DNA of 64,000 bases, from positions 4,066 to 68,065 of the forward strand of contig DASWNF010000010.1 of the NCBI GenBank assembly GCA_036399335.1. Reading direction: 5' to 3'. The translations under genes and the position numbers were made by a program. Shown here in pieces: positions 1 through 64,000 of this stretch. The stretch is from Minisyncoccota bacterium (GTDB taxonomy: Bacteria > Patescibacteriota > Minisyncoccia > Phycocordibacterales > Phycocordibacteraceae). Under the pieces are notes generated by a model, which saw nothing but the letters and a program-made list of their open reading frames with translations, searched no databases and was not told the origin of the DNA. Within the stretch, counting starts at the first letter, position 1. The number at the start of each line of letters is the position of its first letter.

Positions 1-333
1 GCCGCTCAGGAAACGAGAAGGCTTGCCGGTAGCTCAGCCAGGCAAGGTGAGTCGCAATGGTGTCCATGTCGTCGGCCGTGCCCTGCTTGTCCGAAACGTT
101 GCCCGTAATGAGCAGCAGCCCCTTTGCCCGTTCTTGTAGGTCGGGGCAGAGCCGTTCAAGGGACGTCGCACCGACACGCTTGTTCCGGAAGCTGTAGAGC
201 ACGCTCGCGTACGGGATAAGCTGCCTGTCCGGGTCGTGCTCGTATGTTGCACGCGCCTCGTCGACCGTTGTTTGGTCGCCGCCCCATACACGCTCGCCGA
301 AGCTGCGTTTTCTTGAAAGAGTCATCGAAAGTC
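1..333 (-). CDS. Hypothetical protein, 5' part only (start codon at 331-333, continues beyond window start)
   Basis: Open frame on minus strand with ATG at 331-333 and GGGAGA Shine-Dalgarno 6 nt upstream; translation begins MTLSRKRSFGERVWGG...; runs off the window edge so it is absent from the ORF track. Confidence 0.4.
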
Positions 334-386
334 TCCCTGACCGGGAATTGGTCCGGGTGGACTATACGGTAAAGACCCGGCTTAGT

Positions 387-3300
387 CTACAGCGCCTTCA
401 AATTATCAATGGCAAGCGTCGTCTCGCCGTTCCTGATGGATACGGATCCCTTCACGAGTACGCAGGTGCCGGGCTGCACGGCGGGCATCTGCTCCTTATA
501 GAGTTTGGGGAAGATGACCGCTTCGATTGAGCCGGTCTTATCCTCAAAGCGCACGAAGGCCATCTTCTCACCCTTCTTCGTGAGGTACGTCTTCACTTCG
601 GCAACGAGAACGGGGAGGATGATTGGGAAGCCGGCCTGCGGATCCTCAAGTACCTTGCTGATGGAGGTCGTCGCCTTCGCGCAGGTCTCGCCGTGCGCAT
701 CGAGCGGGTGCCCGGAGACGTAGATACCTAGGAGTTCCTTTTCCCAGTCGAGCTTAAGGGCTGCGGGCGTTTCTTGGCCGTTTGGGGCAGGGAGATGAAG
801 CGTCGGCGCCATCGCCATCGCGCCGAACAGCGAGTCTTGCGCCGCCTCTTGGGTTGCGTCCCTATGGAAGGCAAGGAGTCCCTCGATGTGGTCGAGCAGG
901 TAGGTGCGATCGCCGAAACGGTCGAGCGCACCGCACTTGATGAGCGACTCGAGGGATTTGCGGTTGAGACTCTTTGCGGCAACGCGCGCGAGGAAATCCG
1001 AAAGCGTCGCGTACTGACCGTGTGCCATGCGCTCGTCGAGAATGGCGTGTGCAATGCCTTCGCCGAAGTTCTTGATGCTCGAAAGACCGAAGCGGATGGC
1101 GCCTGCGGCGTTGCCGTCGCCCGGGACCACGGTGAAGTCCGTACCGCTCTCGTTCACGTCGGGCGGGAGTACGGGAATGTGCAGGCGTTCGCACTCGGCG
1201 ACGAAGGTGGAAATGGCATCGGTATCGCCCGAGTCGGCCGTGAGTACGGACGCCATGTACTCGACGGGGTAGTTCGCCTTCATATAGGACGTCTGGTACG
1301 CGACCTTGCCGTAGCAGGCGGCGTGCGCCTTGCCGAAGCCGTAGGCCGCAAACGGCTCGATGAGTTTCCAAATGCGCTCGCCTTTGGCGGGTGAGAGGTG
1401 GCCGTACTCTTCGAAGCCTTTCAGCAGCTTCTCCTTCTGGGCGGCCATCTCGGCCGGGATCTTCTTACCCATGGCCTTGCGCAAGGTATCGGCTTCGAGC
1501 CACGAGTAGCCGCCAAGCTTGATGGCGGTGAGGAGGACGTCTTCCTGATAGACCAGGAGGCCGAACGAGGTGTCGAGGTACTCCTCCATGCGGGGGTCGA
1601 GGTACGTAACGAGTGCAGGGTTGTACTTGCGCTCGATGTACGCGGGAATCGTTTCCATCGGGCCCGGGCGGTAGAGGGCAACCATGGCGTTAATGTCATG
1701 GATGGTCGTCGGCTTGAGTTCCTTCAAGTAGCGAGTCATTCCGGCACCGTTCAGCTGGAAGGTACCCTCGGTCTCGCCGCGCGCGAGCATGGCGAACGTC
1801 TTCTCGTCGTCGAGCGGGATGTTCTCGATATCGATGGCGCGCCCCTGGGTCTCCTTCACGCGGGCAACGGCATTCGCGAGTATGGAAAGGTTCTTGATGC
1901 CGAGGAAGTCGAACTTAAGGAGGCCGGCATCCTCGATGGCGTGCATGTCGTACTGGGTAATGATTTTCCCGGTCTTCTGGTCAACCTGCACGGCCGTCCA
2001 CTCCGTGATGGGGGTCGGTGCAATGACGATGCCGGCGGCGTGCACACCCGTGTGCCGGGCTGAGCCTTCGATGCGGCGCGCGAGGTCGAGGATCTCGCGC
2101 GCGTCCTCGTCCTCGTCATAGAGCGACTGGAGGTCGGGCTCGAGCTCGAGCGCGCGGTCGATGGTCATGGGGAAGCCCTGGGAACCGATGGGGATGAGCT
2201 TTGCGATGCGGTCGCCCGTACCGTATGCGTGGCCGAGGGCACGCGAGATATCGCGCACGGCAGCGCGCGCCATCATCGTCCCGAACGTGCCTATCTGTGC
2301 CACCTTATCCTCACCGTACTTCTGCTTCGCGTACTGGATCATCTCGTCGCGGCGGCTGTCGGCGAAGTCCATGTCGATATCCGGCGCCTTCGGGCGCTCG
2401 GGGTTGAGGAAGCGCTCGAAGGGAAGCTTGTATTCGAGCGGGTCGACATTCGTAATGCCGACGAGATAGGAGACGAGGGAACCGGCCGCCGAACCGCGGG
2501 TCGTCGTGAGGATACCGACTTCCTTTGCGTGGTTCAGGAGGTCCGACACTACGAGGAAGTACGGTGCGAAGCCCTTCCCGATGATGACCTCGAGTTCATA
2601 CTCGATGCGCGTCTCGACTTCGGGCGTGCGCTCGAGGCCGCGCCGTTCAATGCCCGCATACGTGATCTCGCGCAAGAGCCGTTCATGGGTCGTGCCTTCG
2701 GGGATAGGGAACTCGGGGAAGACCCAGCTGCCGAGCTCGAAGGTGACGTTACACCGCTCGGCAATGCGGCCGCTTTCCGTCACGGCTTCGGGTACGTGGC
2801 TGAACCACGCTTCCATTTGCTTCTCGTCCACGAAGGAGAAGTCTTCTTCCTCGTTCCATCCTTTCGATCCCTGCTGGATGCGGCGCATGGCCTCGCGCGC
2901 CTCGCGGTCGTCGGGCTTCAGGTAATAGACATCGTGCTGCGCGAGGAGCGGCACCCCGGACTCTTTCCCGAGGGCGATGATTTCTTTCATGCGATCCTCG
3001 TGGCCGGCGACCTTCGGGTGGTGCGAGATCTCGAGGAAGAGGGAGCCGTCCGGCATGATGCTCTGGTATTCGGCGAGCGCCGCAGCGGCGCCGTCGCGGT
3101 CGCCGGCGCCCAGAAGCCGCGCGACGTCGCCTGCAAACGACGGGATGATGGCGATGACGCCTTCCGAGAGTTCGCGCAGGATATCGCGGTCGATGCGCGG
3201 CTTCTCGAAGAAGCCTTCGACGTGCCCGGCTGAAACGAGCTTGAGGAGGTTTTGGTATCCCCGGTTATTTTCTGCGAGGAGGACGATGCGCGTGCGCTTC

Positions 3301-3552
3301 GCGTCCTGGACTGGGTCCTTATCAAAGCGCGTGCGCGGCGCCATGTATAAGTCCGTGCCGATGATGGCCTTCACGTCCTTCTTCGCTGCCGCCTTATAAA
3401 ACTCGATCGCGCCGTGGAGGTTTCCTGTGTCGGTGAGCGCAATCGCCGGCATGCCGGCCGCGGCTGCGGCGGCAACGAGCTCCGGGACCTTCGGTAAGGC
3501 CTCAAGGAAACTGTAGTGGCTGTGGGTATGGAGGTGGACGAATTTGCTCATG
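387..3552 (-). CDS. dnaE: DNA polymerase III alpha subunit
   Basis: PHP-domain N-terminus MSKFVHLHTHSHYSFLEALP, Pol III alpha core and C-terminal OB fold; ATG re-assigned to 3550-3552 (the ORF-track N-terminal extension is low-complexity). Confidence 0.9.
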
Positions 3553-3606
3553 TCGTACGTACAGAATACCAGAGCGAGCGCTTGGGGATTGCGGTATAGT
3601 TTTGGT

Positions 3607-4215
3607 ATGGCATTTGTACTTGGCGTCGACGAAGCAGGACGCGGCCCGTTAGCCGGTCCGGTGGCCGTCGGCTGCGTCCGTGCTCCCGATGACTTCGACC
3701 TCATTGCAGCCTTTCCGGGGCTGAACGACTCAAAAAAGCTCACGGAAAAGGCACGCGAGACGTTATTTGGACTCCTCCTCGAACGAGCAGCCGCAGGCGA
3801 CGTGGCCTACCACGTTGAGCTCATCAGCCACCGCATTATCGATACGAAGGGTATTACGCATGCCGTACGGCGCGGCATCGGCAGGGGAGTGAAAAGCCTC
3901 ATGCCCGACCCGTCGCTCGGCAAGGTCTGGCTCGACGGGCTTCTTAAGGCGCCACGGCCATACGCGCAGGAGACGGTCATACATGGGGACGGCCTTATCC
4001 CGGCAATCATGCTTGCCTCGGTCGCGGCAAAAGTGACGCGCGACCGTTACATGACACGGCTTGCGAAGCGCTTCCCGGCCTATGGCTTCGAGCGACACAA
4101 GGGCTATGGGACCGATGCGCACTACCGCGCGCTCCGCGAATTAGGACCGTGCAGCTACCATCGCACGTCGTACGTGCATCTCGCTGAGCTTGACCTGGTG
4201 CCGGTAGAGGAGTAA
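3607..4215 (+). CDS. rnhB: Ribonuclease HII
   Basis: VLGVDEAGRGPLAGPVAV catalytic motif of RNase HII at the N-terminus; ATG at 3607. Confidence 0.85.
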   Translation: MAFVLGVDEAGRGPLAGPVAVGCVRAPDDFDLIAAFPGLNDSKKLTEKARETLFGLLLERAAAGDVAYHVELISHRIIDTKGITHAVRRGIGRGVKSLMPDPSLGKVWLDGLLKAPRPYAQETVIHGDGLIPAIMLASVAAKVTRDRYMTRLAKRFPAYGFERHKGYGTDAHYRALRELGPCSYHRTSYVHLAELDLVPVEE

Positions 4216-4216
4216 A

Positions 4217-4600
4217 CAATGAGCTGATTCTGGACTTTCGTTCACGGAGAGAAGCGTATGAGCGTCGAGGAGATTAAACCGGGATTCCAACCCCCGGCAT
4301 GTACTGGGGATTTCAAGCACGAAACTGCTGTCCGCAAAGGAGAGCGCCTTAAAAAAGCGGGTTTCGGCGACTGCGTTGACCCCAAAGAGGGTACGGCATG
4401 TCCTTGCGCGGGCGGCGCAGACCCGCAGAGAATGCCGAAAGTCAAAGGGGAGCTCGCCCTCAACTGCAGCAGACTAAGAAAGGCAGTTACGCCCATCCAG
4501 GCGGCTGCATGTCGTGCACGCATGCGCTCTACCTAATCTCCGATCACCGCCAAAGCTTAGGCTGAGGCGGTGTTTCGATTTATATATAAAGCCGGCGGAG
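4217..4600 (+). ncRNA. Candidate structured ncRNA with a tmRNA-like 5' end (possible ssrA); alternatively a Cys-rich 92-aa ORF at 4258-4536
   Basis: The sequence GAGCTGATTCTGGAC at 4221-4235 closely matches the conserved tmRNA 5' acceptor/D-loop region (GGGGCUGAUUCUGGAUUCGAC in E. coli). A 530-nt gene-poor gap follows rnhB. I could not find the 3' acceptor partner or a canonical tag reading frame. The ORF in this region has a GGAGAGAAG SD but lower GC3 than neighbouring genes. Confidence 0.3.
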
Positions 4601-4633
4601 CTTTCGCGTCCGCCGGCCATATGACCCGTGAGG

Positions 4634-4660
4634 GTGGGGGACTAGGGTCCCCGGGTTTTT
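4634..4660 (+). terminator. Rho-independent terminator-like hairpin
   Basis: GGGGGAC-TAGG-GTCCCC stem followed by GGGTTTTT. Confidence 0.45.
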
Positions 4661-4746
4661 CGGTAGCGCCGTAGCGTCTAGCCGGTTTCTAATAACCGAA
4701 GCACCCACTCTCGCCTTTTATAAGGCCCTGTGGTAGGGTATTTCCC

Positions 4747-5112
4747 ATGTCAGTACGAATGCGCCACACCAGTTCCCATACCAAGAACCGCCGGAGCCAC
4801 CACGCGCTCAAGGACGCTTCTATCGTGACGGATAAGGATTCCGGCGCGCTCCGTCTCCCGCACCGCCTCGACGAGACGACGGGCATGTACCGGGGCAAGC
4901 AGGTCATCCCGACCGAAACCTTGAAGCGCCGCGAAGCGCGCAAGGAGCGCCTCGATAAGCGCGCGCAGGAGGATGTCCATACGGACTTCCGTAACGAGCC
5001 CGCACAGGCCGAGGTCCACAACGAGAAGGAAGAGAAGAAGTCGGGTGTCCTCGGACGCTTCACGAAGGGCGGAAAGGCCAAGGCCCGTTCGGGCTTCGGC
5101 GGCGGGGCGTAA
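4747..5112 (+). CDS. rpmF: 50S ribosomal protein L32 with a long basic C-terminal extension
   Basis: N-terminus MSVRMRHTSSHTKNRRSHHALK...YRGKQV matches the L32 signature; the 121-aa length against ~57 aa typical implies a K/R/E-rich tail. Confidence 0.7.
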   Translation: MSVRMRHTSSHTKNRRSHHALKDASIVTDKDSGALRLPHRLDETTGMYRGKQVIPTETLKRREARKERLDKRAQEDVHTDFRNEPAQAEVHNEKEEKKSGVLGRFTKGGKAKARSGFGGGA

Positions 5113-5227
5113 CTCCACAACGCCACGCACAAAAGGGCGGCCTCATGGCCGCCCTTTTGTGTTGTACACACCCGGCGCCAGTTGCGCATTTGCGGGCGGT
5201 TGCTACTCTATCGGAACAGCTCTTTCC

Positions 5228-6136
5228 ATGGCAAACCGCCACCTCGCCCGTTCCGTCGTACTACAGACACTCTTCGAGTGGGATACTACGCATGCCTCCG
5301 ATGCTGCAGTCACGGAGATCCTCACCCGCAACGTCGATGAGTTCGGCGGGGAGGATGCGGACCGGCCGTTCATGGAAACCCTCCTTACCGGCGTTATCGC
5401 CAAGCGCCCTGACCTCGACCTCGTCATCACGAAGGCCGCACCCGATTGGCCGCTCGAGCGCATTGCGCCCGTCGACCGCAATATCCTCCGCATAGGGCTT
5501 TTCGAGCTTTTGTTCGCCGACCGCACGCAAGTCCCGGCGAAAGTCGCCATTAACGAGGCCATCGAACTCGCCAAGATATTCGGCGGCGATTCGTCCGGAC
5601 GTTTCGTGAACGGCGTCCTCGGCGCCGTGTACAAGGAAATGGGTGAACCCGGCAAGGACGAGAAGGGGAAGAAGGACCGCGTGCGCCGCGAAGACCTGCC
5701 GCTCGAGAAGCTCGGCGGCGCTATCGCCTACGCCGAGCACGAAGGCCAGTACTACCTCGCCCTCGTCCATGACGTCTTCGGGCGCTGGACGCTTTCGAAG
5801 GGGCACATCGAGCAGGACCCGAGCCCGGAGGAGGGGGTCGCCCGCGTCGTAAAGGAAGAGCTCGGCCTTATCGCTACCGTCGAGGAGATGGTGGGCGAGA
5901 ACGAGTACGTCGCCTCGCACCCCGAGAAGGGCAAGGTCAGGAAGCACGTCTGGTTCTTTCTCGTGCGCGCCGACTTCGAAACCCTCGTACTCAAGAAAAG
6001 CGGCGGCCTCGATGACGCGAAGTGGTTCCGCCTCCCGGATATCCTCGACCTCAATTTCTATGACGACATGCTCCCTATAGTCACGGCCGCAGTCCAGAAG
6101 CTTCTCGACAAGGCGCGCGCGAAGTCGAAGGCGTAG
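5228..6136 (+). CDS. nusB: Transcription antitermination factor NusB fused to a C-terminal NUDIX hydrolase domain
   Basis: VPAKVAINEAIELAKIFGGDSSGRFVNGVLGAV is near-identical to the NusB core (E. coli VPYKVAINEAIELAKSFG...FVNGVL). The C-terminal half carries the Nudix box GHIEQDPSPEEGVARVVKEELGL. ATG at 5228. Confidence 0.75.
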   Translation: MANRHLARSVVLQTLFEWDTTHASDAAVTEILTRNVDEFGGEDADRPFMETLLTGVIAKRPDLDLVITKAAPDWPLERIAPVDRNILRIGLFELLFADRTQVPAKVAINEAIELAKIFGGDSSGRFVNGVLGAVYKEMGEPGKDEKGKKDRVRREDLPLEKLGGAIAYAEHEGQYYLALVHDVFGRWTLSKGHIEQDPSPEEGVARVVKEELGLIATVEEMVGENEYVASHPEKGKVRKHVWFFLVRADFETLVLKKSGGLDDAKWFRLPDILDLNFYDDMLPIVTAAVQKLLDKARAKSKA

Positions 6137-6153
6137 GTTGTTTCGTAGGTGGT

Positions 6154-6241
6154 CGCAACAACGGCATGTAGCGCCTCTCGGCAGCGCTCCGGGCCGCTAG
6201 GCCAAGTCTAACTGCCTCGAAACGCTACATGCCATCGTTGC
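6154..6241 (+). promoter_or_regulatory. Long imperfect inverted repeat (about 19-nt arms plus inner pairing) in the rnc leader; candidate RNase III autoregulatory stem-loop
   Basis: GCAACAACGGCATGTAGCG (6154-6172) pairs with CGCTACATGCCATCGTTGC (6223-6241); additional inner complementarity (tcggcag/ctgcc); lies 45 nt upstream of the rnc ATG. Confidence 0.5.
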
Positions 6242-6284
6242 TTCACACCTTGCTCTATCTGGTACCTAAAGGTATATACGGACT

Positions 6285-6962
6285 ATGACCATCGCCGAAC
6301 GGGCCGCCGCCCTCAATCTTTCTTTCAATAACCTGGAGCTTCTCGAAGAGGCGCTGACGCACCGTTCCTTCCTGAACGAGAACAAGGACGCCAGAGCGCA
6401 TAACGAACGGCTCGAATTCCTCGGGGATGCCGTGCTGGAGCTCGCCGTCACCCGGTTCCTCTTCGATAAGTTCCCGAACAAGCCCGAAGGCGACCTCACG
6501 GCCTTCCGCGCCGCGCTTGTGAATACCGTTTCGCTCGCCGAAAGTGCCGAGCTCATCGGGCTTAACGACCTACTCTTCCTTTCGCGCGGGGAAGCAAAGG
6601 ACACGGGACGCGCACGCCAAATAATCCTCGCAAATGCCTTTGAGGCCCTCATCGGCGCCGTATACCTTGACCAGGGGTATGACGCAGCCGAAGCCTTCAT
6701 CGGTAAGCACCTCTACGCGAAAATTGACGGCGTTATCCGTGAGCGCTCATGGCAGGACGCGAAGAGCCGCTTCCAGGAACTGGCCCAAGAGCGCCGGAGC
6801 GTCACGCCTCTCTACCGCACGCTTAAGGAAGAAGGCCCCGACCACGACAAGCGCTTCACCGTCGGCGTGTTCCTCATCGAGGAGGAAATCGCGCGCGGCG
6901 AGGGCCAGTCAAAGCAGGAGGCCGAGCAGGCTGCAGCGCGCGCTGCGCTCGAGATATTTTAG
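6285..6962 (+). CDS. rnc: Ribonuclease III
   Basis: HRSF...NERLEFLGDAVLELAV RNase III signature and a C-terminal dsRBD. Confidence 0.9.
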   Translation: MTIAERAAALNLSFNNLELLEEALTHRSFLNENKDARAHNERLEFLGDAVLELAVTRFLFDKFPNKPEGDLTAFRAALVNTVSLAESAELIGLNDLLFLSRGEAKDTGRARQIILANAFEALIGAVYLDQGYDAAEAFIGKHLYAKIDGVIRERSWQDAKSRFQELAQERRSVTPLYRTLKEEGPDHDKRFTVGVFLIEEEIARGEGQSKQEAEQAAARAALEIF

Positions 6963-6997
6963 TACGCCCGAGCAATCGACAAATCATGGACACCCGT

Positions 6998-7027
6998 TGA
7001 CTTACCGATGCGTAAGCGCATAATCTT
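6998..7027 (+). promoter_or_regulatory. Putative sigma-70 promoter (TTGACT-18-TAATCT)
   Basis: TTGACTtaccgatgcgtaagcgcaTAATCT upstream of the 7057 ORF. Confidence 0.3.
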
Positions 7028-7056
7028 TTCAGAAACCGACAGAGGGGATTAAGACC

Positions 7057-7302
7057 ATGCGCAAGATAGAAGATTGGCTCGACGGACAATCAGAGCGCCT
7101 TCCGAATCGCAGCGCGCTCGTCGTGGCGGGAATTGTCGTACTGCTGCTCGTCAGCATCACGGCACTCTTCGATGAGCCGGGACCCTCAAAGGTGGCCCTG
7201 CATGCTTCCGAAAGGACAGCAGCCTCCGCAGCGGGCGATGTGGACGCTGCGTCCATGTCCGTCGCCGCTCCTTCCTACAACAACGAATTCACCACCCCGT
7301 GA
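7057..7302 (+). CDS. Small membrane protein (hypothetical)
   Basis: GAGGGGA SD 8 nt upstream of the ATG; one TM helix (LVVAGIVVLLLVSITALF); followed by a hairpin plus T-tract at about 7311-7350. Confidence 0.45.
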   Translation: MRKIEDWLDGQSERLPNRSALVVAGIVVLLLVSITALFDEPGPSKVALHASERTAASAAGDVDAASMSVAAPSYNNEFTTP

Positions 7303-7436
7303 CGTGGGGCGGGAGAAGGGCCTCGGCACATGCCGCGGCCCTTCATTTTTACACCCTAATTTGTTTGCCTTGACTGCCGCGCTGCCGTACCGCATCCTGC
7401 GGACGGATAGATACCAGCTACGTACGGGAGGAATGC

Positions 7437-7934
7437 ATGAGCCAAGGAAGGTATGAATCGAGAAGCCGTAACTACGTTTCCACTTCGGAACGCGGATTCC
7501 GCGGGTTCCGTTACGCCTACGCCTCAGTCGTGACGGGCCGGCGGCAGGTACGCCTGGCCGTTCTCGTCGAGGCGTACGTCGAAGACGGCGTCATCCTTGG
7601 GGGAGTTGCACGGCCGCTCACGGAGAGCGACGTGCTCGTGCTCCCGCCCGTGTACCACGGGCACCTCAGGGGTAAGGCTTACTTCACGACGCTCACGAAG
7701 GCCGTGGAGGAGGGTATCAGCACCGCCCACGGCATGTTCACCTGCCTGGACGCAATCGTCGAAGGGCCGGGCATCTATGAACTTTCGGAGCGGAAGGACG
7801 TGCCTCACGACCTGCTCGCCGCCTATGGGCTTACGTCCCGCCTCACGGTCGACGCAGTCCTGGAGCAGCTGCCTAAGCTTCTTGCCCAGATGGGGACGGA
7901 ACACTTCCGGAGCATCGAGCTGGTCGCCGCATAA
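7437..7934 (+). CDS. Hypothetical protein
   Basis: GGGAGG SD upstream of the ATG; 165-aa ORF; clean terminator downstream. Confidence 0.5.
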   Translation: MSQGRYESRSRNYVSTSERGFRGFRYAYASVVTGRRQVRLAVLVEAYVEDGVILGGVARPLTESDVLVLPPVYHGHLRGKAYFTTLTKAVEEGISTAHGMFTCLDAIVEGPGIYELSERKDVPHDLLAAYGLTSRLTVDAVLEQLPKLLAQMGTEHFRSIELVAA

Positions 7935-7955
7935 TCTCGCACATAAGAGTAACTG

Positions 7956-7986
7956 AAAGCCGCGGCACCACCCGCGGCTTTTTCTT
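7956..7986 (+). terminator. Rho-independent terminator
   Basis: AAGCCGCGG-cacca-CCCGCGGCTTTTTCTTT. Confidence 0.7.
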
Positions 7987-8050
7987 TACCCGCGCGTCTT
8001 TTGTACATATGGGGGTCAGAAGCGGATGAGCGCAGGGTATACTGGAGCCA

Positions 8051-10273
8051 ATGCTTAAGCGGCTTGAAATTGCCGGGTTTAAATCGTTCGCGCGGAAGAC
8101 CATCCTCGACTTCTCGAATGCGACGACCGCCATCGTCGGTCCGAACGGGTCGGGGAAGAGTAATGTCGCGGAGTCTTTCCGTTTCGCACTCGGCGAACAG
8201 TCCATGAAATCGATGCGCGGAAAGCGCAGCGAAGACCTTATCTGGGCGGGCTCCCACACGTCGCCGCGTTCAAACCGCGCTTCGGTCACGATCGTCTTCG
8301 ATAACACGCGCCGCATTTTCCCGCGGCTCGACTTCGACGAGGTGACAATTGAGCGCGCGGTCTTCCGCGATGGCGCGAGCGAGTACGCCATAAATGGTTC
8401 GAAGGTACGGCTCCGAGACGTCCAGGAGCTTCTTGCGTCCGCAAACATCGGCGAGACGGGGCACCATATCATTTCCCAGGGAGAGGCCGACCGCATACTC
8501 CTTTCGCATCCGCGTGAGCGCCGCGCCATGCTCGAGGACGCGCTCGGCCTCAAGGTCTTTGAGTTCAGGAAGCAGGAAGCGGAGCGGAAGCTCGAGAAGA
8601 CGGAGGAGAATGTCCGCGAGGTAGAGGGGCTCCGCCGTGAACTTGCCCCCCACATCCGCTTCCTCAAGAAGCAGGTCGAGCGCATCGAGCGCGCGGAAGG
8701 CCTCCGCCATGAACTCGTCGACGCCTCGCGCAAGTACTTCGCCATCGAGGAATTGTATATACGCACCGAACGCACGCGCGCCGAAGAGGAGCGGAAGGGG
8801 ACTGCGGTACGGCTTGCAGTCGCGTCGGGCGAGCTCACCGCCTTTGACGAGCGCACGACCAACGATGTCGAGGGTGCCAAATTCGCCGAACGGATCCGTC
8901 AGGCCGAGCGCGAGCTCGAACGTCTCACGAACGAGCGCTCCTCGCTTTCCCGCGACATGGGACGGAATGAGGGCGCGCTCGAAAGCGCAAAGAAGCGGAG
9001 CCTCCAGGTCGCGCACGACCCGTACGTAAAGGTGCCGCGCGAGGACTTCCTCACGCTTCGCGATGAAGTCGAGAAGCAGTCCGCGCTTGAGGCGCATGCG
9101 CCGGCAACGACCCTCCATGCCGCCCTCCAGGCGCTGAGGACTACGGTCCAGGCCTTCTTCGAGCGCTTCGCGCTGCCGAACGACGACTACCTCGCCGAGG
9201 AAGAGCACCAGGTGCATGTGCTTGAGAACGAGCGTACCGGGCTCCTGGCCCGCGAACGCGAGCTCGACGAATCCATCAGCAAGACACGCGTCGAGCTCGC
9301 GCACGCCCGCGAGGCGTCCATGGCGTACGACGAGACCGGACGCGAGGAGCGCCACCGCATCCTCCGGCTTGCCGAGGAGAAAGCGCGCGAAGAAGGCGCG
9401 CTTGCGCGCCTCGACGGGCGCCTGCGCGAGCTCGAACTCCTCCACGAGGAATGCGAACGCGAACGCCGCGAGACCGTCGCGCTCGCGGGCACTGCGGCGC
9501 TTTCCTTCGAGACGCTTACCGAATTGCCTGCAGAAGAGCGCCGGACGCAGGAGGAGCGCAAGCGCCAGCTCGAACGCCTCAAGATCCGTGTCGAGGAAGC
9601 CGGCGGGGGCGGGGAGGACGTAAAGAAAGAATACGAGGACTCGGTCGCGCGCGATGAGTTCCTCGCGCGCGAGCTTGAGGACCTCGCTAAGTCTGCAGAA
9701 GGGCTCCGCGGCCTTATCGGCGACCTCGAAACCGAACTCGCGAAGACCTTCTCCGAAGGCCTTGCAAAGGTGAACACTTCTTTCAGCGAGTACTTCGGCC
9801 TTATGTTCGGGGGCGGGTCGGCAAAGCTCGTGCTCGAAGAGTTCGCCGCCGTCGAAGCCGAGGACGAATTTGAAGACTCGCTTGACGATGAGCCGCAGGC
9901 AGCGCCGAAGAAGGGGAAGCCGGGTATCGAAATTTCAGTAAACCTGCCGAAGAAGCGCGTGCAGTCGCTCATGCAGCTTTCGGGCGGGGAGCGCGCGCTC
10001 ACGTCCATCGCCCTTATCTTTGCCATGAGCCAGGTGAACCCACCGCCGTTCCTTATACTCGACGAGACCGATGCCGCGCTCGACGAAGCGAACAGCCGCC
10101 GTTATGGCGACCTCATCGCCGAGCTCTCAAAGAAATCACAGCTTATCGTCATCACCCACAACCGCGAGACCATGAGCCGCGCTGGCATCCTCTACGGCGT
10201 CACGATGGGGAATGACGGCATCTCGAAGCTCCTGTCCATTAAGTTCGACGAAGCCGTTGCAGTGGCAAAATAG
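8051..10273 (+). CDS. smc: SMC-family chromosome segregation ATPase (short form, 740 aa)
   Basis: N-terminus MLKRLEIAGFKSFARKTILDF..AIVGPNGSGKSN (Walker A); C-terminal LSGGERALTSIALIFAM...LILDETDAALDEAN (signature/Walker B); long coiled-coil E/R-rich middle; much shorter than a canonical ~1180-aa SMC. Confidence 0.75.
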   Translation: MLKRLEIAGFKSFARKTILDFSNATTAIVGPNGSGKSNVAESFRFALGEQSMKSMRGKRSEDLIWAGSHTSPRSNRASVTIVFDNTRRIFPRLDFDEVTIERAVFRDGASEYAINGSKVRLRDVQELLASANIGETGHHIISQGEADRILLSHPRERRAMLEDALGLKVFEFRKQEAERKLEKTEENVREVEGLRRELAPHIRFLKKQVERIERAEGLRHELVDASRKYFAIEELYIRTERTRAEEERKGTAVRLAVASGELTAFDERTTNDVEGAKFAERIRQAERELERLTNERSSLSRDMGRNEGALESAKKRSLQVAHDPYVKVPREDFLTLRDEVEKQSALEAHAPATTLHAALQALRTTVQAFFERFALPNDDYLAEEEHQVHVLENERTGLLARERELDESISKTRVELAHAREASMAYDETGREERHRILRLAEEKAREEGALARLDGRLRELELLHEECERERRETVALAGTAALSFETLTELPAEERRTQEERKRQLERLKIRVEEAGGGGEDVKKEYEDSVARDEFLARELEDLAKSAEGLRGLIGDLETELAKTFSEGLAKVNTSFSEYFGLMFGGGSAKLVLEEFAAVEAEDEFEDSLDDEPQAAPKKGKPGIEISVNLPKKRVQSLMQLSGGERALTSIALIFAMSQVNPPPFLILDETDAALDEANSRRYGDLIAELSKKSQLIVITHNRETMSRAGILYGVTMGNDGISKLLSIKFDEAVAVAK

Positions 10274-10523
10274 GGGCTTAGGAGTAGCACCAGAAGTCGG
10301 TATGGTCCTGTTCGTCTAAGTCGGCGAGGGGATTACCGCCGAGCTGGTATGGCCCTTGGTGCCCGGGTTTCGTGCCAGGTACGTCGTCTGGATGCACATC
10401 GCGCTGGAGGTAGGCATCCGTAATAGGGCCCGGCTGCTCAATGATAGGCTCGTTCAGGTTCTGGTCTTGGTTCAGGCTCTCATCCATACCTTAATGGGGT
10501 CATAAGCACCCTTAATATTTGAT

Positions 10524-10568
10524 GAAAAAATACCCTCCCCACAAACAGGTGTGGGAGGGTGTTTCTTA
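10524..10568. terminator. Bidirectional rho-independent terminator between convergent smc and rnr
   Basis: AAAAAAT-ACCCTCCCCACA-aacag-GTGTGGGAGGGT-GTTTCTT. Confidence 0.65.
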
Positions 10569-10589
10569 AATCTCATGGGTCGGTTCCGT

Positions 10590-12566
10590 TTACTTCTCTA
10601 CGACGGCGAAGTCGAGTTCCTTTTCCGCGACACGCGCCGCAAGAAGCTTCACCCGAACCGGGTCGCCGAGCGCGTACTGCTTCTTCGTGCGCTCGCCGAC
10701 GAGCCGGTACCGCTTCTCGTCGTACGAGAAGTAGTCGTTGCCGATGTCGCGCATGCGCGCCATGCCTTCTGCCCGGGTCTCCTTCAGTTCCACGTACATG
10801 CCCCGGTCGGATACGCCCGAGATGACGGCGTCAAACTCTTCGCCGATACGGCCCTCAAGGTACTCGACCTGCTTCATCTTGATTGAGTCGCGCTCGGCTT
10901 CGGTCGCCGATACCTCGCGTTCGTTCGAGTGGAGCAGGAGCTCGTCGAAGGCGGCGAACTCCTCATCGCTCATCGGCTCGTGCTCTGCAAAGTGCTTCAC
11001 CATGCGGTGCACGAGAAGGTCGGGGTAGCGGCGGATAGGCGAGGTGAAGTGGGTGTAGAAGGAGAAGGCGAGGCCGAAATGGCCGATGTTCTTCGTGGTG
11101 TAGGCAGCTCGTGCCATTGAGCGTAGCGTCGCGACCTTGATGAGGTACTCTTCGGGTTTGCCTTTCACCTGGTCGAGGAGCGCGTTAATGTCCGCACCCT
11201 TTACCTTGCCGCCGTGGGTCTCGAGCGTATACCCGAGGACCTTCAAGAATTCGGAGAGGTTCGCGATGCGATCAGCATCGGGCACGTCGTGGGCGCGGTA
11301 GATAGACTCCATCTTCGTACCCTTCACTTTCTCAGCCAAGTACTCGGCAACGGCTTCGTTCGCGAGGAGCATGAAATCCTCGATGAGGAGCATGGTCGCG
11401 ACGCGTTCCTTGATGTGTACGTTAATTGGCTTGCCCGCTTCATCGAGCTCGATCTTCACCTCAGGAGTGTCAAATGCGATGGCACCGGCGTTCTCACGGC
11501 GCGCCCGACGCTTTTTGGAAAGCTCTTGGAGGAGCGTAAGTTCCTTCAGGAACGGGCCTTCGTTCTTATCGAGTACTTCCTGTGCGTTCTCGTAGGTAAA
11601 TCGCTTATCCGAGTGGATGACCGTCTCGCCGAACCACCGATTTACGATACCTCCCTGTGAATCGAGCTCGAATACCGCGGCGACCGCGAGGCGGTCCTCG
11701 TTCGGGTTAAGCGAACAGAGGTCGGTTGAAAGCACCTCGGGGAGCATGGGAATCGTACGGTCGACGAGATAGACGGAGGTCGCACGGTCGCGCGCCTCGT
11801 CGTCGATCGAGGTCCCGGGGCGTACGAAGAAGGATACGTCGGCGATGTGGATACCGACTTCGACATTCCCGTTCTCAAGCTCGCGTACGGAAAGGGAGTC
11901 GTCGAAGTCCTTCGCCGTGAACGGGTCGATGGTGAAGGTGGTAATGCCACGGAAGTCGCGGCGACGGCCGTCCTTGATGCCTGCCTCGGCCTCTTCCATG
12001 AGCATGCGCGTGCCGTTTTCCTCGAGCTCGCGCGCTTCGTGTACGACGCCCGGTGGGAAGTCGCTCCGGAAGCCCGAGCCGAGCGCGAGTGCGCGCATCT
12101 CGGTTTCGTGGACTCCGGCCGGACCGATTATCTCCTCGAGGGTAGCGACCGGGAAGTGCGCCTCGGGCGGCCAATCGACGAGTCGCACGGCTACCTTCTG
12201 CCCGTGCGGGAGGGACTCGCCGCGCACGAGGAAGGGTACGTACATCTTCTTCCAATCGGGGATGAGATACGTCTCGGCGGGATTCTGGTTAATCTCATTG
12301 CCGGGCACGAGGGTCCCGACGAACGTCGTGCGGCTGCGGCGGACGATCTTCACGACCTTGCCTTGGGGACGGCGCTCGCGGGTGCGCGGGTCGGGAGCCG
12401 AAAGGCCTGCCGGGTCGACCTTCACGATGTCGCCCGAAAAGGCGCCACCGAGGTTTTCGCCGGGGATGAAAAGATCATCCTTTTCAGGGTCGATCGAGAA
12501 GAATCCCTTGCCCGTGCGGGTAATGACGATGGGGCCTTCGTAGGTCCCCGGAGTTGGTGCGTTCAT
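10590..12566 (-). CDS. rnr: Ribonuclease R (RNB family 3'-5' exoribonuclease, VacB)
   Basis: N-terminal OB/cold-shock region, RNB catalytic domain, C-terminal S1; 658 aa. Confidence 0.85.
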   Translation of the reverse strand: MNAPTPGTYEGPIVITRTGKGFFSIDPEKDDLFIPGENLGGAFSGDIVKVDPAGLSAPDPRTRERRPQGKVVKIVRRSRTTFVGTLVPGNEINQNPAETYLIPDWKKMYVPFLVRGESLPHGQKVAVRLVDWPPEAHFPVATLEEIIGPAGVHETEMRALALGSGFRSDFPPGVVHEARELEENGTRMLMEEAEAGIKDGRRRDFRGITTFTIDPFTAKDFDDSLSVRELENGNVEVGIHIADVSFFVRPGTSIDDEARDRATSVYLVDRTIPMLPEVLSTDLCSLNPNEDRLAVAAVFELDSQGGIVNRWFGETVIHSDKRFTYENAQEVLDKNEGPFLKELTLLQELSKKRRARRENAGAIAFDTPEVKIELDEAGKPINVHIKERVATMLLIEDFMLLANEAVAEYLAEKVKGTKMESIYRAHDVPDADRIANLSEFLKVLGYTLETHGGKVKGADINALLDQVKGKPEEYLIKVATLRSMARAAYTTKNIGHFGLAFSFYTHFTSPIRRYPDLLVHRMVKHFAEHEPMSDEEFAAFDELLLHSNEREVSATEAERDSIKMKQVEYLEGRIGEEFDAVISGVSDRGMYVELKETRAEGMARMRDIGNDYFSYDEKRYRLVGERTKKQYALGDPVRVKLLAARVAEKELDFAVVEK

Positions 12567-12663
12567 GAAAAGACTTTACCAGATAAAGATGTATGTGCTA
12601 TTAATATGGGGTGCCAGTTCGTAGGGCACGCATCCTCCCTAGCAGCCCGTTTGGGCCACCTCG

Positions 12664-12698
12664 GGCCGGTTCCCACAAGGAACCGGCCCATTTTTTTA
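12664..12698 (+). terminator. Terminator/attenuator-like hairpin in the rpsP 5' leader (possibly the 3' end of a small RNA)
   Basis: GGGCCGGTTCC-caca-AGGAACCGGCCC followed by ATTTTTTTATT; located between divergent rnr and rpsP. Confidence 0.45.
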
Positions 12699-12811
12699 TT
12701 ACGAACCTCAACTCGATTGCGGCAAGCGCCTTGTGGGGCCTTACATAGGCCTGCCGTGGCTCGCTGTATTTTTTGACCAAACAGCTTAGCTCTGGTACGC
12801 TCTCTTTCATT

Positions 12812-13303
12812 ATGTTGATGATCCGATTTCAGCGCATTGGCCGCAAGAACGACCCGGCCTTTCGCATCGTCGTGCTCGAGAAGTCGTCCGGCCCTAAGGC
12901 GGGCTCATACGTCGACCTCGTCGGTACGTATAACCCGAAGACGAAGGCCGTTACCCTTAAGCCGGAGAATATCCGTACGTGGATAGGGAAGGGCGCGCAG
13001 GTATCCCCTTCGCTCCACAACCTGCTCGTAAAGGAAGGCGTGCTCGAGGGTGCTAAGAAGGGCGTCATCTCGAAGAAGAACCTCGAGAAGAACAAGCCCG
13101 CACCCGAAGCCGCACCGGCAGAGGCAGCTCCTGAGGCTCCAGCAGAAGCCGCAGCTCCTGCAGCCGACGAAGTGACCGTTGAGGCGCCGGCCGAGATGGA
13201 AGCCGCAGTTGAGGCAGAGGCAGAGCCCGCTCCCGAGGAGCCTGCAGCCGAAGCAGCCCCTGAGGCCGCTCCAGAAGCAGCTCCCGAAGAAGCGAAGGCC
13301 TAG
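12812..13303 (+). CDS. rpsP: 30S ribosomal protein S16 with an Ala/Pro/Glu-rich C-terminal tail
   Basis: MIRFQRIGRKNDPAFRIVVLEKSSGPKAGSYVDLVGTYNP matches the S16 N-terminus; the C-terminal ~80 aa is a PEAAPAEAAPE low-complexity tail. Confidence 0.85.
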   Translation: MLMIRFQRIGRKNDPAFRIVVLEKSSGPKAGSYVDLVGTYNPKTKAVTLKPENIRTWIGKGAQVSPSLHNLLVKEGVLEGAKKGVISKKNLEKNKPAPEAAPAEAAPEAPAEAAAPAADEVTVEAPAEMEAAVEAEAEPAPEEPAAEAAPEAAPEAAPEEAKA

Positions 13304-13380
13304 CGTCTTCACGCTTCCCACAAGGAAGCTCATGTACCCTGTATTCTGACTACCCCTTATCCTTTTAACTCTGACACGCC

Positions 13381-13683
13381 ATGGACCAGGACCACGCTTT
13401 CCTCGACTACACCGTAAAGGCACTTGTTGATACTCCGGACGCCGTCGTTATCACCCGTTCGGTTGATGAGATGGGCGTACTCCTCACCCTTACCGTTGCC
13501 CCTGACGACATGGGCAAGATAATCGGCCGCGACGGCAATATCGCCAAAGCCCTCCGCACGCTCCTGCGCGTGGTTGGCATGAAGCACAATGCCCGCGTGA
13601 ACCTGAAAATCAACGAACCCGTTGGCGGCAAGCGTATCCGCGACGACAAGTCGCTTGATGAGGCGCTCGACGGCGTCGCCTAG
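13381..13683 (+). CDS. KH-domain RNA-binding protein (YlqC-like)
   Basis: GKIIGRDGNIAKALRTLL KH motif; conserved position between rpsP and trmD. Confidence 0.75.
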   Translation: MDQDHAFLDYTVKALVDTPDAVVITRSVDEMGVLLTLTVAPDDMGKIIGRDGNIAKALRTLLRVVGMKHNARVNLKINEPVGGKRIRDDKSLDEALDGVA

Positions 13684-13770
13684 CTTCCGCGGTTAAAGCC
13701 GGCCGAACGGTTCTGCTGCTTCGTTGGGAAGAGGCGTTCCCGGCCGGCTTTCGCGTACTACACTTAGGAC

Positions 13771-14442
13771 ATGATCCGCTTTCATTTGATTACTCTCTTC
13801 CCAGAAGCTTGCGACGCGTACCTGAACGCGTCGATCTTGGGGCGCGCACGAAAGAACAAGAAGATCCGCGTCGACTACCAGTCGCCGCGGGATTACGTGA
13901 CTAACCGTTGGGGAAAGGTGGACGAGCGCCCGTACGGCGGCGGCCCCGGCATGGTCATGACGGCGCTCCCGGTCATTAAGGCCGTAAAGAAATCACTCGC
14001 GCGCAGGAAGGACAAGAAGGTCGCCATCGCTTGGTTCCTGCCGGGAGGCAAGGAGTTTACGAACAAGGACGCCGACACGCTGGGCACCTACGACGATGTC
14101 GTGCTTATCTGCGGGCGGTACGAGGGCATCGACGAGCGTGCCGTGAAGGCGGTAGCGACCATGGGTAAGGTGATGAAGTTTGCCGTGGGGAAGGCGACCT
14201 ATACGGGAGGCGAAGTACCGGCCATGGCCATCGTCGACGCCGTTACGCGACGCTTACCTGGCGTGCTTGGCTCGGACGAGTCCGTCGAAGAACGAAGGAC
14301 TGCCGCACGCGAGGTGTACACGCGCCCTGATACGATCGAGTGGGAAGGGAAGGCGTACAGGATCCCGAAGGTGCTCGCTACGGGCGACCACAAGAAGATT
14401 GAAGCGTGGAAGAGCAAGAAGCCTTCGCGCAAGATCGCCTAG
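13771..14442 (+). CDS. trmD: tRNA (guanine37-N1)-methyltransferase
   Basis: MIRFHLITLFPE...GGGPGMVM..CGRYEGIDER TrmD/SPOUT signature; no rimM or rplS neighbours in this window. Confidence 0.85.
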   Translation: MIRFHLITLFPEACDAYLNASILGRARKNKKIRVDYQSPRDYVTNRWGKVDERPYGGGPGMVMTALPVIKAVKKSLARRKDKKVAIAWFLPGGKEFTNKDADTLGTYDDVVLICGRYEGIDERAVKAVATMGKVMKFAVGKATYTGGEVPAMAIVDAVTRRLPGVLGSDESVEERRTAAREVYTRPDTIEWEGKAYRIPKVLATGDHKKIEAWKSKKPSRKIA

Positions 14443-14535
14443 TTACGCACCCGCACCTGTTGCCGTGCGCCCAAACGGTGCAATACTTCACCTCGGAGCG
14501 ATGCATACGTCATCGACAAAGAGGAGGGGATCCAG

Positions 14536-14643
14536 ATGCATTCGTCCGATAATTCCAAAACCAGCGGCAAGCCTCAAACCTGGCCTTCTCAAATGTGGGA
14601 AGCCCTGTGCGCGATGTACAGTGCGGCCTGGAAAATTCGGTAA
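14536..14643 (+). CDS. Possible 35-aa small protein
   Basis: Strong AGGAGGGG SD 8 nt upstream of the ATG; MHSSDNSKTSGKPQTWPSQMWEALCAMYSAAWKIR; hairpin downstream at about 14686-14712; too short to appear in the ORF track. Confidence 0.25.
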   Translation: MHSSDNSKTSGKPQTWPSQMWEALCAMYSAAWKIR

Positions 14644-14796
14644 CCGGAGGCCTCACCGCCTACGGATTTCGCCTAGCGGCAAAAGTGAGGGCGGCTCAGC
14701 GAGCCGCCCTTTGTACTATTGCCCCTTGGCGTTTTTGTTATCAAATGCAATACTCGTGACGGATTCGGCACATAAGTGCCGGGCAGGGAGGATGAC

Positions 14797-15318
14797 ATGG
14801 ATATCATGAAGTTGCTTAAGTTGCTCTTCTCGGTTGGCGGTATCGGCACGGCGGCTTTCTTGGCCGGCAGCCGCCTCGGACTTGATCCGGGCTCCATTGC
14901 ATCGGGGTACCTGGGTCTCGGCGTACTCGCCGGCATGGTCCTCCTCTATACGGGGGGCGACACGGAGGAAGACCGGGACGCGCATCGGGCTGGGGGCGTC
15001 CTCTGCCTCGGCTTTGGCCTCGGGTGCGTGATGAACGACGCTGTTTTCCTGCTCGTATGCCAGATCGCCGCAAGCTACGTTGCGCTCTGGCTCATCGCGC
15101 GGAAGTACGCGACGTTCCGGGAGATCTCGCTCCGACAGGTCACGGCCACCGCGGTCGCGCTCTTTGCGATGACCGCGCCGGTCCGCCTGCTTTCGCAGCC
15201 GGACGCGGGCGAGGGGCTCGATATCCTCGTCGCGCTCGGCATCGCCTTCCTTGGTGCCGGCATCGCCTATGCCGTCGCCACCCTGCGCTGGGAAAACGGC
15301 CGCGTCGTCGTCTTCTGA
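14797..15318 (+). CDS. Integral membrane protein (hypothetical)
   Basis: GGGAGG SD 6 nt upstream of the ATG at 14797; multiple TM helices; terminator downstream. Confidence 0.55.
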   Translation: MDIMKLLKLLFSVGGIGTAAFLAGSRLGLDPGSIASGYLGLGVLAGMVLLYTGGDTEEDRDAHRAGGVLCLGFGLGCVMNDAVFLLVCQIAASYVALWLIARKYATFREISLRQVTATAVALFAMTAPVRLLSQPDAGEGLDILVALGIAFLGAGIAYAVATLRWENGRVVVF

Positions 15319-15342
15319 ATTGAAGCGCATCTATGTGATGCA

Positions 15343-15378
15343 GAGGGCGGGTCCATGCGGACCCGCCCTCTTTTATTT
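15343..15378 (+). terminator. Rho-independent terminator
   Basis: GAGGGCGGGTCC-atgc-GGACCCGCCCTC-TTTTATTT. Confidence 0.7.
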
Positions 15379-15441
15379 ACGCTAACTCATGGTCGTGGCA
15401 TACTCCCGCCAGAGGTCACACCAACCTAAAGGGGATGGACA

Positions 15442-15987
15442 ATGCTTAAGCAGTTAAGTCTTATGGCGCTGTTCTCCCTCATAGGGATGGCAGGCTACTT
15501 GTTATACGCGGGACCCGCGAGCGTGTACGCGCAGGTTGATGCCGAGACGTACGTCCGGATCGTGAGCTTCGGCGGAATTTTCCTCACGCTTCTCTTCGCG
15601 CTCGGATTCCTCAACTTCGCGCGTCCCAACGCCACCGAGATGTGGGTGAGCCTCACGCTCGGCGGCGCCCAGGCCGTATCGCTCCACCCGGATCTCTTCA
15701 TGGTTCCCGGAGCTGTCGAGGTGTTCTTCGCGCTCGTCGCCATCCTCGCGGATCGAGCGTTACGTCCCTTCAGGCGTCCGCACCGCAGGCCCGTGTTCCG
15801 AGGATCATACCTTGTCGGGTATTGGCTTGCGCTCTGGGGCACGACGTATCCGCTCCGTCACGTCCCGTTCCTTTCGCTGCCCTATACGGCCGAGCTCCTC
15901 GAGACGTGCATCGTGTGGGCAGGGAGCGTCATGGCTGCGGCCATATTCGGCCTACAGCTCAAGCATGGCAGGAATGGCAGGAGATGA
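15442..15987 (+). CDS. Integral membrane protein (hypothetical)
   Basis: GGGGA SD; about 5 predicted TM helices. Confidence 0.5.
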   Translation: MLKQLSLMALFSLIGMAGYLLYAGPASVYAQVDAETYVRIVSFGGIFLTLLFALGFLNFARPNATEMWVSLTLGGAQAVSLHPDLFMVPGAVEVFFALVAILADRALRPFRRPHRRPVFRGSYLVGYWLALWGTTYPLRHVPFLSLPYTAELLETCIVWAGSVMAAAIFGLQLKHGRNGRR

Positions 15988-16296
15988 ACTAGTCTCTTTA
16001 GAATTGATACGTGCGCTAATCCAGGCGGCCTTAGGAAAGGCCGCCTGTCTCTTTTCCACACGTTCTACACATATTCTCCCCAGCGCGCCCGTGCACCAGC
16101 TTGACGGGGGTACGGGCGGGGCATAGACTGGGATTAACCAGAAAAGATTGAGTGAAGGGGGACACTCTGGCAGGGAAGGGCGAACATCTAAGGGCGACAA
16201 CATTTACTAAGCGTCTCGGAAAACGAGGACGCGGCTCCTGCGTGTAGGAGTCCTTTTCGCGTTTTCTTAGAATTTTTCTATTAATCGACCATCTAC

Positions 16297-19473
<3,177 letters not shown>

Positions 19474-19484
19474 CCTTTTCGACT

Positions 19485-22400
19485 ATGGCAATCACAAACT
19501 CACCTATGGGCGGAAAGAAGTTCGGCGGACAGCGCGGCCCCGGCCGTGGCAACGAGTGGAACGCACTCCGTCTCTCGCTCGCGAGCCCTGAGCGCATCCT
19601 CGAATGGTCCCGCGGCGAAATCACGAAGCCCGAGACCATCAACTACCGTACCCAGCGCTCTGAGAAGCACGGGCTCTTCGACGAGAAGATCTTCGGTCCT
19701 GAGCGCGATTACGAGTGTTACTGCGGCAAGTACAAGGGCATCCGCTACAAGGGCATCGTCTGCGACAAGTGCGGTGTCGAAATCACCCGCAGCATCGTGC
19801 GCCGCGAGCGCATGGGCCACATCGAGCTCGTCACGCCGGTCGCGCACATCTGGTTCCTCCGCTCAATGCCAAGCCGTATGGCGACCGTCCTCGGCGTGCC
19901 GTCAAGCGACCTCGAGAAGGTCATCTACTTCGCCGGCTACATCGTCACGAAGGTGAACGAAGAGACGAAGAAGCGCATCGCTGCCGAGCTTGAGCAGGAG
20001 TACAAGACCAAGCACAAGGAACTGAACGACGACAAGGCGCGCGAAGCGCTCAAGGAGCGCCTCTCGGTCGCGAAGGCCGAGATCGACTCCGTCGTCGTCG
20101 GCCAGGTCTTCGACGAGATCAGCTACCACCGTTTCTCGGTGAAGTACGGCACCTTGTTCGAGGCACGTATCGGCGCCGAGGCCATTTATGACATTTTCCG
20201 CAACCTCGACCTCGCAAAGCTTAAGGCGACGCTCGAAGAGCGCTACCCGAAAGCTGGTGCCGCAGAACGCGAGAAGCTCGCGAAGCGCATCGCCCTCGTC
20301 TCGAACATGCTCGCCGCAAACACGCGCCCCGAGTGGATGTTCCTCACGAAGATCCCGGTCATCCCACCTGCGCTCCGTCCTATGGTCGCCCTCGAAGGTG
20401 GACGCCACGCTACGTCGGACCTGAACGACCTCTACCGCCGCGTCATTAACCGCAACAACCGCCTGAAGAAGCTCCTCGACATCAAGGCGCCTGAGGTTAT
20501 CCTCCGCAACGAGAAGCGCATCCTCCAGGAAGCCGTTGACGCCTTGCTCGACAACTCGATCCGCAAGTCCGGTGCGTCCGGCGGCGCGCTCACGCCTGCG
20601 CAACGCCGCCCGCTGAAATCCCTTGCTGACAACCTGAAGGGTAAGCAGGGTTACTTCCGCCAGAACCTTCTTGGTAAGCGCGTCGACTACTCGGGACGTT
20701 CCGTTATCGTCGTCGGTCCGGACCTCGAGCTCGATGAGTGCGGTATCCCGAAGCACATGGCGCTCGAGCTCTTCCGCCCGTTCGTCATCGCCGGCCTCCT
20801 TGACCGCGAGCTCGCCTTCAACATCCGCGGCGCCGGCCGTCTCATCGAAGACGGCGTGCCCGAGGTGTGGGAGATCCTCGAAGAGGCTATCCGCGGCAAG
20901 TATGTGCTCCTGAACCGCGCACCGACGCTCCACCGCCAGGGTATCCAGGCCTTCCGCCCGACCCTCATCGAGGGCGACGCCATCCAGCTCCACCCGCTCG
21001 TCTGCCCGGCCTTCAACGCCGACTTCGACGGTGACCAGATGGCTATCCACGTGCCGCTTTCCGAAGAGGCGCAGTGGGAGGCGAAGAACGTGATGAGCGC
21101 GAACAAGAACATCCTGAAGCCTGGTTCCGGCCTCCCGGTCATCGCGACCTCGCACGACATCGCGCTCGGCTGCTACTGGCTTACGAAGATCGTCGAGGGC
21201 GCCAAGGGCGAAGGGAAATTCTTCCAGAGCCCGAACGCGGCCATCCTCGCGCATGAGTACGGCGCTATCGACCTGCGCGCGCGCGTATCGATTAAGCCGA
21301 CCGAAGAGAAGAAAGCCAAGTACGCAGGCTTCGAAGACAAGATCTTCGAGACCACCGTCGGCCGCCTCCTCTTCAACACCGTCCTTCCGTCCGACTACCC
21401 GTACGTGAACGACGCCATTACGAAGAAGGTCTTCGGCGCGATCGTGAACGACTGCATCGTGAAGTACGGCCTCGACCGTATCCCGGACATCGTAAACAAG
21501 ATCAAGCGCTTCGGCTTCGAGTACGCTACCAAGTCCGGTATTACCTGGTCGCTCGACGACATCACCGTCCCTGCCGAGAAGGGCAAGGTCGTGGACGAAG
21601 CCCGCGCCCAGGTCGCGAAGCTCGAAGAGAGCTACCAGAACGGTCTCCTTTCCGAAGAGGAAAAGCGCCGCATGGTCATCGAGATCTGGCACGGCACCAA
21701 GAACAAGGTGGAGGAGCTCGTCGAGCAGAGCATGGATCCGCTCGGCTCCGTAAGCGACATCATCAAGTCCGGTGCCCGCGGTTCCATCGGTAACCTCACG
21801 CAGATGGTCGGTATGAAGGGCCTTATCCAGAACACCGCCGGCGAGACTATCGAAGTGCCGATCGTGTCCTCGATGGTCGAGGGCATGAACCCGGTCGAGT
21901 ACTTCATGTCCACCCACGGTGCGCGTAAGGGCCTCACTGACACCGCGCTCGGCACCGCCCGCGCCGGGTACCTCACGCGCCGTCTCTTCGACGTCGCCCA
22001 GGACTCGATCATCACCGAACGGGATTGCGGCACGAAGCGTGGCATCACGATCAACCGCATCTCCGCATCGGGCATCAACATCGACTTCGCCGAAGCTATC
22101 CGCGGACGCACGCTCTCAGCCGAGGTCGTCGCTGCCGGCGCTACCTTCAAGAAGAACCAGTACCTCTCGCCTGATGACGCCCGCACGATAAACGGCGACG
22201 AGACGGTTACGAACGTCTCCGTACGCTCACCAATGTCCTGCGAGACCCGCTACGGCATCTGCGCCTCCTGCTACGGCATGGACCTCACGACCCAGGAAAT
22301 TGTCGACCTCGGCGAGGCCGTGGGTACGGTCGCCGCACAGGCCATCGGCGAACCGGGCACCCAGCTCACGATGCGTACCTTCCATGCCGGCGGTACTGCC

Positions 22401-23249
22401 TCCGTGGGCGGCGACATCACGAGCGGTCTTCCGCGCGTCGAAGAAGTCTTCGAGAAGCGCTCGCCTAAGAACCCGGCGACCATCTCGAAGTTCGACGGCA
22501 TCATCTCGGAGATCCGCGAGGAAGGCCGTGACCGCGTCATCAAGGTGACCCCGGTCGTCGGCCAGGGCAAGAAGGACGGTTCGGCAACGGAGTTCACCGC
22601 CCACTACCCGCGCCAGGTGTTTGTTAAGGAAGGCGATACGGTCGTACGCGGACAGTTCCTGACGGACGGTTCCGCCGACCTCGACGACCTCTTCGAGTAC
22701 GCCGGCCGCGCTGCCGTGCAGGAGTACATCATTGCCGAGACTTCAAAGATCTACGAGCTCCAGGGCGCATCCGTGTCCCGCAAGCACCTCGAGGTCATCG
22801 TGAAGCAGATGTTCTCCTTCGTTAAGATTAACGACACGGGAGACTCCGAATTCTCCGTTGGCGACGTCGTCGAACTCCTCGAGTTCGGTACGATCGTGCG
22901 GTCGATGGAATCGGAAGGGAAGGTGCCGCCAAAGGCGCGCGAGATGGTACTCGGTATCAAGACCTCCGCGCTCTCGCGCCGCTCGTTCCTCTCTGCCGCG
23001 TCCTTCGAGCAGACCACGAAGATCCTTATCGATGCGGCCCTCAAGGGTTCCGTCGATACGCTTCGCGGCCTCAAGGAGAACGTCATCCTCGGACGCCTCA
23101 TTCCTGCAGGTACGGGCTTTGCCGAGAGCAAGAAGGGCATCGCCATTGCCGGCATCCAGGCCGCACGCCGCGTACGCGAGCAGGCTGCCATGGAGCGCCT
23201 TGCCGAAGAGGCAGAGCGCCCAGGCGCCGTCGTCGATACGACTGCGTAG
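19485..23249 (+). CDS. rpoC: DNA-directed RNA polymerase beta' subunit
   Basis: Zn-binding CGKYKGIRYKGIVCDKCGVE, catalytic NADFDGDQMAVH motif, trigger loop; 1254 aa. Confidence 0.95.
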   Translation: MAITNSPMGGKKFGGQRGPGRGNEWNALRLSLASPERILEWSRGEITKPETINYRTQRSEKHGLFDEKIFGPERDYECYCGKYKGIRYKGIVCDKCGVEITRSIVRRERMGHIELVTPVAHIWFLRSMPSRMATVLGVPSSDLEKVIYFAGYIVTKVNEETKKRIAAELEQEYKTKHKELNDDKAREALKERLSVAKAEIDSVVVGQVFDEISYHRFSVKYGTLFEARIGAEAIYDIFRNLDLAKLKATLEERYPKAGAAEREKLAKRIALVSNMLAANTRPEWMFLTKIPVIPPALRPMVALEGGRHATSDLNDLYRRVINRNNRLKKLLDIKAPEVILRNEKRILQEAVDALLDNSIRKSGASGGALTPAQRRPLKSLADNLKGKQGYFRQNLLGKRVDYSGRSVIVVGPDLELDECGIPKHMALELFRPFVIAGLLDRELAFNIRGAGRLIEDGVPEVWEILEEAIRGKYVLLNRAPTLHRQGIQAFRPTLIEGDAIQLHPLVCPAFNADFDGDQMAIHVPLSEEAQWEAKNVMSANKNILKPGSGLPVIATSHDIALGCYWLTKIVEGAKGEGKFFQSPNAAILAHEYGAIDLRARVSIKPTEEKKAKYAGFEDKIFETTVGRLLFNTVLPSDYPYVNDAITKKVFGAIVNDCIVKYGLDRIPDIVNKIKRFGFEYATKSGITWSLDDITVPAEKGKVVDEARAQVAKLEESYQNGLLSEEEKRRMVIEIWHGTKNKVEELVEQSMDPLGSVSDIIKSGARGSIGNLTQMVGMKGLIQNTAGETIEVPIVSSMVEGMNPVEYFMSTHGARKGLTDTALGTARAGYLTRRLFDVAQDSIITERDCGTKRGITINRISASGINIDFAEAIRGRTLSAEVVAAGATFKKNQYLSPDDARTINGDETVTNVSVRSPMSCETRYGICASCYGMDLTTQEIVDLGEAVGTVAAQAIGEPGTQLTMRTFHAGGTASVGGDITSGLPRVEEVFEKRSPKNPATISKFDGIISEIREEGRDRVIKVTPVVGQGKKDGSATEFTAHYPRQVFVKEGDTVVRGQFLTDGSADLDDLFEYAGRAAVQEYIIAETSKIYELQGASVSRKHLEVIVKQMFSFVKINDTGDSEFSVGDVVELLEFGTIVRSMESEGKVPPKAREMVLGIKTSALSRRSFLSAASFEQTTKILIDAALKGSVDTLRGLKENVILGRLIPAGTGFAESKKGIAIAGIQAARRVREQAAMERLAEEAERPGAVVDTTA

Positions 23250-23271
23250 CCGCAACAGCCTGTGCGTAACG

Positions 23272-23302
23272 AACAAAGCCCGCATCCGCGGGCTTTGTTC
23301 GT
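23272..23302 (+). terminator. Rho-independent terminator after rpoC
   Basis: ACAAAGCCCGC-atcc-GCGGGCTTTGTTCGT. Confidence 0.7.
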
Positions 23303-23380
23303 ATAGGGGAATGTCATTTGACATAGAGGGAATATGCCTGTATAGTATATACAGTTTCACCCAGCCGAAGGAATACCGAC

Positions 23381-23683
23381 ATGCTGAACATGCTCCTTGT
23401 CTTTCTCGCCTGGCCGCTGATGGGTCTCGTGACCTTCGTGCTCATGAACCACGCTCGCCGGCAGCTCCATTATTACCCGGACTACCAGGCGATGGTCCGG
23501 CGGAAGATGGAGATATACGGCACCATCGTCGCCATCTTCTTCATCTTCGGTTTCCACGCTGGCGACCTCAGCCCTGTCGTCGTCATCATGGGCACCATCG
23601 TTCTCGCCGTCGTCTCCGTCGTGATGGGCCTCGTGTCCTGGATCGATGTGGACCGTGCAACGGTCATGCCGCCGCCCCGGTAA
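23381..23683 (+). CDS. Small membrane protein (hypothetical, 100 aa)
   Basis: AAGGAA SD; 3 TM helices; terminator hairpin at 23712-23745 (CCCCCCGG-aaagagattt-CCGGGGGTTTTGT). Confidence 0.5.
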   Translation: MLNMLLVFLAWPLMGLVTFVLMNHARRQLHYYPDYQAMVRRKMEIYGTIVAIFFIFGFHAGDLSPVVVIMGTIVLAVVSVVMGLVSWIDVDRATVMPPPR

Positions 23684-23853
23684 ACGGCACAAAGCACAAA
23701 GAATGAGGTTGACCCCCCGGAAAGAGATTTCCGGGGGTTTTGTATATACCTTTACGAGGTTGAGTATAGAGGGGAGTATAAAAAAGAACCGCTCCCGGGA
23801 AGGGGAACCGGAAGCGGTCCTCCCTCCTTGCGGAAGCGGTTGAGCGATGGTGC

Positions 23854-24156
23854 TCAGAAGTCGAAGCCGAGCTGCTGCTCATGCTGCGGTGGCGGTGGCG
23901 GCAAAAAGATGGCAATGGCCGCCGAGATCGCGCATAAGCTCGACACGCACAGGATAAGCCCGGCCTCCGGCATCTCGATGCCGATGTGCATGAAGAAACC
24001 GATGTAGTTCATCGACAGCGCCGCCAGCGTCCCTGCGCGGAGCAATCCGCTCATTTCCGCAGGCGTAACCACCATGCAGAGTGCGGCGTAGGTGAGCGTG
24101 AGCCAGGCAGCGATGGCCACGAGGCACGTAAGGGCAGCCAACAGTTTGCGTACCAT
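23854..24156 (-). CDS. Small membrane protein (hypothetical, 100 aa)
   Basis: GGGAGG SD upstream of the ATG at 24154-24156 (minus strand); 3 TM helices; convergent with the previous gene. Confidence 0.45.
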   Translation of the reverse strand: MVRKLLAALTCLVAIAAWLTLTYAALCMVVTPAEMSGLLRAGTLAALSMNYIGFFMHIGIEMPEAGLILCVSSLCAISAAIAIFLPPPPPQHEQQLGFDF

Positions 24157-24250
24157 GACAAAGAACCTCCCTGAAGTTAACAGGGGTAAGATACCATACG
24201 CACTGATATGTGTCAAGTATAGGCAGCGCACGCGGAGCATTGGCTGTAGA

Positions 24251-25981
24251 ATGGAGGAAATGACCGGCGGCGACACCGTAGAGAAAATCAAGGACAAGCT
24301 CTCCATCCTCGAGGTGGTGCAGCCGTACGTGAAGCTCACCAAGGCCGGCCGCTACTGGCGCGGGCTCACCCCGTTCGGCAAGGAGAAGTCACCGTCCTTC
24401 TTCGTGAACCCTGAACGCGGCACCTATTACTGCTTCTCCACGTCCCAGGGAGGCGACCACTTCACCTTCATCGAGAAGATGGAGGGTGTCGACTTCAAGG
24501 GAGCCATGAAGATCCTCGCCGACAAGGCGGGAGTCGAGATCGAGTTTTCTGCGGGCGCCAAGAAGGACTCGGGGAAGCTCGACCGGCTTCGCGAGGCCGC
24601 GCGCGAGGCGGAGAACTTCTTCGCCAAGGGCCTCAGTGAAAGCTCCGCCGCCTATACCTATGCGACGTCCCGCGGACTCACTCCCGAGACCATCCGCGCC
24701 TGGAATTTAGGGCTTGCGCCCGAGGGCTGGCGCGGGCTCCTCGAAGCGCTCGGGACGCTCGGGTATGCGCCGAAGGAGCTCGCAACTGCGGGTCTCGTAA
24801 AGGAGGCCGATGAGAAGCCGGGCACATGGTATGACCGCTTCCGGAACCGCCTCATGTTCCCGATACGCGATATCGCCGGGCGGACCGTCGCCTTCACCGG
24901 CCGCGCGCTCGACCCCAAGGACCAGGCAAAATATTTGAACAGTCCCGAGACCGAGCTCTTTAAGAAGTCGGACCTGCTTTTCGGCATGGACCGCGCAAAG
25001 GACGCCATCCGCTCGCGCGGCTTCGCCATCCTCGTCGAGGGGCAGTTCGACCTCCTCCTCCTGCACCAGGCAGGTTTCCAGAATACCGTCGCGCTTTCCG
25101 GTACGGCGCTTTCGGATTCCCATCTCTCGCTTATTAAGCGATACGCGGACAACCTCATGCTTTGCCTCGACGCCGACAGGGCAGGGCTTGCCTCAAGCGC
25201 GCGCTCTGCGCGCGCGGCCCTCGCCGCAGGCATGCGTGTAAAGGCCGTGCGCATCCCGGTCGGGAAGGACCCGGCAGATATCGTGAGCGAGCCTGCCGGC
25301 GCGCAGGTGTTCGCGAAGCTCGTGAAGGAAGCGCAGTCCGTAGTCGAGTTCTTCCTCGCCGTACTCGCCGCCTCCGAGCCCGACGAGCTCAAGCTCCTCC
25401 GCCAGGTAGAGGAAGTCGTGCTCCCGCTCGTCACGGCCACGAAGAGCCCGCTTGAGCAGCAGCGTCTGGTCACCATCGTCGCGCGCGCGCTTTCGACCAC
25501 GCCCGAAGCCGTGCGCTCCGCCCTCCCGAAGGGCGATAATGAGCCGCAAGGACGCCCGCAGCAGCTCCCGCAGCGGGGCACATCCGCGCTCGAGCACACC
25601 TCGAGGGCAACCTCGAGCGTGAAAGGGAAGCGCGACCTGATACTCGCAGCAATAGCCAGCTACCCCGACTCTCCTCTTGCGGAACGCTTGACAGGCGAGT
25701 ATACTCGTATTATCGGCGCTCCACCGCCCCAAGGCGAACATTTGGCCGGGGAGGTAGATGAGCGCTTGCTTTTTGAGGCGGGACTCGCTTTCGGCGAGAC
25801 GCCTGACGTATCATTGGGAGATGACCTGGTCCGCATGTTCGAGCGCAGCGTGCTTACCGAGGGGCTCCATGCCGCAACCGTAGAGCTGCGGCGGGCGGAA
25901 GTCGTAGGGGATGAGGAAGCCATAGCTGAAGCTGCGGCTGCCTGCAAAGAACTTTCGACCCGGCTTGCGGCGCTCCACTAG
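24251..25981 (+). CDS. dnaG: DNA primase
   Basis: TOPRIM domain (EGQFDLLLLHQAGF...LCLDADRAG) and N-terminal zinc-finger-like region with degenerate Cys ligands (SPSFFVNPERGTYYCFSTSQGGDHFTF); immediately upstream of rpoD (MMS operon arrangement). Confidence 0.85.
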   Translation: MEEMTGGDTVEKIKDKLSILEVVQPYVKLTKAGRYWRGLTPFGKEKSPSFFVNPERGTYYCFSTSQGGDHFTFIEKMEGVDFKGAMKILADKAGVEIEFSAGAKKDSGKLDRLREAAREAENFFAKGLSESSAAYTYATSRGLTPETIRAWNLGLAPEGWRGLLEALGTLGYAPKELATAGLVKEADEKPGTWYDRFRNRLMFPIRDIAGRTVAFTGRALDPKDQAKYLNSPETELFKKSDLLFGMDRAKDAIRSRGFAILVEGQFDLLLLHQAGFQNTVALSGTALSDSHLSLIKRYADNLMLCLDADRAGLASSARSARAALAAGMRVKAVRIPVGKDPADIVSEPAGAQVFAKLVKEAQSVVEFFLAVLAASEPDELKLLRQVEEVVLPLVTATKSPLEQQRLVTIVARALSTTPEAVRSALPKGDNEPQGRPQQLPQRGTSALEHTSRATSSVKGKRDLILAAIASYPDSPLAERLTGEYTRIIGAPPPQGEHLAGEVDERLLFEAGLAFGETPDVSLGDDLVRMFERSVLTEGLHAATVELRRAEVVGDEEAIAEAAAACKELSTRLAALH

Positions 25982-26030
25982 TTTTAATTCAGAATTCATT
26001 ACCAACCTGTTTAGGTAACTTGCTATATAT

Positions 26031-27311
26031 ATGGCCACAAAGAAGCCTGTGAAAAAAGCTGCCCCCCAGAAGGCTGCCAAAAAGGCGCCGGTGAAAAAAG
26101 CCGCACCGAAGAAAGCCGTAAAGAAGGTGGCGAAGGCCGCACCGAAGAAAGCCGTAAAGAAGGTCGCTAAAGCTGCGCCCTCGAAGTCGGCGCGCACCAT
26201 GAACGTCGTACGTACGGCTGCAATGGGCGTCCGTGCGAAGAATGCCGCAGACCAGGCAGACAAGGCCGAGCGCCTCATCCAGAAAGGGAAGGAGCGCGGG
26301 TACATCACGTACAGCGAGATCCTCCGCGAGTTCCCGCATGTCGAAGACGACATCAACTTCCTCGATGACCTCTACGGGCGCTTCACGACGGCCGGCATCG
26401 ACATCCTCGAAGGCGGCATGCTCGAGGACCAGGCCGACCAGTACCTCGCGACCCGCAACATCAAGGGCCGTGAATCGTCAGGCTACGATTCCATCCAGAT
26501 CTACCTCCGCGAGATCGGCCAGTACCCGCTTTTGACCGCAAACGAGGAGAAGGAACTCGCCAAGCGCATCGAGTCAGGCGATGAGGAAGCCCGTAACATC
26601 CTCGCGCGCTCGAACCTCCGCCTCGTCGTATCCATCGCCAAGAAGTACGTAGGCCGCTCGCCGGACCTCACCCTCCTCGACCTCATCCAGGAAGGTAACC
26701 TCGGCCTCTTCAAAGCCGTCGATAAGTTCGACTGGAAGAAGGGTTATAAGTTCTCGACGTATGCGACGTGGTGGATCCGCCAGGCTATCACCCGCGCGCT
26801 TGCCGACCAGTCACGCACCATCCGCATCCCCGTGCACATGGTCGAGACCATCGCCAAGTACAAGCAGGTCTCGCGCCGCCTCGCGCAGGCGCTCGGCCGC
26901 GACCCGCAGCCCGAGGAGATTGCCGTCGAGATGAATGTCGAAGTCGAGAAGATCTACCAGATCGAGAAGATCAACCAGGACACCCTCTCGCTCGAGAACC
27001 CTATCGGTTCGGACGACGACGAGCGCTCGACCCTGGGCGATTTCATCGCCGACGACAAGATCCCAAGCCCCGTCCAGGAATCATCCGAACGCATCCTCAC
27101 CGAGCAGGTCCGCGACATCCTCGACGACCTCTCACCGAAGGAGCGCAAGATCCTCGAGATGCGCCACGGTCTCCTCGATGGCGTGTACCACACGCTCGAA
27201 GAGGTAGGGAAGGAGTTCGGCGTCACCCGCGAGCGTATCCGCCAGATCGAGGCAAAGGCCCTCGAGAAGATCCGGACGCACGAGAAGTCCCGTCGGCTGA
27301 AGAGCTACTAG
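26031..27311 (+). CDS. rpoD: RNA polymerase sigma-70 factor RpoD with a Lys/Ala-rich repetitive N-terminus
   Basis: Regions 1.2, 2, 3 and 4 are recognisable ([59 protein letters not shown]). The N-terminal 50 aa contains [17 protein letters not shown] repeats, encoded by a 36-nt tandem DNA repeat at about 26100-26164. Confidence 0.9.
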
Positions 27312-27340
27312 CAAAAAGGCCCCTAAGGGGCCTTTTTGCT
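27310..27340. terminator. Bidirectional rho-independent terminator after rpoD
   Basis: AAAAAGGCCCC-taa-GGGGCCTTTTTGCTTTT. Confidence 0.75.
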
Positions 27341-27442
27341 TTTAATCATAATAAAGACGCACTAAGTGTAGAAAGTATGTATGACTCGTTAATGCGCCAA
27401 AAGTATACTTGGCTGCAAGATTACCTATAGCTTGATATAGTT

Positions 27443-28276
27443 ATGCAAATGGCAACACCTGCAGAGGCGCGCAAAATTTTGCAGAAAGTAGCATATAAGC
27501 CTTATTTCCAGCAGGACCACTTTGTGCTCTATAACGGGGACTCTATTGATCTGTTAAATCAGCTACCTGAAGAGTCTATAGATATGATATTTGCGGATCC
27601 ACCCTATAATCTTTCTAATGGCGGGTTTAGCGTACAGGCTGGCAGGCGTGTCAGCGTAAATAAGGGCGACTGGGATAAGAGTAAGGGCTTACAGGATGAT
27701 TACGAGTTTCATTATCGTTGGATGGAAGCTGCGCGCAGAGTATTAAAACCCCATGGCACGTTATGGGTAAGCGGCACGTACCATTCTATTTATCAGTGCG
27801 GCTACGCATTACAGTCGCTCGACTTCCATATTCTTAACGACATCTCGTGGTTTAAGCCGAATGCTTCACCTAACTTAAGCGGTAGATACTTTACAGCGAG
27901 TCATGAGACTCTTATCTGGGCCCGTAAAGAGAAAAAGGCGAAGCACATATTCAACTACAAGCTTATGAAGGAGGGTCATTGGCCCGAAGACGCGCTAAAA
28001 AAACCAGGTCTACAGATGCGCTCCGTATGGTCGATGGGCACCCCTAAACCTTCCGAGAAAAAGCACGGAAAGCATCCAACACAGAAACCTTTAGATCTGT
28101 TGCAAAGAGTAGTTCTTGCAAGCACTAACAAAGGAGATATTGTGCTCGACCCATTTACCGGGAGCTCAACGACGGGACTTGCTGCCGCCTTACACGAGAG
28201 GAAGTTCATTGGTATTGATTTGGAGAAGGACTACTTAGAGCTTTCAAAAAAACGGTATCTCGATATCGCCCAATAA
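27443..28276 (+). CDS. Beta-class DNA methyltransferase (N6-adenine or N4-cytosine; N6_N4_Mtase family)
   Basis: Motif IV FADPPYNL near the N-terminus and motif I VLDPFTGSSTTGLAA near the C-terminus (the beta-class order IV...I). Confidence 0.85.
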   Translation: MQMATPAEARKILQKVAYKPYFQQDHFVLYNGDSIDLLNQLPEESIDMIFADPPYNLSNGGFSVQAGRRVSVNKGDWDKSKGLQDDYEFHYRWMEAARRVLKPHGTLWVSGTYHSIYQCGYALQSLDFHILNDISWFKPNASPNLSGRYFTASHETLIWARKEKKAKHIFNYKLMKEGHWPEDALKKPGLQMRSVWSMGTPKPSEKKHGKHPTQKPLDLLQRVVLASTNKGDIVLDPFTGSSTTGLAAALHERKFIGIDLEKDYLELSKKRYLDIAQ

Positions 28277-28278
28277 CC

Positions 28279-29160
28279 ATGAATCTAGAAAGCAGAGATC
28301 GTTATGCGTCGTCCGAGGACTTCCGGGATGACTTCATTGGGACCCTAACTCCAGGAATAATTCCTCGCGCCAACTTCATTCAATGGAAGACCATAGAAGA
28401 AAAGCGGAAAAAGTATGAACGGTACTTCGAGTTCTTTCGTGAACTACCACACTCTTCTGATACCGAACTAAGGAATCATTTAAGAGATTCTTTATTTGCG
28501 GATGACGATCCATTACCTCTAGTAACAGCTGCATTTCAGCTGCTCGGCCACACGGGAAAGACCTATGCCTCTGTAGAGGACTTCGTCGACTTTAAGAAGC
28601 TTGGGAAGGATGAAAAGACTGTGGAATCGATGGAATACGTTGCGAACCTGCTACTGGCCTTAGGAATTAAAAATGTCTTGGAGTGTAATTTAGATGACTA
28701 CTTTCTTGGCGTGCAGATCGGGCTTGAATCTCATCGGAGGAAGAATGTTGGGGGCACAGCCTTTGTAGCATCCGTACGTACTGAGTTGGAGAAGATAATT
28801 AAGAGTTTGAACTTCAAGGGCCAACCGTGGGAACTCAGCGAAGAAAAGAAAATTATATACATCGACGGAGTTACGTCTAAGAAGGTAGACTTTCTTCTGC
28901 AGAAGGATGGTAAAAAAATTGGTGTTGAGGTTAATTTCTATACGGCTCCTGGTTCCAAACCAACAGAAATTAAGAGAAGCTATGGTCAAGTTAATAGAGA
29001 CCTAGATGCCGTTGGCGCTTCCTTAATCTGGATAACCGATGGGGCAGGCTATTTAAGCATGAAGAATAGTCTAAAAGAAGCGCGTGATATTCACCAAAAT
29101 ATATATAACTTCCAAATGCTAAAGACATATTTAGAGCCCGATCTGGAACTACTGCCCTAG
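28279..29160 (+). CDS. Putative Type II restriction endonuclease (cognate partner of the upstream methyltransferase)
   Basis: Starts 2 nt after the MTase stop; 293 aa, low GC; possible PD-(D/E)xK-like segment IYIDGVTSKKVDFLL...IGVEVNF; no family assigned. Confidence 0.4.
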   Translation: MNLESRDRYASSEDFRDDFIGTLTPGIIPRANFIQWKTIEEKRKKYERYFEFFRELPHSSDTELRNHLRDSLFADDDPLPLVTAAFQLLGHTGKTYASVEDFVDFKKLGKDEKTVESMEYVANLLLALGIKNVLECNLDDYFLGVQIGLESHRRKNVGGTAFVASVRTELEKIIKSLNFKGQPWELSEEKKIIYIDGVTSKKVDFLLQKDGKKIGVEVNFYTAPGSKPTEIKRSYGQVNRDLDAVGASLIWITDGAGYLSMKNSLKEARDIHQNIYNFQMLKTYLEPDLELLP

Positions 29161-29241
29161 ATGAAATAAAGCTGCAGAAAATTGTGGGTGTGGGGAAGAG
29201 AAAAGGTTAGGAAAAGATGTGGTGCGGGATAGGGTAAGGGC

Positions 29242-29748
29242 ATGAATACGCTCATAATCCTTGCTGCTGTCCTCGTCGTTCTTTTCGTTATCGGCTTTGT
29301 TTTCAAGCTTCTTTCTGAGACGGAAGTTACGGGGATTACCGCTAAACCGAAATACAACTATACGAAGCGCCGGTATCTCATGACACGCGCTGAACACGAC
29401 TGCTATAAGCTCCTTGCCCGGGGGCTTGGCGACCAATACTTCGTATTTGCCCAGGTACATCTTCCGGAGATAGTGAGCGAGAAAGTCCCGGGGCAGAAAT
29501 GGCGGCCGGCACGGGCGCACATAGACCGGAAGTCGGTGGACTTCGTCATTTGCGATAAGGAAGGGATCTCGCCCTTGCTCGCTATTGAGCTCGATGACTG
29601 GAGCCATAACCGGGAGGACCGCCAGGAGCGGGATAGGGAGGTCGAGCGCATTCTCGCCCAGGCCGGGCTGCCGCTTTTGCGGATTACTGATATGGAAGAC
29701 CTTGTTAATCGTGTACAGGCTAAACTAGGCGCAAGCGAACATGCATAA
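29242..29748 (+). CDS. DUF2726-family protein (restriction-endonuclease-like fold) with an N-terminal TM anchor
   Basis: N-terminal TM helix; LMTRAEHDCYKLL...YFVFAQVHL...HIDRKSVDFVICDKEGISPLLAIELDDWSHN...RQERDREVERILAQAGLPLLRI matches the remembered DUF2726 consensus; GGGTAAGGG SD. Confidence 0.6.
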   Translation: MNTLIILAAVLVVLFVIGFVFKLLSETEVTGITAKPKYNYTKRRYLMTRAEHDCYKLLARGLGDQYFVFAQVHLPEIVSEKVPGQKWRPARAHIDRKSVDFVICDKEGISPLLAIELDDWSHNREDRQERDREVERILAQAGLPLLRITDMEDLVNRVQAKLGASEHA

Positions 29749-30586
29749 TCCAGATTACGACCCTTACCGGGATTTTATCGAAAAGCTGCAGAAAGATATG
29801 CAGCCTTATATCGAGGCACAGGCACGTTTACTTGAGGCATATGCGCCGACCTTCGAGGCGATGAACCATCTTCTTGTGCGCCTGGGACCGGTGCTGCAGA
29901 AGCAGATAATGCATGTGGAGTGGGTAGTGAGAGCGCAGCAGCGAAAGGAGGAGGAGAAGGTTGCGATGCTAGAGAGCGGCTGGTGGTACACCCCTTCCTT
30001 GCTCACTATTGATTTTAGGATTACCGACAACGCAGTTGACCAATATGGGCAGGGTGACAAGGAAGCTATCGGACGCATGGTCGAGACTGAGTATCAGCGT
30101 GATGGCTGTGCACTACTTGAACAAGCCGTGCTTGCTTGGGGAAAGAATGCCTTGTTTGCTCCATGGCTCCCTCATGCAAAGGCCGCCTTAGCGGCTCACC
30201 GGCGCAAAGAGTATGAGCTAAGCGTGCCAGTGTTCCTGATCATTTCCGAAGGGGTTGCCACGGCCTTTTGTAAGGCAAATGGTGTTTATGACGACCAGGA
30301 TATATCGAGTGCAGGAAAGAAGATAAAGAAGGCCTTGGACATTGGCTACGACTCCGGGCATGACTTGGCCTTTTCGGCGGAGTTCCTGAAGAGCGCCATG
30401 AATACTACGATTTATAAGAATACTGACGCACTCAAAGAAAGGCTAAATCACGACATTCTAAATCGCCACGCTGTGCTTCATGGTGTTAAGCCAGGCTACG
30501 GAACGCCTAGGTCTTCGCTTCAAGCGTTCATGCTCGCAGACTTCTTGAGCGAACTTGCGCAACCTCCAGAGAAAGATAGGAAATAG
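29741..30586 (+). CDS. Hypothetical protein with a C-terminal HEPN-like Rx4H motif (putative RNase effector)
   Basis: ATG overlaps the DUF2726 stop (ATGCATAA), indicating translational coupling; C-terminal LNRHAVLHG resembles the HEPN R-x4-H (Abi-type R[N]xxAH) motif; 281 aa. Confidence 0.4.
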   Translation: MHNPDYDPYRDFIEKLQKDMQPYIEAQARLLEAYAPTFEAMNHLLVRLGPVLQKQIMHVEWVVRAQQRKEEEKVAMLESGWWYTPSLLTIDFRITDNAVDQYGQGDKEAIGRMVETEYQRDGCALLEQAVLAWGKNALFAPWLPHAKAALAAHRRKEYELSVPVFLIISEGVATAFCKANGVYDDQDISSAGKKIKKALDIGYDSGHDLAFSAEFLKSAMNTTIYKNTDALKERLNHDILNRHAVLHGVKPGYGTPRSSLQAFMLADFLSELAQPPEKDRK

Positions 30587-30672
30587 AGGAAGATAAAATT
30601 TTCCTGCAGAAAATACTGCAAAATTAACGTAAATACCGTGAGCATTGACGTACGCATTGGTAACCTAAAAGT

Positions 30673-31653
30673 ATGTCATTAACTGTAAATGGTGCGTTCG
30701 CCACTTTCCATAAGGACTTTGTAAACCTGGATCCAGAGAGAACGAAGGTTGCCCGGGGCAGCAGAGACTGGTTATTTGATCAGTTGATAGGCCTACCACA
30801 AAAAGTAGACACATTCCCGCATTTGTATGCCGATAAGCATATCTATTATGGCTCGTTTGCGAGAAATACGAAGATACGCGAGCTCGATGATATAGACCTG
30901 ATTTTGGCTTTTCTTGCTCAAGGTACTAAATACCAAATTATTGTACCCGGCAAGGAATACGTGCTTACGCCGCCCGAGAGCGCGACGCATCTCCGAAAGC
31001 TTTGTCATGATGACGGTACCTTGAATTCAATAAAAGTAGTGAATCTGCTAGTCGCGTCCCTAGACAAGATTGAGCATTATAAGAAGTCAGAAAAGCATCG
31101 CAATCAAGAAGCAGCAACTCTCCAGCTTAGTTCGCATGAGTGGAAGTTCGATATAGTCCCTGCCTTCTTCGCTGATATAGACCACTACGTTATTCCTGAC
31201 GGGAAAGGGAACTGGAAGCCTACAGATCCACGAGTTGACCAAGAGAAGGTACAGCGGGTTAACGGGAAGCATGGAGGCAAGATCCTGCAGCTTATTCGGA
31301 CGTTAAAGTTTTGGAATAGGCGGGGACTTATGACTACTGCGCCCTCCTACCTATTTGAAAACATGATTCTTGATTACTTCGACAACCAAGCAGAGGTTCA
31401 CGATTATATTGACTTTAACTTGCGCGATTTTTGGGGTTACCTAATTACTGGCATTTACTACGATGTTATGGACCCGAAGAATTTGCAAGGCAACTTAAAT
31501 ACGCTGAGCCATTCAGAACGGGAAAGCATTTCTGCGAAGGCGGCAGATGCCTATGCTCGTGCAGCTGAGGCAATCAAGCTCGAGGTCACTGATGGCGACA
31601 TGGAAGCATCGATTCGGAAGTGGAGAGAGATCTTTGGGACGAACTTTATATGA
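30673..31653 (+). CDS. SMODS-type polymerase-beta superfamily nucleotidyltransferase (CD-NTase-like second-messenger synthase)
   Basis: YGSFARNTKIRELDDIDLILAF (GS...DxD) plus the third catalytic Asp in HEWKFDIVPAF (hxhDhhPa); 326 aa; low GC. Confidence 0.7.
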   Translation: MSLTVNGAFATFHKDFVNLDPERTKVARGSRDWLFDQLIGLPQKVDTFPHLYADKHIYYGSFARNTKIRELDDIDLILAFLAQGTKYQIIVPGKEYVLTPPESATHLRKLCHDDGTLNSIKVVNLLVASLDKIEHYKKSEKHRNQEAATLQLSSHEWKFDIVPAFFADIDHYVIPDGKGNWKPTDPRVDQEKVQRVNGKHGGKILQLIRTLKFWNRRGLMTTAPSYLFENMILDYFDNQAEVHDYIDFNLRDFWGYLITGIYYDVMDPKNLQGNLNTLSHSERESISAKAADAYARAAEAIKLEVTDGDMEASIRKWREIFGTNFI

Positions 31654-32546
31654 ACGACATACCTGAAAAGCAAAATCAGCCTAACCAGCTCGCCCTACTG
31701 TCAGCGCAAAGGCGCCTGTATTCGGCGTCAAAGAAACTTTTCTTCTGGCGGACAATCATTGCCTTATGTGTGGCAACGGTTGGCTCCTACCTCGTTTCGA
31801 ATATTACTTATTTCGGTTCATATCTCGCGTTAGCTATCGTAAGTTATATCGTTATAGATATTTATGTACTGAAACGGAAAGAATCTGAACACAGGGAAAC
31901 CGCTGCAGCAGTACAAGAACTTTTTGATACACGGCTCTATGAACTTCCATGGAATGATTTTGTGGCCAAGAAGAAACCAGATGACGAGCTGATTGCTCTC
32001 TGGGCCAGACCTCTTGAGCTCGATAACCAGGCGCTTAAGGATTGGTACCCACGTGAAGTCGGAAAAGCAGACTTGGATTTTGCCCGCTTTGTATGCCAAC
32101 GCACAAACTTATGGTGGGACTCCACGTTGAGACAGAATTACGTTCGATTCCTGATTTTTATACTAATTGCCACCGGAGTAGTCTTGGCATTATTGAGTAT
32201 CTATTTTGAGCTAAGTGTAGCAGCAGCGCTCGTCCAGCTTCTTCCATTGCTACCGCTCGCGAATTTGCTTCAGGAGCAAGTAAGGGACCACTGGGAGACT
32301 TACTCGCAGAACATATCCTTGAAAGGACAAATAGATGAGCAGATTGAAAAGATGGTACGCCGTGAAGTGTTAGAAACACCGTCAGTCGTGTCACGTATAT
32401 TTCAAGACGAGATATTTAGGCATCGGCGGAAATCCTCTCTTATTCTCGACTATTTCTACTGGAAATTCAGGCCGAAACAAGAGGAACAGATGCAGTTCAG
32501 TGCAGAATCGAAAGTCACAGAATACTTGAATGCAAAGCCGGCATAG
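31650..32546 (+). CDS. SLATT-like multi-TM effector (4 predicted TM helices) partnered with the SMODS nucleotidyltransferase
   Basis: ATGA overlap with the SMODS stop (31650-31653); TM pairs IIALCVATVGSYLVSNI/FGSYLALAIVSYIVIDIYVL and FLIFILIATGVVLALLSIYF/LVQLLPLLPLANLL; soluble C-terminal tail. Confidence 0.6.
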   Translation: MNDIPEKQNQPNQLALLSAQRRLYSASKKLFFWRTIIALCVATVGSYLVSNITYFGSYLALAIVSYIVIDIYVLKRKESEHRETAAAVQELFDTRLYELPWNDFVAKKKPDDELIALWARPLELDNQALKDWYPREVGKADLDFARFVCQRTNLWWDSTLRQNYVRFLIFILIATGVVLALLSIYFELSVAAALVQLLPLLPLANLLQEQVRDHWETYSQNISLKGQIDEQIEKMVRREVLETPSVVSRIFQDEIFRHRRKSSLILDYFYWKFRPKQEEQMQFSAESKVTEYLNAKPA

Positions 32547-32562
32547 GTGCTAAGCTTCAAGC

Positions 32563-33414
32563 ATGAACCTCATACGAACGTACGCGCTTCCGGCAGTCAT
32601 CATCCTAGCCTTTATCCTGGTTGCTTTCTGGATGAGCCTCATGATATGGGGCTCTTGGTACGACGAGTGGAGCGGGTATAACGCGACGTGGGCCATTAGT
32701 GACGGGTACTGCAACATCGCCGTCATACCTATCCGGGGCGAAATTTATTCGTATGCGAGCGAGGACGAGCGGTACGCATTTCCCGTCACGGTCGGGGACG
32801 ATATCCTCGGGCTGATCGACCACATTGAGTCGGAGCCGGGCATTGACGGCGTCATGCTCCAGATTGATTCTCCCGGCGGGGAAATGACGCCGGCCACGGA
32901 GATCGTGGACCGGCTTAAGGCGCTCGACCTTCCCGTCGCCGCGTATATCCGCGAGATGGGTGCTTCTGCCGCCTATTACATTGCGACAGGCGCGGACACG
33001 ATCATCGCGACCCCGCTTTCAGACGTCGGCAGCATCGGCGTGACCATGTCGTACCTCGACCAGTCACGCCAGAACGAGGACGCGGGGCTCGAGTTCATCT
33101 CGCTTTCGTCTGGAAAGTACAAGGACTATGGGAACCCCAACCGGCCCCTAACTGAGGAGGAACGTGCGCTGCTTGAGCGCGACCTAAAGATATACCACGA
33201 CGTATTCGTGGCCAACATCGCCGGCAACCGCGGCCTGCCCGTTGAGGAGATTGCCGCGCTCGCCGACGGCTCCTCGATGCCCGCCAGTCTTGCGCTTGAA
33301 AAGAAACTTATCGACTCGGTAGGGAACAGGGATACGGTCCGCGAGTGGTTTGCCAGTACGCTTATCATGGACACGGAGAATGTCGTCTTGTGCCGTCCCG
33401 CGCAGGTGTATTAA
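32563..33414 (+). CDS. sppA: Signal peptide peptidase SppA (S49 family, ClpP/crotonase fold)
   Basis: N-terminal TM anchor; QIDSPGGEM...GASAAYYIA...IGV motifs. Confidence 0.75.
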   Translation: MNLIRTYALPAVIILAFILVAFWMSLMIWGSWYDEWSGYNATWAISDGYCNIAVIPIRGEIYSYASEDERYAFPVTVGDDILGLIDHIESEPGIDGVMLQIDSPGGEMTPATEIVDRLKALDLPVAAYIREMGASAAYYIATGADTIIATPLSDVGSIGVTMSYLDQSRQNEDAGLEFISLSSGKYKDYGNPNRPLTEEERALLERDLKIYHDVFVANIAGNRGLPVEEIAALADGSSMPASLALEKKLIDSVGNRDTVREWFASTLIMDTENVVLCRPAQVY

Positions 33415-33436
33415 CCGGCTCGGTGCGCTAAGCCCC

Positions 33437-34003
33437 ATGGACTACGAAATACGGGAAAGCGCGCGGGCACGGTACGTGCGGGTGTCGGTGTACCCGGACG
33501 GAAGGGTAATCGTGACGCGCCCGCGCGGAGTGTCGCTCCTTGCCATTACTAAGTTCGTGGAAGAACGGCGCAAGTGGATCCTGGAGGCGAAGGAAGAAGC
33601 CCGGAAAAAGGAGGAAGCGCGCAAGCGCCGGGAAGAGAAGTCGCCGAGTACCTTGCTCCCGCGGCCGCGCCGCGGGAGCAAGGTACATACTGAGGCGGTA
33701 AACCGTGCGCGCCTTCTCGTACACGCGCACCTCGAATCCCTGAATGCGCACTATGGTTTTACATATGGGCGCGTATCCATAAAGAGCCAGAAGTCTCTCT
33801 GGGGGAGTTGTTCGCATAAAGGGAACCTCAATTTCAATTATAAGATCGCGTATCTCCCCGAAGACGTAGCCGAGTACCTCGTCGCCCATGAACTGTGCCA
33901 CTTGAAAGAGATGAACCACTCACCTCGTTTCTGGGCGCTCGTGGGAACACAGGTGCCTGAGTATGCCCGCCTTCGGGCGCGGCTTCGCAGGTACCGGATA
34001 TAA
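33437..34003 (+). CDS. YgjP-like (DUF45/M48-type) zinc metallohydrolase
   Basis: HELCHLKEMNHSPRFW HExxH-type motif at the C-terminus; typical DUF45 N-terminus; ATG at 33437. Confidence 0.7.
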   Translation: MDYEIRESARARYVRVSVYPDGRVIVTRPRGVSLLAITKFVEERRKWILEAKEEARKKEEARKRREEKSPSTLLPRPRRGSKVHTEAVNRARLLVHAHLESLNAHYGFTYGRVSIKSQKSLWGSCSHKGNLNFNYKIAYLPEDVAEYLVAHELCHLKEMNHSPRFWALVGTQVPEYARLRARLRRYRI

Positions 34004-34045
34004 AAAAACGCCGGTCCCAGGGGGACCGGCGTCGAGTTTTGTTGG
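34001..34045. terminator. Bidirectional rho-independent terminator
   Basis: AAAAAAACGCCGGTCCC-aggg-GGACCGGCGTCGAGTTTTGTT; serves the convergent ygjP-like gene and the 34061 minus-strand gene. Confidence 0.7.
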
Positions 34046-34060
34046 TTGCCGTTTCAGGGC

Positions 34061-34723
34061 TTACAGCTCCATCACCTCGACGAAGCCGTAGCGGGCGACC
34101 GGAAGGTTGATGCGGGCGACGCGGCGGGTATGCGGCTTGGCCTTCGGATCGCCGCGGCTGCGCAGATGGAAACGGGCGGCCTTGTTCTCGTTGGCGGTGA
34201 GGTGCCCGACGAGGTACGTGGTGTTGTCCGAGAACTTCGTCTCGACCAGGGTCAGGTACCCCTTGAGCGGCTTGTCCGCCTCGACCGGCTTGCTGCTGAG
34301 GATCTCGATGCCGATGCCGATGCCCTTCCTCATGATGAGCGGCGCGATGTAGAGCTCCTCGGCGACCTGTGCCACCCCCTGTCCGGGAGTGAAACTCACC
34401 GGGCCTTCCCAGCGGATCCTGTTGGCGACGGCGTGCCGTTCGGGCTTATCCGCGGGCTTTTTGGCCTCGACGGACTTCGCAACCGCGACGGGCTTCGCGG
34501 CCTCGACCTGCGCCGGCAAGGCCTTCTTGACCTTCGTCGACGGCTGGTCGGAGCTTTTCTTCGCGCGCGCCTTCTTCGGCTTCGGGGCCGGCTTGTCGGT
34601 AACGGGCGCGGCGCTGACAGGGACGAGGATCTCCTCGAGCTGCGCGCCGTCGGTGGTGCCATTGTCGGTGCCGGAATCGATTTCGATGCCGACGAGCTGC
34701 TCTGCCATAGTTCCGTGCATCAT
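34061..34723 (-). CDS. Hypothetical protein with Lys/Ala/Pro-rich linker
   Basis: GGGAG SD upstream of the ATG at 34721-34723; KPAPKPKKARAKK.. histone-like linker plus a conserved-looking C-terminal domain (GYLTLVETKFSDNTTYLVGHLTANENK...). Confidence 0.5.
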   Translation of the reverse strand: MMHGTMAEQLVGIEIDSGTDNGTTDGAQLEEILVPVSAAPVTDKPAPKPKKARAKKSSDQPSTKVKKALPAQVEAAKPVAVAKSVEAKKPADKPERHAVANRIRWEGPVSFTPGQGVAQVAEELYIAPLIMRKGIGIGIEILSSKPVEADKPLKGYLTLVETKFSDNTTYLVGHLTANENKAARFHLRSRGDPKAKPHTRRVARINLPVARYGFVEVMEL

Positions 34724-34887
34724 CTTCGTCACTCCCATGCTGATGAACCGTTGTGAAAGGGCGGTTCGTGACCCGGGGAAAGTATAATACAATAGCGTCG
34801 ATATTGTCAAGGTCATGCGTGTATGTATATAAAGGCTGGATTTCTCCTTTTGGCCCGGGAAGGATATACTTTCCTCACAATTCGTTC

Positions 34888-37434
34888 ATGAAATGGTCCT
34901 CCAAAATTGGTGCCTTCCTCATCTCATTCTCCCTCCTTATTCCACCGGTTTTTGCTGATGAGCTTGTTCCTGCGTCGGGTACGAAAGAAGCGGCCGTTGA
35001 GATGGTACTTGGAACTTCATTCTCGGAATCGGAGCCAGCATTAGGCTTAGAAGAGCCGTTACTTCCAGCTCCCGAACCAACGCCAGAAGGGGAAGAGGGG
35101 GGTCGTGTACCGGCAGCCCCATCCACTGAGGCAACCGAACCTGCGGACGAAGCCGTAGCAAGTACGACGACCCCAATTGCTACCTCAACACCGAGCACGA
35201 CGCCTCTGCCACCAGAAACAGCGACCACGACCGAGGCAGAACCAGCGGAAGGACTCGGCTACGTGCCGGGAGAAATACTCGTTAAATTTAAGGAACAGAA
35301 GATCGACCTTGAGCGCGCGTCCGGGGAAGCAAAGGCCGAAGCCTTTACCGAAGCGCGGGGCCTAGGGTTCGAAGGCAGCCTCGTTGAAGCGAACGTCGCC
35401 ATTATCACGACTGAGGGAAATGTCGCTGCCGAGGTAGAGAAGCTCGAAGCCGACCCGAACGTCGAGTACGCGGAACCGAACTACACCTATACCCTCGACG
35501 AGTACGCATCGACCACGAATGACACGCTCTGGACGAGCCTTTGGGGACTCCAGAACACGGGCGCATCGGTGAACGGTACGGTGGGAACGAATGATGCGGA
35601 CATCGACGCGCCTGCGGCGTGGACCTTGTCGCAGGGAGAAGGGGTAATCGTCGCCGTCATTGATACGGGCGTTAACTACGCGCACCCGGACCTCGTCGGC
35701 CGTATGTGGAACGGGAACTCGTGCGTACTTGGCGGTATGGCCGTGCTCGGCGGCTGCGAGCACGGGTATGACTTCGTGCGCGATAACAGCGATCCGACGC
35801 CCGTTAACGACCACGGTACGCATGTCGCGGGCACGATTGCAGCAACGCTTAACAACGGGGCAGGTACGGCAGGCGTGGCACCGCGTGCCCAAATCATGGC
35901 GCTCCGCACCGATTATGAGGACGAAGAGGGTAATACTGTACTTTCGCTCGACGCCATTATCGCAGCCATGGATTTTGCGACCGAGAATGGCGCCAAAGTC
36001 GCAAACGCAAGCTTCGGCAGCAGTTACGAGTCGATACTCCTTCGTGACGCGATTGGCCGCTTCGGGGACGCGGGCGGCATCTTTATCGCTGCAGCGGGGA
36101 ATGCATCGGGCAATAACGACGTGTTCCGCTACTACCCGGCAAGCTACGACCTCCCGAATGTGGTGAGCGTCGCCGCAACGAACCAGGATGACGGGCTCGC
36201 ATCGTTCTCAAACTACGGCAACACGTCCGTCGACGTGGGTGCGCCGGGCGTAAATATCCGGAGTACGGTATTGAACGATACGTACGGCTTTAAAGGCGGT
36301 ACCTCGATGGCCGCACCGCACGTAGCGGGCATTGCCGCACAGCTCTTCGCCCTCAAGCCATCGCTCAGCGTCGCTGCGGCTAAGGCGGCCATACTTACGA
36401 ACGGTGACGCGGCACCTGCGCTCGCCGGCAAGACGGTAACCGGGAAGCGCGTGAACGCCTTCCGCACGCTCACCTCGGTTGCGGGAGGCCTTGCAACGAC
36501 GACGCTTAACGTTACGGTTTCCGTAGTCAACGATTCGGGGCGCACGGCGACCTCAAGCGACGTCGTGTACAGCATCAGTAGCACAATGGCCACGTCTTCC
36601 GTAAGCGGTATAAATGCACACCTTATTACCCCCGGCTTTTATACGGTTACCCCGGCAAGCATGCGCGGATACGTGCTCGCAAGCTCAGGCTGCACAAGCC
36701 TCATGCTCGTCGCGAATGCCTCGACGACATGCTCCCTTACCTACAATGACTTCGTCGACGTTACGGCGCCGACCATATCGCTCACGGGCGCAAACCCCCA
36801 GGCGCTCACGGTAGGGAGCGCCTATACGGAACTCGGCGCTACCGCTACTGACGACGTCGACGTAAGCGTGCCTGTCGTTATCGACGCGTCTTCGCTTGAT
36901 ATACAGACAGCGGGCTCGTACGAAGTCCGGTACGTTGCTACCGACGCGGCAGGGAACGCCGCAACATCAACGCGTACGGTTACCATGTCTGCACCGCCGC
37001 GCTCGGGCGGCGGGGGTGGAGGGGGAGGTGGCGGAGGGGGAGGTGGCGGAGGAGGAGGTTCAAGCCGCTCAAAGAATAAAAAGAAGACGACAAGGGAAAC
37101 AACGTCCGAACCCGCCAAGAAGGCGACTACGACGAAGAAGAGGGCAGCCGTGACGCCGCCAGCTCCGGCTGCGCCTAAGACACTGCCGGTGAAACAGGCA
37201 CCCGTTCCGGTGAAGTATGTATACGTGCGCGACCTGGCCGTGGGCTACCAAGGTGCGGACGTGGCGAAGCTTCAGGAGTTTCTGGTTGCAAAGGGCTTTC
37301 TTTTTGCGGCACCCACCGGTTACTTCGGCACCATGACGCAGGACGCGCTCCGCAGGTACCAGGCAGCAAACGGTATCTTGCCCGCAACGGGCTACTTCGG
37401 GCCGCTTACGCGCGCGCGGGTGAACGCCCTATAG
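34888..37434 (+). CDS. Secreted subtilisin-like serine protease (S8) with a poly-Gly tract and a C-terminal peptidoglycan-binding domain
   Basis: Signal peptide MKWSSKIGAFLISFSLLIPPVFA; catalytic triad motifs VIDTGVNYAHPDL / HGTHVAGTIAA / GTSMAAPHVAGIAA; a run of 18 Gly encoded at about 37003-37065; C-terminal LQEFLVAKGF...GYFGTMTQDALRRYQAANGI (PG_binding_1-like). Confidence 0.85.
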   Translation: MKWSSKIGAFLISFSLLIPPVFADELVPASGTKEAAVEMVLGTSFSESEPALGLEEPLLPAPEPTPEGEEGGRVPAAPSTEATEPADEAVASTTTPIATSTPSTTPLPPETATTTEAEPAEGLGYVPGEILVKFKEQKIDLERASGEAKAEAFTEARGLGFEGSLVEANVAIITTEGNVAAEVEKLEADPNVEYAEPNYTYTLDEYASTTNDTLWTSLWGLQNTGASVNGTVGTNDADIDAPAAWTLSQGEGVIVAVIDTGVNYAHPDLVGRMWNGNSCVLGGMAVLGGCEHGYDFVRDNSDPTPVNDHGTHVAGTIAATLNNGAGTAGVAPRAQIMALRTDYEDEEGNTVLSLDAIIAAMDFATENGAKVANASFGSSYESILLRDAIGRFGDAGGIFIAAAGNASGNNDVFRYYPASYDLPNVVSVAATNQDDGLASFSNYGNTSVDVGAPGVNIRSTVLNDTYGFKGGTSMAAPHVAGIAAQLFALKPSLSVAAAKAAILTNGDAAPALAGKTVTGKRVNAFRTLTSVAGGLATTTLNVTVSVVNDSGRTATSSDVVYSISSTMATSSVSGINAHLITPGFYTVTPASMRGYVLASSGCTSLMLVANASTTCSLTYNDFVDVTAPTISLTGANPQALTVGSAYTELGATATDDVDVSVPVVIDASSLDIQTAGSYEVRYVATDAAGNAATSTRTVTMSAPPRSGGGGGGGGGGGGGGGGGGSSRSKNKKKTTRETTSEPAKKATTTKKRAAVTPPAPAAPKTLPVKQAPVPVKYVYVRDLAVGYQGADVAKLQEFLVAKGFLFAAPTGYFGTMTQDALRRYQAANGILPATGYFGPLTRARVNAL

Positions 37435-37449
37435 TGAATGAATAGAAGA

Positions 37450-37486
37450 AAGGGCCGCCCAGGCTTTGCCTGGGCGGCCCTTTTTC
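37450..37486 (+). terminator. Rho-independent terminator after the subtilase gene
   Basis: AGGGCCGCCCAGGC-tttg-CCTGGGCGGCCCTTTTT. Confidence 0.75.
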
Positions 37487-37487
37487 G

Positions 37488-37880
37488 TCACAACCCGTTC
37501 GGGTGTGCAGTGAAGTAGTGTCCGCTGATGTCGATGGTCTCATGCCAGGGACTTATCAGGGTCACGAACTGAGGATGCGCCTCCGCATCCTCGCTCGGGC
37601 GGATAGCGACCGCGACGAGTGCCTCCGTGCCGAAGACGGCCCGAAGGATATCCGGTGCGCGGTCGTTCAGCCAGAGGCGCGCGTTCGGCCGGAAGATCTC
37701 GACGACCTCTTCCGTCACCGGATGCGCGGCGAAAGTTCGCCGGCGTCTCCCAGCTGGTTGGTGCGGCGGATGCGGCGGGCATCTTCGACGAGCCATTTGC
37801 TCCAGAAGTGCATGCCGACGGCGGTAAGCGCGCCGATGAGGGCTGCGGGCCCAAGATCACGTATCGAAATGTGCATCTCC
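37488..37880 (-). pseudogene. Possible frameshifted small membrane-anchored protein (two overlapping minus-strand frames)
   Basis: Frame A (..MHISIRDLGPAALIGALTAVGMHFWSKWLVEDARRIRRTNQLGDAGELSPRIR*, stop at about 37715) and frame B (..FAAHPVTEEVVEIFRPNARLWLNDRAPDILRAVFGTEALVAVAIRPSEDAEAHPQFVTLISPWHETIDISGHYFTAHPNGL*, stop at 37488) join plausibly at a TTT run near 37735. Confidence 0.3.
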
Positions 37881-38026
37881 ATACTCCCTATCGCGGAGGG
37901 GTCCTTCCCGTTCCGTCTAGGCGGAGGATAGCACGGACGGTGCCGGGGTAAAGGGGGAGTTTCGTATACGGCGCTTCGGGCGCGTGTCCCCTTAGCCTCG
38001 GGCGCAAGTAGGGGTACACTGGAGGG

Positions 38027-40840
38027 ATGGCAACGAGCGAACCCTTCGAGAAAGCCTATGCCGGCCTTAACGCCGCGCAGAAGAAGGCCGTAGACGCCGT
38101 CGAGGGACCGGTGATGGTCATTGCAGGTCCCGGGACGGGGAAGACGCACATCCTCACGCTCCGCATCGCAAACATCCTCCGCCAGACCCAAGCAGGCCCC
38201 GAGAATATCCTCGCGCTTACGTTCACGGAGTCGGCGGCACGCACGGTGCGCAAGCGCCTCGGGCACTTCGTCGGCGACCAGGTCGCGCGCGACATTTTCA
38301 TATCGACCTTCCACGGCTTTGCCGAACATCTCCTTTCGCAGTACCCGGACTCCTTCAAGGAGGCGCGCGGAAAGCGCCTTGCGGGCGACGTCGAGATAGC
38401 ACTCCTCTGGCGCGAGGTGCTTGAGACCGAAGACTTGGTGGCACTCCGGACGACGAAGTCGCCGTACTTCTACCTTCCTGACCTCGCGCGCCTCAGGGAC
38501 GACCTCGTGCGCGAACGCATATCGCTTGATGACTACCGCGCATGGGGCGAGGCCGAGGCTGCGCGGCTGCGCACGGACGAATCACTCTTGTATGTGCGCG
38601 GCGAGAAGAAAGGCGAGTTAAAGCCCGAAGGACAGCGGAAGCTCGAACGGTTCGAGAAAGTGCATGAGGCCGCACGGCTCATCGAGGCGTACGAGGCGCT
38701 GAAGGAGAAGCGCGACGTCTACGACTTCGCCGACGTGCTCCGCATCGCCGTCGACGGGCTGAAGGAAGACGCGGCGCTCCGGGCAGACGTCCAGGAGCGT
38801 TACCAGTACGTGCTCGCCGACGAGCACCAGGACGCAAACGCCCTCCAGCATGCCTTCCTCGATACGCTCGCGTACGATGAGCACCCGAACCTCTTTGTCG
38901 TGGGCGACGAAAAGCAGGCCATATACCGCTTCCAGGGCGCTGACAGTTCGCACTTCCGCACCTTTACCGAAACATACCCGCGCACCGAGACCATCGTCCT
39001 CACGGATAGCTACCGCTCCCTCCCGGGCATCCTCGACGTGTGCCACGGCCTCACGCCGGGCATCACTGCCTCCCAGGGGGAGCATCTCCCGCTCTCGAGC
39101 GTCCGCGAAGGCTCAGCGAACCTCGGACTCCTCGTGGCATCCGACCCGCTCGCCGAGCGCGACCTCGTCGCGGGGCTCGTGGAGGAATCGATAGCCGAAG
39201 GGATAGAGCCGCATGAGATAGCTATCATCGCGAGCCGGAACGCGACCGCCGACCTCTTCGCGGAGCACCTTGCCGCGCGCGGCGTGCCCGTGCTGCGCGC
39301 AGGCGACGTGAAGCTTTCCTCGCGTCCGTTCGTTCGCTCCGTCCTCGCGCTCATGCGTACGGTCGCCGACCCGGCCGACCGTTCCGCGCTCCGCGAAGCC
39401 TTGCTTGCGCCTTGGTGGCCTATCCCGCTCGCCGAGCGCGCACTCCTCTTGCTCCGGAACCGCGACCGCGAGCTCTGGGACGGGCTTCGAGGCACGTATC
39501 CGGACATCGCCGGCATCATGGCAGGACTCCAGCAGGACGCGCTTGGCCTCGCGCCCCTCGCGCTCCTTTCGAAACTCCTCGCCGACTCGGGCGCGCGTGG
39601 GTATGCGCTTTCGCACGGCGAGCATCTTACGGACATTGCGCTCCTGCGCAAGCTTTTCATGCATGTCGAAGAACTGGTCGCGCGTGATCCGGATCGCTCC
39701 TTTGCCGATATCGTTTCGGCCCTTACGCGGGCGCACGAGCACGGCCTTGAGAGCGTAAAGACCTCGGCTACACTCGAGGAAGGGAAGGTGACCGTCATTA
39801 CGGCGCATAAGGCGAAGGGCATGGAATTCAAGAAGGTTTTCGTCGTCGGGCTTACGGCGCGTGCGTGGGAGAAGGGTGGCCTGCCTGCAAAGATCCCATC
39901 GCCCGTTGACCAGACTCGTTCGCTCGAGGACATCACCAAACTCTTCTATGTGGCCCTCTCACGCGCAAAGGACTCCCTCGTCCTGTCGTACCCTGCCGAG
40001 ACGGGTGAGGGCCGCGAGACCCCGCCTTCCGCGCTCATACCGGACGGCATAGGCGTCATTGAGGCGGTGGCCGACCCGTTGCCGCTCCTCCATGAGGTGA
40101 TCGATGCGCCGAAGGCCGTGAACGACCTCGTACGACGGTATCTTACCGAAGACGGCCTCTCACCGTCGGCGCTTAACGAATATCTCGACTCGCCCCCCAC
40201 CTTCTTTGCGCGCCGCGTCCTGCGCCTCCATGAGCCGGAATCACCGGCAACGGCCATAGGTTCGGCCGTGCACGCGGGCATTGCCGCCTACCTTGAGTCG
40301 AAGGACGTAGAAAACGCACACCTCACCCTCGACCGCTTCCTTAAGGGATCGCTCCTCCAGCGCAATGCGGCGTATGACCGCGTTGTCGAGCACGCGCGCG
40401 AGAGCCTTGTGCGGTACCTTGAGACGCCAAAGCCTTTAGCCGAGTCCCTCGCTATTGAGAAGGCGTATACGACGAAGCGCAGCGCCGAGGACACGGAAGT
40501 GCTCCTCTACGGCAAGCTCGACGCCCTCTTCGCTACGGAGGACGGTGAATGTATAGTTGACTTTAAGACGAGCCGGGAAGTGCAAACGAAGGACGAGAAG
40601 CATATGCGCCAGCTGGCCTTCTATGACTTCCTGCTTCGCGAAAACGGCCATGCGCCGATGCTCGCATCGATCGTGCAGGTCGGGCCCGAGGAGGTGAACG
40701 TATATCCCGTACCGCTTACGGACGAGACCCGCGCGGAACTTAAAAGTACTCTCGATACGGTGCTCACGGAGCTTTTGACGGGAAAGTGGCGAGCGGGCGA
40801 GGCGTCGGAGTACGACGAGCTCCTAGAACTTTTCAGATAG
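38027..40840 (+). CDS. UvrD/PcrA-family SF1 helicase with a C-terminal PD-(D/E)xK (RecB/AddA-like) nuclease domain
   Basis: Walker A VIAGPGTGKTH, Walker B YVLADEHQDAN, motif III VVGDEKQAIYRFQGA; C-terminal GKLDALFATEDGECIVDFKTS nuclease motif; 937 aa. Confidence 0.8.
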   Translation: MATSEPFEKAYAGLNAAQKKAVDAVEGPVMVIAGPGTGKTHILTLRIANILRQTQAGPENILALTFTESAARTVRKRLGHFVGDQVARDIFISTFHGFAEHLLSQYPDSFKEARGKRLAGDVEIALLWREVLETEDLVALRTTKSPYFYLPDLARLRDDLVRERISLDDYRAWGEAEAARLRTDESLLYVRGEKKGELKPEGQRKLERFEKVHEAARLIEAYEALKEKRDVYDFADVLRIAVDGLKEDAALRADVQERYQYVLADEHQDANALQHAFLDTLAYDEHPNLFVVGDEKQAIYRFQGADSSHFRTFTETYPRTETIVLTDSYRSLPGILDVCHGLTPGITASQGEHLPLSSVREGSANLGLLVASDPLAERDLVAGLVEESIAEGIEPHEIAIIASRNATADLFAEHLAARGVPVLRAGDVKLSSRPFVRSVLALMRTVADPADRSALREALLAPWWPIPLAERALLLLRNRDRELWDGLRGTYPDIAGIMAGLQQDALGLAPLALLSKLLADSGARGYALSHGEHLTDIALLRKLFMHVEELVARDPDRSFADIVSALTRAHEHGLESVKTSATLEEGKVTVITAHKAKGMEFKKVFVVGLTARAWEKGGLPAKIPSPVDQTRSLEDITKLFYVALSRAKDSLVLSYPAETGEGRETPPSALIPDGIGVIEAVADPLPLLHEVIDAPKAVNDLVRRYLTEDGLSPSALNEYLDSPPTFFARRVLRLHEPESPATAIGSAVHAGIAAYLESKDVENAHLTLDRFLKGSLLQRNAAYDRVVEHARESLVRYLETPKPLAESLAIEKAYTTKRSAEDTEVLLYGKLDALFATEDGECIVDFKTSREVQTKDEKHMRQLAFYDFLLRENGHAPMLASIVQVGPEEVNVYPVPLTDETRAELKSTLDTVLTELLTGKWRAGEASEYDELLELFR

Positions 40841-40849
40841 CAGGGCATA

Positions 40850-40886
40850 AGAAAAACCCCGGGGCAGATGCCCCGGGGTTTTTCTT
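40850..40886. terminator. Bidirectional rho-independent terminator
   Basis: AAAAACCCCGGGGC-agat-GCCCCGGGGTTTTTCTTAT. Confidence 0.75.
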
Positions 40887-40889
40887 ATG

Positions 40890-41024
40890 CTACTGGGCGT
40901 CGCGGTCCTGCTTCTTCAGTTCGGCCATCTGCTCAACGCTTTCTGCCGTATGGATGACGCCGTGCGAATCCTCCCAACGAAGGGGGCCGCTGTTTTGGCT
41001 AATGTTCTGAAATTTCTCGCTCAT
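40890..41024 (-). CDS. Possible 44-aa small protein
   Basis: ATG..TAG frame giving MSEKFQNISQNSGPLRWEDSHGVIHTAESVEQMAELKKQDRDAQ; no clear SD; below the ORF-track size cutoff. Confidence 0.2.
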   Translation of the reverse strand: MSEKFQNISQNSGPLRWEDSHGVIHTAESVEQMAELKKQDRDAQ

Positions 41025-41076
41025 AGGAATCAGCTATTTGTAACGTGCCCTAAGTGTCCCACTGTGGGGAGGGAAG

Positions 41077-41781
41077 TCAAGCACCGGCTTTGCGGATAGA
41101 TTCCTCGATAATGCGCTTCATGGCCTCGTACGGTACGGCGCCGTCTATGGTGACGGGCGGGCGGCCCTTGATGAGAATGACTGCAAACGGACTTCCGTCG
41201 GCGCCCGACTGGACCCCGTTCTCGAAGTCATCCATCACCCGCTCGGCGAAGGTGCTGTCCGTGAGGCAGTCGGTGACGGTTTCAGCTCGAAGGCCGAGGC
41301 CTTCGACGATGCCGGGATATTCGCTCGGGTCGAGCTGGTTCGTGCTCGGCGCGCGCGCGTGGACAGCATCGATGAAGCGCCAGAAGAGGGGCTCGCCGCC
41401 GATAGAGGCGACGCATTCGGCAGCTTCGGCGTGGCGGCGCGAGTTGGGGAACTGGTCGAGAAGGGGGAGGTGACGGTACACCCAGGCGACCTTGCCGCCC
41501 GCGGCGTACTCGGCCATGAGCTGCTGCATCGTGGCTTGGAAGCTCTTGGTGTACCCGGAGTCGATGTCAGCGTATTCAATGATGACGACGGGCGCACCGG
41601 GGTTCCCGATGATGTGGTCGTCCTCACCGATGGGGCGCACGAGCGAAACGTCGCCGCCCGTCGGAAGGGCCACTTCCTTGCTCCTGATGGCATAGGTCGC
41701 GAGCGCGAGTATGATGCCGGCGACGATGATGGCGCCGGGTACGAGCCAGCTGTCGCGGTGCCTGTCCTGTATCTCATCCAT
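41077..41781 (-). CDS. Membrane-anchored DsbA-like thioredoxin-fold protein lacking the CxxC active site
   Basis: N-terminal TM helix; DsbA-like fold (VVIIEYADIDSGYTKSF where CPHC is expected; SPFAVI..G); the only cysteines are in AAECVAS and VTDCLTD. Confidence 0.5.
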   Translation of the reverse strand: MDEIQDRHRDSWLVPGAIIVAGIILALATYAIRSKEVALPTGGDVSLVRPIGEDDHIIGNPGAPVVIIEYADIDSGYTKSFQATMQQLMAEYAAGGKVAWVYRHLPLLDQFPNSRRHAEAAECVASIGGEPLFWRFIDAVHARAPSTNQLDPSEYPGIVEGLGLRAETVTDCLTDSTFAERVMDDFENGVQSGADGSPFAVILIKGRPPVTIDGAVPYEAMKRIIEESIRKAGA

Positions 41782-41851
41782 AGGAAAAGGATAGCATGGC
41801 AAAGGGCATGGCCGCGGGGGTACCGCGGCCATGTAATTACGCCCATGCTGC

Positions 41852-42370
41852 TTAGAGCGTCATCCGCCCGTCTTCGATGAAGGCGAGGAAGTACGTCCCG
41901 CTCGGCAAATCGGCAGTGACGGCCGACTCGACGGTGATGATTTTCCCGTCCCCGTTCACCAGCTTCGGGAAGGTGCCTTCGTCGGTGAGCTCGTGCCCCC
42001 GTTCGAGGTAGAGGGCGGCGAGCGAGAGCGCGAGGACCGGTGCCCTCACCTGGCTTCCGGTCATTTGCTTGCGGTACCGTTCGAGGTCCATGCGGTCGGC
42101 GTGGACGTATCCCGCGCGCCCGATAACCCGGATGGCCCATGAGGCGCGGACCGGGTAATCGAAGTGAACGAGGACGCCTTGCTTGGTTGCCGGACGGCGG
42201 GAGCGGGCGATGTCGCCATCCCAGAGCTCGAGGGAGCTGTGCAGGGAATTCCCCTGAGTGACCTCGAACGGTTCGGACACGTGCATGCCCATGAAGACCG
42301 TTTCCGCCTGGAGCGACGAAGTCGAGACGAAGAGCAGTAGAAAAAGTGCGAGAGCCCGTATCAGCTTCAT
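41852..42370 (-). CDS. Secreted hypothetical protein
   Basis: Strong AGGAGG SD; signal peptide MKLIRALALFLLLFVSTSSLQA. Confidence 0.55.
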   Translation of the reverse strand: MKLIRALALFLLLFVSTSSLQAETVFMGMHVSEPFEVTQGNSLHSSLELWDGDIARSRRPATKQGVLVHFDYPVRASWAIRVIGRAGYVHADRMDLERYRKQMTGSQVRAPVLALSLAALYLERGHELTDEGTFPKLVNGDGKIITVESAVTADLPSGTYFLAFIEDGRMTL

Positions 42371-42440
42371 AGCATCCTCCTGTTTCCTCCTTCCTTATAC
42401 ACCCAGGAGGGCAGCGCACAAGGTGCTATGAACAGGGAGC

Positions 42441-43019
42441 CTAGAAAGGCAGGGTGTGCGTCATTGCTGCACCCTCGACATCTTCGAGCCAATGCTTGGT
42501 ATCGAGCTTGATGTCCCGCTTCTCTTTCAGGTCCTTATATTTAAGTACGTTGTGCTTGAGGGCGTAGTCGAAGAGCTCGCGGGTAATGCGCACGTCCTCG
42601 ATGCAGTACTCGCGGACCTTGTCGTGGAGGCCCTGGTCCCACCACTCGATGGCCTTGAGCCCGTCACCTGACTTCCCGCGTCCGAGCGTCGCTTCGGCGA
42701 GCGACTGGAGGCGAAGTCTGCGGCCGAGCACCTTCTGGACTTCGACCATGAGGTCGATCGAGCGGATGCGCGTGAGGTCGCCCGGGTAGTAGCGGTTCAA
42801 GATGGGGATGTCGAAGGAGTCCGAGTTGTATCCGATGAGCACGTCGGCGCGTTCGAGTATGGGCCAGAGCGTGCCGAGTTCCTCTTTAACGTATGAGGCA
42901 TAGGTGTCCGTCTCGGAGTCGTGCACGCCGACCACCGTCAGTTCCATGACCGAAGAGTCAAGGCGTCCCAGGCTGCCGAAGGGCGAGCGGGTTTCAATAT
43001 CAAACGTAATGGCACGCAT
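42441..43019 (-). CDS. DEDD-family 3'-5' exonuclease (oligoribonuclease/RNase T/epsilon-like)
   Basis: FDIETRS (Exo I), YNSDSFDIPIL (Exo II), YCIEDVRITRELFDY (Exo III, DEDDy/h). Confidence 0.7.
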   Translation of the reverse strand: MRAITFDIETRSPFGSLGRLDSSVMELTVVGVHDSETDTYASYVKEELGTLWPILERADVLIGYNSDSFDIPILNRYYPGDLTRIRSIDLMVEVQKVLGRRLRLQSLAEATLGRGKSGDGLKAIEWWDQGLHDKVREYCIEDVRITRELFDYALKHNVLKYKDLKEKRDIKLDTKHWLEDVEGAAMTHTLPF

Positions 43020-43031
43020 ACGGAAACAGGG

Positions 43032-44306
43032 TTAGGCGATTTCTCCCGTACCACTCAGGTGTGCGGCAATCTCCGTAAGCGCGACCTCGCTCACGCTCCC
43101 CGTTGCGAGCGTCTTCACCTTCAGTATTCCCGATCCGGCTTCTTCGGCGCCGTAGGCGACGAAGTGCGGGATGCGGCGGCGGTCGGCATCCTTCACCTGG
43201 TCGCCAAGCGGCTTCTGGGTGAGGTTCACGAAGACGCGTACGCCGCGCGTGCGGAGGTCGCGCGCGAAGAGCTGCGCGGCCGGTACGTCCTCGGGCGTCG
43301 GCGTGCCGACATAGAGCGTAGGGGCATGCGACCGTCGCGGCATGAGCGCGTGGGTCTCGAGGAAGTCCATAAGGGTGACGTCCCCCATGCCAAAGCCGAT
43401 GGCTGGGATAGGGTCGCCGCCGAAGGCGGCGACCAGGCCGTCGTACCGTCCGCCCCCGAAGAGCGCTCGCGTATTCTCAGAGGACGCATCGTATACCTCG
43501 AATATGGTGCCCGTGTAGTAATCAAAGCCGCGGGTAATGGTCGGGTCGAAGACGACGTTCGGCACGCCGCGCGCTTCAAGCGCCTTAATCATGCCCGTAA
43601 CGGCAGCGAGCGGCTCGGCAACAGAGGCGTCTTCTTTCTCAATGAGCGTAAGCGGGTTGTTGGGGGTGATGGCCGCTGCCTTTTCCGTAAACGTCACCTC
43701 GTCCATCTTGTCCTTCTTATCAAGCAGGCGGAGGTAGTTCCGCGATTGCTCCGTATCAAGCCCGGATGCCTTGCACGCCGCATCAAGGAGCCTCCTCGAG
43801 TTAAGGCGGATGGTGAAGTGTTCGGGCGAAGCGCCGAAGGCCTTGAGGACGCTCGAGGCGATATGTACGATCTCGATGTCCGCTTCACCCTCGGGAAGCC
43901 CGACGAGGTCGACATTCAGCTGGTAGTGCTCGCGCAGGCGCCCGCGCTGGGGGCGCTCATAGCGGAAGGCGTTCGGGATGGAGAACCAGCGGAGCGGAAG
44001 GGTCAGCTCGCGCCGCTTTGCGGCCACCATGCGCGCCAAGGTAGGCGTCATCTCGGGGCGGAGCGTCACGCGGCGCCCGCCGCGGTCCTCAAAGGTGTAC
44101 GTCTGCTCGTTTACGATTTCCTCGGACGTCTTGCTCTCGTAGAGTTCGGCGCGCTCAAGCGGGGAGGCGGCATATTCTTCATACCCCCAGAGCGCGAGGC
44201 GCTCACGGATAATTTCAAACGCGTTCGTAAGTGTCGCCCAGTCTTCGGGATAGAAGTCCCGGACGCCCTTATACGGATCGGTCGAAAGGGGCTCTCGCTC
44301 AGTCAT
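43032..44306 (-). CDS. hisS: Histidyl-tRNA synthetase
   Basis: Class II aaRS motifs and HisRS-specific regions (LRPEMTPTLARMV, FRYERPQRGRLREHYQ, GGGRYDGL); C-terminal anticodon-binding domain. Confidence 0.9.
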   Translation of the reverse strand: MTEREPLSTDPYKGVRDFYPEDWATLTNAFEIIRERLALWGYEEYAASPLERAELYESKTSEEIVNEQTYTFEDRGGRRVTLRPEMTPTLARMVAAKRRELTLPLRWFSIPNAFRYERPQRGRLREHYQLNVDLVGLPEGEADIEIVHIASSVLKAFGASPEHFTIRLNSRRLLDAACKASGLDTEQSRNYLRLLDKKDKMDEVTFTEKAAAITPNNPLTLIEKEDASVAEPLAAVTGMIKALEARGVPNVVFDPTITRGFDYYTGTIFEVYDASSENTRALFGGGRYDGLVAAFGGDPIPAIGFGMGDVTLMDFLETHALMPRRSHAPTLYVGTPTPEDVPAAQLFARDLRTRGVRVFVNLTQKPLGDQVKDADRRRIPHFVAYGAEEAGSGILKVKTLATGSVSEVALTEIAAHLSGTGEIA

Positions 44307-44332
44307 GTGGCTAGTGTAGCAGATTGCCGTCC

Positions 44333-44617
44333 TTAGCCCCTAAACGGCAAGAAGGTGTAGGCAAGAAGTAGGATCGGGAGCACGAGCGGTGCGAGTGCCC
44401 AGGTAAAGGACTTCTTCTTATGCGCGAGTACGATGGCCACAATGGTGAGAACGGGGTACAGGAGGGCGACACCCAGCAGTGCAAGCGTTACGGTCGTCGC
44501 CATCGGCGTGCCGCTGTCGCTGCCAAGCGCCCCGAAGATAAACATGAAAAACGCGAAGACGAGCGACAGCACGAACGAAGCGATGCTTGCAAGGATGAGG
44601 AGGATGCGATTGGTCAT
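44333..44617 (-). CDS. Small membrane protein (hypothetical)
   Basis: 94 aa, 3 TM helices. Confidence 0.45.
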   Translation of the reverse strand: MTNRILLILASIASFVLSLVFAFFMFIFGALGSDSGTPMATTVTLALLGVALLYPVLTIVAIVLAHKKKSFTWALAPLVLPILLLAYTFLPFRG

Positions 44618-44628
44618 GTGGGTAGGGA

Positions 44629-45189
44629 TTAGATGCCGGTCTTAACCGGCTCGTCGTTCTCGTCCGCGTGGAGCGCGGCGACTTCGCGCATGATGAGGTC
44701 GCGGATAAATTCGGGGAAGCGTATGCCGCGCATGCAGAACGTATCATGGGAGCCGGCAGTCTCGACGTTTATGTTCCCGAAGCCGATGAGGGTGGCGAAG
44801 ATACCGTGCACGTCCGTCGTCACGTCCTGTACGCGGATAAGGAGGAAGCTCGACACCCGACGCCTAAAGAAGCCTATCTGCTTGATGTCGACGATGCGGT
44901 GCGAGGTAATGACCCAGACTGTGAGGAAGTATTTGGTAACGATATGGAAGATGGCCATCCAAAGGAACAGCCACCACAGCCCGAGGAAAAAGCGCGCGCT
45001 TGAGGACGTTTCGGCAAGCGGGAGGGAGTCAGCGGCTCCTGTCGACATGAGTGCGGTAAATACGGGTGCGAGCACGAAAGGGGCGAGCGCGAGGAGGAGG
45101 TACGGCACAAGGCGCAGGAACAGCACAAAGAGGTGCTGTCGCACCTGGGTGATGATGTGCTCGCCGGGTTCGAGTTCGAATTCTTCCAT
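44629..45189 (-). CDS. Membrane protein with a bacterial PH (bPH_2/YdbS-like) domain
   Basis: Two N-terminal TM helices followed by ITSHRIVDIK...TDVHGIFATLIGFGNINVETAG, typical of bPH_2. Confidence 0.55.
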   Translation of the reverse strand: MEEFELEPGEHIITQVRQHLFVLFLRLVPYLLLALAPFVLAPVFTALMSTGAADSLPLAETSSSARFFLGLWWLFLWMAIFHIVTKYFLTVWVITSHRIVDIKQIGFFRRRVSSFLLIRVQDVTTDVHGIFATLIGFGNINVETAGSHDTFCMRGIRFPEFIRDLIMREVAALHADENDEPVKTGI

Positions 45190-45193
45190 ATGA

Positions 45194-45490
45194 TTATCGT
45201 AGCCCGGCGACGGTCACCAGCATAAGGAACCCGGATATAACGACGTGGGTAACGAAGAGCGGGATGGCAAGGAGGGAGCGGTGGCCGTAGCGGAACCAGT
45301 GGTACGCGGCAACGAGCGTATACGCGATCCAAAAGAAAAAGACGAGGGCGAATATCCCCGGAAGGACGTGCTCGACGCTCGGCAAGGCGCTTTGGACGGA
45401 AAGGCTTCCCGTACCCGTACCAGACGAAGAAGAGCCAAGCGTAAACCACTGGGGCGTCGGGAAGGGGTCAATCGGCCCAGGCTCATCCAT
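45194..45490 (-). CDS. Small membrane protein (hypothetical)
   Basis: 98 aa; Ser/Gly/Thr-rich N-terminus plus 2 TM helices. Confidence 0.4.
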   Translation of the reverse strand: MDEPGPIDPFPTPQWFTLGSSSSGTGTGSLSVQSALPSVEHVLPGIFALVFFFWIAYTLVAAYHWFRYGHRSLLAIPLFVTHVVISGFLMLVTVAGLR

Positions 45491-45492
45491 AC

Positions 45493-46260
45493 CTACCAGT
45501 ATGACACTACGAGACGGGGGCGACCATACTGGTCCGTGTGGAGTGCGGACTCTTTCGCGCCTGCCTCGCGGATAAGCGCGACGGCTTCTTCTGCATGGGC
45601 AATGTCACATTCGAGCCAGAGTTCGCCTGCAAGGCGAAGGTGCTTCGGCGCGTCTGTCGCAATCTGCCGGATGAGGCTCAGGCCGTCGGCTCCCGCGTAG
45701 AGCGCAACAGCGGGCTCGAAGCCGGTGACGCTTTCCGGAAGCACACGGCTCTCGGGCACGTACGGGGGGTTCGTCGCAATGGCATCAAAAGTCAGTCCGC
45801 TGAGCTGGGCGAAGAGGTCGCCCGTATGTATGCGCGCCCGAGACGCGTCGAGGCCGTTGCCTTCTACGTTCTTTCGCACAAGCGCAGCGTGCTCGGGGAT
45901 GAGTTCGGAGAAGTGGACTTCTGCGCGCGGGAACTTCGCAAGGACGCTGAGGCCGATGGCGCCGGATCCTGCGCACAAGTCGAGGAAGGTGAAGGGCGCG
46001 TCCTTAAAGCGAGCCGCGAGGTGTTCGATAAGATTTGCCGTCCACCATTCGGTCTCGGGACGGGGGATGAGAGGGCAGCTATCGAGTCCTATCTTAAGGC
46101 CGAGGAAGGGCACCCAGCCGATGACGTAAGCGAGAGGCTCGCCGGACGCTAGTCGCGCGATATCTCCTGTAAGGTCGGCACCCGGATTATCCCCGTATTT
46201 ATCGCGCCTAAGCGCACGGAGGTCTTCCGGGGTCGGGGGAGTTTCGTCTTCCGTGGACAT
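45493..46260 (-). CDS. prmC: Release factor glutamine methyltransferase (HemK/PrmC)
   Basis: DLCAGSGAIG (SAM motif I) and IATNPPYVPE (NPPY). Confidence 0.8.
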   Translation of the reverse strand: MSTEDETPPTPEDLRALRRDKYGDNPGADLTGDIARLASGEPLAYVIGWVPFLGLKIGLDSCPLIPRPETEWWTANLIEHLAARFKDAPFTFLDLCAGSGAIGLSVLAKFPRAEVHFSELIPEHAALVRKNVEGNGLDASRARIHTGDLFAQLSGLTFDAIATNPPYVPESRVLPESVTGFEPAVALYAGADGLSLIRQIATDAPKHLRLAGELWLECDIAHAEEAVALIREAGAKESALHTDQYGRPRLVVSYW

Positions 46261-46301
46261 ATGTGCGCCAGTGTACCAGCCATAAGGTACACTGTGGGCA
46301 T

Positions 46302-46760
46302 ATGCGTATTCATACCTGGAATGTAGTGTTCTCGCTCTTCTTTGCCGCCCTCGTTTTCTATGGCATCTGGTGGCTCGCCGCTTCGCAACTCTTCTTCGAG
46401 ATCCCGAACCGTGACCTCTTCCTTATTACGCTCGCCGTCTTCCGCCTCGTACGTCTCTTTACCTACGACGTCATCACGGCTTTCATACGCGAGTGGTTCG
46501 TCGAGTCGCAGCCTAACACCTTTGGTCACACGCTCGGAACGCTCCTCAACTGCCCGTGGTGCACCGGCCTCTGGTTCAGCTTCATCATCGTCTTCGCCTA
46601 CTTCGCGACGCCATTTGCGTGGCCCGTCATCCTCGTCCTTGCGGTCGCTGCGCTCGCATCCCTTGTGCAGGTCTTCGCGAACTTCATCGGATGGTCTGCC
46701 GAATTGAAGAAGCGTGAAGCACAGGGCACCGGTACGCACACGCATACGTGCGGGGGCTAG
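46302..46760 (+). CDS. DUF1360-family membrane protein
   Basis: GHTLGTLLNCPWCTGLWFSF (CPWC motif) and TM helices. Confidence 0.5.
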   Translation: MRIHTWNVVFSLFFAALVFYGIWWLAASQLFFEIPNRDLFLITLAVFRLVRLFTYDVITAFIREWFVESQPNTFGHTLGTLLNCPWCTGLWFSFIIVFAYFATPFAWPVILVLAVAALASLVQVFANFIGWSAELKKREAQGTGTHTHTCGG

Positions 46761-46871
46761 TCGCTCACCAGATCATCTAGACCGTATACGGGTCTCTGTA
46801 GCCGATTGATTTCCCTATAGATAGGTATACAGTCAATCCTGGACAATAACCCTAGCTCCAGGAGCCATGAC

Positions 46872-47429
46872 ATGGACCAGCTATCTCCAATTACGGGAGA
46901 GGACGCACAATCCGTCCCCTCCTGCTCCTTCTGCGGAAGGTCACGGCATGAGGTAAAGAAGATGGCCGCGGCCCCTAAGCCCGGCATCTTTATTTGCGAC
47001 CAATGCGCTGAGACGGCCCGCGAAATCTTCAGCGAGGACGGCGTTTCAGTGCAGGCGCTCGACGACTTCCACATAACGTTCCTTGAGGTCGTGGGGACGG
47101 AGAGCGGCTCGTGCTTCAGCTTCGGGACGGTTACGTTCCCCGAAATCAGCTGTGTCGTCTTCGACAGCCCGGTCATGTTCGGCAAGGTTACGCTGCAGGT
47201 GTTTCGGGGAGACCTGAGGTACCCCGAGCCCGACCGGCTGTTCTTCGAAGAATATGGGACGCACGGGGCGTCGACGGCCTTCTTCCAGCAGAAGTCGGAC
47301 TGGAACGAGGCGAAGTTCGTCGACCACCACCTCAAGGCCGAATTCTTCCAAGAAGGGGACCGGCTCGTCATCAGCGGACACCGTACCGCCCTTACCCAGG
47401 AGCGCGTGGAAACCTTCCAGAACCCGTAA
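46872..47429 (+). CDS. ClpX-type C4 zinc-finger domain protein (standalone zinc-binding domain fused to an unknown C-terminal domain)
   Basis: CSFCGRSRHEVKKMAAAPKPGIFICDQCAETAREIF closely matches the ClpX N-terminal zinc-binding domain ([27 protein letters not shown]), but there is no AAA+ module. Confidence 0.55.
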   Translation: MDQLSPITGEDAQSVPSCSFCGRSRHEVKKMAAAPKPGIFICDQCAETAREIFSEDGVSVQALDDFHITFLEVVGTESGSCFSFGTVTFPEISCVVFDSPVMFGKVTLQVFRGDLRYPEPDRLFFEEYGTHGASTAFFQQKSDWNEAKFVDHHLKAEFFQEGDRLVISGHRTALTQERVETFQNP

Positions 47430-47504
47430 CGCCTTCGCCGGCCGCCCAGTCTCACTTGGGCGGCCGGCTTTACGGATATAAAAGTTCTGCAGGAAGGATA
47501 AAGA

Positions 47505-47538
47505 AAAACACCCCGCCGAAGCGGGGTGTTTTTTTGAG
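47505..47538. terminator. Bidirectional rho-independent terminator
   Basis: AAAAACACCCCGC-cgaa-GCGGGGTGTTTTTTT; an additional GC hairpin at about 47433-47475. Confidence 0.75.
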
Positions 47539-47568
47539 GGAGCTAGGAAGCGAAGCTTGCTAGCTGCT

Positions 47569-47940
47569 CTAGTAGCCGCCGCCGAAGCCGCCGCCACCGT
47601 AGCCACCGCGGTTTCCACCGCCGTAGCCGCCAGCGCCTCCATTGCCACCAGCGCCGCCGCCACGATTGTTATCGCGGGGAGGGCGGTCGCCCTGCGGGCG
47701 TGCCATAGAGACCGAAAGCATGCGGCCATCGAACTCCTTGCCGTCCCAACGGTCGATAGCCGCTTGGGCTTCTTCCTCGGACGCCATTTCGACGAAGCCG
47801 AAACCGCGTGAGCGGCCGGTCATGCGATCGCTGATAATGCTGACGGACGTGACCGTACCTGCTTCTTCGAAAGCGGTGCGCATCTCGTCTTCGGTCGTGC
47901 GGTATGGGATACCGCCGACATAGAGCTTGCTTGTTGCCAT
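47569..47940 (-). CDS. RRM-type RNA-binding protein with a Gly/Arg-rich tail
   Basis: RNP-2 LYVGGIPY and RNP-1 RGFGFVEM; C-terminal GGYGGGNRGG repeats. Confidence 0.85.
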   Translation of the reverse strand: MATSKLYVGGIPYRTTEDEMRTAFEEAGTVTSVSIISDRMTGRSRGFGFVEMASEEEAQAAIDRWDGKEFDGRMLSVSMARPQGDRPPRDNNRGGGAGGNGGAGGYGGGNRGGYGGGGFGGGY

Positions 47941-48139
47941 GTGGGCTAGTGAAAAAACGGATAACCTCGCAGATGCCGAACTTTTGATGACGACTCCTTG
48001 GGGGAGGGCACGCGAGCAGGTAGATCGGCGAGTTAGCGCCATTATGCTACAGACGAGCTAAAATCGCAAGACAGCTAGGGCGGGGTGTGGATAGGGAAAG
48101 GGGCCGGCGTATCGGGTGATACGCCGGCCCGTATGGTGC

Positions 48140-48571
48140 TTAGGCACGCCGCCGCCCGGCTTGTTTCCGGCGCGGCCTCCGATAGTGCCCAAGGGATTCC
48201 TCGATATAGACTCGGATGGTTCGCGTGACCCCATCCACGTCTTCCTGCTCCGGTGCCTCGGCGCTTTTGCAGAAGAGGGAGAATTGGCAACTCACGCCTT
48301 GAATAGGATCACGTTCGAAGAACGCCATGTACTCGTGCTCGCCGACCCTGAGGGAGCGGAGTGCCACTCCTCGACGACTATGCGCGATGAAGTTCTGGTT
48401 TATGGCGACCTTCGGATAGAATGTCCGCAGCTCGGCCATCAGCAGCCTTAGGAACTCCGGGCTCTCCGGCCAGTTGTTGCCGGCCAGCGCATCCAGCGCC
48501 GGCTGTTCAGCCGGCGAGTAGAGCGGCCCATGATAGTCGAGGATACCTCCATTCGGGTTTCTTGCGTGCAC
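48140..48571 (-). CDS. Hypothetical protein (possible GTG start)
   Basis: GGAG SD 5 nt upstream of the GTG at 48569-48571 (minus strand); 143 aa with an R-rich tail. Confidence 0.35.
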   Translation of the reverse strand: MHARNPNGGILDYHGPLYSPAEQPALDALAGNNWPESPEFLRLLMAELRTFYPKVAINQNFIAHSRRGVALRSLRVGEHEYMAFFERDPIQGVSCQFSLFCKSAEAPEQEDVDGVTRTIRVYIEESLGHYRRPRRKQAGRRRA

Positions 48572-48660
48572 GATACTTCTCCATAAAGAACTGAAAACAA
48601 AAAGACAGCCGTTCGGCTGTTTGTTCGTATCATAGCACGCTTTGAGTTTTTGGGGAACGG

Positions 48661-49353
48661 CTACGCGTGAGCCTGGAGCTCGCGTATCGAACGGTTCCTA
48701 TGGATGAGCTCGTCGTTGCGCACTGAGGAGAAGAATTCAAATTCGGTTTTCACGTTGCGGCCGTAGAATTCGAGGAATTCGGAGGTAATGGGGGTGATGC
48801 GGAGGCGCGCCTCGTTCTCGTCGAGGAACTGCTGGTATTGCTCGTAGGCATGGGACTCGAAGACGTAGTTCAGCTCGAGCGCCGCACGGCGCGAAACGAG
48901 GTAGAGGAAAAAGACGACGAGGGCGTAGCCGGTAGCGAAGATAAGCGGGATGACGGTGTGGCGGAAGAAGTTCTCGCACTTGAGGCGCTTTACGATCTGC
49001 GAGATGACGACGACATGCAGGGTCTCATTGTCCTGTGCCATGCGGCTGAAGGCGGAGGTCTTGGCGAGTTCGATGGCGCGGCGCTCGTTGCTGTAAAACC
49101 ACGTGAGTAGGGTATAGGAGGCCACTTCCCATGACTGGTAGGGGATACGGGCGACGACCTCAATCGCCTTGAACTTCTGGTAGGACGGCTCGCGGCCGTA
49201 CATGAGGTTACCCGAGGAGACGAAGAGGGAACCGAGGACGCGCGCGGCAAATCCCGGGCGGTAGTTATCAAACGCGCGCGCGTAGTCGGCGCGCAGCTCA
49301 GGGTCGTTCAGCTTCGCGTTCAGTGCCTCGTGTTCGTCGTACTCTTCTTGCAT
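48661..49353 (-). CDS. Alternative-oxidase (AOX)-like di-iron carboxylate protein
   Basis: Four-helix di-iron pattern resembling the AOX motifs: IEVVARIPY (LET..), NERRAIEL (NERMHL, His absent), FESHAYEQY (LEEEAIHSY), RNDELIHRN (RADEAHHRD); hydrophobic membrane-association segment VIPLIFATGYALVVFFLYLV. Confidence 0.45.
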   Translation of the reverse strand: MQEEYDEHEALNAKLNDPELRADYARAFDNYRPGFAARVLGSLFVSSGNLMYGREPSYQKFKAIEVVARIPYQSWEVASYTLLTWFYSNERRAIELAKTSAFSRMAQDNETLHVVVISQIVKRLKCENFFRHTVIPLIFATGYALVVFFLYLVSRRAALELNYVFESHAYEQYQQFLDENEARLRITPITSEFLEFYGRNVKTEFEFFSSVRNDELIHRNRSIRELQAHA

Positions 49354-49393
49354 GTGGCCGTACTGTACCACACGGTTATTGCCGGCGTGCGTA

Positions 49394-51058
49394 TTACGAC
49401 ACGGTCTTGAGGAGGTACTTCTCGATGTCGGCAAAGGTGCCGCCGACTTTCTTCCCAGGGTTAAGGATGTTCTGGGGGTCGAAGATGCGCTTCGTCTCCG
49501 CAAAAAGGCCGACTACCTCGTCGCCGAACTGCATAGGGAGGTAGGGCGTGCGGATAATGCCGTCGTTATGCTCGCCCGTTGTGGTGCCGCCGTATGCGAG
49601 GACGAGCTTGTATACGCGAGGCGCGAGGTCAACGATGACCTGGCGCACGTCGGGACGGGTAAGGTCCATGAGGGGGATGATATGGAAGTTGCCGTTGCCG
49701 ATGTGGCCCGCGACCGTATATATGAAGCGATCTTCGTATTCCTTGAGGAGGGCGGCTAACTTCGGCAGGAATTCAGGATACGAGTCAGGCGGCACGACGA
49801 AGTCGTCGATAAAGGGCGCTGCATAGAGCCCTTTCACGTTCTTGCGGAGGAGCGCGAAGCTTTCGCGCCGTACGATCCAGTATTTTTCCGCGTGGCGCTC
49901 GTCGGCAAGTACACGGACAGGGAGGTTCAAGTGCCTCAAGGCGGCCTCTGCCTCGCGGGCCTTGCCGAGAGCTTCCTCGTGGGTGTCTTCGGAGAATTCG
50001 GCCATGAGGACGAGCTTCGGGATGCCGCCCGAGAGCACCATGCGGACCTCGGGGAGAAAGGCAAAGCCGAGGCGCACGGCGCGCACCAGTCCCATCTGCG
50101 AGAGCAGCTGCGGCAGGAAGCGCACGGCAAGCTTGAACGTATGGTCGTCGTAGGACTCAAAGGACTCGGGATTGAACGGCAGCACCTTGTGCACGATCTC
50201 AGGCAGCTGCGCGAGATCCGAAAGGAAGATGACGAGCATGCTGCGGTACCCTTGCTGCTTCACGAGGCGGAGTTTCATTTTCGTCGTGAGCGCGAGCGTG
50301 CCTTGGGCACCCGTGACGAGCTGCGCGAGGTCGAAGGTGCCCTTCGCCTCATCCTTTACGTTCCAAAGCGCGTACCCCGCGGAGTTCTTCGAGACCGTCG
50401 GCTTTGCCTTACGGATGGCATCCGCATTCCGGGTCAGGAGGGCGTCCATGTCGCGGTAGATGCGGCCTTCGAGCGTATCGAGCTTTTTCTTTTCTTCGAG
50501 CTCAGTACCCGACAGCGCCCTAAAGGAGGTAACCGAGCCGTCAGAAAGCACGACCTCGAGCTCGTCGACGTAGTCTTCGGTCTTACCGTATTCGAGCGTG
50601 CGTTCGCCGCCTGAGTTGTTGTTCACGATGCCGCCGAGTGCGGCGAGTTCGCGGGATGCGGGATAGGAGGGAAGTATCTGCCCGCCTTGGGCGAGGGTCG
50701 CCTTCTCGAAGTCGCGGTAATAGACGCCGGGCTCGGCGACGGCGTAGCCGTCGCCGACCTCATGCACCTTGTTCAGGTATTTCGTAAAGACGGCGGATAC
50801 GGAGTCGGTAAGCGGCCCGCCCGACATGTCGGTGCCTGCCGAGCGCGCGGCAATGGCTGCGGGAATGCCGTCCTTTTTGGCGCCCGCGACAGCCTTCACG
50901 AGCGCGGATACGTCCGCCGTATCCTTCGGGAAGACGACGACTTCGGGTGTGCGCGAGAATACGCTCGTGTCGCGGGAGTAGGTTGCGCGCGTGGCGTCAT
51001 CCGTAAGTACGTCGCCCCCTACGGTTTCCTTAATGCGCTCGATGAGGGTCTTTTCCAT
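49394..51058 (-). CDS. FAD-linked oxidase (GlcD / D-lactate dehydrogenase family)
   Basis: FAD-binding PCMH-type N-terminal domain (PEVVVFPKDTADVSALVK...GAGTDMSGG) plus a C-terminal FAD-oxidase_C domain; 554 aa. Confidence 0.75.
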   Translation of the reverse strand: MEKTLIERIKETVGGDVLTDDATRATYSRDTSVFSRTPEVVVFPKDTADVSALVKAVAGAKKDGIPAAIAARSAGTDMSGGPLTDSVSAVFTKYLNKVHEVGDGYAVAEPGVYYRDFEKATLAQGGQILPSYPASRELAALGGIVNNNSGGERTLEYGKTEDYVDELEVVLSDGSVTSFRALSGTELEEKKKLDTLEGRIYRDMDALLTRNADAIRKAKPTVSKNSAGYALWNVKDEAKGTFDLAQLVTGAQGTLALTTKMKLRLVKQQGYRSMLVIFLSDLAQLPEIVHKVLPFNPESFESYDDHTFKLAVRFLPQLLSQMGLVRAVRLGFAFLPEVRMVLSGGIPKLVLMAEFSEDTHEEALGKAREAEAALRHLNLPVRVLADERHAEKYWIVRRESFALLRKNVKGLYAAPFIDDFVVPPDSYPEFLPKLAALLKEYEDRFIYTVAGHIGNGNFHIIPLMDLTRPDVRQVIVDLAPRVYKLVLAYGGTTTGEHNDGIIRTPYLPMQFGDEVVGLFAETKRIFDPQNILNPGKKVGGTFADIEKYLLKTVS

Positions 51059-51207
51059 GGGGAGAGTATACCTAATAAAAAAGGCCGCCCCTTGGGGTGG
51101 CCTTCACGTTGTTGCGTATCGGGTTCATGCGACGCGACCGACGAGCACCCGGCCTTCTCGCTATGCACCGCTGACCGCACGCCCTCGTCGAGGTATACTC
51201 TACGCAC

Positions 51208-52143
51208 ATGAGTTCAGTACCAGCCCTTTTCATCAAGGACGTAAAGAAGGTGTACAACACCGAGAAGGGGCGCACGACCGAGGCCCTGAAAGGCGTCTCG
51301 CTCTCGATCGCCCAAGGCGAATTCTTCTCGCTCCTCGGCCCGAACGGCGCAGGGAAGACGACCCTCATCGGCATTACCGCCGGGCTCACCAATAAGACCG
51401 GAGGTACGGTAGAGGTGTGCGGTGTGCCAATCGACCAGAACCCCGGGAAGGCAAAAAGCTTCATCGGCCTCGTGCCCCAGGAGATGAACTTCGATATCTT
51501 CGACCGGGTCATCAACATCGTCCTCAACCAGGCGGGGTACTACGGCATCCCGCGCAAGGAAGCGCTCGCGTATGCCGACGAACTCCTTAAGAATCTGGGA
51601 CTCTGGGAAAAGCGCAACGATAAGGCCGAGACCCTTTCGGGCGGCATGAAGCGCCGTCTCATGATCGCGCGCGCCCTCATCCATAAGCCCGAAATCCTGC
51701 TCCTCGACGAGCCGACGGCCGGCGTCGATGTCGAGCTCCGCCGCGGCATGTGGGACTTCCTCAGGAAGTTGAATGCCGAGGGCACGACCATCGTCCTTAC
51801 CACCCATTACCTCGAAGAAGCCGAGCAGCTCTCAGAGCGCGTTGCCATCATTAATAAAGGGAACATCATCGAACAGGGAAGCGTGAAGGAGCTCTTATCG
51901 AAGCTTAATTTCGTAACACTCCTCCTCGATACCATCGAGCCCTTGAACGAAGCCAAGATGCACCTCCTCCAAGGCCAGCCGATGAAGCGCATCGACGAAC
52001 ATACGCTTGAAGTCACGCTTTCGCCCGGCGAGACCATAAACGAGTCTTTCAGGAAGCTTTCGTCGGTGGGCGTAAACGTTACGAACGTGCGGAACCCGGG
52101 CGGACGCCTCGAAGAGGTGTTCCTCCATTTGATAAACAAATAA
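51208..52143 (+). CDS. ABC transporter ATP-binding protein
   Basis: Walker A GPNGAGKTT, signature LSGGMKRRL, Walker B ILLLDEPTAGVD. Confidence 0.9.
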   Translation: MSSVPALFIKDVKKVYNTEKGRTTEALKGVSLSIAQGEFFSLLGPNGAGKTTLIGITAGLTNKTGGTVEVCGVPIDQNPGKAKSFIGLVPQEMNFDIFDRVINIVLNQAGYYGIPRKEALAYADELLKNLGLWEKRNDKAETLSGGMKRRLMIARALIHKPEILLLDEPTAGVDVELRRGMWDFLRKLNAEGTTIVLTTHYLEEAEQLSERVAIINKGNIIEQGSVKELLSKLNFVTLLLDTIEPLNEAKMHLLQGQPMKRIDEHTLEVTLSPGETINESFRKLSSVGVNVTNVRNPGGRLEEVFLHLINK

Positions 52144-52145
52144 GT

Positions 52146-52916
52146 ATGCGATCACCCGCCCTCATCGGTTACTTCACCATGATTCGCAAGGACTTCTTGC
52201 GCATCATCCGCATATGGGCGCAGACCCTCCTCCCGCCCGTCGTTACGACGACGCTCTACTTCGTCATCTTCGGCGCCTTCATCGGCAGCCAGGTGGCGCC
52301 CATCGAAGGGTTCTCCTATATGCAGTTCATCGTGCCCGGGCTCATCATGATGACCATCATCACGGCCGCGTATACGAACACGGTCTTCACCTTCTACTTC
52401 GCGAAGTGGATGCATACCATCGACGAGATACTCGTATCCCCGATGCCAAGCTGGGCCGTCATCGCCGGCTTCCTCTCGGGCGGCATCGCACGCGCGGCGC
52501 TTACGGGCATGCTCGTCACCTTTGTCTCGCTCCTATTCACTGACCTCGCGCTCACGCATATCGGCATCCTTCTCGGCGCGGCCTTCCTGACGGCGCTCAT
52601 CTTCGCCTTTGCCGGCATCATTAATGCCGTATATGCGAAGTCGATGGACGGCATCTCAATCGTCCCGAACTTCGTGCTCACTCCGCTCACGTACTTAGGC
52701 GGCGTCTTCTACTCGATAGAGTTCCTCCCGCCGTTCTTCGCCAAGCTCTCGCTCGCGAACCCTATCCTTTATATGGTGAACGCGTTCAGGTACGGCTTCC
52801 TCGGCATCTCGGACGTGCCGGTCGCGACCTGCTTTGCTGTCATCGGCGGCGTCGCCTTCCTCATGTTCCTCTGGACGCTATGGCTCTTCAGGCGGGGCAT
52901 CGGGGTGAAGCGCTAA
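52146..52916 (+). CDS. ABC-2 family transporter permease
   Basis: Six TM helices; starts 3 nt after the ATPase stop. Confidence 0.75.
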   Translation: MRSPALIGYFTMIRKDFLRIIRIWAQTLLPPVVTTTLYFVIFGAFIGSQVAPIEGFSYMQFIVPGLIMMTIITAAYTNTVFTFYFAKWMHTIDEILVSPMPSWAVIAGFLSGGIARAALTGMLVTFVSLLFTDLALTHIGILLGAAFLTALIFAFAGIINAVYAKSMDGISIVPNFVLTPLTYLGGVFYSIEFLPPFFAKLSLANPILYMVNAFRYGFLGISDVPVATCFAVIGGVAFLMFLWTLWLFRRGIGVKR

Positions 52917-52990
52917 GCGCTTCAAAGGAGGCGGTTGCCTCCGACCTGCTGATTTTGCCCCTACGGCTTGGCGACGTATACTAGGGACAA

Positions 52991-54271
52991 ATGCGGCAGA
53001 GCCAACTATTCACCAAGACCCGCCGCGAGGCCCCTTCGGACGAGGTCGCAAAAAACGCCCAGCTTCTCATCCGGGCGGGGTATATCCATAAGGAAATGGC
53101 TGGCGTGTACGCCTATCTCCCCCTCGGGCTCCGCGTCGTCGAGAAGATCAAGCAAATCGTACGCGAGGAGATGAACGCCATCGGCGGGGCAGAGATGATC
53201 ATGACCAGCCTCCAGCGGAAGGAACTATGGGAGTCGACCGACCGGTGGAGCGACGAGAAGGTGGACGTGTGGTTCAAGTCGACGCTTAAGAACGGCACTG
53301 AGGTCGGCTTCGGGTGGTCGCACGAGGAGCCGATAACGCAAATGATGACACGCTTTATCGAAAGCTACCGCGACCTTCCGGTATACGCGTACCAGTTCCA
53401 GACCAAGCTCCGGAACGAGCTTCGCGCCAAGTCAGGCATCATGCGCGGCCGCGAGTTCGTCATGAAGGATCTCTACTCGTACACGACCGACGAGGCAGCG
53501 CACGAAGCGTTCTATGCGTCGGCAATAGAGGCATACCAGCGCGTCTTTGAGCGCGTCGGCCTCGGCGACCGCACCTTCCTTACCTTCGCTTCGGGCGGCG
53601 CCTTTACCCAGTTCAGCCATGAGTTCCAAACGCTCTCGGACGTGGGCGAGGACGTTATTTACGTACACAAAGGAAAGAACATGGCCGTGAACAAAGAAGT
53701 GCTTACTCCCGAAGTGCTCGACCAGCTCGGCATCCTCGCAGACGAACTCGAAGAGGCGAAGTCGGTCGAGGTCGGTAACATCTTCAGCTTCGGCGACAAG
53801 AAGTCGAAGGAGCTCGGGCTCACGTACCGCGACGAGAACGGGGAAGAGAAGCCCGTCATCCTCGGCTCCTACGGCATCGGCATCACCCGCCTCATGGGTA
53901 CCTTGGTCGAAGTCTTTGCTGACGGGAAGGGCATCGTCTGGCCCGAAGCGGTAGCTCCCTTCAAAATGCATATTGTCTGCCTAGTGGCGGATCCGGTAGC
54001 TATCGCCTACGCGGAGGCACTGTACGACGACCTCACTGCAGCCGGGGTTGAGGTCCTCTATGACGACCGGGACGTACGCGCCGGCGAGAAGCTCGCCGAC
54101 TCGGAGCTCATCGGCATCCCGGCGCGCATCATCATCGGCCGCGAGACCATCCCTTCAGGCACGCTCGAAGTAGTGGAGCGGAGGAGTGGGGACGTAAAGC
54201 GCGTCCTTCGCGCCGAGCTCATGGCGACGTATGTGATTGACTCAGAGGAGACCAAGGAAGCCGCAGCATAA
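52991..54271 (+). CDS. proS: Prolyl-tRNA synthetase (short form without an insertion/editing domain)
   Basis: Class II motifs and ProRS anticodon-binding domain; 426 aa. Confidence 0.8.
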   Translation: MRQSQLFTKTRREAPSDEVAKNAQLLIRAGYIHKEMAGVYAYLPLGLRVVEKIKQIVREEMNAIGGAEMIMTSLQRKELWESTDRWSDEKVDVWFKSTLKNGTEVGFGWSHEEPITQMMTRFIESYRDLPVYAYQFQTKLRNELRAKSGIMRGREFVMKDLYSYTTDEAAHEAFYASAIEAYQRVFERVGLGDRTFLTFASGGAFTQFSHEFQTLSDVGEDVIYVHKGKNMAVNKEVLTPEVLDQLGILADELEEAKSVEVGNIFSFGDKKSKELGLTYRDENGEEKPVILGSYGIGITRLMGTLVEVFADGKGIVWPEAVAPFKMHIVCLVADPVAIAYAEALYDDLTAAGVEVLYDDRDVRAGEKLADSELIGIPARIIIGRETIPSGTLEVVERRSGDVKRVLRAELMATYVIDSEETKEAAA

Positions 54272-54275
54272 CGGT

Positions 54276-55331
54276 ATGGTACGCAAGCTCTCAAGCTCAT
54301 TCTTCTCAAGCGACATCGGCATCGACCTCGGTACCGGCAACACCCTCGTCTATGTGCGCGGGCGCGGCATAGTCCTGAACGAGCCGTCCGTCGTGACCTT
54401 GAACGAAAAGACGGGCCAGGTAGTCGCCGTAGGCGTCCACGCGAAAAGCATGCTCGGGAAGACCCCGCCCCACATCCGGGCGATACGGCCGCTCGCGCAC
54501 GGCGTCATCTCGGACTTCGAGGTGACCCAGGAACTCCTCTCGTACCTCATCCAAAAGGCGCAAAGCGGAAGCACGAAGCTCTTCGGCCCGCGCGTCGTCG
54601 TCGGCGTGCCGACCGGCGTCACGAACGTCGAAAGCCGCGCCGTACGCGATGCGGCGCTTACGGCCGGCGCGCGCGAGGTCTTCGTCCTTGAGGAGCCGAT
54701 GGCAGGCGCTATCGGCGCTAAACTTCCCGTCACCGAGGCCGTCGGCACCATGGTGCTCGACATTGGTGCCGGTACGACCGACATCGCCGTCATCGCTCTT
54801 GCGGGTACGGTCGCGAGCAAGAGTTCGCACGTTGCCGGCGACCGCTTCAACGAGAACATCATCGATTTCGTGCGAAGCGAGTTCCAGTTGGCGATTGGCG
54901 AACGGACGGCCGAGGACACGAAGATTGCGGTCGGCGCGGTCTTGCCGCTTGCCGACCCGATCGAATTCGCCATCCGCGGGCGCGACCTAGCGACCGGGCT
55001 CCCGCGCGAAGTCGTCCTTACGGACAGCCATGTGCGCGAGGCGCTCTCGCCGTCGCTCGACAGCCTCATGGAGGCCATGAAGGATGTCATCGAGCACACG
55101 CCGCCCGAACTCCTTTCGGACGTACTTGAACGCGGCGTGACGGTATTCGGCGGCGGGGCACTCCTGCGTGGCCTTCCCGAGCTCCTCTCGAAGATGCTCG
55201 GCGTACCGGTGTACGTCGCCTCCGATCCGCTCACGGCGGTCGTGCGGGGTACGGGCATCGTCACCGAAGATCCGCGCCCCTGGGCGGATACCTTTATGCA
55301 TGAAGAGGCAATCCTACCTCACAACGCGTAA
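54276..55331 (+). CDS. mreB: Rod shape-determining protein MreB
   Basis: Actin-fold motifs DIGIDLGTGNTLVYV, VLDIGAGTTDIAVI, GGGALLRGL. Confidence 0.9.
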   Translation: MVRKLSSSFFSSDIGIDLGTGNTLVYVRGRGIVLNEPSVVTLNEKTGQVVAVGVHAKSMLGKTPPHIRAIRPLAHGVISDFEVTQELLSYLIQKAQSGSTKLFGPRVVVGVPTGVTNVESRAVRDAALTAGAREVFVLEEPMAGAIGAKLPVTEAVGTMVLDIGAGTTDIAVIALAGTVASKSSHVAGDRFNENIIDFVRSEFQLAIGERTAEDTKIAVGAVLPLADPIEFAIRGRDLATGLPREVVLTDSHVREALSPSLDSLMEAMKDVIEHTPPELLSDVLERGVTVFGGGALLRGLPELLSKMLGVPVYVASDPLTAVVRGTGIVTEDPRPWADTFMHEEAILPHNA

Positions 55332-56094
55332 CCGGGGCGGGGGACTCTTCTCGTCCTTCGGGAAGCTCTTCGCCGCCGTCCTCTTCTTTTTCGTACTCCT
55401 TGCCGTCTTCCTGCGCTTCGTGGCGCCTGGCGCCCTCACGACACTTGCCACGCCCCTCTGGGGCATCGGTACCGCACTGTCCGGACGCGTGGAGGGCGCC
55501 GCGCCGCTTACGAGCCGCGCTGCGCTCGTGCGTACCAACGAGCAATTGGCTGCGGAGGTAGCGGCGCTTAAGGTCGAGCGCGCTACCTTGGCAGCCAAGG
55601 CCGGCGATTTCGAGCGGCTGCTTGGCGGACGCACGGAGCGCGCGGGCGGCATCGTTGCGGGCGTCATGGCACGCCCGCCGGTTTCCCCCTACGACGTACT
55701 CATCCTCGACCAGGGGCAGGAGGCTCGCATTGCCTACGGGCACACCGTGTACGGCCCCGGCGGCGTCCCGCTCGGCACCATTACCGAAACGACGGCGCGC
55801 ACGTCCCGCGCGACCCTCTACTCCTCGGCCGGGCTCGTAACCGAAGGCTGGGCCGGAGCAACGCGCATCCCGGCAAAGCTCATAGGTACGGGCGCGGGTG
55901 GTTTTGATGCTGAGGTGCCGGGTACGGCGGGCGTTGCCATAGGGGACCAGGTATTCGTACCGGGCCCGGGCGCGCTCCCGATAGGCTCGGTCGTCGAGAT
56001 CGTGACTGACCCGTCGTCCACCTCGGTCGTGCTTCGCATCCGTCCGCTCATTAACCCGCTTTCCCTTACTTGGGTAACCGTAGTACCGCTATGA
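55300..56094 (+). CDS. mreC: Rod shape-determining protein MreC
   Basis: N-terminal TM, coiled-coil LAAEVAALKVERATL, C-terminal beta domain; start overlaps the mreB 3' end. Confidence 0.7.
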   Translation: MKRQSYLTTRNRGGGLFSSFGKLFAAVLFFFVLLAVFLRFVAPGALTTLATPLWGIGTALSGRVEGAAPLTSRAALVRTNEQLAAEVAALKVERATLAAKAGDFERLLGGRTERAGGIVAGVMARPPVSPYDVLILDQGQEARIAYGHTVYGPGGVPLGTITETTARTSRATLYSSAGLVTEGWAGATRIPAKLIGTGAGGFDAEVPGTAGVAIGDQVFVPGPGALPIGSVVEIVTDPSSTSVVLRIRPLINPLSLTWVTVVPL

Positions 56095-56351
56095 TGATTC
56101 CACCCAAACGGCTCCGTACTTTCTTCGCCGTCTTTCCGTTCGTCTCGTTATTTTTCTTCCCGTGGCCTATGACGTTGATCGCCGCCTTTGCGGCGGGCCT
56201 CGTCTTCCCGCCGCTCGCACTCGTCATCGGCGTACTCGTCGACATCTTTTATCACCCAGGCGTCGGGTGGCTTGTCGGCACGGTCTCGGGCGCCGTACTC
56301 ACGTGCGTCGCCTACGGCGTGCGGTATGTCGCGAAGACGAGACTCTTATAA
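56091..56351 (+). CDS. mreD: MreD-like small membrane protein
   Basis: ATGA overlap with the mreC stop; 86 aa with 3 TM helices; position between mreC and mrdA. Confidence 0.5.
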   Translation: MMIPPKRLRTFFAVFPFVSLFFFPWPMTLIAAFAAGLVFPPLALVIGVLVDIFYHPGVGWLVGTVSGAVLTCVAYGVRYVAKTRLL

Positions 56352-56440
56352 GAGGTAGCTTTTCACTTGACTCTTTTCGGGAGAGTGGCACAAGGGACTT
56401 TCCCGTGCGCTCATTTTCTATACGTCGTATGATGTAACAA

Positions 56441-58105
56441 ATGAGGTTCCGCAGGCGCCGCACGTACAAGCATTTGGAGCTCGCTCCGGATGAGATCTTC
56501 CTCGACTCGAGCAACCTGCCCGAGTTCAACCAGGGCAGCCTCGAGGGGCGCCTCGAGCGGCCTATTTCCCGCGGCTCGTACCTCGGCATCGCCGGCTTCA
56601 TCGGGCTTATCTTCATCACGCTCGTCGCGCAGGCGGCGAACCTGGAAATACTCCAAGGGGAAAAATACGCGAACCAGAGCGAGCGGAACCGCCTCCGCCC
56701 CGAAGTAATTTTTGCGAAACGCGGCGCCATCATGGACCGGAACGGCGAATCGCTGGTATCGAACATCGAAGAGGCAGGGCAGGTACGCCGCATATACGAG
56801 GCTCCCGGCTTCGCGCATCTCCTCGGCTACGTCTCGTACCCGAAGAAAGACTCCTCGGGTAACTACTACGACACGGACATCACGGGGCTCGCCGGAGCGG
56901 AGAGCGCCTTTAACGGCACGCTCGCAGGTGAGAACGGCACGCTCCTCGTCGAAGAGGACGCGCGCGGCGATATACAATCGCAGGGAAGCGTGAAGCCCGT
57001 AAAGCACGGCGCACCCGTAACCCTCTCCATCGACTCCCGTGCCCAGCGCGCCTTCTATGACGCCATCCGCGGGCTCGCCGACCGCACGCCCTTCCAAGGA
57101 GGGGCTGCCGTCCTCATGGACGTCGAGACGGGGGAAGTGCACGCCCTGGTCTCGTATCCCGAATACGACCCGAACATCCTCTCGAAGGGTACGCCGGGCG
57201 ATGTCATTGGCGGCTACGCGAACGATTCGCGCCAGCCATACCTCGACCGCGCCATTTCCGGGCTCTATACGCCGGGTTCCATCGTGAAGCCTATGGAATC
57301 GGCCGGCGCCATTTCGGACGGGCTCATCAGTCCCGACAAGCAGATCTATTCGGCCGGGTACATTTCCATACCCAATCCCTATGATCCGTCGCGCCCCTCT
57401 ATCTTCAAGGACTGGAAAGCGCACGGCTGGGTCGACGCACGCCGCGCAATCGCCGTATCCTCCGATGTTTATTACTACGCTGTCGGGGGCGGGTTTGAAG
57501 ACCAGCGCGGCCTCGGCATCGAGCGCCTGAACTACTGGTTCCGCGCCTTCGGGTTTACGAGCCCGACGGGCATCGAGCTTGCGAACGAGGCGTCGGGCAT
57601 CGTGCCGACCCCCGAGTGGAAGGAGAAGCGTTTCGGCGAACCGTGGCGCCTGGGCGATACGTACAACACCTCAATCGGCCAGTACGGCATGCAGGTGACG
57701 GTAATGGAAACGGCACGCGCCGTTGCTGCCGTCGCAAACGGCGGACGCCTCGTGCGCCCCAGCATCCTCATGGGCCAAACGTCGGCCGGAGAGCGCATAG
57801 ACATTAGCGCGGACGCGCTCAGAATTGCCCGCGAAGGCATGCGCCTCGGCGTTACCGAAGGCACGTCAGTCGGGCTCAATCCTATTCCCGGACGCCTTGC
57901 CGGGAAGACCGGTACGGCGCAGCTCGGCGTCAATAACGAGTTCTACAACATGTGGGCCGTCGGCTTCTGGCCGTACGAGCGCCCGAAATATGCCTACGTC
58001 GTCCTCATGGACCGGGGGCCGGCAGGGACCTCGGTAGGCGCCGTGTACGCGACCTACCAGGCCCTTTCGACCCTAAACCAGACCGCGCCCGAGTATTTCA
58101 AGTAA
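56441..58105 (+). CDS. mrdA: Penicillin-binding protein 2 (elongasome transpeptidase)
   Basis: TPGSIVKP (SxxK), SSD (SxN), KTGTAQ (KTG) motifs; N-terminal TM and dimerisation domain. Confidence 0.85.
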   Translation: MRFRRRRTYKHLELAPDEIFLDSSNLPEFNQGSLEGRLERPISRGSYLGIAGFIGLIFITLVAQAANLEILQGEKYANQSERNRLRPEVIFAKRGAIMDRNGESLVSNIEEAGQVRRIYEAPGFAHLLGYVSYPKKDSSGNYYDTDITGLAGAESAFNGTLAGENGTLLVEEDARGDIQSQGSVKPVKHGAPVTLSIDSRAQRAFYDAIRGLADRTPFQGGAAVLMDVETGEVHALVSYPEYDPNILSKGTPGDVIGGYANDSRQPYLDRAISGLYTPGSIVKPMESAGAISDGLISPDKQIYSAGYISIPNPYDPSRPSIFKDWKAHGWVDARRAIAVSSDVYYYAVGGGFEDQRGLGIERLNYWFRAFGFTSPTGIELANEASGIVPTPEWKEKRFGEPWRLGDTYNTSIGQYGMQVTVMETARAVAAVANGGRLVRPSILMGQTSAGERIDISADALRIAREGMRLGVTEGTSVGLNPIPGRLAGKTGTAQLGVNNEFYNMWAVGFWPYERPKYAYVVLMDRGPAGTSVGAVYATYQALSTLNQTAPEYFK

Positions 58106-58178
58106 TAGGGAAGGCTTGGGCTATTTGACGCCCTGTCCGCGCCACGTAGAATACAGGTACGTATTTCATAAAATCCAC

Positions 58179-58649
58179 ATGACCGAGCAAGAAACAATGG
58201 TGAGCCAGGAGAAGTTCGACGAGATGGTGAAGGAGCTTGAGAACCTGAAGACCGTACGCCGCACGGAGATCGCCAAGAACCTCGAGTATGCCCGTTCGCT
58301 CGGCGACCTTTCCGAGAACGCCGAATACCAGGAGGCACGCGAACTCCAGGCTGCTACCGAAGAGCGCATCCGCAAGCTCGAAGAGCTGGTAAAGCGCGCG
58401 AAGATCGTCACCGACGGGAAGAAGAAGGACATCGTCGGTTTCGGTTCAGTCGTCTCAATCAAGAAGGACGGCACGAACGAAGCCCACCAGTACACCATCG
58501 TCGGCAGCGAGGAGGCGGACATGCGCGTCCACAAGCTCTCCCACGTCTCACCGCTCGGTGCCGCGCTCATGGGCAAGAAGAAGGGCGAAGTATTCACCTT
58601 CGAGACCCCAAACGGCAAACAGACCTACACCATCGAGAAGGTCGCGTAA
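58179..58649 (+). CDS. greA: Transcription elongation factor GreA
   Basis: Coiled-coil N-terminal domain with the acidic tip LGDLSENAEY, C-terminal FKBP-like domain. Confidence 0.85.
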   Translation: MTEQETMVSQEKFDEMVKELENLKTVRRTEIAKNLEYARSLGDLSENAEYQEARELQAATEERIRKLEELVKRAKIVTDGKKKDIVGFGSVVSIKKDGTNEAHQYTIVGSEEADMRVHKLSHVSPLGAALMGKKKGEVFTFETPNGKQTYTIEKVA

Positions 58650-58651
58650 TA

Positions 58652-58676
58652 CGTAATACGTAATACGTAATGCGGG
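58652..58676. repeat. Short tandem repeat (TACGTAA)x3.5
   Basis: aatacgtaatacgtaatacgtaatgcg immediately after the greA stop. Confidence 0.8.
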
Positions 58677-58724
58677 AGTTCGCCGCGCGCATCGCTCGGG
58701 CTTCGCGTGGTAGGCTAGCGATAT

Positions 58725-60623
58725 ATGTCGACCTTGGAAACGATTCGTCAGGAGAGGCTTGAAAAGCTGAACGGCCTGCGGGAGCGGGGTATGGACCCGT
58801 ACCCGGCAACGACCGTACGCACGCATACCGTCGACCAGTACCTCGCCGACCACGCTCTCTTAATGGAAGGGAAGGGCGAGGTTATCCTGGCCGGACGCCT
58901 TATGTCCATACGCGACCAGGGCGGGGTGATCTTTGCCGACATTGCGGACGGTACGGGGAAGGCGCAGCTCGTGCTCCAGGCTGACGTGCTTGGCGATGAC
59001 CTCCTCAGCCTGTTTGGCTCGCATGTCGATGCGAGCGACATCATCGAAGCCACGGGCACGGCCTTTACGACGGAACGCGGCACGCCGTCCCTTTTACTGC
59101 GAAGCTGGCGCATGCTCGCGAAGTCCCTGCAGCCGGTACCCGACCAGTGGTTTGGGATAAAGGATGAGGATGAGCGCTACCGTAAGCGCTATCTCGACAT
59201 ACTCCTGTCTCAGGATATCGCTGACCGCATCCGCCGCCGTTCGCTCTTTTGGAATACGATGCGCTCATTCCTCCTTGCGCGTGGCTTTATTGAAGTTGAG
59301 ACGCCAACGCTTGAAACCACTACCGGGGGCGCTGACGCCCGCCCGTTCGTTACGCACCACAATGCGCTTGATATCGACGTCTACCTCCGCATCTCCGCAG
59401 GGGAGCTGTGGCAGAAGCGGCTCATGGTCGCCGGCCTCCCGAAGGTATTCGAGATCGGGCGCATTTTCCGCAACGAAGGCATGTCCTTTGAGCATCTCCA
59501 GGACTATACGCAGCTCGAATTCTACGAGGCATTTTCGGACTACCGCGAAGGTATGCGCATGGTCACGGAGCTCTATCGCACTATCGCGAAGGAGGTCTAC
59601 GGGACCAGCGTCTTTACGGTAAAAGATTTCACCGTCGACCTCGGCCGCGAATGGGAACTCTATGATTACTGTTCGCTTATCAAGGAAGCCTTCGGCGTCG
59701 ACCCGCTCGCCACGGATGCTGCAGCCGTCGCCCTCGCCTTGGGCGCGCAGGGCATCGCCTATGAAAAAGAAGGCCTTAACCTGGAGCGCGGCGTGGACTT
59801 GCTCTGGAAGCACCTGCGCAAAGGGCTTTCGGGCCCCGGCTTCCTCATAAACGTCCCCGCATACCTCGAGCCGCTCGCCAAAAGAAGCGCAAAGGATAAC
59901 CGCGTCGTCGAGCGCTTCCAGGTGCTCATCGCGGGTTCCGAGATGGGCAAGGGATTCAGCGAGCTTAACGATCCCGTGGACCAGGCGGGGCGGTTCCAGC
60001 ACCAGCAGGCGCTCCGCGACGGCGGAGACGCCGAGGCGCAGATGAACGATGCTTCGTACGTTGAGGCGCTCGAATACGGCATGCCCCCGGCCTTCGGCTT
60101 CGGCGTCTCGGAACGGCTCTTCAGCTTCCTCGAAGGGGTGTCGGTCCGCGAGGGCCAGATATTCCCGCTCATGCGTCCGAAGGGCGCGGTCCGCACGAAG
60201 GACAAGGAACGCCGCGTCGCGGTTGCCGTGATACGCCGCGAGGGGCTCGCGCCTTGGCAGGTACTCAATACGGTCGCGCACCTTACGGCCGAGCTCGGTA
60301 TCCGTGAAGGGCAGTCGCTTCTCACCCAAGACTCGATCAGTACCGCAGACGGTGCGCGCATCCCGCTTAACATGCGGCACGCCATCATGGTGAAGGAGAG
60401 CCCTGAGACCGCCCCGCTCGCGGTGCTCCTCAAGGCTGCGCAGGCAGAAGGCCTCCAGGTTGCTGCCTTTACCCGCGAGATGCTCGAGACGACGAACGAC
60501 AAGAAGATAATCGAGGAGACGGCCCGAAAGGATTTTCATGATATTGAGCTCCTCGGCGTGCTCGTCTTCGGACCGTCGTCGGCTATCGAGCCGCTCACCG
60601 AGCAGTTCCCGTTGTACGCGTAA
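58725..60623 (+). CDS. lysS: Lysyl-tRNA synthetase (class II) fused to a C-terminal PTH2-like (peptidyl-tRNA hydrolase 2 fold) domain
   Basis: N-terminal OB anticodon-binding domain plus class II core (FRNEGMSFEHLQDYTQLEFY, GFSELNDP, GMPPAFGFGVSERL). The ~150-aa C-terminal extension (RRVAVAVIRREGLAPWQVLNTVAHLTA..AIMVKESPETAPLAVLLKAAQAEGLQVAAF..LGVLVFGPSSAIEPLTEQFPLY) resembles PTH2 ([59 protein letters not shown]). Confidence 0.75.
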   Translation: MSTLETIRQERLEKLNGLRERGMDPYPATTVRTHTVDQYLADHALLMEGKGEVILAGRLMSIRDQGGVIFADIADGTGKAQLVLQADVLGDDLLSLFGSHVDASDIIEATGTAFTTERGTPSLLLRSWRMLAKSLQPVPDQWFGIKDEDERYRKRYLDILLSQDIADRIRRRSLFWNTMRSFLLARGFIEVETPTLETTTGGADARPFVTHHNALDIDVYLRISAGELWQKRLMVAGLPKVFEIGRIFRNEGMSFEHLQDYTQLEFYEAFSDYREGMRMVTELYRTIAKEVYGTSVFTVKDFTVDLGREWELYDYCSLIKEAFGVDPLATDAAAVALALGAQGIAYEKEGLNLERGVDLLWKHLRKGLSGPGFLINVPAYLEPLAKRSAKDNRVVERFQVLIAGSEMGKGFSELNDPVDQAGRFQHQQALRDGGDAEAQMNDASYVEALEYGMPPAFGFGVSERLFSFLEGVSVREGQIFPLMRPKGAVRTKDKERRVAVAVIRREGLAPWQVLNTVAHLTAELGIREGQSLLTQDSISTADGARIPLNMRHAIMVKESPETAPLAVLLKAAQAEGLQVAAFTREMLETTNDKKIIEETARKDFHDIELLGVLVFGPSSAIEPLTEQFPLYA

Positions 60624-60713
60624 GTAACGTTCGCAGATGGAAGGTATAAGAATAGGCGGTCCCGTGAGGGACCGCCTGGTTCGTAGAGGGGCCTGTAGCC
60701 AGGCGTCCGATAA

Positions 60714-60908
60714 TTACGAGCTACCGTTATGGTAGTCCCGGTAGTCGGACGCGCAGGGCGGCGTCAGGCTCGGCAACGGCTCGGGAGGTGTCGCCTCGGT
60801 TTCGGGCTCCTGATTGCCGGCGCGCTGCGTCGCGGTGCTTGAACCGACCGGGCTGTGCCTGCGCACAGTCGGGACGTTGCCGTCGGAACGGCTTACATTC
60901 TCCGTCAT
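60714..60908 (-). CDS. Possible 64-aa small protein
   Basis: GAGAGGA SD 11 nt upstream of the ATG at 60906-60908 (minus strand); MTENVSRSDGNVPTVRRHSPVGSS... Confidence 0.3.
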   Translation of the reverse strand: MTENVSRSDGNVPTVRRHSPVGSSTATQRAGNQEPETEATPPEPLPSLTPPCASDYRDYHNGSS

Positions 60909-60981
60909 GGTCTTATTGTCCTCTCTAGCTGGACGCTGGCCCGTCCATTCGTCGAAGGTACGTCTTGTTGTCGGCCAGAAC

Positions 60982-61027
60982 AACAAGCGAAAACCCCGGG
61001 CCTTTCGGTCCGGGGTTTTCGCTTGTC
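60982..61027. terminator. Very stable 17-bp hairpin (terminator/insulator) between the lysS region and the mraZ cluster
   Basis: ACAAGCGAAAACCCCGG-gcctttcggt-CCGGGGTTTTCGCTTGT followed by CGTCCTTTTT. Confidence 0.6.
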
Positions 61028-61283
61028 GTCCTTTTTCTAACGTGGGGATTCAAGCGGAACGCGGACCGTCGCGGGACGGGCAAAGAGGATGTAGAAGAGG
61101 GTCCAGGTAGCTTCGCGAAGGGTCATACACGGAGCATACCCGACGCCTTGCCATCGGTCAAAATAGTTATCAACACCAAATGTTCATGTATGTGGGATGA
61201 AGTGGCATATACTGAGCAATAAGTGGGATGGAGTGGGAGACTCTAAAACCTCTTCAAATTCACAAAGAAATTCCTTTTTTACT

Positions 61284-61712
61284 ATGTTCATCGGAGAATA
61301 CCGCCACACATTCGACGCGAAGAATCGCATATCGCTTCCGTCAAAGTTCCGTAAGGAGCTCGGTGGTTCCGTAATTGTGACGCGCGGCCTCGATAAGTGC
61401 CTGTTTGTATACCCTTTGGCCGCATGGAAGAAAGAAGCAGAGAAGCTCGCACGGCATTCGACCGGCAATAGCGCCGGCCGGGGCCTTTCGCGCTTGATGC
61501 TCGCAGGCGCAAGCGAAGCCGATGTCGACTCGGCAGGGCGCATCCTTGTCCCTGATTACCTCAAGTCCTTCGCGGGGCTCGGGATAAAGGCCGTGATTGC
61601 AGGCGTTTCAGGTCGCGTCGAGCTTTGGGACGAGAAGTCCTGGACGCTCTACACCAAGCAAATAGAGAAGAATGCCGACGCCTTTGCCGAGTCCCTTATG
61701 CTCACCGATTAG
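61284..61712 (+). CDS. mraZ: Transcriptional regulator MraZ
   Basis: MFIGEYRHTFDAKNRISLPSKFR, duplicated SpoVT/AbrB-like halves; first gene of the division/cell-wall cluster. Confidence 0.85.
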   Translation: MFIGEYRHTFDAKNRISLPSKFRKELGGSVIVTRGLDKCLFVYPLAAWKKEAEKLARHSTGNSAGRGLSRLMLAGASEADVDSAGRILVPDYLKSFAGLGIKAVIAGVSGRVELWDEKSWTLYTKQIEKNADAFAESLMLTD

Positions 61713-61714
61713 CT

Positions 61715-62671
61715 ATGGAAGCACGCCACGACACCGTCCTCCTCACCGAAGCCATTGATGGTCTCGCTATCGAGGCTGGCGACGTGGTCGTGGACGGCAC
61801 GATAGGCGGTGCCGGCCACTTCGGCTCCATATATGACAAGCTCGGTCCTGATGGCGTCCTCATCGGCATCGACGCCGACCAGGACGCCATCGCCCGTGCC
61901 GAGGCGCGCGTAGCAGGGAAGCAGGGACCGCGCGTCATGCTCGCGAACGACAATTTCCGTAATTTGGGCGCGATACTCGATAAGGCAGGCGCCGAGCGCA
62001 TGGACCGCGCGCTCTTTGACCTCGGCTGGAGCGGATTCCATCTCGAGAGCGGGCGCGGTTTCTCCTTCCAGACCCACGAGCCGCTCATCATGACCTACGG
62101 CATGCCGGGGGAAGGGGAGAGTGCCGCAGAGTTGGTGAATTCAGCGACCGAAGAGTATCTCGCGGACGTGCTTTACACGTACGGCGAAGAACGTTTTGCC
62201 CGCGGTATCGCGAAGTCAATCGTGCGCACCCGCAAAGAGCACACGATCATGACCACGGACGACCTCGTCGCAGCCGTCGAGGCGGGCACGCCGTCCTGGT
62301 ACCACCACCGGAGGCTCCATCCCGCAACGAAGACGTTCCAGGCGCTCCGCATTGCCGTGAACGATGAGCTCGGTGCGATACGCGAAGGCCTGACGACGGC
62401 TATCGACCGCCTCGCGTGCCATGGGCGCATCGCCGTCATCACCTTCCACAGTATCGAAGACCGCATCGTGAAGCAGATGTTCCGTGATGCCGCGCATGCA
62501 GGGAAGGGGTCGCTCGTTAACCGGAAGCCCCTCATGCCGTCGCCCGAAGAGACCAAGGCAAACCCGCGCGCGCGCAGCGCGAAGCTCCGCATCTTCTCGG
62601 CGACGCCCGAAGGCGCAGCTTACGCATCCATGTCGCTCGTTGGGCCCATGGCCGCCATTTCATACCTATGA
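61715..62671 (+). CDS. rsmH: 16S rRNA (cytosine1402-N4)-methyltransferase RsmH (MraW)
   Basis: VDGTIGGAGH, DLGWSG, FHSIEDRIVK motifs. Confidence 0.85.
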   Translation: MEARHDTVLLTEAIDGLAIEAGDVVVDGTIGGAGHFGSIYDKLGPDGVLIGIDADQDAIARAEARVAGKQGPRVMLANDNFRNLGAILDKAGAERMDRALFDLGWSGFHLESGRGFSFQTHEPLIMTYGMPGEGESAAELVNSATEEYLADVLYTYGEERFARGIAKSIVRTRKEHTIMTTDDLVAAVEAGTPSWYHHRRLHPATKTFQALRIAVNDELGAIREGLTTAIDRLACHGRIAVITFHSIEDRIVKQMFRDAAHAGKGSLVNRKPLMPSPEETKANPRARSAKLRIFSATPEGAAYASMSLVGPMAAISYL

Positions 62672-62982
62672 GGAAACACCCCGCAACTGCCTTCGTGATG
62701 CCGGACCGCACGGTACCCGTCCTCGCGCTCCTCGCGGGCTTCCTGGTCGTGGTCTACATCGCCGTCATGCTGACGACCATCTTCTTTGCCGCCTGGCAGA
62801 CGCAGCTCGCGCGCGGCATCGACGACACCCGCGAGCGCATCCATGACCTTGAGCGCGAATACTACACGGCAATCGCCAAGATCGACTCCACCGACCCCAT
62901 GTCCGTCGGGCTCGTCGCACCTTCAAAGATCGAGTACGTCGTTGCAGCGCGCGTACCCGGCCTTACGTTCGCTGACCGCTAG
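62668..62982 (+). CDS. ftsL: Cell division protein FtsL-like
   Basis: Single TM plus coiled coil; conserved position between rsmH and ftsI; overlaps the rsmH stop. Confidence 0.6.
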   Translation: MRKHPATAFVMPDRTVPVLALLAGFLVVVYIAVMLTTIFFAAWQTQLARGIDDTRERIHDLEREYYTAIAKIDSTDPMSVGLVAPSKIEYVVAARVPGLTFADR

Positions 62983-62995
62983 GCTATGCGCAGGG

Positions 62996-64000
62996 CATAT
63001 CGCTTGCGTCTCCGGGTCGTCTCCATCGGCGTCATCGCCTTCGCGCTCCTCCTGGCATCACGGCTTTATTTCGTACAGGTAGTGCAGGGCGAGGAGTTTG
63101 CGCTCCGCGCCGAGCGGCAGTACGTGAGCTCGTCCCAGAAGCTTTTCAATCGCGGCTCCATTTATTTCACCCGCAAGGACGGCACGCTCATCTCTGCGGC
63201 GACGCTCGAGAACGGCTTTATCCTCGCCATAGACCCGGACGCTATCCGGGACGCTGACACGGCCTACAAGGCGCTCGCGAAACACGTGCCCGACCTCGAC
63301 CGGGCGGCCTTCATGGCTGCAGCAGGCAAGGAGGACGACCCGTACGAGGTCATCCGCAGGCGCCTTTCGGACGACGTCGGCCGGGCTATCGATACGGAGG
63401 ACATACCGGGCGTCATAGTCGAGCGTGAGCGGTGGCGGAGCTATCCGGCAGGCGCACATGCCGCGCAATCCATCGGCATCATCGCCTATGATAACGACAA
63501 CACCATTGCCGGTAGGTTGGGCCTTGAGCGGTATTACAACGACGTGCTCACCCACGACGGGGAAGGCGTGTTCGGTAACTTCTTTGCCGAACTCTTCGCG
63601 AACCTCGACAGCGTCATCGTCGATGCGCGAAGCGCGCGCGAGGGCGACGTCATCACGGCGCTTGAGCCGGTGGCGCAGCAGAAGCTCGAACAGATACTGA
63701 AGGAAACGAATACCCGGTACGGGAGCCGTGAGACTGGCGGTATCATCATGGACCCGAAGACGGGCGAGATAGTCGCCATGGGGACGTACCCGTCGTTTGA
63801 CCCGAACAGCTTCCAGAGCGAAGACAGTGAGTACTTCGGTAACCCGCTCGTCGAGAAGCGCTATGAGTTCGGTTCCATCTTAAAGCCGCTCACGGTGACG
63901 GCCGGCCTCGATGCAGGCGTCATTACCCCCCAGACGACGTATAACGACACGGGCTGCATGACCCTCAATACGCGCGAGTTCTGTAACTATGACCTTAAGG
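62996..64000 (+). CDS. ftsI: Peptidoglycan D,D-transpeptidase FtsI (PBP3), N-terminal part (continues beyond the window)
   Basis: ATG at 62996; TM anchor; PBP dimerisation domain; GGIIMDPKTGEIVAMGTYPSFDPN just before the SxxK region; no stop codon before the window end. Confidence 0.75.

Follow-up and report, generated by a model that had tools for sequence, protein, structure and literature searches.

The stretch of DNA analysed here (the window) is 64,000 nucleotides long and represents a typical core region of a small genome, with 60% GC. Its genes include dnaE, rnhB, rpmF, nusB::nudix, rnc, a hypothetical gene and smc, together with rpoB, rpoC, dnaG, rpoD, a gene for an RNase R-type (RNB-domain) exoribonuclease, and others. 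The nusB::nudix gene (positions 5228-6136, forward strand) comprises 302 codons and a TAG stop (6134-6136), and carries two Pfam domains in one frame. Its conserved upstream neighbour is rpmF (4747-5112, forward strand; PF01783), whose product, ribosomal protein L32, is extended by a long C-terminal segment, and its conserved downstream neighbour is rnc (6285-6962, forward strand; PF14622, PF00636 and PF00035), encoding RNase III.

The ATG at position 5228 opens a single open reading frame of 302 amino acids, the translation of which contains no internal stops. An alternative, longer frame from position 4973 is a mechanical reading only, and the start is placed at 5228 because the N-terminus M-A-N-R-H-L is conserved across about 80 related genomes. 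The product consists of a NusB domain (5228-5638, forward strand; aa 1-137), supported by PF01029, TIGR01951 and structural alignments, an inter-domain linker (5642-5701, forward strand) and a Nudix-fold domain similar to the Ap4A/Ap6A hydrolases (5702-6133, forward strand; aa 159-302; PF00293). The linker begins with the conserved motif G139-E-P-G-K143 and continues with a variable, Lys/Glu-rich stretch (aa 144-158); across 81 genomes, conservation of the GEPGK motif is 95% or higher. The occurrence of NusB and Nudix in one frame, proposed in an earlier note on this DNA, is borne out by the uninterrupted frame and by the detection of both Pfam domains (PF01029 and PF00293) above their gathering cut-offs, and the peptides quoted in that note are present in the translation. 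An AlphaFold2 (AF2) model built with 50 diverse homologues as input has a mean pLDDT of 93 and a pTM of 0.77. It comprises a helical domain (residues 3-137), a short disordered stretch (148-150), where alone the pLDDT falls below 50, and an alpha/beta/alpha domain (159-301); the pLDDT exceeds 90 for both the NusB helices and the Nudix fold.

The N-terminal half matches the Pfam NusB family at aa 7-136 (PF01029, E 4.4e-34, 118.2 bits against a cut-off of 23.1) and the NCBIfam nusB equivalog TIGR01951 with 128.9 bits against a cut-off of 88.35. Its alignment with NusB proteins of solved structure runs over the full length, including the chains in 6tqn, 6tqo and 5ms0, which belong to the rrn and lambda-N antitermination complexes (NusB-NusE-BoxA and rrnTAC structures), and its AF2 model of seven helices superimposes on 1tzv, 3r2c and 3r2d with TM scores of 0.85-0.89. 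The description of this half as near-identical to canonical NusB was overstated, as the identity to the solved NusB proteins is 27-36%, while the motif cited for it (VAINEAIELAK...FVNGVL) is indeed conserved. By every criterion open to computation the window protein is a NusB. A second nusB of this family was not found within the 64-kb window, and the gene is best read as the organism's genuine nusB, the product of which would be the BoxA-RNA- and S10-binding subunit of the rRNA antitermination complex.

The C-terminal half matches the Pfam NUDIX family at aa 184-281 (PF00293, E 9.7e-12, 45.5 bits against a cut-off of 21.1), while none of the NCBIfam Nudix models reaches its cut-off on the window protein. 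For placement within the superfamily, the single sequence, a profile of 73 family sequences and the structure model were all compared with solved proteins. The nearest are the Aquifex Ap4A hydrolase aq_158 (3i7u; profile E-value 1e-9), the Chlamydia protein CT771 (4ilq; 4e-9) and the Thermus Ap6A hydrolase Ndx1 (1vc8; 2e-8); 9cxx, 1kt9 and 3u53 are further matches of the family profile. Foldseek likewise ranks 3i7u and 1vc8 at the top with a TM score of 0.85, the range to Ap4A/Ap6A hydrolases being 0.81-0.85. The diadenosine polyphosphatase Rv2985 of M. tuberculosis and the Ap4A hydrolases of C. elegans and human are also near, and the Nudix domains of Dcp2 and NrtR and BdRppH come next after this group. 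The best reading is that the domain is derived from an Ap4A/Ap6A-hydrolase-like (NUDT2/RppH-like) enzyme. No second Nudix gene of this family was found within the 64-kb window.

A public protein identical to that of the window (P0001) is named 'transcription antitermination factor NusB [Candidatus Paceibacterota bacterium]' and nothing more. All of the best 120 database matches, which are 83-100% identical and come from many independent samples, contain both Pfam domains. A full HMMER scan covering 1.84 billion 50%-identity representatives yielded 140 proteins at E <= 1e-30, and among the best 150 listed were several dozen full-length fusion clusters (approximately 280-360 aa) with identities down to about 30%. 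At the species level, one genome per GTDB species was searched with a 15-sequence alignment as the query; each of the best 80 loci aligns in one frame over residues 1 to ~295, the two exceptions, L040 and L082, being cut by contig ends. The names attached to these loci include Kaiserbacteria, Nomurabacteria, Zambryskibacteria, Paceibacteria, Parcubacteria and Minisyncoccia, and many carry the database label 'uncultured Candidatus Saccharibacteria', which is taken as deposited. The frame is continuous across independent assemblies, which upholds the fusion against a missed stop. All of these matches and loci belong to the Patescibacteria/Paceibacterota, and in a large Paceibacterota clade of uncultivated, tiny bacteria NusB regularly takes this fused form. 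The earlier note had called it an unusual link; it is so in the sense that literature searches found no paper describing a NusB-Nudix fusion, and a review of the Nudix clan makes no mention of NusB (PMC5389931), but it is not rare, being the normal form of NusB in its lineage.

Two Nudix-only database entries were considered as stand-alone genes, and both are unconvincing as evidence of split nusB and nudix genes. P0258 is a fusion clipped at the start of a 1.8-kb contig, while P0243, encoded on a 695-nt contig, looks chimeric, with a MutT-like N-terminus and the C-terminus of this family. The closest NusB-only genes have rnc as their immediate next gene.

The order rnhB-rpmF-nusB::nudix-rnc-smc is conserved in related genomes, L32 being encoded upstream in 77 of the 80 loci and RNase III downstream in 77 of the 80; five loci (L007, L014, L040, L070 and L082) are cut by contig ends, which explains at least some of the exceptions. 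The nusB::nudix-rnc pair is kept even in members only 30-37% identical, in genomes of 25-42% GC, and in distant members, including L083 and L086, the stop codon of nusB::nudix overlaps the start of rnc by 4-14 nt. The nearest NusB-only proteins are 52-55% identical in the NusB domain and are encoded in the context rpmF-nusB-rnc, with no Nudix gene near them. The Nudix domain was therefore added at the C-terminus of NusB within a pre-existing rpmF-nusB-rnc cluster.

The region upstream of the gene contains two non-coding elements. The first is a GC-rich, terminator-like hairpin (5135-5164, forward strand) located between rpmF and nusB::nudix, with the arms GGGCGGCC and GGCCGCCC around a TCAT loop, followed by TTTTGTGTTG. 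It was not listed by a consensus scan; Rfam found nothing in the window at gathering thresholds, and its sub-threshold matches near 5094-5229 are of a terminator-bearing sRNA type. The second is the heptamer GCTCTTT (5219-5225, forward strand), 2 nt upstream of the start codon, which resembles the core of BoxA. In gamma-proteobacteria the BoxA consensus is GYTCTTTAANA, and autoregulation of Nus factors via BoxA near start codons is documented (PMC5725501). The heptamer is tentatively regarded as a possible NusB/NusE autoregulatory site, a lead and not a finding because the window copy matches the 7-nt core only. Of 79 related loci, 18 have the motif G[CT]TCTTT in the 40 nt preceding the start, compared with 0.8 expected and with 4 of 319 control ORF starts, and some of the upstream copies are near full BoxA, e.g. 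GCTCTTTAATCAA in L063.

The Nudix box of the window protein (G192 to L214; 5801-5869, forward strand) was read in the sequence, its register being set by HMMER alignments to Thermus Ndx1 and Chlamydia CT771, which have Glu at both of the sites that differ. It reads G192-HIEQD-P198-SPEEGVA-R206-V207-V208-K-E210-E211-L-G213-L214, compared with the consensus GX5EX7REUXEEXGU. R206, E210, E211 and G213 are kept. However, P198 (5819-5821) stands at the first signature Glu and V207 (5846-5848) at the Glu of 'RE', the Mg-binding Glu, so that two of the four signature glutamates are absent. The box is therefore degenerate and not complete as had been claimed; the earlier note had named absence of the catalytic glutamates on alignment as evidence against its reading, and this is what was found for two of the four, the other two being retained.

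Both positions lack Glu throughout the 121 close relatives, in which position 198 is P, A, S, R or K and position 207 is V or I. G192, R206 and E211 are each present in all 121, position 210 is E or D, and D197 is invariant, as are K191 and H193. Farther afield the box varies. The canonical box is complete in 7 of 50 diverse cluster representatives, 10 of which have the RE-Glu, while 27 of 81 species-level sequences match the strict G-E-R-E-E-E-G pattern and 40 of 81 have the RE-Glu. The most divergent members have lost even E210/E211 (e.g. ...NNKFAP and ...KEKYNL). The state of the RE-Glu has changed at least 16 times on a neighbour-joining tree, a count that is approximate because the tree was built from the same protein. 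The rarity of Glu at position 207, in none of the close relatives and in a fifth of the diverse representatives, is a pattern unlike that of an essential catalytic residue.

Other parts of the domain are much more constant. W187, T188, K191, Y227, W266 and Y278 are 90-100% conserved across the family, as are H181, D182, F184, G185, G260-L261-D262 and the linker G139-EPG-K143. Y227 (Y243 in the more diverse set) shows no variation, and its counterpart in the alignment with the Aquifex enzyme is a Tyr. K191 is also invariant in the 73-sequence Nudix alignment, while the invariance of H193 is limited to the 121 close relatives. According to the subgroup rule, a base-stacking Tyr or Phe follows the box and Lys/His phosphate ligands precede it (PMC2425470). 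Compared with the closest relatives, dN/dS is about 0.07-0.12 in the NusB half and the Nudix half alike, and reaches 0.2-0.3 in the Nudix half relative to two other relatives, these values being rough because dS is near saturation. Identity among close relatives is 88% in the Nudix half, no lower than the 86% in the NusB half. Judged by these substitution patterns, both halves are under strong purifying selection. The Nudix domain is clearly functional, but its catalytic glutamates are not consistently protected by selection.

Several known proteins are comparable with the fusion in part. Canonical NusB stops after its last helix, at approximately 140 aa, whereas the window protein runs via the GEPGK linker into a Nudix domain of 145 aa. 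With the Ap4A/Ap6A hydrolases (3i7u, 1vc8, CT771, NUDT2 and RppH-like enzymes) it shares the pre-box motif W-x-x-x-K-G-H, and the invariant Tyr that aligns with that of Aquifex lies 13 residues past the box; however, these hydrolases are free-standing and have Glu at both sites, while the window domain is fused to NusB and has P198 and V207. A NusB-like domain also precedes the 16S rRNA m5C methyltransferase in RsmB/Sun, which follows the same logic of an RNA-binding domain taking an enzyme fold to rRNA. There the partner is a methyltransferase and the N-terminal half merely NusB-like, whereas the window protein has a Nudix domain and a true NusB by the equivalog model. RsmB models match the NusB half (NF011494 with E 3e-16), over aa 7-150 only and with scores well under their cut-offs (59 bits against 319), and the Pfam and NCBIfam models detect no methyltransferase domain in the window protein. 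In Dcp2, as in the window protein, a hinge connects an alpha-helical N-terminal domain to a Nudix domain, and the Foldseek alignments with Dcp2 from Dcp1-Dcp2 complexes extend over 250-263 columns; at an rmsd of 10-16 A the likeness is topological only. The helical domain of Dcp2 is unrelated to NusB.

The likely consequence of the altered box can be judged from Nudix proteins with similar substitutions. By the register of the box, Glu58 of NUDT2 is presumably the Glu that follows the Arg, and thus the equivalent of V207. Like bacterial RppH, human NUDT2 removes phosphate from PPP-RNA, an activity that is lost in the E58A mutant (PMC8616924). Activity is likewise absent from human TRPM2, with the box RILRQE, and from NUDT9 with a RILGEE box, the Nudix domain of sea-anemone TRPM2 with RE changed to RI retains a kcat of about 1% with a KM within twofold, and invertebrate TRPM2 with a canonical box is active (PMC6461439). 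CF Im25, an RNA 3'-processing factor without two of the four box glutamates, binds Ap4A (Kd 2.4 uM) and ATP and hydrolyses neither (PMC2425470). By analogy, the precedents for substitution of the RE-Glu predict at least a 100-fold loss of hydrolysis. The NUDT9/TRPM2 and CF Im25 precedents also fit the overall pattern, in which the fold and cleft residues are kept, a metal-binding Glu is lost, and presumed enzyme and non-enzyme lineages belong to one fused family. The Nudix domain of TRPM2 (NUDT9-H in vertebrates) is likewise a fused one; in some lineages it is an enzyme, in others it only senses a ligand. CF Im25 (NUDT21), which binds nucleotides without hydrolysing them, resembles the window domain in lacking two box glutamates; it misses the second and fourth Glu, while the window protein misses the first and second. 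The non-catalytic Nudix domain of NrtR-type regulators is among the top Foldseek matches of the window model. CF Im25, TRPM2 and NrtR belong to other Nudix subfamilies and have other partners, and ligand binding by the NusB-fused domain is a prediction.

The Nudix module of the window protein has most likely lost most or all of its hydrolase activity but kept the ability to bind a nucleotide-polyphosphate ligand, because the Glu residues at positions 198 and 207 are lost while R206, E210, E211, K191 and H193 and the aromatic residues W187, Y227, W266 and Y278 are kept. For the protein as a whole, the favoured reading, which we hold with about even confidence, is a NusB with an appended Nudix module that is catalytically crippled, still binds its ligand, and plays a role in rRNA transcription and processing. 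NusB and S10 bind BoxA in the rRNA leader and nucleate the antitermination complex, which also allows the RNase III site to form by holding the leader close to the RNA exit (PMC6614801). With a Nudix domain on its C-terminus, NusB would bring this module near the 5' part of the nascent pre-rRNA and tether it as a reader beside BoxA, on the RNA that RNase III later cuts. The module might recognise the 5' end of the nascent leader RNA, bearing a triphosphate or an Np4N cap, or else free nucleotides of the Ap4A/ATP type. In species with a canonical box, the domain could strip the 5' triphosphate or the Np4N cap; in the clade of the window, it most likely binds such a ligand or a free nucleotide without cutting, or is a structural element of the complex. 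Hydrolysis of the same ligand may persist in canonical-box relatives, so that the family would alternate between 'eraser' and 'reader'.

The strongest alternative, which we consider possible but rather unlikely, is that the domain is an active hydrolase despite its box, namely an RppH/NUDT2-like RNA 5'-pyrophosphohydrolase or an Np4N/NAD decapping enzyme, tethered by NusB to the rRNA leader, or an Ap4A hydrolase; conversion of the 5' end to a monophosphate would then license degradation or maturation of the leader. The closest solved relatives, which are Ap4A/Ap6A hydrolases, a diadenosine polyphosphatase, Dcp2 and BdRppH, are consistent with this, as are the linkage of the gene with RNase III, the fully canonical box in about one third of species, and the activity of NUDT2-type enzymes on PPP-RNA (PMC8616924). 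The residues E210, E211, R206 and K191-G192-H193, invariant in the clade with E or D at position 210, could equally mean residual or altered catalysis, and the invariant D197 beside P198 might substitute for the lost first Glu. A non-canonical box is also compatible with activity in some Nudix enzymes, e.g. GDP-mannose mannosyl hydrolase. What argues against hydrolysis is V207 at the Mg-binding Glu, since the equivalent changes in NUDT2, NUDT9 and sea-anemone TRPM2 (nvTRPM2) abolish activity or reduce it at least ~100-fold, and since Glu at this position is found in 0/121 close relatives and 10/50 diverse representatives. An active enzyme for RNA decapping, alarmone hydrolysis or NAD-cap removal, as suggested in the earlier note, is thus not the preferred explanation here, since the box on which the suggestion relied is incomplete; active hydrolysis is plausible only in the canonical-box relatives, which make up about one third of the species-level members.

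SuhB, a protein with an enzyme fold, has a structural role in E. coli, where it stabilises NusB/E on RNA polymerase. A SuhB-like function of the Nudix domain, purely as a scaffold for proteins or RNA within the antitermination complex and with no binding of small ligands, appears unlikely. The pTM of the AF2 model suggests a defined packing of the two domains, the loss of E210/E211 in the most divergent members points the same way, and non-enzymatic Nudix proteins are a recognised class (PMC5389931). However, the putative phosphate- and metal-binding residues R206, E210 (E or D), E211, K191 and H193 are invariant in the clade and would be unneeded in a pure scaffold. An artefact, in which a missed stop, a frameshift or a chimeric assembly joins nusB to a neighbouring Nudix gene, has a negligible probability, as nothing was found in its favour beyond the existence of a few 'Nudix-only' and 'NusB-only' database entries, both Nudix-only entries examined come from a contig start or a short contig, the frame is continuous in the window, the 120 best matches and the 80 species genomes, the GEPGK linker is conserved, and dN/dS is about 0.1 across both halves.

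The favoured reading of a NusB with a crippled, ligand-binding Nudix module can be extended to the family as a whole. In this bolder form, which we regard as unlikely, the Paceibacterota NusB would have a built-in reader/eraser of RNA 5' ends, positioned at BoxA not far from the 5' terminus of the nascent pre-rRNA, by which a triphosphate or Np4N cap would be removed in the lineages with a canonical box or clamped in those of the window type. If this is true, antitermination, the status of the 5' end and processing by RNase III would be coupled in one polypeptide, and bacteria would have their own version of the Dcp2 design, one that works during transcription and has switched repeatedly between enzyme and sensor in evolution.

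NusB belongs to the core transcription factors and is found almost universally, and, to our knowledge, accessory domains are essentially undescribed for it, save for the NusB-like domain of RsmB. The NusB-Nudix fusion is real, conserved and essentially undescribed, and the annotation 'transcription antitermination factor NusB' conceals its second domain. The fusion may compensate for missing factors such as SuhB or RppH. The family represents a natural experiment, in which the catalytic glutamate has been kept or lost many times under strong selection, and so offers matched pairs of enzymes and non-enzymes. The Patescibacteria form a huge lineage whose genomes are very small, and the fusion gives an indication of how their machinery for rRNA transcription and processing has been rebuilt.

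The fused gene nusB::nudix (5228-6136, + strand) is directly preceded by a motif resembling the BoxA core, G[CT]TCTTT (5219-5225), which adjoins its start codon. The same motif lies just 5' of the nusB::nudix starts in L063, L028, L057 and other relatives, and is enriched within 40 nt 5' of the start, being found in 18 of 79 related loci against 0.8 expected, while only 4 of 319 control ORF starts carry it. The motif suggests possible autoregulation of nusB::nudix by NusB and S10.

The upstream neighbour, rpmF (4747-5112), encodes ribosomal protein L32. Its product of 121 aa is about twice the usual L32 length, comprising the L32 domain (residues 6-54) and a long C-terminal extension rich in Lys, Glu and Arg. 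A GC-rich hairpin followed by a T-run (5135-5164) is located 20 nt past the rpmF stop and 64 nt 5' of the nusB::nudix start; it is a terminator- or attenuator-like element separating two otherwise always adjacent genes. The 530-nt gap between rnhB and rpmF (4216-4746) contains no convincing ORF and has no Rfam match, and it is little conserved among relatives except for the final ~40 nt. The conserved block at the end of this gap, TTTTATAAGGCCCTGTGGTAGGGTAT (about 4705-4742), resembles a promoter of the extended -10 type (TGnTAGGGT) that would serve rpmF-nusB::nudix.

Downstream, 148 nt separate the nusB::nudix stop from the start of rnc, the RNase III gene, and this spacer contains a long, imperfectly paired hairpin whose stem measures ~25 bp (6155-6245; MFE -64 kcal/mol, z -3.9). 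It could be an autoregulatory substrate of RNase III or a palindromic insertion. The corresponding spacer of the related locus L009 also holds a long hairpin, but a different one, and those of L003, L004 and L010 have none.

Within the fusion family, a subgroup (L006, L007, L008, L009, L018, L021, L024, L066 and L079) carries a 5-residue insertion in the Nudix box loop (KGKIGDxPxxxxETxEEGTxRExKEE), altering the G-x5-E spacing and retaining the downstream REUXEE. The 142-aa Nudix protein P0243 (L002, 254-682, on a 695-nt contig) looks chimeric: its N-terminal half has a canonical box and is that of an ordinary MutT-like Nudix, whereas the C-terminal half closely resembles the Nudix domain fused to NusB. 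P0243 may have arisen as a chimera during assembly, or it may be a stand-alone relative produced by recombination.

The NusB-Nudix homologue P0238 (L083, 4001-4900; GCA_054047225.1, 25% GC) has TGA codons in frame at two sites, precisely those where the window protein has the family-invariant tryptophans W187 and W266, which implies that UGA is read as Trp in this Patescibacteria genome.

Follow-up and report, generated by a model that had tools for sequence, protein, structure and literature searches.

A low-GC stretch 3′ of rpoD in a Kaiserbacteria-like Paceibacterota as a probable mosaic defence hotspot

The closest known counterparts of this locus are the defence hotspots of Pseudomonas aeruginosa (cDHS1/cDHS2; Johnson et al. 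2023, PMC10250203) and Escherichia coli (Hochhauser et al. 2023, PMC10121019), where varied defence systems occupy a fixed site between core genes, with a GC content below that of the backbone and no obvious class of mobile element. For the Pseudomonas core hotspots, a scar-free exchange via conserved flanks has been proposed (PMC10250203). Within the CPR, Saccharibacteria are naturally competent (PMC10187176), and both competence genes and islands bearing restriction-modification (R-M) genes have been reported in Patescibacteria (PMC12455944). The low-GC stretch described here shares the fixed site, the varied cargo, the composition and the apparent lack of a mobile element with the Pseudomonas and E. 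coli hotspots. It differs in that the variation spans species or genera of an uncultured CPR lineage, not strains of one species, and in that the cargo is small (0-8 kb). The left flank is the terminator of rpoD, an essential gene, and the locus is subdivided by a resident DUF2726 gene and a short motif at the junctions. With moderate confidence, it is read as a horizontally acquired mosaic, not one element, lying in a variable defence hotspot 3′ of the rpoD terminator of a Kaiserbacteria-like Paceibacterota.

Composition and borders of the stretch

The window, that is, the whole 64,000-nucleotide stretch of DNA analysed, holds the following features at this locus:

26031-27311, + strand: rpoD (sigma-70), conserved left flank; Sigma70 r1.1-r4 domains, stop codon 27309-27311
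27310-27343, + strand: rpoD intrinsic terminator; perfect 15-bp stem (hairpin 27310-27340) and T-run, the GC drop starting directly after it
27381-27409, + strand: weak promoter-like site upstream of the methyltransferase gene; ATGACT-17-TATACT, 9/12 in a consensus scan
27443-28276, + strand: type II beta-class N6A/N4C DNA methyltransferase; PF01555 (N6_N4 MTase) 2e-59, PADLOC MTase_II 1e-98
28279-29160, + strand: DpnII/MboI-family type II restriction endonuclease; PF04556 (DpnII) 1e-39 over its full length, PADLOC REase_II 5e-32
29158-29221, + strand: conserved non-coding junction block preceding DUF2726; it bounds the rpoD-proximal cargo slot on the right
29242-29748, + strand: membrane-anchored DUF2726 protein (N-terminal TM helix) with a PD-(D/E)XK/Vsr-like nuclease fold; PF10881 1e-29, MTES_1575 5e-6
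29729-30571 (±2 nt), + strand: single-gene insert of about 843 nt in the 3′ end of DUF2726, delimited by alignment with the locus of a relative (L125)
29741-30586, + strand: 281-aa all-alpha Rx4H protein of a large uncharacterised family, candidate HEPN-like effector
30593-30611, + strand: junction motif copy 2 (ATAAAATTTTCCTGCAGAA), with which the DUF2726 block ends
30673-31653, + strand: CBASS CD-NTase (cyclic oligonucleotide synthase); PADLOC Cyclase PDLC00802 5e-125, SMODS 4e-13
31650-32546, + strand: CBASS effector S_4TM (four-TM membrane protein); PF18159 6e-71 over its full length, PADLOC 4TM effector 3e-77
32563-33414, + strand: sppA (S49 peptidase), right flank; PF01343 2e-32, native composition (GC 0.587, GC3 0.757)

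Positions 27344-32546 have a GC content of 46.4%, as opposed to 60.9% for the rest of the window, and lie 14 sd below the background of non-overlapping 5.2-kb intervals elsewhere (n=242; mean 0.610, sd 0.010, minimum 0.590). GC falls from 0.60-0.66 to 0.42-0.47 directly 3′ of rpoD and recovers to 0.57-0.62 once sppA is reached. The six genes in between are codon-usage outliers (distances 0.181-0.228; background mean 0.103, sd 0.036, maximum 0.185), the lowest of them lying just under the background maximum, and have a GC3 of 0.45-0.62 compared with 0.744 ± 0.078. A sequence-only reading of the window had described an AT-richer stretch of about 5.2 kb that starts right after the rpoD terminator and stops 16 nt short of the sppA start codon; GC, codon usage and both borders agree with it. 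A uniformly low GC is ruled out, since the segments read 0.44, 0.52, 0.52 and 0.45 from left to right, with 0.52 at 29158-30572 and 0.44-0.45 at the ends.

No tRNA was found in the whole window, no recombinase or transposase domain in the six island proteins or in any called gene up to 10 kb on either side, and no repeats common to both outer borders, as the earlier reading had also reported. Since the coding density is about 95%, there is no room for a decayed integrase. The six island genes and sppA all point the same way, with no gap exceeding 86 nt, and are therefore probably read as one or few transcripts running into sppA. Only 16 nt, lacking any terminator-like site, separate the S_4TM stop codon (32544-32546) from the sppA ATG (32563), so that sppA is probably co-transcribed with S_4TM. 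Promoter-like sites in the region are no more frequent than expected by chance in the consensus scan.

A metagenome assembly with so abrupt a change of composition might have arisen by mis-joining low-GC DNA of another organism to a Paceibacterota contig during assembly or binning, and a Logan contig does break inside the island at position 32053. However, the JGI, ENA (MEGAHIT) and NCBI-MAG assemblies cross both junctions with identical sequence and the Logan contig crosses the right one; all sequences used are metagenome assemblies, and these four agreeing ones may stem from the same sample. Moreover, the junctions are gene-tight, starting just after the terminator and ending immediately before sppA, the internal DUF2726 block has an orthologue that likewise follows rpoD in a relative, and the same pattern recurs at the same site in relatives. 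An artefact is thus very improbable.

Modules of the stretch

The rpoD-proximal module pairs a methyltransferase (DPPY motif, FxGxG-type motif near the C terminus; GC 0.458, GC3 0.496; CcrM-like match below cut-off) with an endonuclease whose gene (GC 0.430) follows after a gap of 2 nt. Its closest known counterparts are DpnII/MboI/LlaDCHI-type GATC systems, the methyltransferase being like DpnA/M2.DpnII. It resembles DpnII-type systems in that a DpnII-family endonuclease adjoins a beta-class N6_N4 methyltransferase and that the host backbone is poor in GATC, its most depleted 4-nt palindrome (O/E 0.62). It differs in having a single methyltransferase without a Dam-like DpnM partner, and in a specificity that is predicted only: from family membership, the system would methylate and cleave a short palindrome, probably GATC.

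At the other end, the CD-NTase and S_4TM genes form, by gene content, a predicted type I CBASS. The CD-NTase has more than 1300 homologues (best non-self match 65%), and its catalytic residues are intact: GS (60-61), D73, D75 and D160 do not vary among 20 homologues. The S_4TM gene overlaps it by 4 nt (ATGA); its start is most likely ATG 31650 rather than GTG 31620, and JGI and ENA gene calls likewise give a 298-aa protein from ATG 31650. The effector had been taken for a SLATT protein, a candidate ruled out by the full-length match to S_4TM (PF18159). The nomenclature used for CBASS with a 4TM effector reportedly goes back to Burroughs and colleagues in 2015, and the classification behind the type I label is said to be that of Millman and colleagues in 2020. 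Type I systems with a 4TM effector are matched by the two-gene operon, the overlapping stop and start codons, the intact Pol-beta-type GS/DxD/D residues and the complete S_4TM domain; genes for Cap2/Cap3, HORMA or TRIP13 do not adjoin the pair. In contrast to such systems, the pair scores below the NCBIfam equivalog cut-offs (108 bits versus 200), and its host is an ultra-small episymbiont-type bacterium. As family membership would have it, the CD-NTase would make a cyclic oligonucleotide on infection, the 4TM effector would open, and the cell would die before phage release.

Between these modules lies the DUF2726 gene (GC 0.536, GC3 0.615), whose fold assignment as PD-(D/E)XK/Vsr-like is taken from PMC3424549 and PMC3710099. 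The 64-nt junction block upstream of it is 83% identical to L125 3881-3944 (blastn E 7e-12; 0/2000 shuffles), and in both genomes the homology sets in where the last cargo gene has its stop codon. The DUF2726 proteins at this position share 75% amino acid identity between the window and L125; a homologue 1 kb after rpoD in L020 shares 47-55%, and DUF2726 recurs in the same neighbourhood in other Paceibacterota. Judged by these comparisons, it is a resident gene of the neighbourhood. Alternatively, DUF2726 could itself be mobile defence cargo, since its GC3 is 0.62 versus 0.74 for the host and defence genes lie beside it in most loci examined.

The fourth gene interrupts this block. The alignment of the window with L125 runs to ...ACTAG (29728) and resumes from AAAGATAGGAAATA (30572); both reading frames are completed by read-through, the last 6 codons of DUF2726 deriving from the insert and the last 4 codons and stop of the 281-aa ORF lying in resident DNA. 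Its PPEKDRK tail is not found in homologues. The sequence-only reading had joined these two genes into one of three defence gene pairs, but of the roughly 37 other loci at which the 281-aa family occurs, none has DUF2726 as a neighbour, and the 281-aa gene was inserted as a unit of its own. The family (4100 representatives at E<=1e-3) includes homologues in phages; in 114 sequences, R242, H247 and G248 of the LNRHxVLHG (Rx4H) motif are invariant. We know of no HEPN counterpart of its second conserved block, AHxRxEYxLSxPV. The 281-aa protein has no match in Pfam, PADLOC or NCBIfam, and its AF2 model (pLDDT 95) gave nothing significant in a PDB structure search (HEPN 1wol, TMt 0.54, E 6.2). HEPN abortive-infection and toxin RNases (Anantharaman et al. 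2013, PMC3710099) are resembled in the all-alpha fold, the strictly invariant Rx4H near the C terminus and the occurrence of the family in phages, ICE-like elements and defence neighbourhoods, but not in the HEPN Pfam models, which match 0/114 family members, nor, beyond a weak likeness to 1wol, in structure. The earlier label of HEPN-like thus finds no model to match; guessing from the motif, the protein may act alone as a candidate HEPN-like RNase.

The rpoD locus in relatives

The locus was compared with 80 rpoD-anchored loci of related genomes. Gains, losses and the order of events are inferred, as the nearest relatives are only about 81-85% identical in rpoBC/rpoD DNA and none is of the same species. 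The order rpoC-dnaG-rpoD is kept in 80/80 loci, and an equivalent hairpin lies directly 3′ of the rpoD stop codon in relatives. Between 61 bp (L014) and 8.4 kb separate rpoD from the next anchor (p188 or uvrD). Low-GC cargo directly follows the rpoD terminator in L006, L008, L017, L024, L050, L064, L020 and L125, and at least seven close relatives carry cargo different from that of the window; in L024 it stands between the same flanks (rpoD ... sppA-p188-uvrD). The site is empty in L010, L014, L062 and L036. The kinds of cargo comprise Sau3AI-like/Dam/C5-MTase, type III, Tsp45I, type IIG and Schlafen-like helicase genes, and no cargo repeats another: DndB/Dam/RadC/MutH-Sau3AI-like/C5-MTase/Vsr/NYN, a 905-aa MTase fusion, a ResIII helicase, DUF2806/NYN/type III mod-res, Tsp45I with an MTase, and SLFN_AlbA_2/MazG/SLFN helicase; these proteins have no homology to one another. 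The turnover of defence genes that had been suggested for this site is thus seen in relatives.

Low GC could in principle reflect gene-specific constraints on vertically inherited genes, and DUF2726, conserved in the neighbourhood and near the lower edge of native GC3 (z = -1.7), would fit. The R-M, CBASS and Rx4H genes, however, occur at this site in none of the 80 relatives, rather than in all of them; their closest homologues come from a scatter of unrelated phyla and phages, and their GC3 lies 2.3-3.7 sd below background. A native origin is contradicted for five of the six genes, is tenable only for DUF2726, and for the stretch as a whole is most improbable. Nor does a long residence fit, as had been proposed with an older acquisition: it is disfavoured by deficits of 15 points in GC and 25-30 points in GC3 in the R-M and CBASS modules.

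The single contiguous low-GC block, with its co-oriented and tightly packed genes, might instead be a defence island of three systems that came en bloc from a single donor and has since lost its integrase and att sites. The R-M and CBASS modules are equal in GC (0.44-0.45), and in another Parcubacteria MAG (L090) a serine recombinase is found close to a CBASS of this type. This is nevertheless unlikely, given the different composition of the middle segment, the separate Rx4H insert, the packing that leaves no space for an integrase remnant, and the absence of border repeats. Furthermore, L125 shares the DUF2726 block and its non-coding junctions although the flanking cargo is unrelated. Apart from the 64-nt junction/DUF2726 block, no nucleotide match to the island was found in relatives, which speaks for its foreign origin. 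The earlier view of an inserted island therefore stands as to foreign composition and the lack of mobility genes, but not as to a single insertion. For the favoured mosaic, at least three separate acquisitions around one resident gene would be needed, because DUF2726 and its upstream block are common to a relative with different cargo and recurrent in other Paceibacterota.

Boundary motif and exchange of cargo

A 19-nt motif, ATGAAR-N5-CTGCAGAA, is found at module boundaries of the window, L125 and L132, and exact copies occur only there (0.02 expected). In the window, copy 1 (ATGAAATAAAGCTGCAGAA, 29161-29179) lies in the junction block before DUF2726, and copy 2, after the Rx4H gene, is 18/19 identical to L125 4480-4498, directly after DUF2726 of that genome (0/2000 shuffles). 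Further copies in L125 lie in the rpoD terminator and before DUF2726, with a weaker one between two cargo modules; in L132, one separates an R-M/KAP block from the DUF2726 block. Integron gene-cassette and Xer/dif-module arrays are comparable in that the units are small, promoter-less, co-oriented and of one or two genes, with a recurring short sequence just after each unit's stop codon. They differ in that no integrase is nearby here, only some boundaries bear the motif, and its 19 nt contain neither an attC-type imperfect palindrome nor dif-like half-sites.

It is conceivable, though rather doubtful, that a site-specific recombinase acting in trans on the motif inserted the modules one after another, as in an integron or dif array with an unlinked integrase. 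The confinement of exact copies to boundaries would fit, as would the minimal single-ORF Rx4H unit and the 3.8-kb cargo of L125, bracketed by copies that share all 14 specified positions and 17/20 bases overall. Against this, no such enzyme is encoded in the region or within 10 kb, the copies share no hairpin, and the junctions of the Rx4H insert lie 13 nt and about 20 nt from any copy, not inside one. The motif is also missing from the outer borders of the island; with at best 11/19 matches at the left one (27350), a motif-guided insertion of the R-M module is conjectural. As only three genomes carry it, the motif could be a terminator or a regulatory remnant peculiar to this lineage, or the beginning of a small ORF.

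In the preferred mosaic, an R-M cassette would fill the slot between the rpoD terminator and the conserved junction block, and the resident membrane-anchored DUF2726 gene would come next. A single-ORF Rx4H cassette would have inserted into the last codons of DUF2726, and a two-gene type I CBASS would sit between the DUF2726 block and sppA. The locus appears to hold nothing able to move itself; cargo would be gained or replaced, after DNA uptake, by recombination via conserved flanks, with rpoD on one side and the junction block/DUF2726, sppA, p188 or uvrD on the other, an exchange that the boundary motif may help. The locus would thus represent a familiar kind of defence hotspot, here in a little-studied, uncultured lineage of ultra-small Patescibacteria.

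Composition and gene content of the stretch between rpoD and sppA

The rpoD stop codon (27309–27311) is followed by a perfect hairpin with a 15-bp stem (27310–27340) and a T-run, after which lies a stretch of low GC content whose final gene stops at 32546, 16 nt upstream of the sppA ATG. Sliding GC amounts to 0.60–0.66 across rpoBC, dnaG, and rpoD, falls to 0.42–0.47 from ~27250, reaches 0.53–0.56 around 29250–30250, drops to 0.44–0.48 as far as ~32750, and then returns to 0.57–0.62. For 27344–32546 as a whole, GC is 46.4% versus 60.9% in the remaining window, where 242 other 5.2-kb windows average 61.0% (sd 1.0, minimum 59.0). The six genes of the stretch have GC3 values of 0.45–0.62, compared with 0.744 ± 0.078 in 37 other ORFs, and their synonymous-codon distances to the pooled background (0.181–0.228; background mean 0.103, maximum 0.185) include the five largest in the window, the sixth lying slightly under the background maximum. 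The six genes, together with p188—a 188-aa protein encoded further downstream—are located as follows.

Genes of the low-GC stretch and p188 (window positions)
27443–28276: beta-class N6/N4 DNA methyltransferase (PF01555, 2e-59 over the whole domain; DPPY in translation, FADPPYNL)
28279–29160: DpnII-family endonuclease (PF04556, 1e-39, profile positions 3–273 of 278)
29242–29748: DUF2726 protein, 168 aa, with an N-terminal hydrophobic helix (DUF2726 domain, 1e-29)
29741–30586: 281-aa Rx4H protein (no match in Pfam, PADLOC, NCBIfam, or PDB)
30673–31653: CD-NTase (PADLOC cyclase, 5e-125; catalytic GS...(D/E)xD...D present)
31650–32546: S_4TM effector (PF18159, 6e-71)
33437–34003: p188, between sppA and uvrD, with the HExxH-type motif HELCHLKEMNHSPRFW and no NCBIfam match; its order beside uvrD is kept in about a dozen relatives

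Segment by segment, GC is 0.44 for the restriction-modification (R-M) pair, 0.52 for the DUF2726 block, 0.52 for an insert at its 3′ end, and 0.45 for the CBASS pair. No tRNA or tmRNA was detected by ARAGORN in the 64 kb, and a tRNA is also absent from the site in 25 related loci. Recombinase and transposase domains are lacking in the island and in the called genes up to 10 kb on either side. The best direct repeat between 27312–27442 and 32540–32570 has an ungapped score of 5, which is at chance level, and the intergenic spaces within the stretch are so short (99, 81, 86, and 16 nt) that a decayed mobility gene has no room. Rfam families found no match in the window and seven related loci, and a blastn comparison of the island DNA with PLSDB plasmids and INPHARED phages returned a sole match of 162 nt at 71% to an unannotated phage contig. 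Of the features of a classical integrative genomic island, atypical composition is thus present, and an integrase, a tRNA/tmRNA target, and flanking repeats are not. A sequence-only reading had placed a low-GC stretch without mobility genes, tRNA, or border repeats directly after rpoD, and these measurements bear out both the composition and the borders.

Foreign composition next to a core gene might also result from a chimeric join. This is unlikely because several assemblies agree at 100% identity—JGI metagenome contig 3300034138 Ga0334955_000146, an ENA MEGAHIT contig, and a 71-kb NCBI Paceibacterota MAG contig, the right junction being covered by a Logan contig as well—and because the related loci all belong to Patescibacteria (Kaiserbacteria, Paceibacterota, and Parcubacteria). 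These loci are the 80 best rpoD-anchored loci among GTDB species representatives, with rpoD protein identities of 66–93% and rpoBC/rpoD DNA identities of ~81–85% in the closest. When metagenomes were scanned with sppA to find closer relatives, one distant partial match came back. Just after rpoD, contig ends of related MAGs are over-represented, 8 falling within the first 1 kb versus 2.8 per kb elsewhere (P ~0.009, 80 loci). The excess is only suggestive and would fit a site where strain heterogeneity breaks assemblies.

The methyltransferase and endonuclease genes lie 2 nt apart. Judging from family membership, and from a backbone depletion of GATC (O/E 0.62 in all but 27344–32546) that is the strongest among the 16 four-base palindromes, the pair probably cleaves unmethylated DNA at GATC. 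GATC is rarer still in some relatives (O/E 0.21 in locus L018 and 0.38 in L015). In L006, another related locus, the same site carries a non-homologous system (Dam, a MutH/Sau3AI-like nuclease, a C5-methyltransferase, and Vsr), and both systems are probably GATC-directed.

At the other end of the stretch, the CD-NTase stop and the S_4TM start overlap by 4 nt (ATGA), an arrangement typical of coupled CBASS genes. The mechanical ORF of the effector begins with a GTG at 31620; the JGI and ENA gene calls use the ATG at 31650. G60, S61, D73, D75, and D160 of the CD-NTase are invariant among 20 homologues, and the NCBIfam equivalog cut-off is not reached. Genes for Cap2/Cap3, HORMA, or TRIP13 do not adjoin the pair, its neighbours being the Rx4H gene and sppA. 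Because of the ATGA overlap and since Cap and HORMA genes are missing, the pair is classified from sequence as a type I CBASS, with a predicted role in abortive infection via a membrane effector. The effector had initially been labelled SLATT; the sole Pfam match is PF18159 (S_4TM), PADLOC matches are confined to '4TM' effectors, and the label has been dropped. Cyclase homologues number more than 1300 over many phyla, the best non-self identity being 65%. The closest named CPR homologue of the pair, at 63% identity, is found in a Parcubacteria MAG (L090, JBEBJP010000003.1), where the same cyclase/S_4TM combination is part of a different defence cluster that also contains a large serine recombinase, an AAA_13 ATPase, a HATPase_c protein, and an N6_N4 methyltransferase. 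As the six genes and sppA are co-oriented and no terminator precedes sppA, the latter is probably transcribed by read-through.

A resident DUF2726 block and a single-ORF insert

DUF2726 proteins have a PD-(D/E)XK/Vsr-like nuclease fold (PMC3424549, PMC3710099). Homologues of the window's protein, all of ~165–180 aa, are common in Paceibacterota. In this neighbourhood, the gene recurs 1 kb after rpoD in L020, 1.6 kb upstream of dnaG-rpoD in the Niyogibacteria contig L130, and, in both L126 and L128, next to genes for an S8 subtilase, an S49 peptidase, and UvrD. The most informative relative is L125, a contig that starts with the last 78 nt of rpoD (84.6% nucleotide identity, 25/25 aa) and continues with 3.8 kb of cargo at a GC of 0.38–0.44, comprising three small HTH genes, SLFN_AlbA_2, a MazG-like gene, and a Schlafen-type helicase. 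After the cargo comes a DUF2726 gene that is 75% identical to that of the window and of native composition (GC3 0.69), followed by native-GC genes and the S8 subtilase. Window 29158–29221 matches L125 3881–3944 at 83% over 64 non-coding nt (blastn E 7e-12; 0/2000 shuffles), and in both genomes this homology starts with the stop codon that ends the final cargo gene. For this reason, the R-M pair is seen to occupy a slot between the rpoD terminator and the 64-nt junction block, the corresponding slot of L125 holding unrelated genes.

A second junction lies at the 3′ end of the DUF2726 gene. The genes of the window and L125 align up to ...ACTAG (window 29728), past which L125 reads AAACATAG TAAATA... 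and, 30 nt on, ATGAAATTTTCCTGCAGAA. Because the equivalent window sequence (AAAGATAGGAAATA...ATAAAATTTTCCTGCAGAA) resumes only from 30572 (0/2000 shuffles), the intervening ~843 nt (29729–30571, ± 2) are, by this alignment, an insert. It gives DUF2726 a new tail, LGASEHA* in place of LET*, and the 281-aa ORF in turn exits the insert into resident DNA, which supplies its last four codons, KDRK*, a tail absent from homologues. The insert comes with neither a repeat nor a recombinase. The proposal of a single inserted island is not supported by this comparison: the DUF2726 gene is a resident shared with L125, the insert is separate, and at least three separate acquisition units are distinguished, two of them with nucleotide-level junctions.

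The family of the 281-aa protein is large. Among 1.84 billion representatives, an exhaustive profile search recovered 4100 members at E ≤ 1e-3, of which 2401 reach E ≤ 1e-10, overturning an earlier impression, based on eight relatives from a word-indexed search, that the family is very rare. R242, H247, and G248 are invariant in a 114-sequence alignment (LNRHxVLHG, Rx4H motif), and a second block, AHxRxEYxLSxPV, is nearly so. The Rx4H motif fits the Rx4-6H pattern of the HEPN superfamily. No Pfam model, those of HEPN families included, matched at E ≤ 10 (8 members) or E ≤ 0.01 (114 members), and PADLOC and NCBIfam gave no match either. AlphaFold run on the 114-sequence alignment produced a confident all-helical model (pLDDT 95, pTM 0.84); an earlier AF2 model from eight sequences (pLDDT 71) and its Foldseek search were uninformative. 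Foldseek found no significant match in the PDB, an archaeal HEPN protein, 1wol, appearing at TMt 0.54 and E 6.2, and the family profile retrieved nothing but coiled-coil noise from PDB sequences. Matches extend to an uncharacterised siphovirus protein (E 2e-4) and phrog_28904 (E 3e-6), members are encoded on 29 IMG/VR contigs, and the family has phage- and ICE-borne members. Other members neighbour a helicase with an MTES_1575 nuclease domain plus DUF2779, a KAP NTPase, a PRTRC/ThiF/JAB cluster, UvrD helicases, or housekeeping genes. A conserved two-gene system with DUF2726 was considered and rejected, since DUF2726 is not a neighbour at any of ~37 further loci of the family and the neighbours vary; the earlier division of the stretch into three gene pairs finds no support on the same grounds. 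The gene is plausibly a stand-alone accessory gene of mobile elements and its product a candidate divergent HEPN-type RNase.

The site downstream of rpoD in related genomes

The order rpoC-dnaG-rpoD is conserved in 80/80 loci. Downstream, p188 and a UvrD/PD-(D/E)XK helicase served as anchors, and the distance from rpoD to the anchor ranges from tens of nucleotides to several kilobases.

Distance from rpoD to the downstream anchor, and cargo, in related loci
L010, L014, L062: 61–165 bp
L036: 0.5 kb
L011: 1.7 kb
L050: 2.2 kb; Tsp45I REase and HTH-MTase
L008: 4.8 kb; 905-aa MTase fusion
L024: 5.6 kb; ResIII helicase, then sppA-p188-uvrD, the same right flank as in the window
Window: 6.1 kb
L017: 7.9 kb; Eco57I-like fragment, RhuM/Fic
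L006: 8.1 kb; DndB-like, Dam-type MTase, RadC, 472-aa MutH/Sau3AI-like nuclease, C5-MTase, Vsr, NYN
L064: DUF2806, NYN, type III mod and res

Directly after rpoD, GC dips by 0.09 or more in L006, L008, L017, L024, L050, L064, and the short L020. The right anchor is the DUF2726 block in L125 and L020, sppA-p188-uvrD in L024, and p188/uvrD in L006, L008, L011, L017, L036, and L050. In all-against-all BLASTP, the cargo proteins are unrelated save for generic MTase similarity, and no nucleotide match to the island was found in the relatives compared at the rpoD site. By family, the defence genes in the cargo comprise R-M, CBASS, type III, type IIG, Tsp45I, Sau3AI-like/Vsr, DndB-like, NYN, Schlafen-like, and Fic/RhuM genes. 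Constant core flanks around different defence cargo resemble the core-gene-flanked defence hotspots described in P. aeruginosa (cDHS) and E. coli (PMC10250203, PMC10121019). The comparison supports assigning the site to this known kind of hotspot, here in CPR bacteria. Of the two explanations offered from the sequence, a hotspot for defence-gene turnover is favoured by the same flanks holding non-homologous cargo across related genomes; an older acquisition found no support.

Several further observations concern the vicinity of the site. In L007, a second variable interval of low GC (0.33–0.41) lies downstream of the first, between p188 and uvrD (7150–11789), and encodes a CAP12/Pycsar-type TIR protein, a DUF5655/PD-(D/E)XK protein, and an N6_Mtase-specificity-domain fusion. 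About 130 GC-rich nt after rpoD are nearly identical in L015 (11108–11240) and L064 (11165–11300) (...GTCGTTACGGGTCCCTCGCGGGCCCGTTCGTCG...; no Rfam match), and L016 and L028 share another conserved promoter-like block directly after rpoD. The first gene after rpoD in L008 (11203–12207) encodes a zinc-ribbon protein of 334 aa, whose match to the Cas12f/TnpB TNB domain is weak and below threshold (E 3e-5); it may represent what is left of a TnpB-like gene at the hotspot. L132 encodes a YgjP-like protein beside HsdR.

A boundary motif and possible routes of exchange

Imperfect 24-nt repeats at 29159–29182 and 30591–30614 bracket the middle segment (P ~0.005) and are conserved in L125. They contain the motif ATGAAR-N5-CTGCAGAA.

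Copies of ATGAAR-N5-CTGCAGAA
Window 29161–29179: exact
Window 30593–30611: one mismatch
L125 84: inside the rpoD terminator
L125 1965: weaker copy, between two cargo modules
L125 3884: cargo end
L125 4480: after DUF2726
L132 6494: between a type I R-M/KAP-NTPase block and another DUF2726 block

The motif is limited to module boundaries near DUF2726 in three genomes (window, L125, and L132), and the number of exact copies expected by chance across the loci, 1.3 Mb in all, is ~0.02. The 8-mer CTGCAGAA occurs nine times in the window, six of them within 28895–30611, versus 1.55 expected for the whole window. The outer borders in the window are without the motif (left border best 11/19 matches at 27350, not significant). 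With regard to an integron-like array, no linked integrase and no attC-type recombination sites were found, the motif copies having no common hairpin. Possible readings of the motif are a site of recombination, a terminator or regulatory relic specific to the lineage, and the beginning of a tiny ORF.

The stretch combines foreign composition and a lack of self-mobility functions with cargo that differs between the same flanks among relatives. Such cargo would be exchanged by recombination through the conserved flanks following DNA uptake. Natural competence has been demonstrated in CPR Saccharibacteria (PMC10187176), and competence genes and R-M islands have been reported in Patescibacteria (PMC12455944). 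Alternatively, a recombinase acting in trans might use the motif; the confinement of the motif to module boundaries speaks for this and its absence from the outer borders of the window against it, and we consider it rather unlikely. A more elaborate version, less probable again and best regarded as a long shot, would have an undescribed cassette-exchange system of Kaiserbacteria-like CPR, one whose integrase is unlinked, recombine at the motif and also deliver the Rx4H effector. If true, defence genes would be added singly, or grouped in small operons, to a fixed array that lies between rpoD and the resident membrane nuclease DUF2726, and the Rx4H family (>2400 members at E ≤ 1e-10; no Pfam, PADLOC, or NCBIfam model) would constitute a new single-gene anti-phage effector. 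Compared with these possibilities, exchange through the conserved flanks remains the preferred reading, and what is modestly novel is the boundary motif together with the clean single-ORF insertion of an unmodelled family.

Patescibacteria (CPR) have tiny genomes and are thought to depend on R-M systems. CRISPR is mostly absent from them and, to our knowledge, little has been established about how they acquire and exchange immunity. Here, a Paceibacterota clade keeps a dedicated landing site, devoid of mobility genes, directly after the terminator of an essential gene. In it, ~5 kb of foreign DNA—an R-M system, a predicted CBASS, and a candidate effector—is packed around one resident gene, with boundaries resolvable to a few nucleotides, including those of the single-ORF insertion. 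Also flagged is a large family whose Rx4H motif is invariant, whose predicted all-alpha structure is confident, and for which no family model exists, and rpoD-anchored metagenome mining would offer a cheap harvest of new CPR defence genes.

Follow-up and report, generated by a model that had tools for sequence, protein, structure and literature searches.

The closest described counterparts of the locus analysed here are type I CBASS operons with a 4TM effector. One of them, a pair of cyclase and 4TM protein from B. cereus VD146, was reportedly assigned to type I CBASS by Millman et al. in 2020. In E. coli, the EcCdnD12-4TM operon characterised by Richmond-Buccola et al. restricts phage at least 10,000-fold, with a toxicity that needs the catalytic aspartates; the same study keeps 4TM and SLATT6 apart as classes of effector and reports that clades D, E and F predominate among type I operons with transmembrane effectors (bioRxiv 10.1101/2023.05.21.541620). 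SLATT effectors (SLATT_1-6; for example EcCdnF04-SLATT6) resemble the protein described below in that they are small multi-TM proteins encoded beside SMODS cyclases, and they are proposed to permeabilise membranes. For the cyclase, the best matches of solved structure are PaCdnD of P. aeruginosa ATCC27853 (PDB entries 6p82, 6p8j and 6p8u) and CdnC of E. coli MS115-1 (EcCdnC; 6p80), both of which belong to type III CBASS, regulated by HORMA/TRIP13 and paired with the nuclease NucC. A first-pass annotation of the locus, made from the sequence alone, had described systems of this sort as little characterised. This is correct in part, but a CD-NTase with a 4TM effector has been tested in E. coli (bioRxiv 10.1101/2023.05.21.541620) and the defensomes of CPR bacteria have been surveyed (PMC12259885).

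The locus is a two-gene operon in a metagenome-assembled genome of Candidatus Paceibacterota (CPR), which agrees with the reduced-genome lineage supposed in the first-pass annotation. Positions are those of the window, by which we mean the whole 64-kb stretch of DNA that was analysed. Both open reading frames lie on the + strand as originally described, and the overlap that joins them is seen directly in the sequence (Table 1). Our assessment is that the pair very probably represents a minimal type I CBASS operon directed against phages, which the Paceibacterota bacterium gained by horizontal transfer on a small defence island. We class it as type I, and as minimal, because Cap2/Cap3 and HORMA/TRIP13 genes are missing nearby: Pfam and PADLOC models gave no match to these genes, which mark types II and III respectively, to Cap9-12 of type IV or to other CBASS accessory domains in the neighbouring genes, which encode an MTase, a DpnII REase, a DUF2726 protein, a 281-aa protein and an S49 peptidase. 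In this the pair is like the known type I systems with a 4TM effector, where a CD-NTase gene is likewise followed by one for a two-hairpin TM protein of about 300 aa; the Pfam and PADLOC families are also the same, as is the location on mobile elements, islands or plasmids. The known examples come from a free-living proteobacterium or firmicute, whereas here we find a CPR host, a 4-nt gene overlap and distant sequences. The pair had been termed CBASS-like; the matches to PADLOC cyclase and 4TM models uphold CBASS, but 'like' was too cautious for what is a canonical type I arrangement. It is an ordinary, intact system that standard defence-finding tools and public annotation already recognise. 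Rather than a new type of system, it is a further documented instance of cyclic-oligonucleotide immunity in the streamlined genome of a CPR bacterium (Paceibacterota).

Table 1. Predicted features of the CBASS locus and its island (window positions).
Feature	Position	Strand	Basis
Low-GC defence island bearing the pair (context, outside the CBASS module)	27341..32546	+	GC, GC3, Pfam, PADLOC
N6/N4 MTase	27443-28276		Island gene
DpnII-type REase	28279-29160		Island gene
DUF2726 protein	29242-29748		Island gene
281-aa protein of unknown function	29741-30586		Island gene, upstream of cyclase
86-nt intergenic region 5' of cyclase, presumed promoter region	30587..30672	+	Sigma-70 scan: no site
CD-NTase, SMODS-domain CBASS oligonucleotide cyclase, 326 aa	30673..31653	+	PADLOC, Pfam, AF2/Foldseek, family profile
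G60-S61 codons, pol-beta NTase GS motif	30850..30855	+	Invariant in 30 homologues; aligns with GS of PaCdnD
D73-I74-D75 codons, first two catalytic acidic residues (DxD)	30889..30897	+	D73/D75 invariant; aligns with PaCdnD 'DID'
D160 codon, third catalytic Asp (KFDIVPA)	31150..31152	+	Invariant; aligns with PaCdnD 'vDaVPAF'
ATGA start/stop overlap, cyclase/effector	31650..31653	+	Read from sequence
S_4TM effector (CBASS '4TM' membrane effector), 298 aa	31650..32546	+	Pfam, PADLOC, NCBI name, AF2
First TM hairpin: TM1 ~31-49, TM2 ~55-75, 5-residue outer loop	31740..31874	+	Hydropathy, K/R counts
Second TM hairpin: TM3 ~164-184, TM4 ~189-207, 4-residue outer loop	32139..32270	+	Hydropathy, K/R counts

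The first gene encodes a nucleotidyltransferase of the cGAS/DncV type whose GS...DxD...D active site is intact. The PADLOC cyclase model PDLC00802 matches it over its full length (E 4.7e-125; residues 1-325 on profile positions 1-328 of 332), and the SMODS identity suggested by the first reading is borne out by the HMM search, with 50.2 bits against Pfam SMODS (PF18144; E 4.4e-13) where the gathering cutoff is 26.5. With curated models, PADLOC E-values of about 1e-125 for the cyclase and 1e-77 for the effector lie far beyond what chance would be expected to give. NCBIfam models for CBASS cyclases score the protein at 108 bits, below the 200-bit equivalog cutoff, and it therefore falls outside the subfamilies on which those models were trained. 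The NTase motif YGSFARNTKIRELDDIDL occupies residues 59-76 and KFDIVPA residues 158-164. Across 30 homologues (54-65% identity) G60, S61, D72, D73, D75 and D160 are invariant, as are I161-V162-P163 just after D160, so that the full pol-beta catalytic signature originally proposed is both present and conserved. The same GS/DxD/D arrangement is found in PaCdnD and EcCdnC, and the title of PDB entry 6p8j gives D62N/D64N as an inactive PaCdnD mutant. An AF2 model of the cyclase (pLDDT 88.3) matched PaCdnD 6p82 best when compared with the PDB by Foldseek (E 1e-18, TM 0.70-0.78), followed by EcCdnC, BfCdnB, E. cloacae CdnD, DncV and cGAS. At the sequence level the best E-value for the single protein was 1e-10, and a profile of its family retrieved only CD-NTases from the PDB (PaCdnD 3.6e-24, EcCdnC 2.8e-10, E. 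cloacae CdnD 1.5e-5). The 10 PDB sequence hits and the 50 listed fold matches include neither CCA-adding nor antibiotic NTases (ANT), and the structure prediction places the protein with the CD-NTases PaCdnD, EcCdnC and BfCdnB and away from housekeeping NTases. The clade within the classification of Whiteley et al. may be tentatively guessed from these PDB neighbours, PaCdnD coming first, followed by EcCdnC and, far more weakly, by E. cloacae CdnD. Unlike the resemblance in fold and active site, identity to the two enzymes is only about 17-21%, and the HORMA/TRIP13 and NucC genes of their systems are absent beside the window pair. A Pycsar system was also considered and is ruled out by the synthase fold, which is that of a pol-beta CD-NTase and not of a class III cyclase.

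The second gene encodes a protein in which the first-pass annotation saw two pairs of TM helices, no other recognisable domain and a likeness to SLATT effectors. The helices hold up well: segments located by Kyte-Doolittle hydropathy agree with an all-helical AF2 model (pLDDT 90.3) with helices at residues 11-51, 55-97, 142-185 and 190-236. The lack of a domain does not, since Pfam S_4TM (PF18159) matches over the full length and above its gathering cutoff (E 5e-71, 239.9 bits; residues 2-287 on profile positions 1-290 of 291), as does the PADLOC 4TM effector model PDLC00721 (E 4.2e-77), and the identical protein at NCBI already bears the name 'S-4TM family putative pore-forming effector'. 'SLATT-like' was in turn imprecise: no SLATT Pfam family matches at E <= 0.1, S_4TM and a sub-threshold DUF4973 being the only Pfam matches. 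Although a longer reading frame from a GTG at 31620 is possible, the ATG at 31650 is the preferred start because position 1 of the S_4TM profile aligns with residue 2 and the closest homologue starts with MNDIP too. Three segments stand out, namely a conserved N-terminal LLxAQRRLYSxAK, an 88-residue domain between TM2 and TM3 (QELFD, WYP, CQRxNxWW) and a C-terminal FQDEIFRHR. The positive-inside rule puts all three on the cytoplasmic side, with 5, 14 and 15 K/R residues in the N-terminus, central domain and C-terminus respectively and none in the outer loops. A further comparison can be made with Cap15 and OptE (S-2TM-beta; CBASS and Panoptes), which are also membrane effectors encoded beside a cyclic-nucleotide synthase (PMC12657218) but which have two TM helices and a beta-barrel ligand domain, whereas the window effector is all-helical with four. 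The protein is at most 42% identical to every other protein found, and searches of the PDB by sequence and, with the AF2 model, by fold gave no relative. The practical value of the locus lies here, in a divergent member of the S-4TM class whose structure is predicted with confidence. For a fold with no solved relative, the AF2 model (pLDDT 90) could serve as a first structural hypothesis for nucleotide sensing by S-4TM effectors. These effectors are abundant, relatives of the partner cyclase being present on hundreds of E. coli plasmids, yet no solved structure shows their ligand site or how they would disrupt membranes.

What the pair does on infection we infer, as regards signal, trigger and effector mechanism, from established CBASS biology. 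The cyclase would be held inactive until phage infection and would then condense NTPs into a cyclic oligonucleotide. Our best guess, of low confidence, is that this signal may be a cyclic tri-nucleotide, because the closest characterised enzymes (PaCdnD, EcCdnC and E. cloacae CdnD) make cyclic trinucleotides. The signal would bind the cytoplasmic parts of the effector and make its four long helices rearrange or assemble into oligomers; the membrane would be permeabilised, the infected cell killed or arrested, and phage replication stopped. Even for S_4TM proteins in general, a pore or other membrane disruption has the standing of a prediction, and where this effector would bind its ligand, how it would oligomerise and whether it would form a pore are matters of conjecture. 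It is also under debate whether CBASS effectors that act on membranes kill the cell when expressed at native levels (PMC13160051). The sign of the signal might also be reversed, with a constitutively made nucleotide keeping the 4TM effector closed until its depletion by a phage sponge or nuclease (Acb1/Acb2/Tad-like) frees it. No sequence feature fixes the sign of regulation, and we know of no accessory regulator for type I CD-NTases, both of which leave room for such a guard. Two-gene operons of synthase and TM effector that look like CBASS can indeed act in this way, OptE being a Cap15 homologue with the opposite signalling polarity (PMC12657218), and some type I CD-NTases, EcCdnE01 among them, are constitutively active in vitro (bioRxiv 10.1101/2023.05.21.541620). 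However, the synthases of Panoptes are mCpol domains and not SMODS/CD-NTases (PMC12657218), and a later preprint presents them as minimal diadenylate cyclases, whereas the synthase here is unambiguously a CD-NTase. Moreover, the one CdnD-4TM operon tested so far was toxic only with its catalytic aspartates in place, the reverse of what would be expected of a guard (bioRxiv 10.1101/2023.05.21.541620). We regard a guard of this kind as very unlikely. Panoptes proper, in which an mCpol synthase is combined with an S-2TM-beta or CARF/SAVED-TM effector (PMC12657218), is ruled out by the SMODS synthase and the all-helical S_4TM protein.

The surroundings of the pair are those of an acquired segment. 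The low-GC island reported in the first reading is confirmed, with a GC content of 0.44-0.51 across about 27.4-32.5 kb (5.2 kb) compared with about 0.60 elsewhere; GC3 is 0.45-0.62 in the island genes and 0.48-0.50 in the pair, against 0.83 in rpoD and 0.76 in the S49 peptidase gene, a contrast with the flanking genes from which we conclude that the island was in all probability acquired horizontally together with the pair. On this compact segment of about 5 kb, set between rpoD and a housekeeping peptidase, the pair adjoins a type II R-M system. The left edge falls directly past the rpoD terminator hairpin (27310-27340) and the right edge 16 nt ahead of the native S49 peptidase gene. Mobility signatures were sought in the form of an integrase and of flanking direct repeats, only short, chance-level repeats being seen, and there are no tRNAs within the 64-kb window. 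An empty site, in which rpoD is followed directly by the S49 peptidase gene, was not found: when metagenomes were searched with the S49 protein, one 2.2-kb locus of other context came up. Because GC drops sharply at both edges and the source is a metagenome-assembled genome, one might suspect that a low-GC segment of another organism was mis-joined to a Paceibacterota contig during assembly or binning. Against this, a 51.6-kb JGI metagenome contig is 100% identical over window positions 20673-41653, including both junctions, and a Logan contig reproduces 30489-32073, although these samples may be the same or related; the position of the junctions, just past one terminator and shortly before the next gene, fits insertion and not a random join. 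Such an artefact is scarcely credible.

Ahead of the cyclase, scanning with the sigma-70 consensus gave no + strand promoter, though CPR promoters may differ from that consensus; the promoter and terminator scan as a whole gave site counts no higher than in shuffled sequence, the Shine-Dalgarno-like sequences are weak, and an Rfam scan of the window returned zero matches. The effector ATG (31650-31652) overlaps the cyclase TGA (31651-31653), which suggests that the two genes are translationally coupled; their closest relatives have 1-nt gaps in place of the ATGA overlap. An 11-nt motif, CTGCAGAAAAT, is common to two island intergenic regions and shows no extension upon alignment. The want of a recognisable promoter and the weak Shine-Dalgarno-like sequences, together with the foreign composition (GC3 about 0.5 as opposed to about 0.8), would be expected if the cassette had arrived horizontally and were now an unexpressed or non-functional passenger in its CPR host. 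Yet streamlined genomes lose dead DNA fast, and here both reading frames are full length against the models and without frameshifts, all residues invariant in the two families are kept and the start/stop coupling is preserved. Small CPR genomes do have few defence systems per genome, but their defence density per Mb is high, in Paceibacteria especially (PMC12259885). We give little credence to a relic. As a probable type I CBASS operon, the locus agrees with surveys in which CPR bacteria carry defence systems at high density although their genomes are tiny (PMC12259885), and it offers a possible test case for abortive infection in obligate episymbionts.

The pairing recurs at related loci. A relative of the cyclase is present in 282 species-representative genomes, and at the best 80 loci an S_4TM relative adjoins it in 57 by tblastn and in one more by Pfam; all five further downstream ORFs tested at related loci match the PADLOC 4TM models PDLC00726/00719, a second 4TM subfamily that most of the other loci probably carry. 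Across phyla and on mobile elements, cyclases of this clade keep a 4TM effector as their partner. At the best 80 loci, none of the remaining four genes of the island occupies its expected position; three of these loci have distant MTase matches (24-26% identity) some 4 kb away. The 281-aa ORF was considered as a CBASS accessory gene and rejected, being absent in 80/80 related loci and having its own homologues in unrelated contexts. The cyclases of the window, of a Parcubacteria MAG and of metagenomic relatives are 61-65% identical, and one may imagine a CPR-associated CBASS sub-lineage whose very divergent S-4TM effector has another mode of action in an ultra-small episymbiont, through inverse guard-type signalling or in response to phages or stress at the host-symbiont interface instead of by classical abortive infection; this we hold to be improbable. 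A phage origin was also rejected: viral carriers of a relative are few (11 IMG/VR contigs and one GenBank phage record), and most of the family sits on chromosomes or plasmids. The two closest relatives of the locus consist of the same pair beside serine recombinases. Relatives occur in 954 plasmid records, 615 of them from Escherichia, and on an E. coli IncF plasmid a 'nucleotidyltransferase' gene adjoins one for an 'S-4TM family putative pore-forming effector', the two products being 39% and 24% identical to the window cyclase and effector.

The first gene of the pair encodes a cyclase with an intact CD-NTase active site. The catalytic motifs that the first-pass annotation had read in this protein are present, and G60, S61, D72, D73, D75, D160 and the subsequent I-V-P are invariant across an alignment of 30 homologues (54-65% identity). 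The PADLOC CBASS cyclase model PDLC00802 covers the protein end to end (E 4.7e-125), 27 further PADLOC cyclase models match it more weakly, and its Pfam SMODS match exceeds the gathering score. The NCBIfam CBASS cyclase equivalog models score below their cutoff (108 vs 200 bits), which places the protein outside the subfamilies that they describe. From the 30-sequence alignment AF2 gave a confident model (pLDDT 88.3, pTM 0.86), and its top Foldseek match in the PDB is P. aeruginosa CdnD (E 1e-18, TM 0.70-0.78), followed by E. coli CdnC, B. fragilis CdnB, E. cloacae and Salmonella CdnD, DncV, cGAS and MiD51. When the family profile was searched against all PDB sequences it retrieved CD-NTases exclusively (PaCdnD 3.6e-24, EcCdnC 2.8e-10, an unnamed CD-NTase 2e-7 and E. 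cloacae CdnD 1.5e-5). Neither this search nor the Foldseek matches listed contain a CCA-adding or antibiotic NTase, so kinship with such housekeeping enzymes, which the first-pass annotation had named as the competing assignment, is not what emerges; PADLOC, Pfam, profile and fold searches agree on SMODS/CD-NTase. PaCdnD, EcCdnC and E. cloacae CdnD, the nearest characterised cyclases, produce cyclic trinucleotides, and by analogy the product here may, tentatively, be a trinucleotide too.

The effector gene is probably translationally coupled to the cyclase gene and overlaps it exactly as first described, its ATG lying on the cyclase stop codon (see table). An ORF listing begins the gene further upstream, with a GTG (31620); the ATG is the better start because position 1 of the Pfam S_4TM profile pairs with residue 2 of the protein and because the closest homologue likewise starts MNDIP. 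The protein is a full-length match to Pfam S_4TM (E 5e-71, 239.9 bits), whose title is 'SMODS-associating 4TM effector domain', and to the PADLOC CBASS '4TM' effector model (E 4.2e-77). SLATT families gave no match at E <= 0.1 in the Pfam scan, and the original label of a '4-TM SLATT-like effector' therefore stands as to the SMODS-associated four-helix membrane protein and gives way to S-4TM as to the family. The two expected pairs of TM helices were located as hydrophobic hairpins (residues ~31-49 and 55-75, then 164-184 and 189-207), and the AF2 model is all-helical (pLDDT 90.3) with four helices of 41-47 residues. A PDB sequence search found no relative of solved structure, and in a fold search with the model no match reached E <= 0.001, the structures listed being just generic ABC-exporter helices (TM < 0.3). 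Both outer loops are just 4-5 residues long and contain no K/R, and by the positive-inside rule we infer that the conserved soluble segments are all cytoplasmic: an N-terminal LLxAQRRLYSxAK, an 88-residue insert (QELFD / WYP / CQRxNxWW) and a C-terminal FQDEIFRHR. Together these three segments are likely to form a putative nucleotide sensor. That the pair might be a non-functional passenger is improbable, given that both ORFs are full-length and keep every family-invariant residue.

No CBASS accessory family (Cap2/Cap3, HORMA/TRIP13, others) was matched among the neighbours of the pair, which therefore has a minimal type I architecture, in line with the CBASS-like minimal pair proposed from the sequence. 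The cyclase-4TM pairing is conserved across phyla. When a single genome was scanned for each species, 282 genomes proved to carry a cyclase relative, the best 80 of which span Bacteroidota, Bacillota, Cyanobacteria, Proteobacteria and other phyla and include one Parcubacteria MAG (63% identity). An S_4TM relative adjoins the cyclase in 57 of these 80 loci by tblastn, nearly always directly downstream, and in one more by Pfam; most of the remainder have a downstream TM protein of 247-272 aa that is invisible to Pfam and matches PADLOC 4TM models in all five cases tested. At a single locus an AbiC/AbiP-like TM protein replaces the 4TM effector. This survey therefore ties the cyclase clade almost exclusively to 4TM effectors. 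Identity to the relatives is 20-42% for the effector vs 44-65% for the cyclase: the effector diverges much faster. The shorter 4TM subfamily partners the cyclase in about a quarter of related loci, with PADLOC E-values down to 1e-102 and no match to Pfam S_4TM at E <= 0.01; Pfam covers the 4TM effectors of CBASS incompletely here.

By extension from CBASS biology, phage infection would switch the cyclase on, its cyclic oligonucleotide would activate the effector, and the activated effector would compromise the membrane. Among type I operons the most frequent pairing joins a clade D/E/F cyclase to a 2TM or 4TM effector. One such operon, EcCdnD12-4TM, restricts phages of five families at least 10,000-fold; it is toxic when co-expressed with a phage prohead-protease scaffold domain and loses that toxicity when the two catalytic aspartates are mutated (bioRxiv 10.1101/2023.05.21.541620). 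A guard logic of the Panoptes type, in which a constitutive signal keeps the effector shut (PMC12657218), is the less probable reading: the synthases of Panoptes are mCpol enzymes, not CD-NTases, and in the CdnD-4TM operon that was tested toxicity depends on cyclase activity (bioRxiv 10.1101/2023.05.21.541620). The cyclase-4TM architecture is experimentally validated elsewhere, and both genes are already recognised by PADLOC models and the NCBI annotation pipeline, the effector's existing record being named 'S-4TM family putative pore-forming effector'. What remains of interest is the structure and mechanism of S-4TM effectors and the course of abortive infection in an episymbiont.

Features of the defence island, its flanks and related loci
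Feature	Location	Strand	Description
RpoD N-terminus	26031-26200	+	Lys/Ala/Pro-rich
Upstream flank			rpoB, rpoC, dnaG, rpoD; housekeeping
Intrinsic terminator	27310-27340		perfect 15-nt inverted repeat, 1-nt spacer, T-run; directly after rpoD stop; left island edge
N6/N4 DNA methyltransferase and DpnII-family endonuclease	27443-29160	+	type II R-M; 2 nt between genes; opens island
DUF2726 gene and 281-aa gene	29242-30586	+	overlapping; between R-M and CBASS modules
Cyclase ORF	30673-31653	+	326 aa; same strand as effector
ATGA overlap	31650-31653	+	effector ATG on cyclase TGA; read from sequence
Effector ORF	31650-32546	+	298 aa from ATG at 31650
Downstream flank			S49 peptidase, UvrD-like helicase; housekeeping
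Subtilase-like ORF	34753-37434	+	893 aa as listed; 723 aa in JGI call
Shorter 4TM effector ORFs, related loci	L007 (6993-7766), L015, L018, L021, L047		directly downstream of cyclase; PADLOC PDLC00726/00719
Cyclase and S-4TM pair, E. coli IncF plasmid pF16EC0593-1 (L101)	CP088380.1 35537-37468		beside ccdAB and repE

The low-GC island noted at the outset is of foreign origin. GC drops from ~0.60 to 0.44-0.51 across ~27.4-32.5 kb, and GC3 is 0.45-0.62 in the six island genes, 0.83 in rpoD and 0.76 in the S49 peptidase, 16 nt ahead of whose start codon the right edge lies. Mis-assembly is an improbable source of this pattern, because a contig from a JGI metagenome matches the sequence at 100% identity over 21 kb, both junctions included. 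Records of the identical proteins give the source as 'MAG TPA: Candidatus Paceibacterota bacterium', and Paceibacteria rank top in defence density per Mb in CPR defensome surveys (PMC12259885). No tRNA, integrase or flanking repeat marking the insertion was found, and no relative with an empty site was retrieved. The hairpin at the left edge is absent from the consensus terminator scan output, presumably skipped owing to its too-short loop. The island also holds a complete R-M pair: the methyltransferase matches Pfam N6_N4_Mtase at E 2e-59 and PADLOC MTase_II at E 1e-98, the endonuclease Pfam DpnII at E 1e-39. R-M and CBASS thus entered the genome next to each other.

None of the remaining island genes recurs at the expected position in the 80 related loci, three of which have distant MTase matches (24-26%) ~4 kb away; the functional module is therefore the cyclase and effector alone, and the DUF2726 and 281-aa pair has no link to CBASS. 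That pair could represent a defence or regulatory module that has yet to be described. The DUF2726 protein is anchored by an N-terminal TM helix and weakly matches REase_MTES_1575. The 281-aa protein has no Pfam, PADLOC or NCBIfam match; its uncharacterised family comprises 724 representative clusters at E <= 1e-3, and its ~200-aa C-terminal domain is fused to a MarR-type wHTH or MerR/HTH_17 in five of ten longer members scanned. In one of two homologue contexts examined the neighbours are a DUF2779 protein and a helicase that carries an MTES_1575 nuclease domain; in the other they are housekeeping genes.

Relatives of the pair occur in mobile settings. The closest (loci P0004 and P0014) have the same gene pairing beside serine recombinases and other defence-type genes. 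Cyclase relatives are rarely phage-borne; 954 plasmid records carry one, 700 of them predicted conjugative and 615 from Escherichia, and this CBASS type therefore appears common on enterobacterial plasmids, mostly predicted conjugative. The IncF plasmid pair, annotated 'nucleotidyltransferase' and 'S-4TM family putative pore-forming effector', is 39% (cyclase) and 24% (effector) identical to the proteins described here.

The window as a whole is a gene-dense CPR segment (1-64000) in which neither tRNA/tmRNA genes nor any Rfam family reaching the gathering score were found. The subtilase-like ORF, whose JGI record has no Pfam match, shows D/H/S motifs in its translation (DTGV, HGTHVAG, GTSMAAPHVAG), an unbroken 18-glycine run that leads into a stretch rich in Lys and Thr, and a C-terminal part resembling a peptidoglycan-binding domain. 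Ahead of its Sigma70 regions, RpoD carries a histone-H1-like 17-letter repeat, present twice.
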